Of a stretch of DNA of 40,284 nucleotides, positions 1 through 40,284 are shown piece by piece. Source of the stretch: Guillardia theta CCMP2712. Taxonomy: Eukaryota > Protista > Cryptophyta. The notes beneath the pieces were generated by a model. That model did not search any database. It was not told where the DNA came from and saw nothing but the letters and a program-made list of their open reading frames with translations. Where the stretch lies: positions 9,159 to 49,442 of the forward strand of contig NW_005434426.1 in assembly GCF_000315625.1 (NCBI RefSeq). Reading direction: 5' to 3'. The translations under genes were made by a program, and so were the position numbers. Numbering within the stretch: the first letter of the stretch is position 1; the number at the start of each line of letters is the position of its first letter.

Positions 1-1632
1 GGAGTAGCAGGAGGAGGAGGATGAGAAATAGGTGGGGGGGAGGAGCAGGAGCACGATGTGGCAAGGGACGGGGGAGACGACTGGAGCCAACATTCCCACC
101 TGCTCGGAGCCGTAGCGCGAGCTGTGGCCCGGGATGAACATAGGGTTCTGATACCCTCCCTGCCAGTAGGATGATGAAGGGGAGAGGACAGAGACAGATT
201 TGACCTGCAGGACAACCGCCAAGTTTGACAAGCAGTTGACGTGATTCGGGTTGATAGCCAAAGCTGCTCGGTAGCACTCCTGCTGGGAGAGTAAGAGGGG
301 GCGGGGGCGGGGGAGCAGAGGAGGAAGAGGAGGGAGGTGAAAAAAAATGTTGAAGAAAAGGAAAAAAGGAGAGGGCGAGGGCGAGGGCGAGGGCGAGGGC
401 GAGGGCGGAGGGAGGAGGGGAGGAGGGGAGAGGGGAGGAGGGGAGAGGGGAGGAGGGGAGGAGGGGAGGAGGGGAGGAGGGGAGGAGGGGAGGAGGGGAG
501 GAGGGAGGAGGGAGGAGGGGAGGAGGGGAAGGAGGGAGGAGGGGAGGAGGGGAGGNNNNNNNNNNNNNNNNNNNNNNNNNNNNNNNNNNNNNNNNNNNNN
601 NNNNNNNNNNNNNNNNNNNNNNNNNNNNNNNNNNNNNNNNNNNNNNNNNNNNNNNAAGGGAGGGAAGGAAGAGCGATCGCACCTCAGCATACGTGAAGTT
701 GCTGAGCTTGGCATGCTGTAGGACACCCATGTTGCAGAGAGCAGCGACAAGACAATCATTCCTATCAGCTCGTCATGTCCGGCTCCTCCTGCTCCTCCAT
801 CACCATTCTTCTCTCCTAGGAAGATTCAGCGCCTTGGTGAAATAGATTTCCGCTCGCTGGTAGTCTCCTGGCAGCATGCAGTTTACAGCAAGGAAAGAGA
901 AAAGGGGAGAGCGAGGAATGGTGAGAAAGAGGTTGGATAGATGAATCGATGATGATGTTGATGTTGATGATGATGATGGTGATGAAGATGATGACGATGA
1001 TGATGAACGAACAGAGGTTCTTACCATACTCGTATAGCGCGAGCGCATAGTTGTAAACCGTCGGCAAGTGGTCAGAGAACAGATCGGCAAGGCGGCCGAG
1101 GGTGCGATTGAGCCTCTGGTATCATTTCCATCATCACAACCATAACTGACACATCTTATCAACTCCAACCTTCTTCGGCCAGCGCGGCACGAGATCGTTG
1201 ATCCTTTGCTCGAAGTCAGACACCAAGTCTCTCGTGCTGTTGCTCTGAGTGTCCTGACACAACCCGTCAGGTCAGGACGGCAAGATCCTCCAGCACCAGA
1301 ATCTCGGCGGGAATATCCAGCGTGAAATTTTTCAGCATGGTTATCAGGCTTTCTTCATCACCCTCCTCCCCCCCCTCCTCCTCCTCCTCGAAAATCTCAC
1401 TCTGCTTGTCCGACTTCCCAGAATCATCGTCGTCGTCGGAGTTTCCTCCTCGCAAGTTGAGCGTGGACAGCGTGCGGTGGCCAGGAGCGCTCGAGATCCT
1501 CGGAGGCAGTTCGGCAACTCCCACCAACAGACGCTGCGGGGTAGAGGTCGAGGAGGCAGAGCAGAGCCAGGAGAGGAAGAGGAAGAAAGCAGATGCCTTG
1601 AGCAGCAGCATCCTCTTGGGAGAGGAGACCAT
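1..1632 (-). CDS. Multi-exon TPR-repeat protein with N-terminal signal peptide and LRGG motif (3' end outside window)
   Basis: ATG at 1632. Hydrophobic N-terminus (MLLLKASAFFLFLSWLCSA), then an S/T/R-rich spacer, TLNLRGG and an acidic tract. Downstream exons give TPR-consensus peptides: VYNYALALYEYGK; GDYQRAEIYFTKALNL; AALCNMGVLQHAKLSNFTYAE (~683-761); ECYRAALAINPNHVNCLSNLAVVLQ (~205-279). The last two have GT-AG boundaries. Confidence 0.8.
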
Positions 1633-1754
1633 GGGGGTTAGAATGAGATGGAGGAAGCAGTGACGAATGAAACCCTAGCTCGATCTTGATCCGAGAATGT
1701 CAGCATGGCATGCTGCTCTGACACCTGACGGCCTGATGGACATGATAAGCTCAG

Positions 1755-1835
1755 ATGCATCATTATCTCCATCATCATCATCTCCATCATCATCATCATC
1801 ATCATCATCTCCATCATCATCATCATCATCATCAT

Positions 1836-1867
<32 letters not shown>

Positions 1868-1875
1868 CTATCATC
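1755..1875. repeat. (CAT)n microsatellite with periodic CTC interruptions
   Basis: Directly visible; source of the spurious poly-H/M/S ORFs. Confidence 0.95.
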
Positions 1876-2476
1876 TATGGGTCATCCATTTTTATCTTTT
1901 CCTTTCCTCATTTGCATCCAAGCATCCAACTCAATTCAAATCTAGATACCCTTCTATCGTCCTCTTTCATCCTCTCGTTTTCTCATACATGTTTCTTTCA
2001 CTTCACTTCACTGGGCTTTTAGCTTCTAACTCTCTCCTCTTTTAATTCTCCTCTTTGCTATTCTCTCCTAATTCTCTTCTCTCCTCCTTCCCCCTCACCT
2101 CTCCAGTTCTCTGGCTCTCTCGTACTTCTCAATCTTCGCCGCACTACCTTGAAACATCCATTCTCCTCTTCTTCCCTCCTCCCCATCTCACCCCTATTCT
2201 CTCCCCCCACTCCATTCCTCCTCTTCTCGCTTCTTTCCTTCGATATCTCTGTACTCCCCACTTCCTACCCTTTCCTTCTATCAGTCTGGTCCAGTCTTGC
2301 TCTACCCCCCGCTCTGCCGGAAGCCACAACGTTTCTCAAGGTTGTAGTTGATGAGTCCGTTGGTATTGTTGCGGTCGACATTCCTGTTCTTTCTCTTGTC
2401 CTGCTCCACACTGTTGTTGTCCTTGATGCTTTGACTGTCTTATTGTGTTGTGTTGTTACTTTGTTGTGTTGTTCGC

Positions 2477-2768
2477 TTGTAGTCTTGTAGTCTTGTGGTC
2501 TTGTAGTCATGTAGTCTTGTAGTCTTGTAGTCATGTAGTCTTGTAGTCTTGTAGTCTTGTAGTCTTGTAGTCTTGTAGTCTTGTAGTCTTGTAGTCTTGT
2601 AGTCATGTAGTCATGTAGTCTTGTAGTCATGTAGTCTTGTAGTCTTGTAGTCTTGTAGTCTTGTAGTCTTGTTCTGTTTTTGTCTTTCCTTGTTTTCTTC
2701 TTGCCCTGTCCCCTTGTAGTCTTGTTCTGTTTTTGTCTTTCCTTGTTTTCTTCTTGCCCTGTCCCCTT
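2477..2768. repeat. 8-bp tandem repeat GTAGTC(T/A)T (~24 copies) followed by a ~53-bp tandem duplication
   Basis: Array at about 2477-2670. The unit ttgtagtcttgttctgtttttgtctttccttgttttcttcttgccctgtcccctt occurs at ~2661 and ~2714. Confidence 0.95.
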
Positions 2769-2917
2769 CACATCAGCCCTTTCACCATCTCGTGGGGCGG
2801 ATTTCAACCGAGGGGTAGGGTGGGTTCTTGTGGTAGGATATTGTGCGGTCATTTAAGGTCTAAGTGGGGGTAGGGTACTTCATTTGACAGGGTGGGGAAA
2901 ATGAGGTGGTGAAGGCG

Positions 2918-3852
2918 ATGGCGACAGTCGGGGCGCTTGTCGTCCAGCGGGGTGAGCGATGAGGGGAGGGGAGAGGAGGGAGGAGGGAGGAGAGGACAGG
3001 TGAGAGGAGAGCAGGGGAGAGGATGGGAGAGGACGGACTCTAAGTGTCATACTGATCGACTTCCTTATACCCCAGCGTGCTTCATTTTCATGTGCATCCT
3101 CCACGCCTACAGCATGGTGGATGTAACAGAGACCCTCCCATCCACCTTGCGGCTCAGAGGAGGGATGCATCTATTCAACGAAGCCATGTATGCGCTAGAT
3201 GACGAGGTCGACCTCCCAGACGCTTACCACGATGAGAATATTCGGGAGCAGATACAGAAAAGGTTTCACAAGCTGGTAAGCCCTAGCACGAGTGGGTTGG
3301 CCGTCGACTTTCCAGCCATGCAGGAGCGATAGTGACGGGTTTGCAGTTTGACGATCCGAGCAACACAGAGCTCTACGACGCTGTGAGTTTGTGAGTCTGC
3401 AGGAGGCTGCTGGTCTGAAATCCCAGCCAGATAAAGCTCTTTAGGAGGAACAAGCTTGCGCACAAAAAGGTGATTCATTCCCCTGCTTGCTCACAGCTGG
3501 TCAACCCAAGTTGCCAGGAGCTGCCGATACCCATCCACCCAGTGGTAGATCCCATGGTCAGTAATCTTGTGCCACTGCTTGCCATGTGCATGACGCGGTG
3601 CAACCAGCTTGCTGAGATCAGGAGAAGAAATCAAGGTGCAGCTCAGTTCGATTCAAGGGATGTCTGACACCTTTGAAAGATGCCGCGGCTTTCCGGAGTA
3701 AAGATACGCTGCGGAAGAGGAGCAAGATAAAGCGAAGGCACATCCTATCCCATGTTCTATCCAGCAAGAAGCGCAAGGCTAAGAAACAACTCCATGGGAA
3801 ACAACAGAGGTTGAGAAAGAGGAGAAGCTCAAGGGGCCCTGACAAGAAATGA
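2918..3852 (+). CDS. Small multi-exon protein: signal peptide, STLRLRGG-M motif, acidic middle, strongly K/R-rich C-terminus; function unknown
   Basis: ATG 2918 and GT-AG intron 2952-3075 give MATVGALVVQRACFIFMCILHAYSMVDVTETLPSTLRLRGGMHLFNEAMYALDDEVDLPDAYHDENIREQIQKRFHKL. Further short exons follow (FDDPSNTELYDA; IKLFRRNKLAHKK; LVNPSCQELPIPIHPVVDPM; LAEIRRRNQ). The final exon ends ...RKRSKIKRRHILSHVLSSKKRKAKKQLHGKQQRLRKRRSSRGPDKK with TGA at 3850-3852. Confidence 0.75.
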
Positions 3853-3986
3853 ATATTTAATATGATCTGAATTGGACGAATCTAAAACCCAACGCGATCA
3901 AGAGAAGCTACAACACGTCGGCCTCTCGGGTCGCAGATTGAGAAAAGTCATCACGGTACGAAACCTTGCAGAGTACCACTCAAAAG

Positions 3987-4300
3987 TCTATCGGAGTTGC
4001 CGGTGAGCCCCCCTATCATTCTTGTCCAGACCACAATCAACCTGCCTGTACACCGCCAACACACATGCATTGTTTACCAGGGTCTGAACATGGCCTCGTT
4101 CCTCACCCTGCGAAAGCACGGGTCACTCACTCGCAGGACAGGAGGACTCAGGACAAGTTCTATACTCACTTGGTGACGAGGCCCGCGATCCTGTTGGCAG
4201 CCTTTCTGTCCTTGTTCTCATCATGCTTGCCAAGCGGGTTGAACGGGTCATAGTTCACTCCATTGTTGAATCCCACGCCAAAGAGCATGGTGGTGGAGAT
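3987..4300 (-). CDS. Probable small hypothetical protein (start and end uncertain)
   Basis: Phase-compatible exons 4170-4300 (ISTTMLFGVGFNNGVNYDPFNPLGKHDENKDRKAANRIAGLVT) and 4078-4107 (VRNEAMFRP) have canonical CAG/GTGAG and CAG/GTAAA sites. Confidence 0.45.
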
Positions 4301-5059
4301 CTGGAGAAAGCTCGTGAGTTTACTTGAATGCTGACAACATTGCTGACAGCGAACTTTGACCACTCGTTTCTGTTACACAAGACATTGCTCTACAACATGA
4401 AAGAACAAGTATGTACAGAGAGCACTCCATTCCAACAAAACAACCCTATCTTTGTCCCTTCACCACAGCGCTGATTTGTTATCAAATCAAGGGGAATACC
4501 ACAGATCATTTCATCCAGCAGGGCACGTAATCAACAGAAGTGATCTTTCTGACATATCGTAAACGATTCCTGCCCTCTCCCTCACCTCTCCGACGGCCTT
4601 CGTCGCCTCTTCCCCCTTCGTGCATGGCAGGTAGCTGAACATGGTCTGTGCTCCAACCCCGAAATAGAACTATTTGATAACCCCTGTCCCACCCACCCCT
4701 CCTCAGTGTACCCCCCTGTTTAACCCTCCAACTACCCCCATATTTCCATTGTTTCGGTCCTCCCACACCCCCTGCACGCAAGCTTTCACTGAGCGTTCTC
4801 GGCCCGGCACAGATCCCGCTGAGCCTGAGTGCGGCAGGCCCGGGTCCGATCACATTGAAGGGCCTCAGGCTCGGAGCGGCCCGGCCCGGCCCGGAGGCTC
4901 GGGACTGAATCCGCCGTCCGACGACGGTCCGATCGGCCGGCGTCAAGTGCGACAACGACTGCCAGATCCCCTTGCCTGATTTATTTCAGTGGGTCGTCTG
5001 GAAGTGTCACACCGCTATCATATCATCCATCCCACTGTCAGCCCAGCTGGAGCTTACGG

Positions 5060-5960
5060 CTCCGATGATCCCTCATGGAGTTTTCTCGGTTCTGAAGTAA
5101 TCGGGCTTACCTTTCTGAGCCCCAGCGATCTTTGTTGGCACCGTGACCACTCCAGCTTCTCTACTCCACTGTGAGTCACAGTTCGAGTAACCGGCCACCC
5201 GGTTGATGAACTTCTGTCTCAGTTTACCCCCGGGAGTCAGCGCACGATCTGGCACTCAAAGTACAAACCTTGGGATCCGGCGTTGAGCAGCAGCCTATCA
5301 GCTTGGTGACGGTGACTGCCGCTGACAAGTTTCTTCATGGACTGCCGATTGACCTCCCGCCGCTGCACTGCGATCAGGGTTGAAATGTCACCATCTTCTC
5401 CGTCATCCTGGGGGGACCACACACATGGCAACCTGCAGGCACCGCAGCCCGTTATGGACTGATGCGCATGAGAAGTGCAATGCTGTTGTCCTCAGTACCC
5501 TCATCAAAGATTCAGGACTGAGATGCCGCGTCCACGTGCAAGGGCGTCACCAGCCGGGGCAGAATGTTTCCCAACATTGGCCCTGAAGATCATCACGCTG
5601 AGGGGGATTTTGAACTTTCCGCAATGGGCAGGGGATTGCTCGGGAGCAAAACTGCAAGCAGCAGCACAGAGGAAAGATCCGGAGGGCATCGTAAATGCAT
5701 ATGCTCAGCACGTCCCGCCAAAGGTCTTTCTTCCCATCACATTGCCAGCACTGATGGACTCTTGCAGGATTGGCAACAAGGATGATGCGTTGCGCGTTCT
5801 GCTCGCAGGATGTCTCTGGTGATCCGACCTGTAAACGCATCCGGTCCAGGATCTTTCGTCAGTTCAAGGCCTCCCTGTCTTTCGCTGCCATCATCTCGGG
5901 TGCCGCAGTGCGTTCCGGTATGCGTCTCATTCCTGACAGTTGTGAAGGTATCAGTAAAAA
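5060..5960 (-). CDS. Possible multi-exon hypothetical gene; structure not resolved
   Basis: Exon-like segments bounded by AG/GT on the minus strand (KFINRVAGYSNCDSQWSREAGVVTVPTKIAGAQK|gtaag; LPCVWSPQDDGEDGDISTLIAVQRREVNRQSMKKL; Cys-rich FCSRAIPCPLRK...QCWETFCPG). No family recognised, and the strand is not certain. Confidence 0.3.
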
Positions 5961-6022
5961 GCACGTAAGTTTAGAGTGTAATGGCCGCAGTGGAAGCCGT
6001 GGAAGACTTAAGAATCAGTACG

Positions 6023-6469
6023 AGGAGAGTAGAGGAGATCAGGAGAGTAGAGGAGATCAGGAGAGTCGAGGAGATCAGGAGAGTCGAGGAGATCAGGAGA
6101 GTCGAGGAGATCAGGAGAGTAGAGGAGATCAGGAGAGTCGAGGAGATCAGGAGAGTCGAGGAGATCAGGAGAGTCGAGGAGATCAGGAGAGTAGAGGAGA
6201 TCAGGAGAGTAGAGGAGATCAGGAGAGTCGAGGAGATCAGGAGAGTCGAGGAGATCAGGAGAGTAGAGGAGATCAGGAGAGTAGAGGAGATCAGGAGAGT
6301 AGAGGAGATCAGGAGAGTCGAGGAGATCAGGAGAGTCGAGGAGATCAGGAGAGTCGAGGAGATCAGGAGAGTCGAGGAGATCAGGAGAGTCGAGGAGATC
6401 AGGAGAGTCGAGGAGATCAGGAGAGTAGAGGAGATCAGGAGAGTCGAGGAGATCAGGAGAGTCGAGGAG
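6023..6469. repeat. 18-bp minisatellite AGGAGAGT(A/C)GAGGAGATC, ~25 copies
   Basis: Perfect tandem units differing only at one A/C position; no spacers. Confidence 0.97.
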
Positions 6470-6531
6470 GCTTGACCCTGACACGTCAACTTGCTGGCCA
6501 TACGGCGAGAAGTCAAAAACTTGTTGAGCCT

Positions 6532-6669
6532 CTTTACTCAAAGTTAAGTTAAAAATTCAAAAATCAGCACTACGGCGAGGAGTTGAGTAGTAAACAGGGC
6601 CGCTGAGGCCGCTCCGAAGGTCACCGTGGCACCGGGCCTGATTTTTGACTTAACGGGAGTTGAGTAAAG
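6532..6669. mobile_element. Candidate MITE-like element with imperfect terminal inverted repeats
   Basis: Left end ctttactcaaagttaagtt...aaaaatcag (6532-6567). The right end (6638-6669) reverse-complements to ctttactcaactcccgttaagtcaaaaatcag. The same motif recurs at 20100-20127. No clear target-site duplication (TSD). Confidence 0.4.
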
Positions 6670-7499
6670 CAAGGCCCGTACTATCAGAATCATTATATTG
6701 AGCCTGATATCACTTCAAATATCTGACGGTCGAGCCCCCGGATATGCCGCGGCTGAAGGGGTCGTTATGCCATTATTGACTTATAATTTGTACCACGGCT
6801 CTGCACCGGGAACCAGTGAACTCCGACTCGGCCCGGGTCCCGGACTCGGACCGTACCGGTGACCGTCACTGTCACTGCTGGCCGTGAGTCAGTAGCACCT
6901 GGTGGTATCGTATCTACGACCAACGGTGGTAGGACATAGGTTCTGAGAGACGTATCTCAGGAAGTTGCGACCCTTGGAGTCATGTGACCCGGGATGTCAT
7001 AGCATTTAAAAAGATTTTTTATTGCGAGGAGTCTTAAACGAAACTCTGAAAATATTTCAAATAAAGTATGTTAAATTTCAACTTTGCATGATTCATTTGG
7101 CAGCCGTTTTTCATCAAACATGGACCACAAACCGTATCCAGTTTTGTCCCGAAGGATAAGGAGTACCATGTCTTCCAAGAGATGCGAGTTTACAACGTTT
7201 CGACGCAGTGAAGCAAAAAAACCTCGCGATATAGTAAAGGGGGTGGGGGTGATTTCTTGATAGGCTTTTCGTTAGCAAGGATGCAAGGACCCCTCTTTTC
7301 ATGCGGAGATCGCAGGTAAAATATGGGGTGGTACATTCTGGGGAAATTACGAAGGGGAGGGGTCCAGGGGTTCGCAAAAGAGGGCGGGAATATTGGTTCC
7401 TAGGAAGAGAGCGGAAGGAAAACAGAGCGGAGGAGGAAGCGGACGAAGAAAAGAGCGATAAGTAGTCAAGAAAGAGTGATTAGAAACCTGGTACATACA

Positions 7500-8180
7500 A
7501 TGGTGCACGCGATTGGTGAAGGAAGATCGAGAGAAACAGAGCAACAGGCTTCGAAAAGAATTGGTATGCACCTTCAACTATCGGATATCGTGTCGCTGTT
7601 TCACCTTCGACAGACAGAGGCTGCAAAACTCCTGGTGAGCCTTGAAAATTCTTTCTATTGTGTTTCATAATTGTGGTTGAATGACTTCTTTGCTCAGGGA
7701 ATATCATTGTCAGCAATGAAGAATGCTTGCAGACGGGTTGGAATCACACGTTGGCCGTATTCCCGAAGCCGCCCAAATCTACCAGACGAACAATCGCATT
7801 TCAGCAGCCAATCAGGTGCAGAAAGTCCTGCTTCTTCAGATACTTTGCTGCAGACCGATGATGGTTTATCCTCGGAGACATCCGAATCTACCACATATGA
7901 AGCTACTACACAATCGGTTGGTATCTTCACAGATGAAGGTTCATCACAAATGGTATCAACGGGTCTAGGAACAACCAGAGAAAGCGTCCAGGATCCAAAC
8001 ACAGACAATCCTGTTGACACCTTCCAGGTCGACGTGCCTTCATTTGACGGGAGTGTACAGGCTGTGTCCTTCAACTACAACGAAGCACCCAACAATTTTT
8101 GCAGACATATCGGTGAGCGGGAAGATGATTTTCCTCCGCTGACTGAAGGATGGATTCACAACTTCATTGAATCAATCTAA
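7500..8180 (+). CDS. RWP-RK domain transcription factor
   Basis: Exons 7500-7634 and 7698-8180 (GT-AG intron) give LQLSDIVSLFHLRQTEAAKLLGISLSAMKNACRRVGITRWPYSR, which matches the RWP-RK consensus, followed by an S/T/acidic tail. Confidence 0.92.
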
Positions 8181-8706
8181 AAGGAGCAGCTTCATCGTCT
8201 GCCATGTACAGAAAATGCCTCTTCGGCCTCGCCTCTGATACCCAGCAATTCAGGCTTGCAAAATGACCTCACTGACGCTCTGAGTGCGCCAGAAAGTGAT
8301 CTGCTGAGCGGCAGAATCGCAGTAATCTAGTATCTCCAATGAATGTATCTCTACATCGAACATGTCGGCTATCCACAGGAAGCTGCTGCTGCTCCAGCGA
8401 AGCTGCAACGGCCCTCCCGGGCCGCCATGGTGGACGAGTTTTAGAGTAGATAATGTAAGTCCGCCTCAGAGGTGTAATTAGTGAAGTGTGAATGACAGAA
8501 GAGATCAAGGGACCGGGCAGAGATGCAGTACGAGCGACCAGCTGGGGGTGGAGGGGGAGGGAGGGGAGGGAGATGGAGAGAGCAGAGGCAAGGCGGGGGG
8601 GAGACGAGGAGACAGAGGGGAAGCAGGAGGGAGGTAGGGGTGGAAGCAAGATGGCAGGAGGAAGATAGAAGGGAAGGGGAGGAGAGGGAGAGGTGAAGGA
8701 TACAAC

Positions 8707-14545
<5,839 letters not shown>

Positions 14546-14794
14546 CGTAGCCAGTCTTGGAGAACGACATGCTTTTTCTTCTCATATTTGTCTCGAGCAG
14601 AATCTGTTGAAAACCATGTTTTGAGTGGTTGGCAGCATCCTTTCACCCGCCATCTTGTTCTTCTCCCCATGTTTGGTATCTACATGTTTGTTCGCCAGCA
14701 GACCTCTTGACATCATACCTTCCTCTTCCACTCTCACCGGCATCCAGCGATCAGGAGCTACCTCACTCCAGCGCTGGGCCAGTCAGTCGATCCG

Positions 14795-17700
14795 TCAGAC
14801 TCGCTGAGGATACGTGAGCACTACGGAGTGTACGATGATGGCTGTGTTCCCGGGAGGTACTTCCATCGTCAGGTCGACCGATCGTTTCAGGGCGAACTGG
14901 CGCATGATAGCGAGCGGGATACTGATGCTGGTCACGAAGCCCTTGGAAGGCTCGTACTGGGAGTAGTCCCCCGCAAACAACCAGCCGATCTCCTCCCCGT
15001 CGTTGCCTGCCCTCAGTCTGACGGCGTTCAAGAAGGGCCACCGACTCTGCTGCTGCTTCCACTCGGCTCGAGGGTCCCGCGAGCGCAAGAGCTGGACGTA
15101 GAAGGGCTCTCTCCCCGCGAACAAGTAGGGCTGCGGGTCAGTCAGCGTGTTCAGCTTCGTGTCCTGGCTGGTGAAGCTCTCGGCCTGCCGATAGCCCTTG
15201 TCCTCCAGGTACGCGTGCACCCACAGCAGAGCGTCTCCTGCTGCCGGGGGAGCGTCGCCTTGGAAGGTGAAGTGGAACTTTGAAGGACGGTAGAGGCGCG
15301 AGCCGAACCCCATCCCGCTGCTCTCGTCCAGCTGCAGCATCCGCGCGTTCCCGCTCGCGTACGTCAGCTTGAGGGGGTTGAATCGAACGGGAGAGCGCTG
15401 GGAGATCTGAGGTGCAGTCAGGAGCTCCTCGACGGGACGAGAACGTACCTTGAAGTTGAGCGACAGGGAGGAGGAGTTGGCCAGGGCCTGACGCAGCAGA
15501 TCTCTAGAGATGTTGAACATCTCTGTGTGACTGGCCGAGCGATTCTTGTCGATGAGGGTGAAAGCCGACCTGTAACAACTTCTGTTGGGGTACAAGCCGA
15601 CGCCAAGACAGAGCTCTGCGATGTCTGCCGGTTGACTGATGGCGAAGAACTTGGTGCCTGAGCTCGGCTCCTGTGAGTAGGAGCGGTCATGGAGGCAGAG
15701 GGTGAGAGGGAGAGCAAGCTACCACGCTTGTGAACAGTGTCGACAACAAGGTATCGTTGTAGTAGACGCCAATAGAGCCCTCCATGCGATTTGCCTCTGC
15801 TGTCACTTTGATGTGGCCGTCGCTCAAGACCGGAACCCCTTGGGGGACGGGGAAGGAAACGTTGTAAGACAGGTCGCTCGGTTGCTGCAGATACACAACA
15901 TCAACTCGCTGACAGCAGCTCGCTGCAGTGCTAGTCGCTGATTTTACCTCGAAAACATTCCCAGGGATGGCGACAGAGACGCATGAAGAAGGGTTGAAGG
16001 CCAGGGTGAGCGATTGAATCTGCAGGCGTCCTGTGCAGTTGGGCGAGGTCTCAAGAGTGAAATACTGCGACGCGGGTGAGCAACATGCTTTTCAAGGAAG
16101 AAACAGAGAGCAGTACCATAACTTCATCAGAGCTCATTGCAATCATCTCGTCCTGCGACAGTACGATGGCGCCTTGCAACTTGTCAACACTCTGCAGAAA
16201 CATCCAAGTGACTGAGCGGTCGACAGCCATCCATGCGTCCTCACCCGAGACTGTTCGTCCTTGTCGAAGAGAACTCCAAGAGTTTCGCCCTGCTCGCCCT
16301 TGACAGCGATGTTGCACCAGGGATAGAACATGTCGAGGTTCTCGAGGATGTGAATCTGAGCCGTCAGAGTTGCCGCGCTGCAGACTGTGGGAAGAGACTG
16401 GAAGGCGAAGACTCTTCGGAAGGGGAGCAGCAATGACGACGACTCTCCGACGCTTTGCTGGCAGAAGAAAGGTCGAGAGTTGGCAAATGCCTGAACAAAC
16501 GTCACGATCAATGCAGGACATCGACTGCCGGGACTGATCTACCCGCTCTGCCTCCGTGAAGTCAAGGTAGCTGATGCGATAGGTCGAGGAGCTGTTCAAC
16601 GGTTCAATGTTCTCAGAGCTGTTCCCGATCACTTGAACCTGTTTTCCACCATGTTTAGCACGAAGAACAGCATGCTATGAGACATGAAGTACAGCATGCT
16701 ATGAGACATGAAGTATGGAAGGAGAGGAGGCAGAGGAAGGAGGGAAAGGACAGGGTTCCTACCCTGGCTGCGTACTTGCTACTCAGCAAATATTCAGCCC
16801 CGCTAGCGATGTTGGCCCAGCTTGGTACCTTGACAACCATCAGGACGACAGGTAGGAGGAAGCACTGACCTCATGAGAGTCTCGGTAAGCGCTGCCGTTC
16901 ACTGACAGCGTAGCGGTTCTGGTGGCTCCGTCGTAGCGGACGACTCTAGCCTGCCGCAGGAGGGTCAGGGAGGAATCGCAAGGGAGGGAAGCTCGTGCCC
17001 GGTAGCTCGTCCCGATGAAGTGAATCAGCTCTCCTTCGAACCATCCGTCCGCTGCTGGAGCCCGAGGGCCCAGACCGACGCTACACACGCACTGCCCGGA
17101 GGAACAGGCTGAGGTAGACGCCATGCAGAGGGAGCTGGAGTTGTAAGACGTCCCCGCGCATTCGCACGAGAGGCTGCTAGATAGACTCCCATACGAGGAG
17201 TTGAGGAAATCAACTGATCGCGCCCGATCGATGATGACGTTTGAGGGAGTCTTGGTTATCGCGTACGCATCTCCTTGCAGTGGAGTGTGTTGAAGGCCAG
17301 TCGCAAGCGTCAACAACTTCGAATCAGCTACAACAAGCATCAGTTGTGCAGCAAGCAAGCAGGTCACAGACTACCTTCATACTGCTGTATCCCCACAGCG
17401 TGCCCCGCGTTCTCTCCGGAGAGCATGACAAGGGTGTAACCGTTGTAGTAGCCGTCAACTGCACTGGCGTCTGTTCCCCACAGTGAGACATGCGACGCGT
17501 CTGTCGAGTTCTCTACAAGTCGGCCAGGGGTCGAGTCCCCGACCACTCCAAACAGGAAGAAGTCTTGACAGCCCTCGCCCCCATGGGAGATGGTGAAGCC
17601 CACCGAGTCTTGGTAGCCCTCGCCGGGATTCAGGATAGTCACCGAGGATAGGTACCCGCTCAGAGACGGCTCGAGTAGGATGTTCCAGCAGCTGGGGTTC

Positions 17701-19508
17701 TGCTGTGGGCCAGGGGACACCTTGAGAAAGGTGAAGGGGTACACGTATCCGGCGCCTGGATCTACCACCATGACGTTGGAGAGCGCGCTGCCGTTGGAGT
17801 AGTAGTAGGCAAGGAAACCCGAGCCCTGCTCTTGCCGTGGACATGTCACCGTGGGTATTGAGGCCTGATTGTACCCGTGCCCTCCATCCTGCACTTGGAT
17901 CCGAGTCACGTCCCCGAAGCCGTCGGTGAAGCAATGTGCTCTCAGGCCGTCCCCTCCGCAGCTCTCGTTGCACACTACGATAGCAGGGCCGTCGATGTAG
18001 TACGTGCCCGTCAGGAACTCCCCGTGGGTGGTCGGCTGGATGCTCCTCACCACCCCTTGGATCACGCTGACCTGATCGAAGGGCCCTTCCTGTACCGAGA
18101 CGACCTCCACGTTCCCTTCAGGGCAGCGGATCGTTGGCTTGTGGCTCAGTGAGTACCCGGCGCCGCCATTGACGATGGAGGTCGCGGTGATATCTCCAGC
18201 AGACGCAGTGCACTGCACAGTCAGGCCGGACCCTTCGCAAGGCAGCTCGCAACTGATCCATGCAGGGCCTGACACGTACCCTGATCCTACAACAGCAGAA
18301 CTCACGAAGTCCAGGGATGTGACTGTCCCCTTGCTGTCGACAGCAGCGATGCTGAACGATCCCTGGTTCCCCTCGGCCACCGAGGCAGCACAGTCGACGC
18401 CACCGGACTGTATCACAACGGAGGGGATGGAGTAGAGGACGTTGAAGGAGGCGTTGAACCCCGTGCCATTGGGGGAGGAGGCGACGAGGAACCCTCCCCG
18501 CTGACAGCCTGATCCAGCATGCACGATCGAGACTGAAACGATTCCACTCCTGATGTCCCACTGGAATGCACCGACGTAATCGGTGATCTCACCGATCATT
18601 CCTGCAGATTTCCCTCCTGAGAGCTCCATGTGTTTGCCAACATAGTAGTTGTAGGCGTCAGCAGACGTGAAGAGATCTAGCTTCATATTCCATGTATGAG
18701 AGTTTGCGTCCCAATAGGCCGATCGAAGATTTCCTTGAGATAAAGCCAAGAAAGTAGCGCATTCCAACCCTGGTCTGTTGAACTCAAGCTCATACCTGAG
18801 CGCACTTGTTTGGCCGACTTCGTGAAAGATTGAGTCCAAACTGGATGATGTCGCCGTTCCCGGAGAGCTTTGCGATCCTGTTGAAGGCAAATCACCTTCA
18901 ATCATCTGGAACAGACTCAACTGGGTCTTTTCTGTGCCGGAATAATATCCTCCTCGGATCTGAATGAACTCTATGTTGCTCAACGTTTGCATCACGTCAA
19001 ACTTCGTCGCAACCACGTAGTTGATCGGTGTTGTGATCTTTCCATAACGATTCACCTTTGGAATCATTTGCCATTGTTGGTACTCATTGATCTGCACATC
19101 ATACACCCCTGACATAAGAGACCCGTCCCTCACGCCTCTGATCCCTATGTTTGGAAGCCTCTTGTTTGGTATCAGGATCACATCATAATCATCAATGAAA
19201 GCTCCCGACCATTCAAGACTCTGAATTGAAAAGCGGAGGGTGGAGTTGTAACCAGACTCTTTGAACTTGTTCAGCGACCCTTGGGGAGTTTGGAACCACC
19301 AGGAGCAGTTGCAAGCATCTTTCATCTTGATCGCATTATCTCGAGCATTTAGTTCTAGCGTGTATGGATTCTGTGTCCCGTTCGGCATGTACACCGACCA
19401 GTTCTGTTGCACGAAGTTGACGTTGAGAATGACGTCTCCTGGCTTGCAAGAGACGAGCGGCAGCAGGTAGGCAAGAATGAAACTGACGGCCATGAGCATG
19501 GCTGGCAT
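14795..19508 (-). CDS. Large secreted/extracellular protein: signal peptide, laminin B (domain IV)-like region, GxGY beta-repeats, unknown C-terminal domains
   Basis: 714-aa ORF with signal peptide MPAMLMAVSFILAYLLPLVSC. The stretch WWFQTP...GYNSTLRFSI...DYDVILI...VMQTLSNIEFIQIRGGY resembles laminin B. Repeats include IVNGGAGY, VQDGGHGY, VVDPGAGY and ILNPGEGY. Further coding exons continue to the ORF ending ...HSVVLTYPQRV at 14795. Confidence 0.75.
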
Positions 19509-19859
19509 GACCTGATGTGGAAGGGAGAAGGAGAAGAAGAATCAGCAGAGACTCTGATAACAGAGGCAGGAGGCTTGTCGTCCTCACGGAGAAGTTGGTG
19601 TAGGAAGCAGGTCAAATCAAAAGGAGCGTCAGCAGGGAAGTAGCGACCTCAATATGTGATGTTCTCTCTGGGGACTGCTCATCCACTGCAAGCTGTCGGT
19701 TGTCGATCTCACTCCTCCTGCATCGCATCCTCTTCCTACTCGTCCTCTTCTTCCTCCTCGTCTCGTCTCCTTCCCACGATCATCGCCGCCGCTTCATTCT
19801 TCCTGCACCGACCTGACTGCATATCCTCAAACCGACGTGCCTATCAAGTCGCAGCATTC

Positions 19860-20580
19860 AGTGACCGTGGACTGTCCGCGGCCGGGTCACCGGTGGCGCG
19901 CGGGCCGCGGCCCGGCCCGCCGGGCGGCCCGGACTCCCGGGCCGGATCGGATCGGACCGCTCTCCCCCCCCGGCCGGCCGCGCGGCCGGGCCCCGGTGAC
20001 GGTCGGACTGACTCACCGGTATCCGTGACTGAGTTACTAGTTTGGCCCTGAGGATCCGACGGCGGGACCGTACGGTACAGCCGTACCGTACTGGGTCACC
20101 TTTACTCAAAGTTAAGTGAAAAATCAGTACCGTAGGACAATCGCCAGGATAGTCGAGGACTGTATGTGTTGCCCCCGGCCCGCCGGATAGCAGTGCCACT
20201 GAGTGGCACCCGGGTCACTTGTGACTCGGCAGCTGAGGCTTCCGAAGTTCCCGGCGAGGCCGAGTCCGAGTCATCATGAGGCGAGTCTGATCAGGCCACC
20301 GGGCCCGGGCCGGTAACTCAGTTGACTCTGAAAATCCAAGGCCCCCGCTTGAAAGTCGGATGCCTCCAGCGGCCCCCCCGGCCGGGGCCGGCGGCCCCCC
20401 AGGCTGCCGGCTCCCGCCCCCCACAGCTGACCGTACTAAGCGGCTGAACCGTCTTGGCCCCCCCCCCGTCGGACCTCCGACTCACTGGCCAGCCGCACCC
20501 GATGATCGGCTGAGCGGGGATCGGACCCGCTGGGCCGCCGGCGACTGCGGCGCGTGGCCCCAGTCACTGAGCCATCGGAC
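19860..20580. repeat. GC-rich, CCGG/GGCC-dense intergenic sequence with embedded AT-rich repeat modules
   Basis: Dense short palindromes (ccgg, ggcc, cggtccg, gtac, gatc). Similar texture at ~4790-4950, 6600-6900 and 37520-37660. Contains the ctttactcaaagttaagt motif at 20100. Confidence 0.6.
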
Positions 20581-21286
20581 ATTCCGAATACAAGTGAAAG
20601 TTGACAGTCGACCTAAAGTTGTTCAGAAAGTGAAAAGATCTCTTTTCGAGTCTGCAGGTGCATTAGGGGAATATTCATGTACCCCTCCATTCTATGTGAA
20701 CTTTCTTGTACCCCTCTTTTCGTTACCCCCCTTTCCCGTTTACCCCCTATTTCCCTCCGTAGTACCCCGATTAAAGAAGGGTTGATTACCCCACCCTCAG
20801 TAGGCAGAGAACTGTAATCTCTGTGTAAGCAACAAGGGGGTGGTAGTACAATCTGGTACTAATGAAATCTTTACATATGAGCAATCTTTAATTATAAATT
20901 TTTGTACAAATCAGGCAATCACTACCAAAAAACATGTCCATTTTTCCATATTATATACAAAATACATTATTTTTAGTTCGAACTGTTGGATCCCCCTCTA
21001 GTTTATGTGCATGGAGCATCGAGGTCAGGATAGGAGCAAGCAGGTAGGGGAGGGCTGTGGTAGACTAGGAGTTGAGATCTAGAATGCGGAGATGAGCAGT
21101 GATGGTTCACAGCATGATTGCAGATCAGAATCGTAGGGGAGAGATGGAGTGGTTGAAGGTATGGTGTGCAGACTCGAGTTTTATCTCTTTGATATACTTA
21201 GTAAAGCGAAGTGATTCCAAGTTATTTCAAGGCATGTGAAGTTACTTCGAGCCTATCTTGACTTGATTTGCGAAGTAGATACTTGA

Positions 21287-21304
21287 CAGTCAGTCAGTCA
21301 GTCA

Positions 21305-21372
<68 letters not shown>

Positions 21373-21392
21373 TGCAGTCGGTCGGTCGGTCA
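21287..21392. repeat. Compound tetranucleotide repeat (CAGT)n-(CAGC)n-(CGGT)n
   Basis: Directly visible. Confidence 0.95.
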
Positions 21393-21549
21393 AGGAAGTT
21401 ACTTCACTGATCCAAACAGCTTGGCAGAGAGGTCCACCAGAATTGCGCAGTTGATCGTGCAATACATATTTGCTTTGCGTCTACTCTGACCTGTACTTGC
21501 CTCAGGAATGTCGTGAAACCAATCAAGCCTTTCAGCCGTTTCAATCAAG

Positions 21550-24500
21550 ATGGATCTCCTTGGTAAACAGGATCAGCTCAACAACGCTGAAATCCCCAGG
21601 GAAAGGAATGGAATCTCCCTAGATCCCTTGACCAAAAAATCTAAGAGGACGCACAGAAAGAAGTCGCAAGTTCCAGGGTTGATTGACAGCTATGAAGGAA
21701 TGCAGCGTCCTGGCCTGTTGGCATCCAAGGCAGACAAGAGGAACGGGAAGCACGAGTCCAAGAAGTCCAAGCTATCGAAGCTGAGCGAGACGCAGCAGGA
21801 GGCTCTTCGTCGCTTCCTCTCTCTCGTGCATGCTCGCATGAGGCTCAAGAATCTGTTCAAGGCTGTTGATTCCATCAGGTTCTACTTCCTGCTCCGCTGA
21901 TCCTCTGATCCTCTTTTCTTTGGTCTGAGATCATGTCGTAGGTGGGCTCCACGCGTGAAGCCCTCGGAGGAGGAGGTGCAGGAGTTTGTCAAGCAAACGG
22001 CCGGGAGGTCAGGGACGTATGTCAAGGATACGTTCAAGGTAGCGAGCGTGGACAAAATTCCGGCCAGCAGCTGCATCGGATCTTTTCAGTGGACCAAGAT
22101 TGACACTTCGGATCCTGCCAAGTACATGGTTGTCAACATGAACAGCGAGACTGGCAAGAGCTACAACACGATCTTGATCCGGTTCTTCATGGAACATGTA
22201 TGGGGGATCCGGAAGCCGGATGTAGTCATCTCAGTGACAGGAGGGGTGAGTGGGAGGGTCGGGCCCCGGTGGTTGTGCCTGAGAGGTGGACGCAGGCTAT
22301 GCAGTTCGACCTCAGCACCGACGAGAAGGATAAGATCATGAGGGGCATGATGGAGGGAACCAAGTCCCTCAACCCTCTCTTCGTGACTGGGGGGACGAAC
22401 GCTGGGATTATGAAGTATGCACCCTCCTCCTCCTTCTCCTCCTCCTCCTCACTCTGTGCATAGGTATGTGGGGGAAGCAAGGGCCAAGTACAACCCTCAC
22501 GCTCCTTTGCTCGGGATCGCTACCTTCGGATCCATCCTTGGCAGCGAGTACATGCTGGGCGGGGATAGGGATGCGAACGGCGCGCTGAAGACATCGTATG
22601 AAGGTGAGGAGAGGCTGAACGCCGTCCGGATCTGACGTTGACGGCAGAGATCTCGCGCAAGAGCGAGAAGGAAAGGAAGAAAGTTTCGGCCATGGGAGTG
22701 GGGCTGGTGAGGGGGAGGGGAATTATGGGGATGGTGGTGCTGACGGGCATCTGAAGGATGTCAACCACACGCACTTCATCTTTGCCGACGACGGCTCGTT
22801 TGCTAAGGTCAGGCTCACTTTGCGGGAGAGGAGGAGCGTGAATGTGTTGTTGCTAGTTCGGCAGGGAGACCCAGCTGAGGGCTGACATCGAGTCCTGCAT
22901 CTCAGTCAACCTGGAAGGATGCCCGCGGGGTTTCAAGCAGCACTATGCTCGTGAGAACGAGATGGATAGAGTCATCTTCAAGACGCTGCTGAAGTGAGGC
23001 TGAGGAGGAGGATTGGGCGGAAGCTGTGGTGGAGCAGTGGGAGGAAGAGGCGAAGTAGCGGAAGCAGGTGCAGGAGCAGGCGGAGAAGATGGTAGAGGAG
23101 TAGGAGCAGGAGGGTGGTGGTGGAAGGGATGGTGATGGTTTTGGAGAGGGGGCGACAAGAGGAGATGGGACGGAGAGGGAGAAGAGGTCGAACATATAAG
23201 TTTGATCGCCATGTTTTGATCGCGATGAGAGTTTGATCGCCGATGAGCAGAACTTTCCGCTTCCTTTTCTGAAGGATGAAATGGCAGGTTGAGGATGGGC
23301 TGGGAAGGTCAAAACATCTCGGAGAACAAGGTCAAACCCAAGGATAATGCAGGGCCGATCCCTATCGTCTCAGTTTGCGTGCAAGGAGGAATGGGAACAG
23401 GTGAGCCGAAACTCTCTTGTCCCTCGCCCATTGTTCGCGGTGCTGTCTGGCGTGCCGTGCAGTGTTTGTGTCTGCTCCTTGAAGCTGTTTGCTTCTGTGA
23501 CATTGGAAATGACACGCTTCACTCTGTGAAGTTTGAGTGTGCCGTTGTGTGTTCATTCGTATGGGATAAATTTATGTTCGTTGATGGATGATTGTTTTTG
23601 TCTGCACTTCGATGGCAAATTCCGAAAGAAAACAATCTCCTCCCTCCTCTTCGTTTCTTCTGCTCTTCCCTCCATTCTTCCCCCCCTCCTCTCCCCTACA
23701 TCTCAGCCAACAGCACTGATCTTTGCTCTCGCGCAGTCAACACAGTGCTCGATGCTGTGAACAACGGAACGGCCTCCATCCTAGTGCGAGGGAGCGGGAA
23801 GGCGGCCGACCTGCTGGCCGACGCTGTGCTGATCCGGTTCGCCAAGGGGCACAAGCACTGCATCCCTCCCGGAAAGCTGGAGCAGAACCAGCGCTCTTTC
23901 CTCCGCTTCCTCACGGACCACTTCGGGCTGGACGAGGACAAGGACTTGATCAGCAACGAGGACAGCGACGAGTACAAGTGCTACAACTTCACGAGGATCA
24001 TGGAGATGATGGCTGACTTCTCCAACGTTGACAAGTCGGCTATCAAGGACGAAGAGAGGAGGAAGGGTATCCAGCGAGACGCCGCAGCTCTCATCCGCTC
24101 CTACGAGCTCCCAACAGAAAACACGGACAACGTCGAGATGATCAGGAGAGCGCTGGCAGCGGTTGTGACCAACAAGTGCTGGGTGTTCAACCTGCATGAC
24201 CCCGAGCCCAACGCCATCGACTTCAAGGGCTCGCTCCTCCAGTGCCTGCTCAACGGGATCGGGAGGGGGAGGAAAGACAACGCGTCAGCGCTGCAGGCAA
24301 AGCTCAAGTACTCGATCCTGTGGCAACGAGAGGACATTCTGCAGTACTCGATGAAGAAGAGCGGGCTGAAGAACAGGGACTTTCGGCAGTTCGTGGAGGT
24401 GTTGAACAATTCTTACATGCTCGCTCTCGCGCGCAACAACGTGCGCGCGGCGAAAATGCTGCTAGAGCACGGGGCGAGCATCGACATCTTCCGGATCAAG

Positions 24501-25263
24501 ATGCTGGGGCAGAAGCAGATGATGGACGAGCTGAAGACGCTGGGGCAGGGCGGCGACTCGCTCACGCTCTCGCTCGGGCTGCACTCGTCGCAGATGACGG
24601 TGGCGGCGAAGAAGAAGAAGAGCGATGTTCACGCCATGAGAAGGTGGTCCCAGCTCATCAAGATGAGCAAGGGCGAACAGACGTCGGACCATGTGATGGC
24701 GCTGTCGTCCGACCTCAAGGACGAGTACATCAACGAGGGTTATAACTGCCTGCGAGCCATGACCACTTTCTTCAACAAGATGTTTGTCAGGCAGGAGGAC
24801 AGCTTGCCGGAGGTGGGGGAGACGGACATGGTAGCGCTGACGGAGCCGTTCTCGCTGAAGATCAGGAGGAAGCTCTACAAGGAGCTCATGGAGAAAGAGC
24901 GAGAGCTGAAGAAGTTGGTGAAGCGGCAGGAGCTGGAGGGTCAGCTCACGCATAAAATCAAACAAGTGAAGGACTACAAGAAGACTATCATCCTCCAGTC
25001 CCTCTACACCAAAGTCCTCGGCAGCCTCTTCCGATACAAGCTTGGAACCGACGGGCCTTACGCAGATCTCTTCCTGTGGAATGTGCTGATGAACAGGAGG
25101 GAGATGTCGGAGTTCTTCTGGCAGGAGACTGTCAATCCTGTCCTCTACGCGATCACGGTGAGAGATGGTGGGATGCGCTGCGAGACGAGAAGTCGAGGGG
25201 GTGGGGGTCAAAGAGGAGGAGGAGGAGCAGCAGCAACAAGAAGACAAGGAGCAGGAGGGGCAC

Positions 25264-25315
<52 letters not shown>

Positions 25316-28300
25316 ATGAGAGATGCTGGTCGTGAGTATTCCTTGCAGGCTGCCTACCTCTTGCGCAACATGTCGGAGGAGAAGGGGGTGGACACGTTGA
25401 ACGCCAAGTCGATGCAGAGCAATGCTGATCACTTCGAGGAGCTCGCCATCGGTGTTTACCGGTTCGCTCTGCAAGAAGATCTCAACTTGGCTATCCAGGT
25501 GCGATGACGATGATGCAGACAATGAGAGGGGAAGCATGGTGGTGGCAACAACACTGATGATGATGGTGGTGGTGGTGGTGATGATGATGGCGATTGTGAT
25601 GAAGATGGTGATAATGATGATGATCATCGTCGTCGGCGTCGTCGTCGGCGTCATCATCATGATGCTGGTGCTGTGCTGGAGGTGGAGGTGTTGCTGGTGC
25701 GGAACATCACGACGATGACCATGACCATGACCACGACCACGACCATGACGATGCTGCAGGCGCTAGACAGTCCTCTGCGGATGTGGAGGGGCATGGCGCT
25801 GCTGGACCTGGCGGTCATGAGCAAGAGCGAGACGTTTGTAGAGAAGTGCTGCCAATCTTCCATCGAGAATCGCTTCTACGGCGACATGTCTCCCTATGAC
25901 AACAACTTCTGGCGGATCTGCCTTGGCGTTTTCCCCTGCTGCGGCCTGCTCGCCATGGCAAACTTCTTCGAGTTCAAGCTCCCTCCCACGTCAGTCGCTC
26001 CTCCCCCTCTCTCCCCTCTTTCTCCTCCTCCCCTCCTCCTTACACAAGCTTCCTCTTCCTTCCTCCTCTACTCCTCCTCGCCCTCTGCTCGTCCTCCTAC
26101 CGCTCGCTTCCTCTCCCTCTCCTTCACCTCCTCCACGCCCTCGCCTCCTCCTTCTGCTCGTTCTGCCAACACAACTTGTTTTGCCCTACCCTCTCTTTCG
26201 GGTCCTCTTCCTAGAATCTCCTTTCACCATTATCACCACCGCCCACTCGCAACCTCCTCCTCATCTTTCCTTTGTTCTTTCCTAGCAACTTGTCGTCACA
26301 CTGCTTACTCATTCGCAGGAGCGAAGTCCTCCGATCCGCCACTCAACGAAGGAAGGTGCAGATGAAACCTGCACTCCTCTCACCCTCAATCAACAAGCTT
26401 CTGCTCTTTACTCCCTCCCTCCTTCCCTCCCTCCCGCCTCGCCTGCTCTCTGTCTCACCCGCTCCTCCTGTTCAGGCGCCCGACGGGTTTCCTTACGAAC
26501 CTCGCAAGAACGACGTGTTGCTGGCGGTACTGCAGAGGAAAGCGCATGGGCTTGACATGAAACTGCGCAGACTGGAGCAGGTGAGAGGAGAGGAAGAGAG
26601 AAGTGCAGGGAACAGAAAAGAAGGGGAGGACGGACCGGAGTGGGGAGGGGGAAGAGGAGAGGCGAGGCGAGGCGAGCGGGGAGGAGAGGAGAGGAGGGGA
26701 GGGGAGGGGAGGGGAGGGGATGGGAAGGGAAGGGATGGGAGGAGAGGGGAGGAGAGGGGAGTGGTCAGGTATGACGATTGTAAGTATATGCATGCAGAGG
26801 GTAGATGCTGGAGACACAGTGCCAGAGCCCGAGCTCAAAGAGCTTTGGATGAAAACTTTCTCTCCTTTTCAGAAATTCGGTCTGATTTCTCCCTCCCACC
26901 TCAAAATTCTCCTATCGACCCTTCCCTCCTCCTCCTCCTCCTCCTCCTCCGCCTCCTCCTCCTCCTCCTCCTCCTCCTCCTTCTCCTCCTCCTCCTCCTC
27001 CTTCTCCTCCGCCTCCTTCTCCTCTTCCTCCTTCTCAACCCAATTACTCCGCTGCCTCCTCTTCGCAATCCCCCTTCCCTCTGCTTTCTCCTCCTCTGGT
27101 TGCTCTCTAACATGCTTTCTGTCAGTTTGCTTCTGGGCGGCTCCTATCGTCCTTTACCTGGCCAACGCCATGCAGTCAATTGCCGTCACCATCGCCTTCA
27201 CATTGTCTTTCATGCCCAACACCCTTGTCGACAACTCAGTCATCATCTTGTACAACTCCGACAAGATACATCAGATCGAATGGGTCCTCGTTGTGTGAGT
27301 ACTCCTCCATTCACGCTCCTCCTCCCTCCAGCGCATCACCCATCCTTCTCCTGCACCACCACCACCACCACCTCCTCCTCCTCAACCCCTCCCTCCTCCT
27401 GCTCACCCTCCCCTTCACCCTCACTCTTTCGCAGATACTTTATCTCTTCCCTTTTCCGCGAGGTCATGCAGATGGCTATCGCTGGTTACCGCGATTACCT
27501 AATGGACGTCTGGTGAGAGAGGAAGGGAGAGAGGAAGGGAGAGAGGAAGGGAGAGAGGCAGGGAGGGGAGAGGAGGTAGGGAAGGAGGGGAGAGGAGGGA
27601 GGGAGGAAGGGGAGGGAGGGAGGAAGAGGAGGGAGGGAGGAAGAGGAGGGAGGGAGTTCACATCTTACCCTCACAAGGAACATCTTTGACCTCGGCGCCA
27701 TGATCTCTTTCGCCTTGGGCTTCGCCCTCCACTTTGAGTGCATCTCCACCCACTGCAACAGCCTGGAGTTCAGCTCGGCCATGTCAGTCTTGAACTCTCC
27801 ATCTTCATCCTCCTCCTCCTCCTCCTCCTGCTTCACCACCACCACCACCACCTCGTTCTCCTCCTCCTCCTCCCTCTGCTCCACCACCACCACCACCACC
27901 ACCATCTCCTCCTCCTTTTCCTTTCCCCTCCTCCTCCTCCCCTCCCCTTTGAAAATCGACCGCTCCAATCCCACCCGCTCNNNNNNNNNNNNNNNNNNNN
28001 NNNNNNNNNNNNNNNNNNNNNNNNNNNNNNNNNNNNNNNNNNNNNNNNNNNNNNNNNNNNNNNNNNNNNNNNNNNNNNNNNNNNNNNNNNNNNNNNNNNN
28101 NNNNNNNNNNNNNNNNNNNNNNNNNNNNNNNNNNNNNNNNNNNNNNNNNNNNNNNNNNNNNNNNNNNNNNNNNNNNNNNNNNNNNNNNNNNNNNNNNNNN
28201 NNNNNNNNNNNNNNNNNNNNNNNNNNNNNNNNNNNNNNNNNNNNNNNNNNNNNNNNNNNNNNNNNNNNNNNNNNNNNNNNNNNNNNNNNNNNNNNNNNNN

Positions 28301-29387
28301 NNNNNNNNNNNNNNNNNNNNNNNNNNNNNNNNNNNNNNNNNNNNNNNNNNNNNNNNNNNNNNNNNNNNNNNNNNNNNNNNNNNNNNGAAATCAAGCAGCA
28401 ATCCGACAGGCAGTGGCTGATAGATCTCTATCAAGTGACAAGGGAATTCACTAGGTGCTGTCCCTTCTCCTGTCCTCCTCACCTCCCCGTCTCCACTCCT
28501 CCCTTCCCCCCTCCTCCACTCTCCCGCTCTCCTCCTCTTCCTCTCCCCCCCTCTCTCCTCGCAACGTCACTCGTCATGCTCAGGATTGCGATCGTCATCC
28601 CCGCGCCCTTCAACGTCTTCTCCATCATCATCTCACTTGCTACATTCTTGTACCATCGCCTGACTTACCTCAAGGTCCTCCTCTCTCCCTCTCCTTCCCG
28701 ACCCTCCTCCTCTCCTCCCCTCCTTCCCCTCCTTCTTCCTCTTCTTTCTGACCCTCCGTCCCTCCCCATCCCCGCCTCAATCCTCCCTCCCCTCCTCCCC
28801 TCCTCCCCTCCCTCTCCCGCCTCTCTCCCTCTCCTTCCCGACCCTCCTCCCCCCGCCCCTCCTCCTCCTCCCCTCCTCCCCCTGACTTTCTCACAGAAGT
28901 ATCCCGGTTACAACACCTCCCTCCTCCTCGACCTCCACTTCTCCCACAGCAAGCAAACTTCCCTCGGCACCAAGACGCAGGACAAACAGATCACCTCGCA
29001 GGAGCGCAAGTCCCTGCTTCGCATCAGCGCCTTCATGGAGCACGTCAGAAGCATGTTCCTCGAAGAGCAGCGCGTCAACGACCATGTCGGCCGAAAGCTC
29101 GACCAGCTCTCGAAGCTGCTTCGCTTCCAGCATGAGGAGGTCACCCGCCATGATCGCCTCATCGCCAAGTCGATGGAAAAGATCGAAAGTCTCATATCCT
29201 CAAACCACTCTGCTTCCTCCTCCTCCCCCCCTCCTCCTCCTTCCCCTCCTCCTCTTTACCCCCCCCTTCCTCCCAACCACGCGCTGTCGACGAGCAGCTT
29301 GCAAGGCTCGCCGAGATGTACAACAATCGCCTCCTTTCTGCCGATGAGTTCGTAGCCGCCAAGGCTCTGGTGCTGAGAGGGAGCTGA
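21550..29387 (+). CDS. TRPM-like cation channel (SLOG/MHR1-4, TM domain partly in the N gap, coiled coil, probable C-terminal SHOCT); start approximate
   Basis: N-terminal SLOG/MHR motifs: WGIRKPDVVISVTGG; FVTGGTNAGIMKYVGEA; LLGIATFG; NHTHFIFADDG; FGRETQLRADIE; PIVSVCVQGG; ILVRGSGKAADLLA. MHR4-like motifs: DLFLWNVLMNRREMSEFFWQ; FEELAIGV; LLDLAV. TM segments: FWAAPIVLY; YLMDVWNIFD. Post-TRP motif: IPAPFNVF. Confidence 0.93.
27981..28386. other. Assembly gap (N run) hiding most of the TRPM S4-S6/pore exons; other gaps at 556-655 and 12904-13003
   Basis: N characters. Confidence 1.
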
Positions 29388-29412
29388 AGGGACTTGAACA
29401 CTTAAGACTAGA

Positions 29413-29582
29413 CCTACACATTTACACTTGAACTACACACTTACACTTGAATCTACACGCTTACACTTGAACCTACACGCTTACACTTGAACCTACACGC
29501 TTACACTTGAATCTACACGCTTACACTTGAACCCACACGCTTACACTTGAATCTACACGCTTACACTTGAATCTACACGCTA
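29413..29582. repeat. 20-bp minisatellite TTACACTTGAA(C/T)CTACACGC, ~8 copies
   Basis: Tandem units with no spacers, between the TRPM stop and the next gene's ATG. Confidence 0.95.
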
Positions 29583-29713
29583 CCGCACTTGGTCGCGGGC
29601 AGCCAGACTGCAAGAAATCCTGGAAAACTCATTTAAATGATTTAAAGGGATCGCTAGCAATTTCACTTGTTCCTTGTACGGGACACGAAACCGGTCGTAA
29701 GCAGGCCGTCACC

Positions 29714-32121
29714 ATGCGCGTGCAGCGGGAGGCAGGAAGGATATGCAGGAGCGCGCGGCGCATTGTGACTCCTTCCTCCCTCCTCCCTCCTCCTCATCTC
29801 AGAACAACCGTTTCGCATCGAGATGTTCCCGCACTCAGGATCCCATCTCCTCAGTGCGTTGGTCCTTCCTCCCTTCTCCTAGGACGGGCTTCCTATGCTT
29901 CCGAGGGCCTGTCGTCTGCTCCTCCCTCCTCTCTTCATCATCCCTTCTCCCCCCCGTGCTCCAGTTCTTATTCATCGCCCGATGCTTCCACTTTCTTGCA
30001 GTACAAGGCTGGTGCAGCTCTGCAGTTGCCATCTCTTCCTCCCGCTACTCCTCCCAACAGCAGCCGTATCGCAAGGATCGCTTGCAAGAGAACGATGGTC
30101 AACTTTCTGAGGAGCGCACCAACCTTCATGACAGGACCAACAACCCAAGAGAACGCTGAGTTCATCAGGACCACAGACAACTCCTCTACTCTGATTGCCT
30201 ACTGCCTCAAGAACATCAAGGGCTTCAGCTACCAGAACGTCATCAGCGCCATGCACAGGCTCGCGGTCTTGACGCGGGCAAGCAGGAAGCATCTGAAGCC
30301 GCGGAGGACCCAGCTCAAGGTAGTCGGGCACACGGGACTCAAGGATAGCGCAAGGGCAGCCATAGAGTCCGAGACCTTCTGGCTCGAGAAAGCCCTTGAG
30401 GCTCTGCTGCGTCGGGGAATCTTACAAGTGCGAAGGATGAACGGGTTCGCTGTGGTGAGGTTCCTGTGGTCTCTTGCGACCCTCAGGCACCTGCCTGAGC
30501 AAAACGATCTCCTCCTCCTCCTCGATCACGCGCAGTCAACGATCCCCGAGCTAAACCCTGTCTCGCTGGGTTTGCTGTATTGGTCGTGTGCCGTGCTTGA
30601 GGTCCCTTTGGAGGGAGAGTTGAGGTACAAGCTGGATGATGGGACGATGAAGAACCTGCCTCTCCTCACCCCCCAGTGCATCTCTATGATTCTGTGGTCA
30701 TACTCCAAGCAGAGAAAGGCGCTTGACACTGAGCTGTATCAAGAGCTTTGTAAACAGGCGATTCGACTGATGGAGCAGTTCAAGCAGGAGGAGTTCAACA
30801 TGCTCCTGCTAGCCTTGAAGCAGCTCAGGTATCCCCTCAGCCGAGAGATGAAGGGAGCCATCACAGAGCATATCAAGTTGCTCCTCCCCTCCATGCACCA
30901 GGGCACCTTCGTGTCCGTCCTTGACAACCTGGTCAGGAGCAAAGAGAGTTGGGGCGAGGAGCTGCCAGCGATATTGAGCGAGTACGTGTACAAGAACGAG
31001 TCTGTGATCAACGTGGACAGCCTTGTGAACATCCTGTGGAACTTTAGCCAGTGGCAAGTGAAGCCTGACGACCAACTTATTGAGGTGATCTCGCTGAAAT
31101 TGGCAAGAAAACCTCTGTGGAGCACGCCCAGGTGTGATACATACTTCGTCCGTCTGCTCGCTGCGTTTTCGAACCTCAACATTCATCCTCCCCCGTCCTC
31201 CAGCGAACTCTGTCGCAGCTCTCTCCCGTCATGATACCGAGGTTTGACGGGTGGAAGGTCAGCGCCTACCTCCTTGCCCACTTCAAGCTGCAGCTCAAGA
31301 TCGACGAGCAAGACATCGTGTTGATCATGGCGCAAGTGCGGAACATCACCAAGGGCATGGAGGCAAACGAGATCGGCAGCGTCCTGACTGCCATGTCCAA
31401 GCTTGAGCTGAGGCCTCCCGAAGACGTGCACGACAAAATGATGAAGCGGCTGGCGGAGGGCATCAACTACCTGGACGTCAAGTACCTCCACGACATCCTC
31501 CGCAGCCATGCCATGCTCGGCCTGACTGTCACCGAGAAGATCCTGGAGTGCCTCACCCTCCGCGCGCAGAACCTTGCCTCCACCTTCAGCTCCTTCGAGC
31601 TCTCGTTCCTGCTCTGGTCCCTCCAGGTCCTGATGTTGCAACCCCCTGCTTACGTCATAGAGGGTTTCATCAATCGTTCAAAGGAGATTGCGCCCAGGCT
31701 GGACGAAGAGCAAGTCGAGATGATCAGGTTCTTGGTGCCTCCGCCTCTCGTTCCCCTCCTCCCTGTCCCGGCCCCTTCTGCCCCCCTTCCCCTTCCTCCC
31801 TCCTCCTTGGTCCTGCCCCTCCCATCCATTCAGCGCCACAGGCGTGCCTCCTCCATTTTCTGCTGACTCCTCTCCTCAGGGAAGTGCTTGAGACTTGGGG
31901 ACGACCAGGTTGACTGTGCGAGGGAGGAGGCAGGGTCTGACCCAAGCTGCAGGAGAGATTGAAGCGATCTTGTCGGCTCGCACGAGCATGCTGCCAGAGC
32001 GCGAGAACGAGCTGGAGAGCGAGGAGGAGGAGACGGCCTACGGTGAGAAGAGGTGGAGTGTGCAATGCGGCTGATAACGCGTGCGATTTCAGATCATCAG
32101 GATTACGATGCTTCCCGATAG
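29714..32121 (+). CDS. Helical-repeat (OPR/HPR/FAST-like) putative organellar RNA-binding protein; apparent frameshift at ~31190
   Basis: R/S/P-rich presequence-like N-terminus. About ten repeats of ~37-38 aa, e.g. MNGFAVVRFLWSLATL, LNPVSLGLLYWSCAVL, LTPQCISMILWSYSK, INVDSLVNILWNFSQW, MEANEIGSVLTAMSKL, FSSFELSFLLWSLQVL. Short 3' exons end DHQDYDASR with TAG at 32119-32121. Confidence 0.75.
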
Positions 32122-32362
32122 TGAGGATGCAGAGATACAAGCGTTAGTGCGAGCACAAGGATTGTGCTAGACTTGTCGCCTCGTCTCGCCATGCTGACCA
32201 TCAGCAGAGGAGGAGAAGTGTCCACAGACAGGAAGAGCACGGGACAGACGCCCCCGCCCATTCCCTTCCTCTTACACCTGCTTGCTCTGATTCTTGGGCA
32301 GCCCGGCTATGAATGTTGCCATGGAGATTTAGAGGATATGCCGGAGTGAATATCACGAAGTC

Positions 32363-32699
32363 TCATTCCATTGCGGAGGAACGTCTCAACGGTTGCTTGT
32401 TCTTGTCGTTTTCTTGTAAATTTTGTTGCTGCTGCTCTAGGCAGGGACGTACCCTCTCCCCCCCCTCCTGCTGCTGCCGCTGCCTCACCATCTTCTGTTT
32501 TCGCTTTCTTGGAGAACCCCATGACCATCTCGTACCGGATGCCGCCTGTGGCAGCAGTCAGCCTCCCAGGGAGGTTGGAGGATCAAACGATAGCGCAGGT
32601 AGAGCAGGGCGAGTACAAGAGAAAGGGAGGGGACGTTGCGGTGCAAGAGGACAAGGAGGAGAAAAAGGCTGCTGCTGCTGCTGATGCTGATGCTGATGC

Positions 32700-32757
<58 letters not shown>

Positions 32758-34527
32758 CAGACAGAAGGCAAGTAAGGTGGACAGTAGATTGATGTCATGA
32801 AGGCAGGAGCGGAATCGAGGGGACCCAAGGTGGAAACAAAACAAGAAGGGAGGAAGGGGAAGAAGGGGGGAGGAAGAGAAGAGGAAGGGAAGAGGTAGGG
32901 GGGAGGGGAGAAAGAGCGGAGAGGTCGAACCTCCAGCTGACACCAGACAATCGAACAGAAGCGCGATGGCCAGCCCCTTGAAGAGAGCCTGACAGCACGA
33001 GCGTCACCCTACACGCAGCTCGAAGGAGGAAGCAGCCACGACCTGCGGGCCCTCTCGCCCTACGATCCCCTTGGCAACTTTCATGATGCTCTGCGAGGTC
33101 AAGGGTGTCAGACAGCTGACATTATCGCCCTCGCTCCTTCACCTGGCCCTTGAGATGAGGATCGCACTGGATCCTAGTCTTCACTACATCTGTATTCGCT
33201 CAAGTCACTTTCCTCCCCCCCCCTCCCCCCTCCCTCCCATCTACATCTTCCCTCCTTTCTTGGAATCCCTTCTTACCTCCTCCCTCCCTCCCTCCCTCCC
33301 TCCCCCCCTCCTCTGATCCCCCCCTTTCATCCTTTCCTCACCGATGGGGTTGCAGACAGCAGCGGCGATGAAGCCAGCTGTCATACCAGCTGCCATGTGA
33401 ACAGGCGGTCCTGCTCCTTGTCTTAGCATCCTGCCTTACCAATTTCCCTCTCCCCCCCCCACCTCCCTTATACTCCCTTTCCTTCTCTCGCTTCCTTCCC
33501 TGTCTCTCTCCACTTTTCAGCCCCCTCCCGCCCCCCCCTTCCTTCTTCCTCCTCCTTGTCTTGCCTGAAATGTCCCAGGGCTGTCCCAGCCTCCCGAGAA
33601 TCACTTTACCCATCTCGTAACTTGCCCACCTGCTTGCTCCTTGAGCTCGTTCGTACAGGAGAGGAGAGAGGAGGAGGAGAGAGGAGGACGAGGACGAAGA
33701 GCGGCAATGATGAAGACGACGACAAGGAGGATGGGGAGTAGAATTGAGGACATAAAGGGCAACCAGGTGGCCGACCAAGGGACATAAGTCAGCAAGTGCG
33801 CACTTGTTCCTGCTTTGATAGTTACCAACACAAAGAGATTGAAAGGAAAGAGAACGAGAAGGAAAGGACAAGGGGATGGGAAGAGAGGACAGTGGGAGCG
33901 AAGGGAGAGGAGATATGTGGCGTCACCTTTGTACAGAGCAAGAAAACCTTCTTGGGAGAGAATCGACTTCAAGCAAGCATACCCTCGTGATGGCTGGGGT
34001 GAAGTATGTCACATGATACCATCACCATCAATCCAACGAGGGCGATCAGTGAGGCGAATAGAACATCTGCTGTTGGAAGGACCATCTGCTGTTGGAAGGA
34101 CGCGGAGTATCTGCCTTACCGTCGAGAGACTTCTGGTGAAAGGGAGCGCAGCATGCTGCATCTGCCTCAAGCATCAGCATGGTATACAGGCAGGAGCCAA
34201 AACTGACTTGGACCCGTTGCGTTATGACATCGTGCGGGACTTCAAAGATGGTGCAGATAGTCTGCCAGCAACGATCAGATTGCCGAATTCGACAATCCTT
34301 ACGACATACTTCCGAAGCCATGGCCGCGATCAAGGGAGCGAAAGGAGAACCCTCGTCGACCTAGAGTCACGACACAACGGGTCAGATGATACCGATCCTC
34401 TCCCTTTGTGTGCCCTCTTACCTTCCCCGTCCTCTTCTCAATCATCTCCTTGAACCACTGCAGGGGCGTCACAACCATGGCATAGCAAGGACGACAAGAG
34501 AGTAGGCCAAAGGGAGGAGGAGCAAGA

Positions 34528-34579
<52 letters not shown>

Positions 34580-35380
34580 GGAGGAGGAGGAGGAGGAACA
34601 ACCTGGTAGGTGCAGAGATAAAGAGCATTGCTTGGGATCTACACGACGATCTCAGTCTCCACACTCTCTCCTCCCCTCTGCTCTACAAACGCGCGCCCTC
34701 CATCTCTGATTCTCCTCCACCTTCCCATCGCCCCTCAAGTGCAACAGCGCACGCACTTCCATCCTCTCCGCCTCCTTCAACCACCTGTGCTGTTGCACTG
34801 AACAGACAACCGCGATAGAACCCCTTGACCCCGGAAATGACGCTTCCAGCAGTTTGCAGCGGAGTGCGGAGCTCTGACCCTCCCTTGGACCGCATCCTCC
34901 ACCCCTCCATCCAGGTTTTCTTTGTGACTACCCAAATCTGCAAGCTGTCAGATCAAGACCAACGGACGTTACAGGGATTGTCGTCGACATCATTGACATG
35001 CTTGTATCTTTCTTCTATCCACCAAACGACTCAACCTCCTCCTCCTCCTCCTTCTCATTCTCCTTCTCATTCTCCTTCTCCTTCTCCTCCAATTCCACTG
35101 AATTCTCCTTTCCAGCTTCACTCTGCCCATTGCTTCTTCTCCCTCTCCTCATCACGTTTGTTTCAGCCACCGCAGCACACGTTTACTTGCCTGATTCAGC
35201 AGCGACACTTTCTTCGACGGATCCATCTGCATTCTCGTTCGCAGAGTGTCAAGTGGGTACATGACGCCTGCTTCTAGTTAGGACTTGGAGTTGTACAATG
35301 GCCGGCACAAACATTTCTCGATGCAGGTGGCCAGGGAGTCCGCAACAACAACTTTCCACGGAGTGACCTTGTCATCAACT
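32363..35380 (-). CDS. Mitochondrial carrier family (SLC25) protein; the true start may lie further upstream
   Basis: Three carrier repeats with signatures: YPLDTLRTRMQ..GVKGFYRG..IPSNALYLCTYQWFK; VPHDVITQRVQ..ILSQEGFLALYKG..YVPWSATWWASYEMGK; AGFIAAAVCNPIDVVKTRIQ..GREGPQALFKGL..YEMVMGF. Confidence 0.92.
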
Positions 35381-35539
35381 CAGACGTAGACACCACCACA
35401 TCTCAATCATCACCTCACTCCAACGGATCACCTCAATCGGCTGGAAAGCAGCATCTCAGTATCATTAGACGATGAATCGGTTCGGGGAGGGGTCCATTAG
35501 GGAGGGAGAGCAAACATCAAGGCAGCCAGAGCAAAGATA

Positions 35540-36850
35540 CCTCTTCTTTATCCTTCTTCTTTCCTGCCGGGAATACAAACTCCTTCGGCTTCTTCTCAGG
35601 CTCGAAAAGATGAAAATTCGCACTGCGAGCTGAATATCAAGTCATCACAAGCAGTGAGCAGGAGGTGATCTCATCACCAGTGATGAAGTCCGTGATCAGA
35701 GCGCAAGGATTGATGTGCACGGTGGACTTCGGGGGATCGGTGGCCTCTTTCTTCCCGAAGAACGACAGGTTCGGACTGTGTGTCAAACGCCAAAAATCCC
35801 AGTCAGTACATCGTACTTCCAATTGAGCGGGTCATCATCCACTTCATACCTGTGCTGCTTCAGATCCAAGGAGCAGAATGACAAGTGCCATCCGCGTGCT
35901 TCCCTAGCAACTGACGTGCAAGTCAGGCAGCCAGCAGAGACACTGAGACGGTCTCACTGAAGGGAGTCCTGTGGGGAGCGGGATTGCCCTCGGCGATTCG
36001 CTCTGTCCCGACAAGATGGAGGAAGGCAAGCATGATCAACAAGCGCATGCTCCGTGCTGGGCTCCAACTGCAGAGCATCGAGCCCACGAAAATTACTGGC
36101 ATCTTGATGGTTGAGAGAGGATTGGATTCAGATCACAATTTCTGGTTGAGCACGATTAGCACACGCTGCTGCGGCCTCTGTCCTCATAGAGCTCTTTTTC
36201 CCCAGTCTCTCCCTCGCAAGGGGGCAGCATCCCACAGACGAGCTCAGCAATGTCGGTGAACCGTCTGCCTCATCATGTCAGGGAAAGCTCTGAAACAATT
36301 TCCAGGCAGAGGAACAATTTTGAACTTGTGAGGATCAAATGTGTTCCTGAGCTACATTTAACTTCAACCATGTTCTGACTTGATTCAACACTCCATCTCA
36401 CCCCAAAGAAACAAGACGAGCACCAAACAACAACTCTTCAATGACAGAAATCAACAAGAGAAGCCCTTGGATAGAACGCCGGCACCAACGACTGTCCAGT
36501 CGTAGTGTCGAGTGAAGCAAGAACACGAAGTATTCAGAGTAATCCTGCCCAACTCCATGGAAGATGCTATAAACAGGAGAGTGATGTCTCCACTCTAATC
36601 GAGCAGGCTATGTAATTCTACGTGCCGCTCTCAAAAACCTCTCCTCAAGTTCTTCTACCAGGTTCAAAATCTGCAGCCGTTGCTACAATGTATGCAAGCT
36701 TTCAGTCCAAACCAGGTACTCGTACGGCTCACTCGATAGAGTCTCCAGTGTTTGCTCCTTCTATGATCTCTTCCAACTCAAATATTCTTGAAGTATCTGC
36801 CTAAATCCTCACTCCTCCTATCTTCAATTCGTGGCTCCACATCATTCATT
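35540..36850 (-). CDS. Probable additional coding exons (separate hypothetical gene or long N-terminal extension of the carrier)
   Basis: Exon-like segments with splice sites: RIFELEEIIEGANTGDSI; QRLQILNLVEELEE; YEVDDDPLNW; PNLSFFGKKEATDPPKSTV; FEPEKKPKEFVFPAGKKKDKEE. The full model could not be assembled. Confidence 0.35.
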
Positions 36851-38266
36851 AGTGAAGCATGGTCGATGTAATCGTTAAACCGCAAGTTATCATCTCAGTC
36901 TCTGCCATGATACATCTATCCATCCTCTTTCTTTTCAATCCTCCTCCTGCTTCCCACCATTCATCTTCAACTGCCGCATCCTCACTGGCCTCCTGCCTCC
37001 ATTTACCGGCCTCTCCACAAACTCTTGGAGGTAGGTGGGGGTGGTTAAACGCATAGATGCCTCCACCCCACCCATACCAATACCACGAGAATCTGGTAGA
37101 AATATGGGTAGTGCCTGACCTCCCTACTACCCACCCTTCCCGAATCCTTGCCGGTGGACAGACTACCATAGGGGTACCACCCTATCCAACATGGAAGGGT
37201 ACAGCAATGGTCAGTGGTAGGTAGGGTAGTCAACTCCCGCGTCTATCACCTGGTCAATATAAATGAAACCAACTGGGTAGGTATGGGTAGGTACTTGGTA
37301 CTCCACAAGACATCATGGGGTTGATAGGTAGGGTAGTGTACCCCACCCTTTGTTAGGTCACTCCCATAGATGAATTAGGGCAGGATGGAGGAGCTGGGGG
37401 GTTGTCACGATACCATAAGGGGTGGTACTAAAGTTGGGAAAAGGAGGGGTCATTTACCCTCTGGGTGCGCAGGGCGTAGAACCCACAGTTTCAAACGGCT
37501 TCAACGGTGTAACGGATTGTAACGGAACTTCGGCCTGCCCCCCCCGGCGCACGCGGCCGGGCCCGCACCGAGCCTGAGGCGAGCGACGGTTACAAAGACT
37601 CTTAGGCTGCCCGGTAGTTGTAACCGCCGATAGACCAAACCAGGCCCAGGGGCCCATGCAGACGAAGGGAGACATGAGAGGGGTGGGGTCATGATTTTAC
37701 AGGGTAGCGATGGCAAGGGGTGGGTACATATTTGGAAGGGGATGTTTTCATATTGGCATTCTCTCAAATTTCAATATTATTGACACATTGTTAAATATTT
37801 AACAGACATTTTGGAAGGATTCTAGAATAGTTTTGCCGGTGGCTTTCACAGGGGGTGGTGGGGGTATCCCTGGTGGCCAAGCAGGCCTATGTAGGGGTGG
37901 TGTAATGATTTGACCGGGTTCAAACGTGTTTGACCGTCGCTTTAGTTACTAGGGAAGGAAAAAATGGAGGAAAAAGAAAGAGAAGATGAACCTAGTACAT
38001 GTAGATGCTTTAAATTCATGATATACAAGGACATCGAGCAAGTTCGGGGGTTTTCTTTGGTTTTGAAGCCCCTTTGGTTATTAGTCTTGTCCATTTCTTT
38101 CGTGTACAAGGAGGAGATTTGGAAAGGAGTAGAAATGCTGGACAGGGGATGTCAGTCCCCGCCTACAACGGCAAGGGTCTGATGAACTTCGAGTGAAACT
38201 CCTGATAGCTCAGTACGCACCATCGCAGGGATATCTGTTGTGATAGGAGAGAAAAACATCGCCCGA

Positions 38267-40159
38267 ATGGCGCTGACATTTCTTCACCTAGCAGACATTC
38301 TCTTTGTGTACGGAGGGTTGTGCGCGCCTTCGAGAGATGGATGTTAGCAAAGACTACGTGGAGCCTGGGACGCCTGGTTTGTGACTTCCTCTGCATGGCC
38401 CTGCGTCAGAAGCTCACGTCGATGGCCAGGGACAGGTTTAGAGAGCAGGGCATTGCAGACTCCAGACAGGAACACCGTTGCAGGAACTTTGGGCGGCCAT
38501 GCTGAAGATGCGGCATGGGCGGAGGTCTGTGAAGGGACGGAGATGCTGCTGCAGGGCTCATGTTTGCTGTGCAGGACACCACCACTGGCCTGATCAGGGA
38601 GACCTCTGGTGAGAGCCGGCCATGTCTACTGCCTCTTGCTTTACCTCGTTTCACTGTTCTGAACTTCTCCTCCTCCAGCTGGTGATCCTTTCAGCGGGCT
38701 GCACGATCAGCCGACGACAGATGGTGCCGACCACATGTCCTTGTTCACAGCATGCTGATCCTTGTCGTTGCCGCATCGAAGGAGCTGGCAACGGGCCCAT
38801 CACGGCCATGAATGCAGAGATACATGCTCGAGAGCACGCGGAGCGACGGGAGCATGAGCTTGAGAACGCTAACCTGCAGTCTCTCGCCGATCGACAAGCC
38901 CTCTCCTTCTCGAACCAAGGTCTGCCCTCGCTTCAAGAGCAGCATCATCGTGTTGAGCTGCTGCTACTAGATGTCACTTCCCATGTCGAGGGCCTGTCGG
39001 ACAAGACAGCGGGGAGCACGAAGGCAATAGAGGGCGGACAGGTTGTGGATTGCTTCTTCCTTTCCCATCCAGTGACACTCTGGTCCAGTACTCGGAGCAG
39101 TACACCGAGGTCGTCACTCCTCAGTACCACGTGATCGTTGCTGCTCATCTTGTCGTCCGCAGCGTCTCTGACATGTTTGGACGGGGCAGGAGACTCAGGT
39201 TTACCATCATGACGGATACATCCCCCTTGAAGCGAACTCTGTCGCTGAACAAGCAACAGCTCAGGTGTCGAGCATGGCAGAAGTGCAGAAGGCAGAGCTG
39301 ACCAATCTCTCAGCAGACTATCCAAAGTCAGCACAAGCCGTCATCACAGGAGCAGCATGCTTCGGTGGGCTAACTCTGCTAGCATGCGAAGAGGTCGTTG
39401 ACGATACCATGATGCAGGAGATGTCAGCAGCAGACATGTCCAGCATGAAATCTCAAAATGACGGTGACGGCGCTGACCTCTCGCTCTTGTCCACGATGCG
39501 TGTGAATGTTCTTCCAGTCCTGTACACATCGAGAGACCCACAGCTTGTTTCAGGTGTGCTGCTCTTATCCGCTCCTGTTCATCCTCTCCTTTCTGACATG
39601 TCGTTGCGTGCCTTGCAGTCGATGGAACTTTGCAGTATCAGCAGTCGGTCCACCTCGCCCACGTTCAGCATCATTCTCTCAGCTCGCAAGCAGATCAATC
39701 TCAGCAGGCGCAAACAGCGCAGCAGCAACAGCAGCAACAACAGCAACAACAGCAACAACAGCAGCAGCAGAACCAACAGCAACAAGTAGCTTCTCCTCCC
39801 TTCTCTGATGCCCTTACCCCTCCTCTCGCCTTTCGTCTCTGCCCAACCACGCCCTTGTCCTCCTTCCTCCTCCTGTTCATCCTTCCTACAGGTCCTTCAA
39901 TCGGCGCCAACAATCTACGTCACCTCCCAGCACTTGCAGGTGCAGCATGACGTGGCCCCCTGTATCCTTCTCACCTCTTCCCCTCAGCAAACTCTGCCCT
40001 CCTCGTCGCAAGGGGTGAGCCATCCTAGTCTCACGAGCTTTCTGCGATGTGACGGTCCTTTCCTACTGCCTCAATCGGTAGCTCGGCGTTGCCTCTCAGG
40101 TAAAATCCTTTGCTAACTTGTGAGGACTGCATGCAGGAAAACGCTGACCTTCTTTTCTA

Positions 40160-40217
<58 letters not shown>

Positions 40218-40284
40218 TTTGTTTTCTTCGCCTTTCAGATCCAGCAGCCTCTCTGTGTACATACTCAAGCTCATCCTGTTGGAT
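38267..40284 (+). CDS. Multi-exon hypothetical protein, possibly a degenerate MCM-family (MCMDC2-like) protein; runs off the window
   Basis: Series of GT-AG-bounded coding segments. The spliced SCTHRETHSLFQ|SMELCSISSRS, preceded by GGLTLLACEEVV and RRLRFTIMTDTSPLKRTL, follows MCM-box motif order but lacks canonical Walker A/B. Confidence 0.4.

What the first reader, a model, noticed from the sequence alone, without database searches (positions are those of the whole stretch)
1444..3167. Two adjacent unrelated genes carry signal peptide + ubiquitin-tail motif (LRGG) with no ubiquitin fold: candidate deubiquitinase (DUB)-cleaved targeting presequence
Seen: the TPR gene (-) encodes signal peptide, S/T/R-rich spacer, TLNLRGG (LRGG codons 1444-1455), then an acidic region. 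The divergent gene (+) encodes signal peptide, short spacer, STLRLRGG (LRLRGG 3147-3164), immediately followed by Met (3165) and an acidic region. Established: LRLRGG is exactly the ubiquitin C-terminus, after which DUBs cut ubiquitin precursors. Algae with red secondary plastids import periplastid/plastid proteins with bipartite presequences through the ERAD-derived, ubiquitin-using SELMA system. Inference: the motif marks the end of the presequence, and a DUB or Ubl protease acts as the processing peptidase, possibly for periplastid-compartment proteins. The GG|M junction looks like a presequence grafted onto an ancestral start Met. I cannot verify whether this has been published.
Basis: partly seen in the sequence, partly recalled or inferred. 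Interest (0 to 1): 0.82.

Follow-up and report, generated by a model that had tools for sequence, protein, structure and literature searches.

The report
Ubiquitin-tail motif ends periplastid import leaders
Two neighbouring genes of the cryptophyte alga Guillardia theta begin with a secretion signal and a short linker ending in ubiquitin's last residues (L-x-L-R-G-G); most published, experimentally localised proteins of the alga's relict endosymbiont cytoplasm, and several diatom ones, carry the same mark, so it is probably where a ubiquitin-type protease trims imported proteins.

Summary
The window is Guillardia theta CCMP2712. Both divergent genes encode a signal peptide, a linker without an aromatic first residue, then LNLRGG (1444-1461, minus strand) or LRLRGG (3147-3164, plus strand). 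Spliced transcript contigs from three studies support both gene models, including the small signal-peptide exon of the plus gene.

The motif is not chance. In the periplastid (PPC) sequence set published with ASAFind 2.0, 6 of 8 G. theta proteins localised by GFP end their leader in [L/M/I]-x-L-R-G-G directly before the conserved mature domain. So do sCdc48 and two non-aromatic paralogues (FBPase, TrxH). None of 21 stroma-type cryptophyte leaders does (Fisher p = 6e-5). Five Thalassiosira PPC proteins carry x-R-G-G at the same place, so the mark reaches diatoms.

That these are PPC or nucleomorph leaders whose end the motif marks is well supported. Cleavage after GG by a DUB-type protease remains inference: I have no N-terminal proteomics, the two genes have no detectable orthologues, and ptDUP is reported absent from cryptophytes. 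No open paper links LRGG to plastid targeting. The scan had already noted this motif on other pieces of this genome. New here are the tie to validated PPC proteins, the stromal control, the diatom cases and a nucleomorph-encoded candidate peptidase.

The parts
1549..1632 (-). Signal peptide of the TPR gene (GUITHDRAFT_148856), residues 1 to about 28
   Evidence: ORF from the ATG at 1632. Hydrophobic core FFLFLSWLC. Small residues CSASS at the predicted cut. The next residue is Ser/Thr, not aromatic.
1462..1548 (-). Transit-peptide-like spacer of the TPR gene, Ser/Thr/Pro/Arg-rich, net positive
   Evidence: Translation. The leader as a whole has charge +6.
1444..1461 (-). LNLRGG, the ubiquitin-tail-like end of the leader (residues 58-63)
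   Evidence: It fits the [LMI]-x-L-R-G-G consensus of 11 G. theta leaders.
1297..1443 (-). Start of the presumed mature TPR protein: acidic stretch, then the rest of exon 1
   Evidence: Charge -14 over the first 40 residues. The exon ends at 1297 according to the spliced contigs.
100..1253 (-). Further exons of the TPR gene: 1170-1253, 1025-1115, 804-867, 683-761, then the assembly gap 556-655, then 205-282 and 100-159. The gene runs off the window into a large gap.
   Evidence: Introns 1254-1296, 1116-1169, 868-1024 and 762-803 are seen in spliced contigs of three runs. TPR Pfam matches. Only generic TPR proteins are hit in the 1.8-billion-protein library. The gap is shown.
1633..2917 (.). 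Shared divergent intergenic region, including both 5' UTRs, rich in microsatellites
   Evidence: Sequence. Transcript contigs reach 1757 on the minus gene and about 2896 on the plus gene.
2918..2951 (+). Exon 1 of the plus gene (GUITHDRAFT_166766): start codon and n-region of the signal peptide
   Evidence: The 2951^3076 junction appears in three runs. It matches the NCBI model P0001.
3076..3113 (+). Remainder of the signal peptide (to residue 24, ...HAYS)
3114..3164 (+). 17-residue transit-peptide-like spacer ending in LRLRGG (3147-3164), identical to ubiquitin's last six residues
3165..3852 (+). Presumed mature protein (141 residues, acidic N-terminal part, very basic C-terminal part with KKRKAKK-type clusters). 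Exons run to 3275, then 3347-3382, 3431-3469, 3518-3556, 3608-3635 and 3680-3852 (stop at 3850-3852).
   Evidence: Spliced contigs. Translation gives 182 residues in all. Mature part: 37 K+R against 19 D+E.

Best explanation
Both genes encode proteins imported into the periplastid compartment (PPC), the remnant cytoplasm of the red-algal endosymbiont. The plus-gene product is very basic and may go on into the nucleomorph. The leader has three parts. A signal peptide brings the protein into the ER lumen. A transit-peptide-like spacer without an aromatic first residue carries it across the periplastid membrane through SELMA but does not engage the plastid envelope translocons. The hexapeptide [L/M/I]-x-L-R-G-G, a copy of ubiquitin residues 71-76, ends the leader. 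I propose that a cytosol-type cysteine protease that reads ubiquitin's tail cuts after GG. Such DUB or Ubl-type proteases are present in the PPC but not in the ER lumen, so the cut would happen only on arrival. It would release the mature protein and remove the import signal, which fixes the protein in the PPC. Shown here: the anatomy, expression and splicing of both genes; the association of the motif with validated PPC proteins and its absence from stroma-type leaders; and its position at the leader/mature junction. Inferred: that cleavage occurs at GG, the kind of enzyme, and the retention role.
For: The organism and both gene models are confirmed. In the published PPC set (ASAFind 2.0 Appendix S3), these G. 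theta proteins localised by GFP fusion end their leader in the motif: ugg-t (MSLRGG|AGS), EF-1alpha (LRLRGG|GKEKHH, the canonical EF-1alpha start), 14-3-3 (LRLRGG|VDG), RRM1 (LRLRGG|FRG), CyP (LRLRGG|GLP) and Ubc8 (IPLRGG|ANP). sCdc48 also does (MRLRGG|NVA). In the cryptophyte plastid set (Appendix S9, part 1), 0 of 21 leaders with an aromatic +1 residue carry it. The two G. theta entries that do, an FBPase paralogue and TrxH, lack the aromatic residue. Fisher test 6/8 against 0/21: p = 5.9e-5. Seven of 16 signal-peptide rows against a composition expectation of 5e-4 per protein: p about 1e-19. Across 11 leaders P4 Leu, P3 Arg and P2-P1 Gly-Gly are invariant, P6 is always L/M/I and P5 is Arg in 8. 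Everything upstream and downstream varies, and P1' is never Pro. In Thalassiosira PPC proteins the same place holds FDLRGG (Der1-1), LSLRGG (sTrxH), FQIRGG (sSec14), GRGG (sCdc48-2) and ARGG (sCdc48): 5 of 23 rows, p about 1e-4. TrxH and Cdc48 thus carry it in both phyla while the rest of their leaders differs. The PPC ubiquitin precursor of G. theta runs signal peptide, spacer, diverged ubiquitin-like unit ending LRVRGG, then ubiquitin. DUB-type cutting after RGG must therefore already occur in the PPC. Crossing the periplastid membrane in a diatom needs no specific motif, which points to a role after translocation. All four sequenced cryptophyte nucleomorphs keep a gene for a zinc-finger protein with a Ufm1-specific-peptidase domain, called a putative deubiquitinase of unknown role. 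From established knowledge, LRGG and RLRGG peptides are minimal substrates of several DUBs, and ubiquitin Leu73 (P4 here) is the residue whose change blocks DUB cleavage.
Against: There is no direct evidence of cleavage. The only N-terminome I could reach (T. pseudonana) lists peptides without their context, and the four expected neo-N-termini were not found in the stored, truncated files. The motif is not obligatory: hemE and iddi of the GFP set and most Thalassiosira PPC rows lack it. From established knowledge, most DUBs bind the globular body of ubiquitin and cut bare tail peptides poorly. ptDUP, the one PPC deubiquitinase described, has no cryptophyte member in a 2025 phylogeny. For the two genes of this window no orthologue exists in any collection searched, so conservation of their own motifs cannot be shown. 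Their PPC location is inferred from the leader alone. Signal peptides were judged by hydrophobicity and the -3/-1 rule, not by a trained predictor.
Confidence: 0.55

Rival explanations
1. The motif is a real processing site at the end of PPC leaders, but the enzyme is not of the ubiquitin system. It could be a PPC copy of a metallo- or serine-type presequence peptidase. The likeness to ubiquitin's tail would then be convergent: a small Gly-Gly before the cut and Arg/Leu for recognition.
For: The position at the leader/mature junction fits any peptidase. Diatom versions are looser (GRGG, ARGG, IRGG). ptDUP is absent from cryptophytes. A nucleomorph-encoded tail-specific protease is also mentioned in the literature.
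Against: Six positions match ubiquitin 71-76, with the same invariant Leu at P4 and Arg at P3. This is far more specific than the known loose sites of stromal or mitochondrial processing peptidases. The PPC already needs an enzyme that cuts after LR(L/V)RGG to mature its own ubiquitin precursor.
Confidence: 0.17
2. The motif is not cut. It acts as a ubiquitin-tail mimic that is bound by a receptor, for instance a ZnF-UBP-type reader of free or exposed RLRGG, an E1-like enzyme or a SELMA-associated factor. Binding would sort or hold PPC residents apart from stromal cargo.
For: The strict association with PPC and not stromal leaders fits a sorting signal as well as a cleavage site.
Against: Its place is always at the very end of the leader, directly before conserved mature N-termini such as GKEK of EF-1alpha, which is what a cleavage site predicts. 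PPC import in a diatom works with artificial neutral spacers that lack the motif. From established knowledge, the known tail readers need a free C-terminal Gly-Gly, which itself requires cleavage.
Confidence: 0.12
3. The leaders descend from N-terminal ubiquitin fusions that decayed until only the tail was left. The motif would then be a relic that still works or is merely tolerated.
For: The PPC ubiquitin precursor carries a decayed ubiquitin-like unit ending LRVRGG between spacer and ubiquitin. Both window leaders read STL-x-LRGG, reminiscent of ubiquitin's STLHLVLRLRGG.
Against: Spacers of 16-17 residues (the plus gene, RRM1) leave no trace of a fold. Positions upstream of P6 show no ubiquitin-like pattern across 11 leaders. 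This is a statement about origin that is compatible with the main explanation, and a mere relic would not stay invariant at four positions.
Confidence: 0.1
4. The two motifs are a coincidence of amino-acid composition in Arg/Gly/Leu-rich leaders.
For: The genome is moderately GC-rich, and Arg, Gly and Leu are common in spacers.
Against: The composition-based chance for both genes is about 1e-7. The enrichment in the validated PPC set has p about 1e-19, and no stroma-type leader carries the motif.
Confidence: 0.01

Closest known systems
Bipartite topogenic signals of periplastid-compartment proteins in cryptophytes and diatoms (signal peptide plus transit-peptide-like region without Phe/Tyr/Trp/Leu at +1; Gould et al. 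2006, ASAFind 2.0)
   Same: Both window genes have this layout, and the motif is found in the very proteins used to define the class.
   Different: The class is defined only by the signal-peptide cleavage region and the +1 residue. A conserved C-terminal end of the leader, identical to ubiquitin's tail, is not part of any description I could find.
Linear ubiquitin precursors (polyubiquitin, ubiquitin-ribosomal fusions) matured by deubiquitinases cutting after LRLRGG
   Same: The hexapeptide is identical, followed directly by the first residue of the next protein (GG|M in the plus gene, as in polyubiquitin). P1' is never Pro.
   Different: No ubiquitin fold precedes the tail. Only 17 and about 35 unstructured-looking residues do, and Pfam finds no ubiquitin domain.
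ptDUP, the PPC-located USP-type deubiquitinase of diatoms, thought to strip ubiquitin from SELMA cargo
   Same: It is a ubiquitin-tail protease in the right compartment, already proposed to take part in maturation after transport.
   Different: It has never been linked to presequence removal, and it is reported absent from cryptophytes, where the motif is strongest. The T. pseudonana model itself has PRGG|SDSD just before its catalytic Cys box.
Leu-x-Gly-Gly sites of viral papain-like proteases that double as deubiquitinases
   Same: They are a precedent that a ubiquitin-tail-like tetrapeptide outside any ubiquitin fold can be a genuine processing site for a DUB-fold protease (established knowledge).
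   Different: The context is a viral polyprotein, not an organelle import leader. No homology is implied.
PEXEL/TEXEL motifs (RxLxE/Q/D, RRLxx) of apicomplexan exported proteins, cut by plasmepsin V or ASP5
   Same: They are short motifs some tens of residues behind a signal peptide, and cleavage by a compartment-specific protease decides the final destination (established knowledge).
   Different: The sequence differs, the enzyme is an aspartic protease, cleavage takes place in the ER or Golgi, and the destination is outside the cell.

Membership tests
PPC-type bipartite targeting signal (red complex plastids) | N-terminal signal peptide | tested here: met
   Hydrophobic cores have 9-residue Kyte-Doolittle means of 3.01 and 2.29, a basic n-region and small residues at -3/-1. 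No trained predictor was available. The split signal-peptide exon is confirmed by spliced transcripts.
PPC-type bipartite targeting signal (red complex plastids) | Transit-peptide-like region whose first residue is not Phe/Tyr/Trp/Leu | tested here: met
   The predicted +1 residues are Met (plus gene) and Ser/Thr (minus gene). The rule is as stated.
PPC-type bipartite targeting signal (red complex plastids) | Experimental localisation in the PPC or nucleomorph | not testable with these tools
   Needs GFP fusion or immunolocalisation. Only the shared leader end links these two genes to validated PPC proteins.
Ubiquitin / ubiquitin-like proteins | Beta-grasp fold of about 70 residues before the Gly-Gly | tested here: not met
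   Only 17 and about 35 residues lie between the signal peptide and GG. No Pfam ubiquitin match at E up to 0.1.
Ubiquitin / ubiquitin-like proteins | C-terminal tail L-R-L-R-G-G | tested here: met
   LRLRGG (plus gene) is exact. LNLRGG (minus gene) differs at the position of ubiquitin Arg72.
Substrates of deubiquitinase-type processing | Peptide bond after Gly-Gly is hydrolysed in vivo | not testable with these tools
   No N-terminal proteomics exists for G. theta. The T. pseudonana N-terminome files gave nothing usable.
Substrates of deubiquitinase-type processing | P1' residue other than proline | tested here: met
   Met and Asn in the window genes, and no Pro in 11 leaders. This is weak evidence, since chance alone would often give the same result.
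Tetratricopeptide-repeat proteins (minus gene) | TPR helix pairs recognised by profile | tested here: met
   TPR_17, TPR_11 and TPR_2 matches with E from 6e-5 to 6e-4, just under Pfam's cut-offs for single short exons. The mature part hits multi-TPR proteins at E down to 2e-24.

The most novel reading that the evidence does not exclude
A ubiquitin-tail-specific cysteine protease is the general presequence peptidase of the periplastid compartment in cryptophytes and, in looser form, in diatoms. The enzyme could be the nucleomorph-encoded ZnF/UfSP-domain protein in cryptophytes and ptDUP or a relative in diatoms. Cutting at [LMI]xLRGG on exit from SELMA would both mature the protein and decide that it stays in the PPC instead of going on to the stroma. 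That would make it the first organelle import pathway in which a deubiquitinase doubles as the processing peptidase.
Probability: 0.35. Interest if true: 0.85.

Novelty: new variant of a known kind. Interest (0 to 1): 0.75.

Why it matters
How proteins that stay in the periplastid compartment lose their leader, and what finally separates them from stromal cargo beyond the missing aromatic residue, has not been explained. No PPC presequence peptidase is known. A six-residue, position-fixed mark would give a concrete cleavage site to test by mutagenesis and N-terminomics. It would give a short list of candidate enzymes and a mechanistic link to the ubiquitin-dependent SELMA translocon. It would also give a sharp sequence feature for predicting PPC and nucleomorph proteomes in cryptophytes, where current predictors look only at the signal-peptide cleavage region. 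Its weaker presence in diatoms suggests it dates from early in the history of red complex plastids.

Tried and rejected
- **Orthologue searches.** The aim was to test conservation of the two window leaders. The word search found only the G. theta models themselves. A full HMMER search of 1.8 billion representatives with the mature part of the TPR protein gave only generic, mostly leaderless TPR proteins. Two metagenome scans found nothing. Both proteins look lineage-specific.
- **Rest of the TPR gene.** The assembly left of the window is a gap.
- **Pfam.** Scans of all exons gave no family for the plus protein.
- **T. pseudonana N-terminome (PMC3774753).** The expected neo-N-termini of sTrxH, Der1-1, sSec14 and sCdc48-2 were not found. 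The tables list peptides without preceding residues, and the files were cut when stored.
- **Papers not held.** Gould et al. 2006 (MBE), Curtis et al. 2012 (Nature) and Stork et al. 2012 are not held, so I cannot exclude that one of them mentions the motif. The supplement of Moog 2011 is not held either.
- **Flank scan.** Scanning the 7 kb of extra flank in L001 for more leaders found none.
- **Raw RNA reads of run X16.** They barely cover the two genes at the 6% sampled, so transcript ends could not be mapped.
- **Considered and rejected.** Chance. A hidden ubiquitin fold (leader lengths and Pfam). An RxLR- or PEXEL-type motif (the sequence does not fit).
Full report
**What is in the sequence**

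The window is nuclear DNA of the cryptophyte Guillardia theta CCMP2712. The translated exons are 100% identical to GUITHDRAFT_166766 (P0001) and GUITHDRAFT_148856 (P0002). The two genes lie head to head, with start codons at 1632 (minus strand) and 2918 (plus strand), separated by a microsatellite-rich spacer.

Transcript contigs of three runs from three different studies carry the spliced forms.
- Minus gene: introns at 1254-1296, 1116-1169, 868-1024 and 762-803.
- Plus gene: introns at 2952-3075, 3276-3346, 3383-3430, 3470-3517, 3557-3607 and 3636-3679.

The plus gene therefore encodes 182 residues, not the 96 of the public model, which reads into intron 2. The minus gene is cut short in the public model (192 residues) by assembly gaps. 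Its mRNA is about 1.5 kb.

**Check of the observation**

- The minus protein starts with a signal-like segment (core FFLFLSWLC, then CSASS). A Ser/Thr/Pro/Arg-rich spacer follows, then LNLRGG at residues 58-63 (1444-1461), then a stretch with net charge -14 over 40 residues. TPR repeats follow.
- The plus protein has a 24-residue signal-like start whose first 11 codons sit on a separate small exon, and that junction is RNA-supported. A 17-residue spacer ends in LRLRGG (3147-3164). Met follows at 3165, then an acidic stretch, then a very basic C-terminal half with KKRKAKK-type clusters.

The proteins share nothing but STL(R/N)LRGG. Neither has a ubiquitin domain by Pfam, and the spacers are too short for one. 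From composition, the chance that both carry [LMI]xLRGG within 80 residues is about 1e-7.

**What it is**

I treated that as a lead and tested it against published data. The supplement of ASAFind 2.0 (PMC12136025) holds the full sequences of the periplastid-compartment (PPC) training set (Appendix S3) and a cryptophyte plastid set (Appendix S9).

Among the eight G. theta proteins localised by GFP fusion (Gould et al. 2006, as listed there), six end their leader in the motif:
- ugg-t: MSLRGG|AGS
- EF-1alpha: LRLRGG|GKEKHH
- 14-3-3: LRLRGG|VDG
- RRM1: LRLRGG|FRG
- CyP: LRLRGG|GLP
- Ubc8: IPLRGG|ANP

sCdc48 has MRLRGG|NVA. hemE and iddi lack the motif.

Wherever the mature protein has a conserved N-terminus, the motif sits directly in front of it. 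This holds for the GKEK start of EF-1alpha, the glycosyltransferase core of ugg-t, the N-domain of Cdc48 and the thioredoxin fold.

In the first part of the plastid set, none of 21 leaders with an aromatic +1 residue has the motif. The only G. theta entries that have it are an FBPase paralogue (ALRLRGG|SAA) and a thioredoxin h (FLRLRGG|GGV). Both lack the aromatic residue and so are PPC-type themselves.

Fisher's test for 6/8 against 0/21 gives p = 5.9e-5. Seven of 16 signal-peptide rows against a composition expectation of 5e-4 gives p about 1e-19.

Over 11 G. theta leaders, including the two of this window, the pattern is as follows:
- P4 Leu, P3 Arg and P2-P1 Gly-Gly are invariant.
- P6 is always Leu, Met or Ile.
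- P5 is Arg in eight.
- Positions further upstream and downstream vary freely.

This is ubiquitin 71-76, with variation tolerated at the position of Arg72.

**Reach beyond cryptophytes**

The same supplement holds Thalassiosira pseudonana homologues of Phaeodactylum PPC proteins. Five of the 23 with a predicted signal peptide carry x-R-G-G at the end of the leader:
- Der1-1: FDLRGG|AKK
- sTrxH: LSLRGG|VVH
- sSec14: FQIRGG|SDA
- sCdc48-2: GRGG|ASDEEE
- sCdc48: ARGG|SVE

The binomial p is about 1e-4. Thioredoxin h and Cdc48 thus carry the mark in both phyla although the rest of their leaders is unrelated. The motif is looser and rarer in the diatom. The earlier notes of the scan that I could see do not mention diatoms.

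**How it most likely works**

The layout of both window genes meets the published definition of a PPC-type bipartite signal: a signal peptide, then a spacer whose first residue is not aromatic. I therefore read both as PPC residents. The plus protein, with its basic NLS-like tail, may continue into the nucleomorph (inference).

For the motif itself the best reading is a processing site cut after Gly-Gly by a protease of the ubiquitin system.
- The six-residue identity with ubiquitin's tail includes the Leu at P4, whose change in ubiquitin blocks DUB cleavage (established knowledge).
- The position is fixed at the leader/mature boundary.
- The G. theta PPC ubiquitin precursor in the same data set is built as signal peptide, spacer, decayed ubiquitin-like unit ending LRVRGG, ubiquitin, then two extra residues. 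The PPC therefore must hold an activity that cuts after RGG.
- DUB-type cysteine proteases belong to cytosol-like compartments (established knowledge). The site would therefore stay intact in the ER lumen and be cut only on arrival in the PPC.
- Crossing the periplastid membrane in a diatom needs no particular motif, which argues for a role after translocation rather than in targeting.

Removal of the transit-peptide-like part would also prevent onward import, which would give a retention mechanism (inference).

**Candidate enzymes**

The diatom PPC deubiquitinase ptDUP was already suggested to take part in maturation after transport. A 2025 phylogeny finds no cryptophyte member of its clade and calls for an alternative enzyme.

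All four sequenced cryptophyte nucleomorph genomes retain a gene for a zinc-finger protein with a Ufm1-specific-peptidase domain, described as a putative deubiquitinase with no assigned role. That gene is an obvious candidate. I could not examine it with the tools at hand.

**What speaks against, and the rivals**

- Cleavage is not shown.
- The motif is not obligatory.
- Most DUBs cut bare tail peptides poorly (established knowledge).
- The two window genes have no detectable relatives anywhere, so their own motifs cannot be tested for conservation.

The rivals are these:
- A non-ubiquitin-type peptidase uses the same site.
- The motif is an uncut binding motif. This is less likely given its position and the diatom spacer experiments.
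- The motif is a relic of decayed ubiquitin fusions. This concerns origin and is compatible with the main reading.
- Chance, which the counts exclude.

**Comparison with what is known, and novelty**

PPC-type bipartite signals, SELMA, PPC ubiquitin and ptDUP are all known. A conserved ubiquitin-tail end of the leader is not in any paper I could search.
- No open paper holds LRGG together with periplastid, Guillardia or plastid in this sense.
- No paper links periplastid with diglycine terms.
- The papers on transit-peptide borders, PPC proteomes and PPC prediction do not mention it.

The motif has been visible in published sequences since 2006. The original papers (Gould 2006, Curtis 2012) are not held, so a passing remark there cannot be excluded. 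I class the finding as a new variant of a known kind.

The scan has flagged the same motif on other pieces of this genome. This report adds the tie to experimentally localised proteins, the stromal control, the diatom cases, the 11-leader consensus and an enzyme candidate.

**Verdict**

- The reading as the terminal mark of a PPC leader has about 0.9 confidence.
- The reading as a cleavage site has about 0.7.
- Cleavage by a DUB or Ubl-type protease has about 0.5.
- The full mechanism as stated has 0.55.

Noticed in passing
window 2918-3852: The public model GUITHDRAFT_166766 (96 aa) reads through intron 2 and stops early. Spliced transcript contigs give seven exons and a 182-residue protein with a strongly basic C-terminal half.
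   Followed up: yes
window 1-760 and L001 5740-7083: The TPR gene (GUITHDRAFT_148856) is truncated in the assembly by N gaps (556-655 and a large gap left of the window). Its mRNA is about 1.5 kb, so roughly half of the protein is missing from the genome record.
   Followed up: partly
window 3803-3900: Raw RNA reads with poly-T loose ends at 3840-3842 mark the poly(A) site of a well-expressed minus-strand gene (called at about 4074-4642). It overlaps the 3' end of the plus gene, whose transcripts reach about 3867, so the two transcripts converge and overlap by some 25 bases.
   Followed up: no
window 2901-2912: A three-codon upstream ORF (ATG AGG TGG TGA) lies 6 bases before the start codon of the plus gene, inside the 5' UTR seen in the longest transcript contig.
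   Followed up: no
window 1254-1296, 762-803, 1116-1169: The TPR gene has very short GT..AG introns (43, 42 and 54 bases), confirmed by spliced contigs.
   Followed up: yes
window 17364-19508 (minus strand): A 714-residue intron-less ORF has a plain signal peptide (no spacer, no leader motif) and a Laminin_B match. It is a probable secretory protein and serves as an in-window contrast. It holds an internal IQIRGG near residue 193, inside the domain, so this is not a leader end.
   Followed up: partly
window 5770-6552: A long, perfect 18-base tandem repeat is open in several frames, for example (ESRGDQ)n. It is probably a minisatellite rather than coding sequence.
   Followed up: no
window 1750-1870 and 2470-2680: The shared intergenic region holds (CAT)n and an 8-base TCTTGTAG-type tandem array. 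The reads tool skipped 1758-1877 and 943-1011 as repeats.
   Followed up: no
window 7671-8180; 21.5-25.3 kb; 29.5-31.9 kb: Neighbouring genes include an RWP-RK domain protein, a large multi-exon gene with no Pfam match in the pieces tried, and a FAST-kinase-like (FAST_1) repeat protein.
   Followed up: partly
published data, not the window: gt_155024 in ASAFind 2.0 Appendix S3: The G. theta PPC ubiquitin precursor runs signal peptide, spacer, diverged ubiquitin-like unit ending LRVRGG, canonical ubiquitin ending LRLRGG, then Ser-Tyr. It is a natural template from which tail-only leaders could have arisen.
   Followed up: partly
published data, not the window: Thaps3a_21460 (ptDUP) in the same file: The T. 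pseudonana ptDUP model has SIPRGG|SDSDS immediately before its USP catalytic Cys box. The protease may carry the mark at its own leader end, although the gene model's N-terminus looks unreliable.
   Followed up: no
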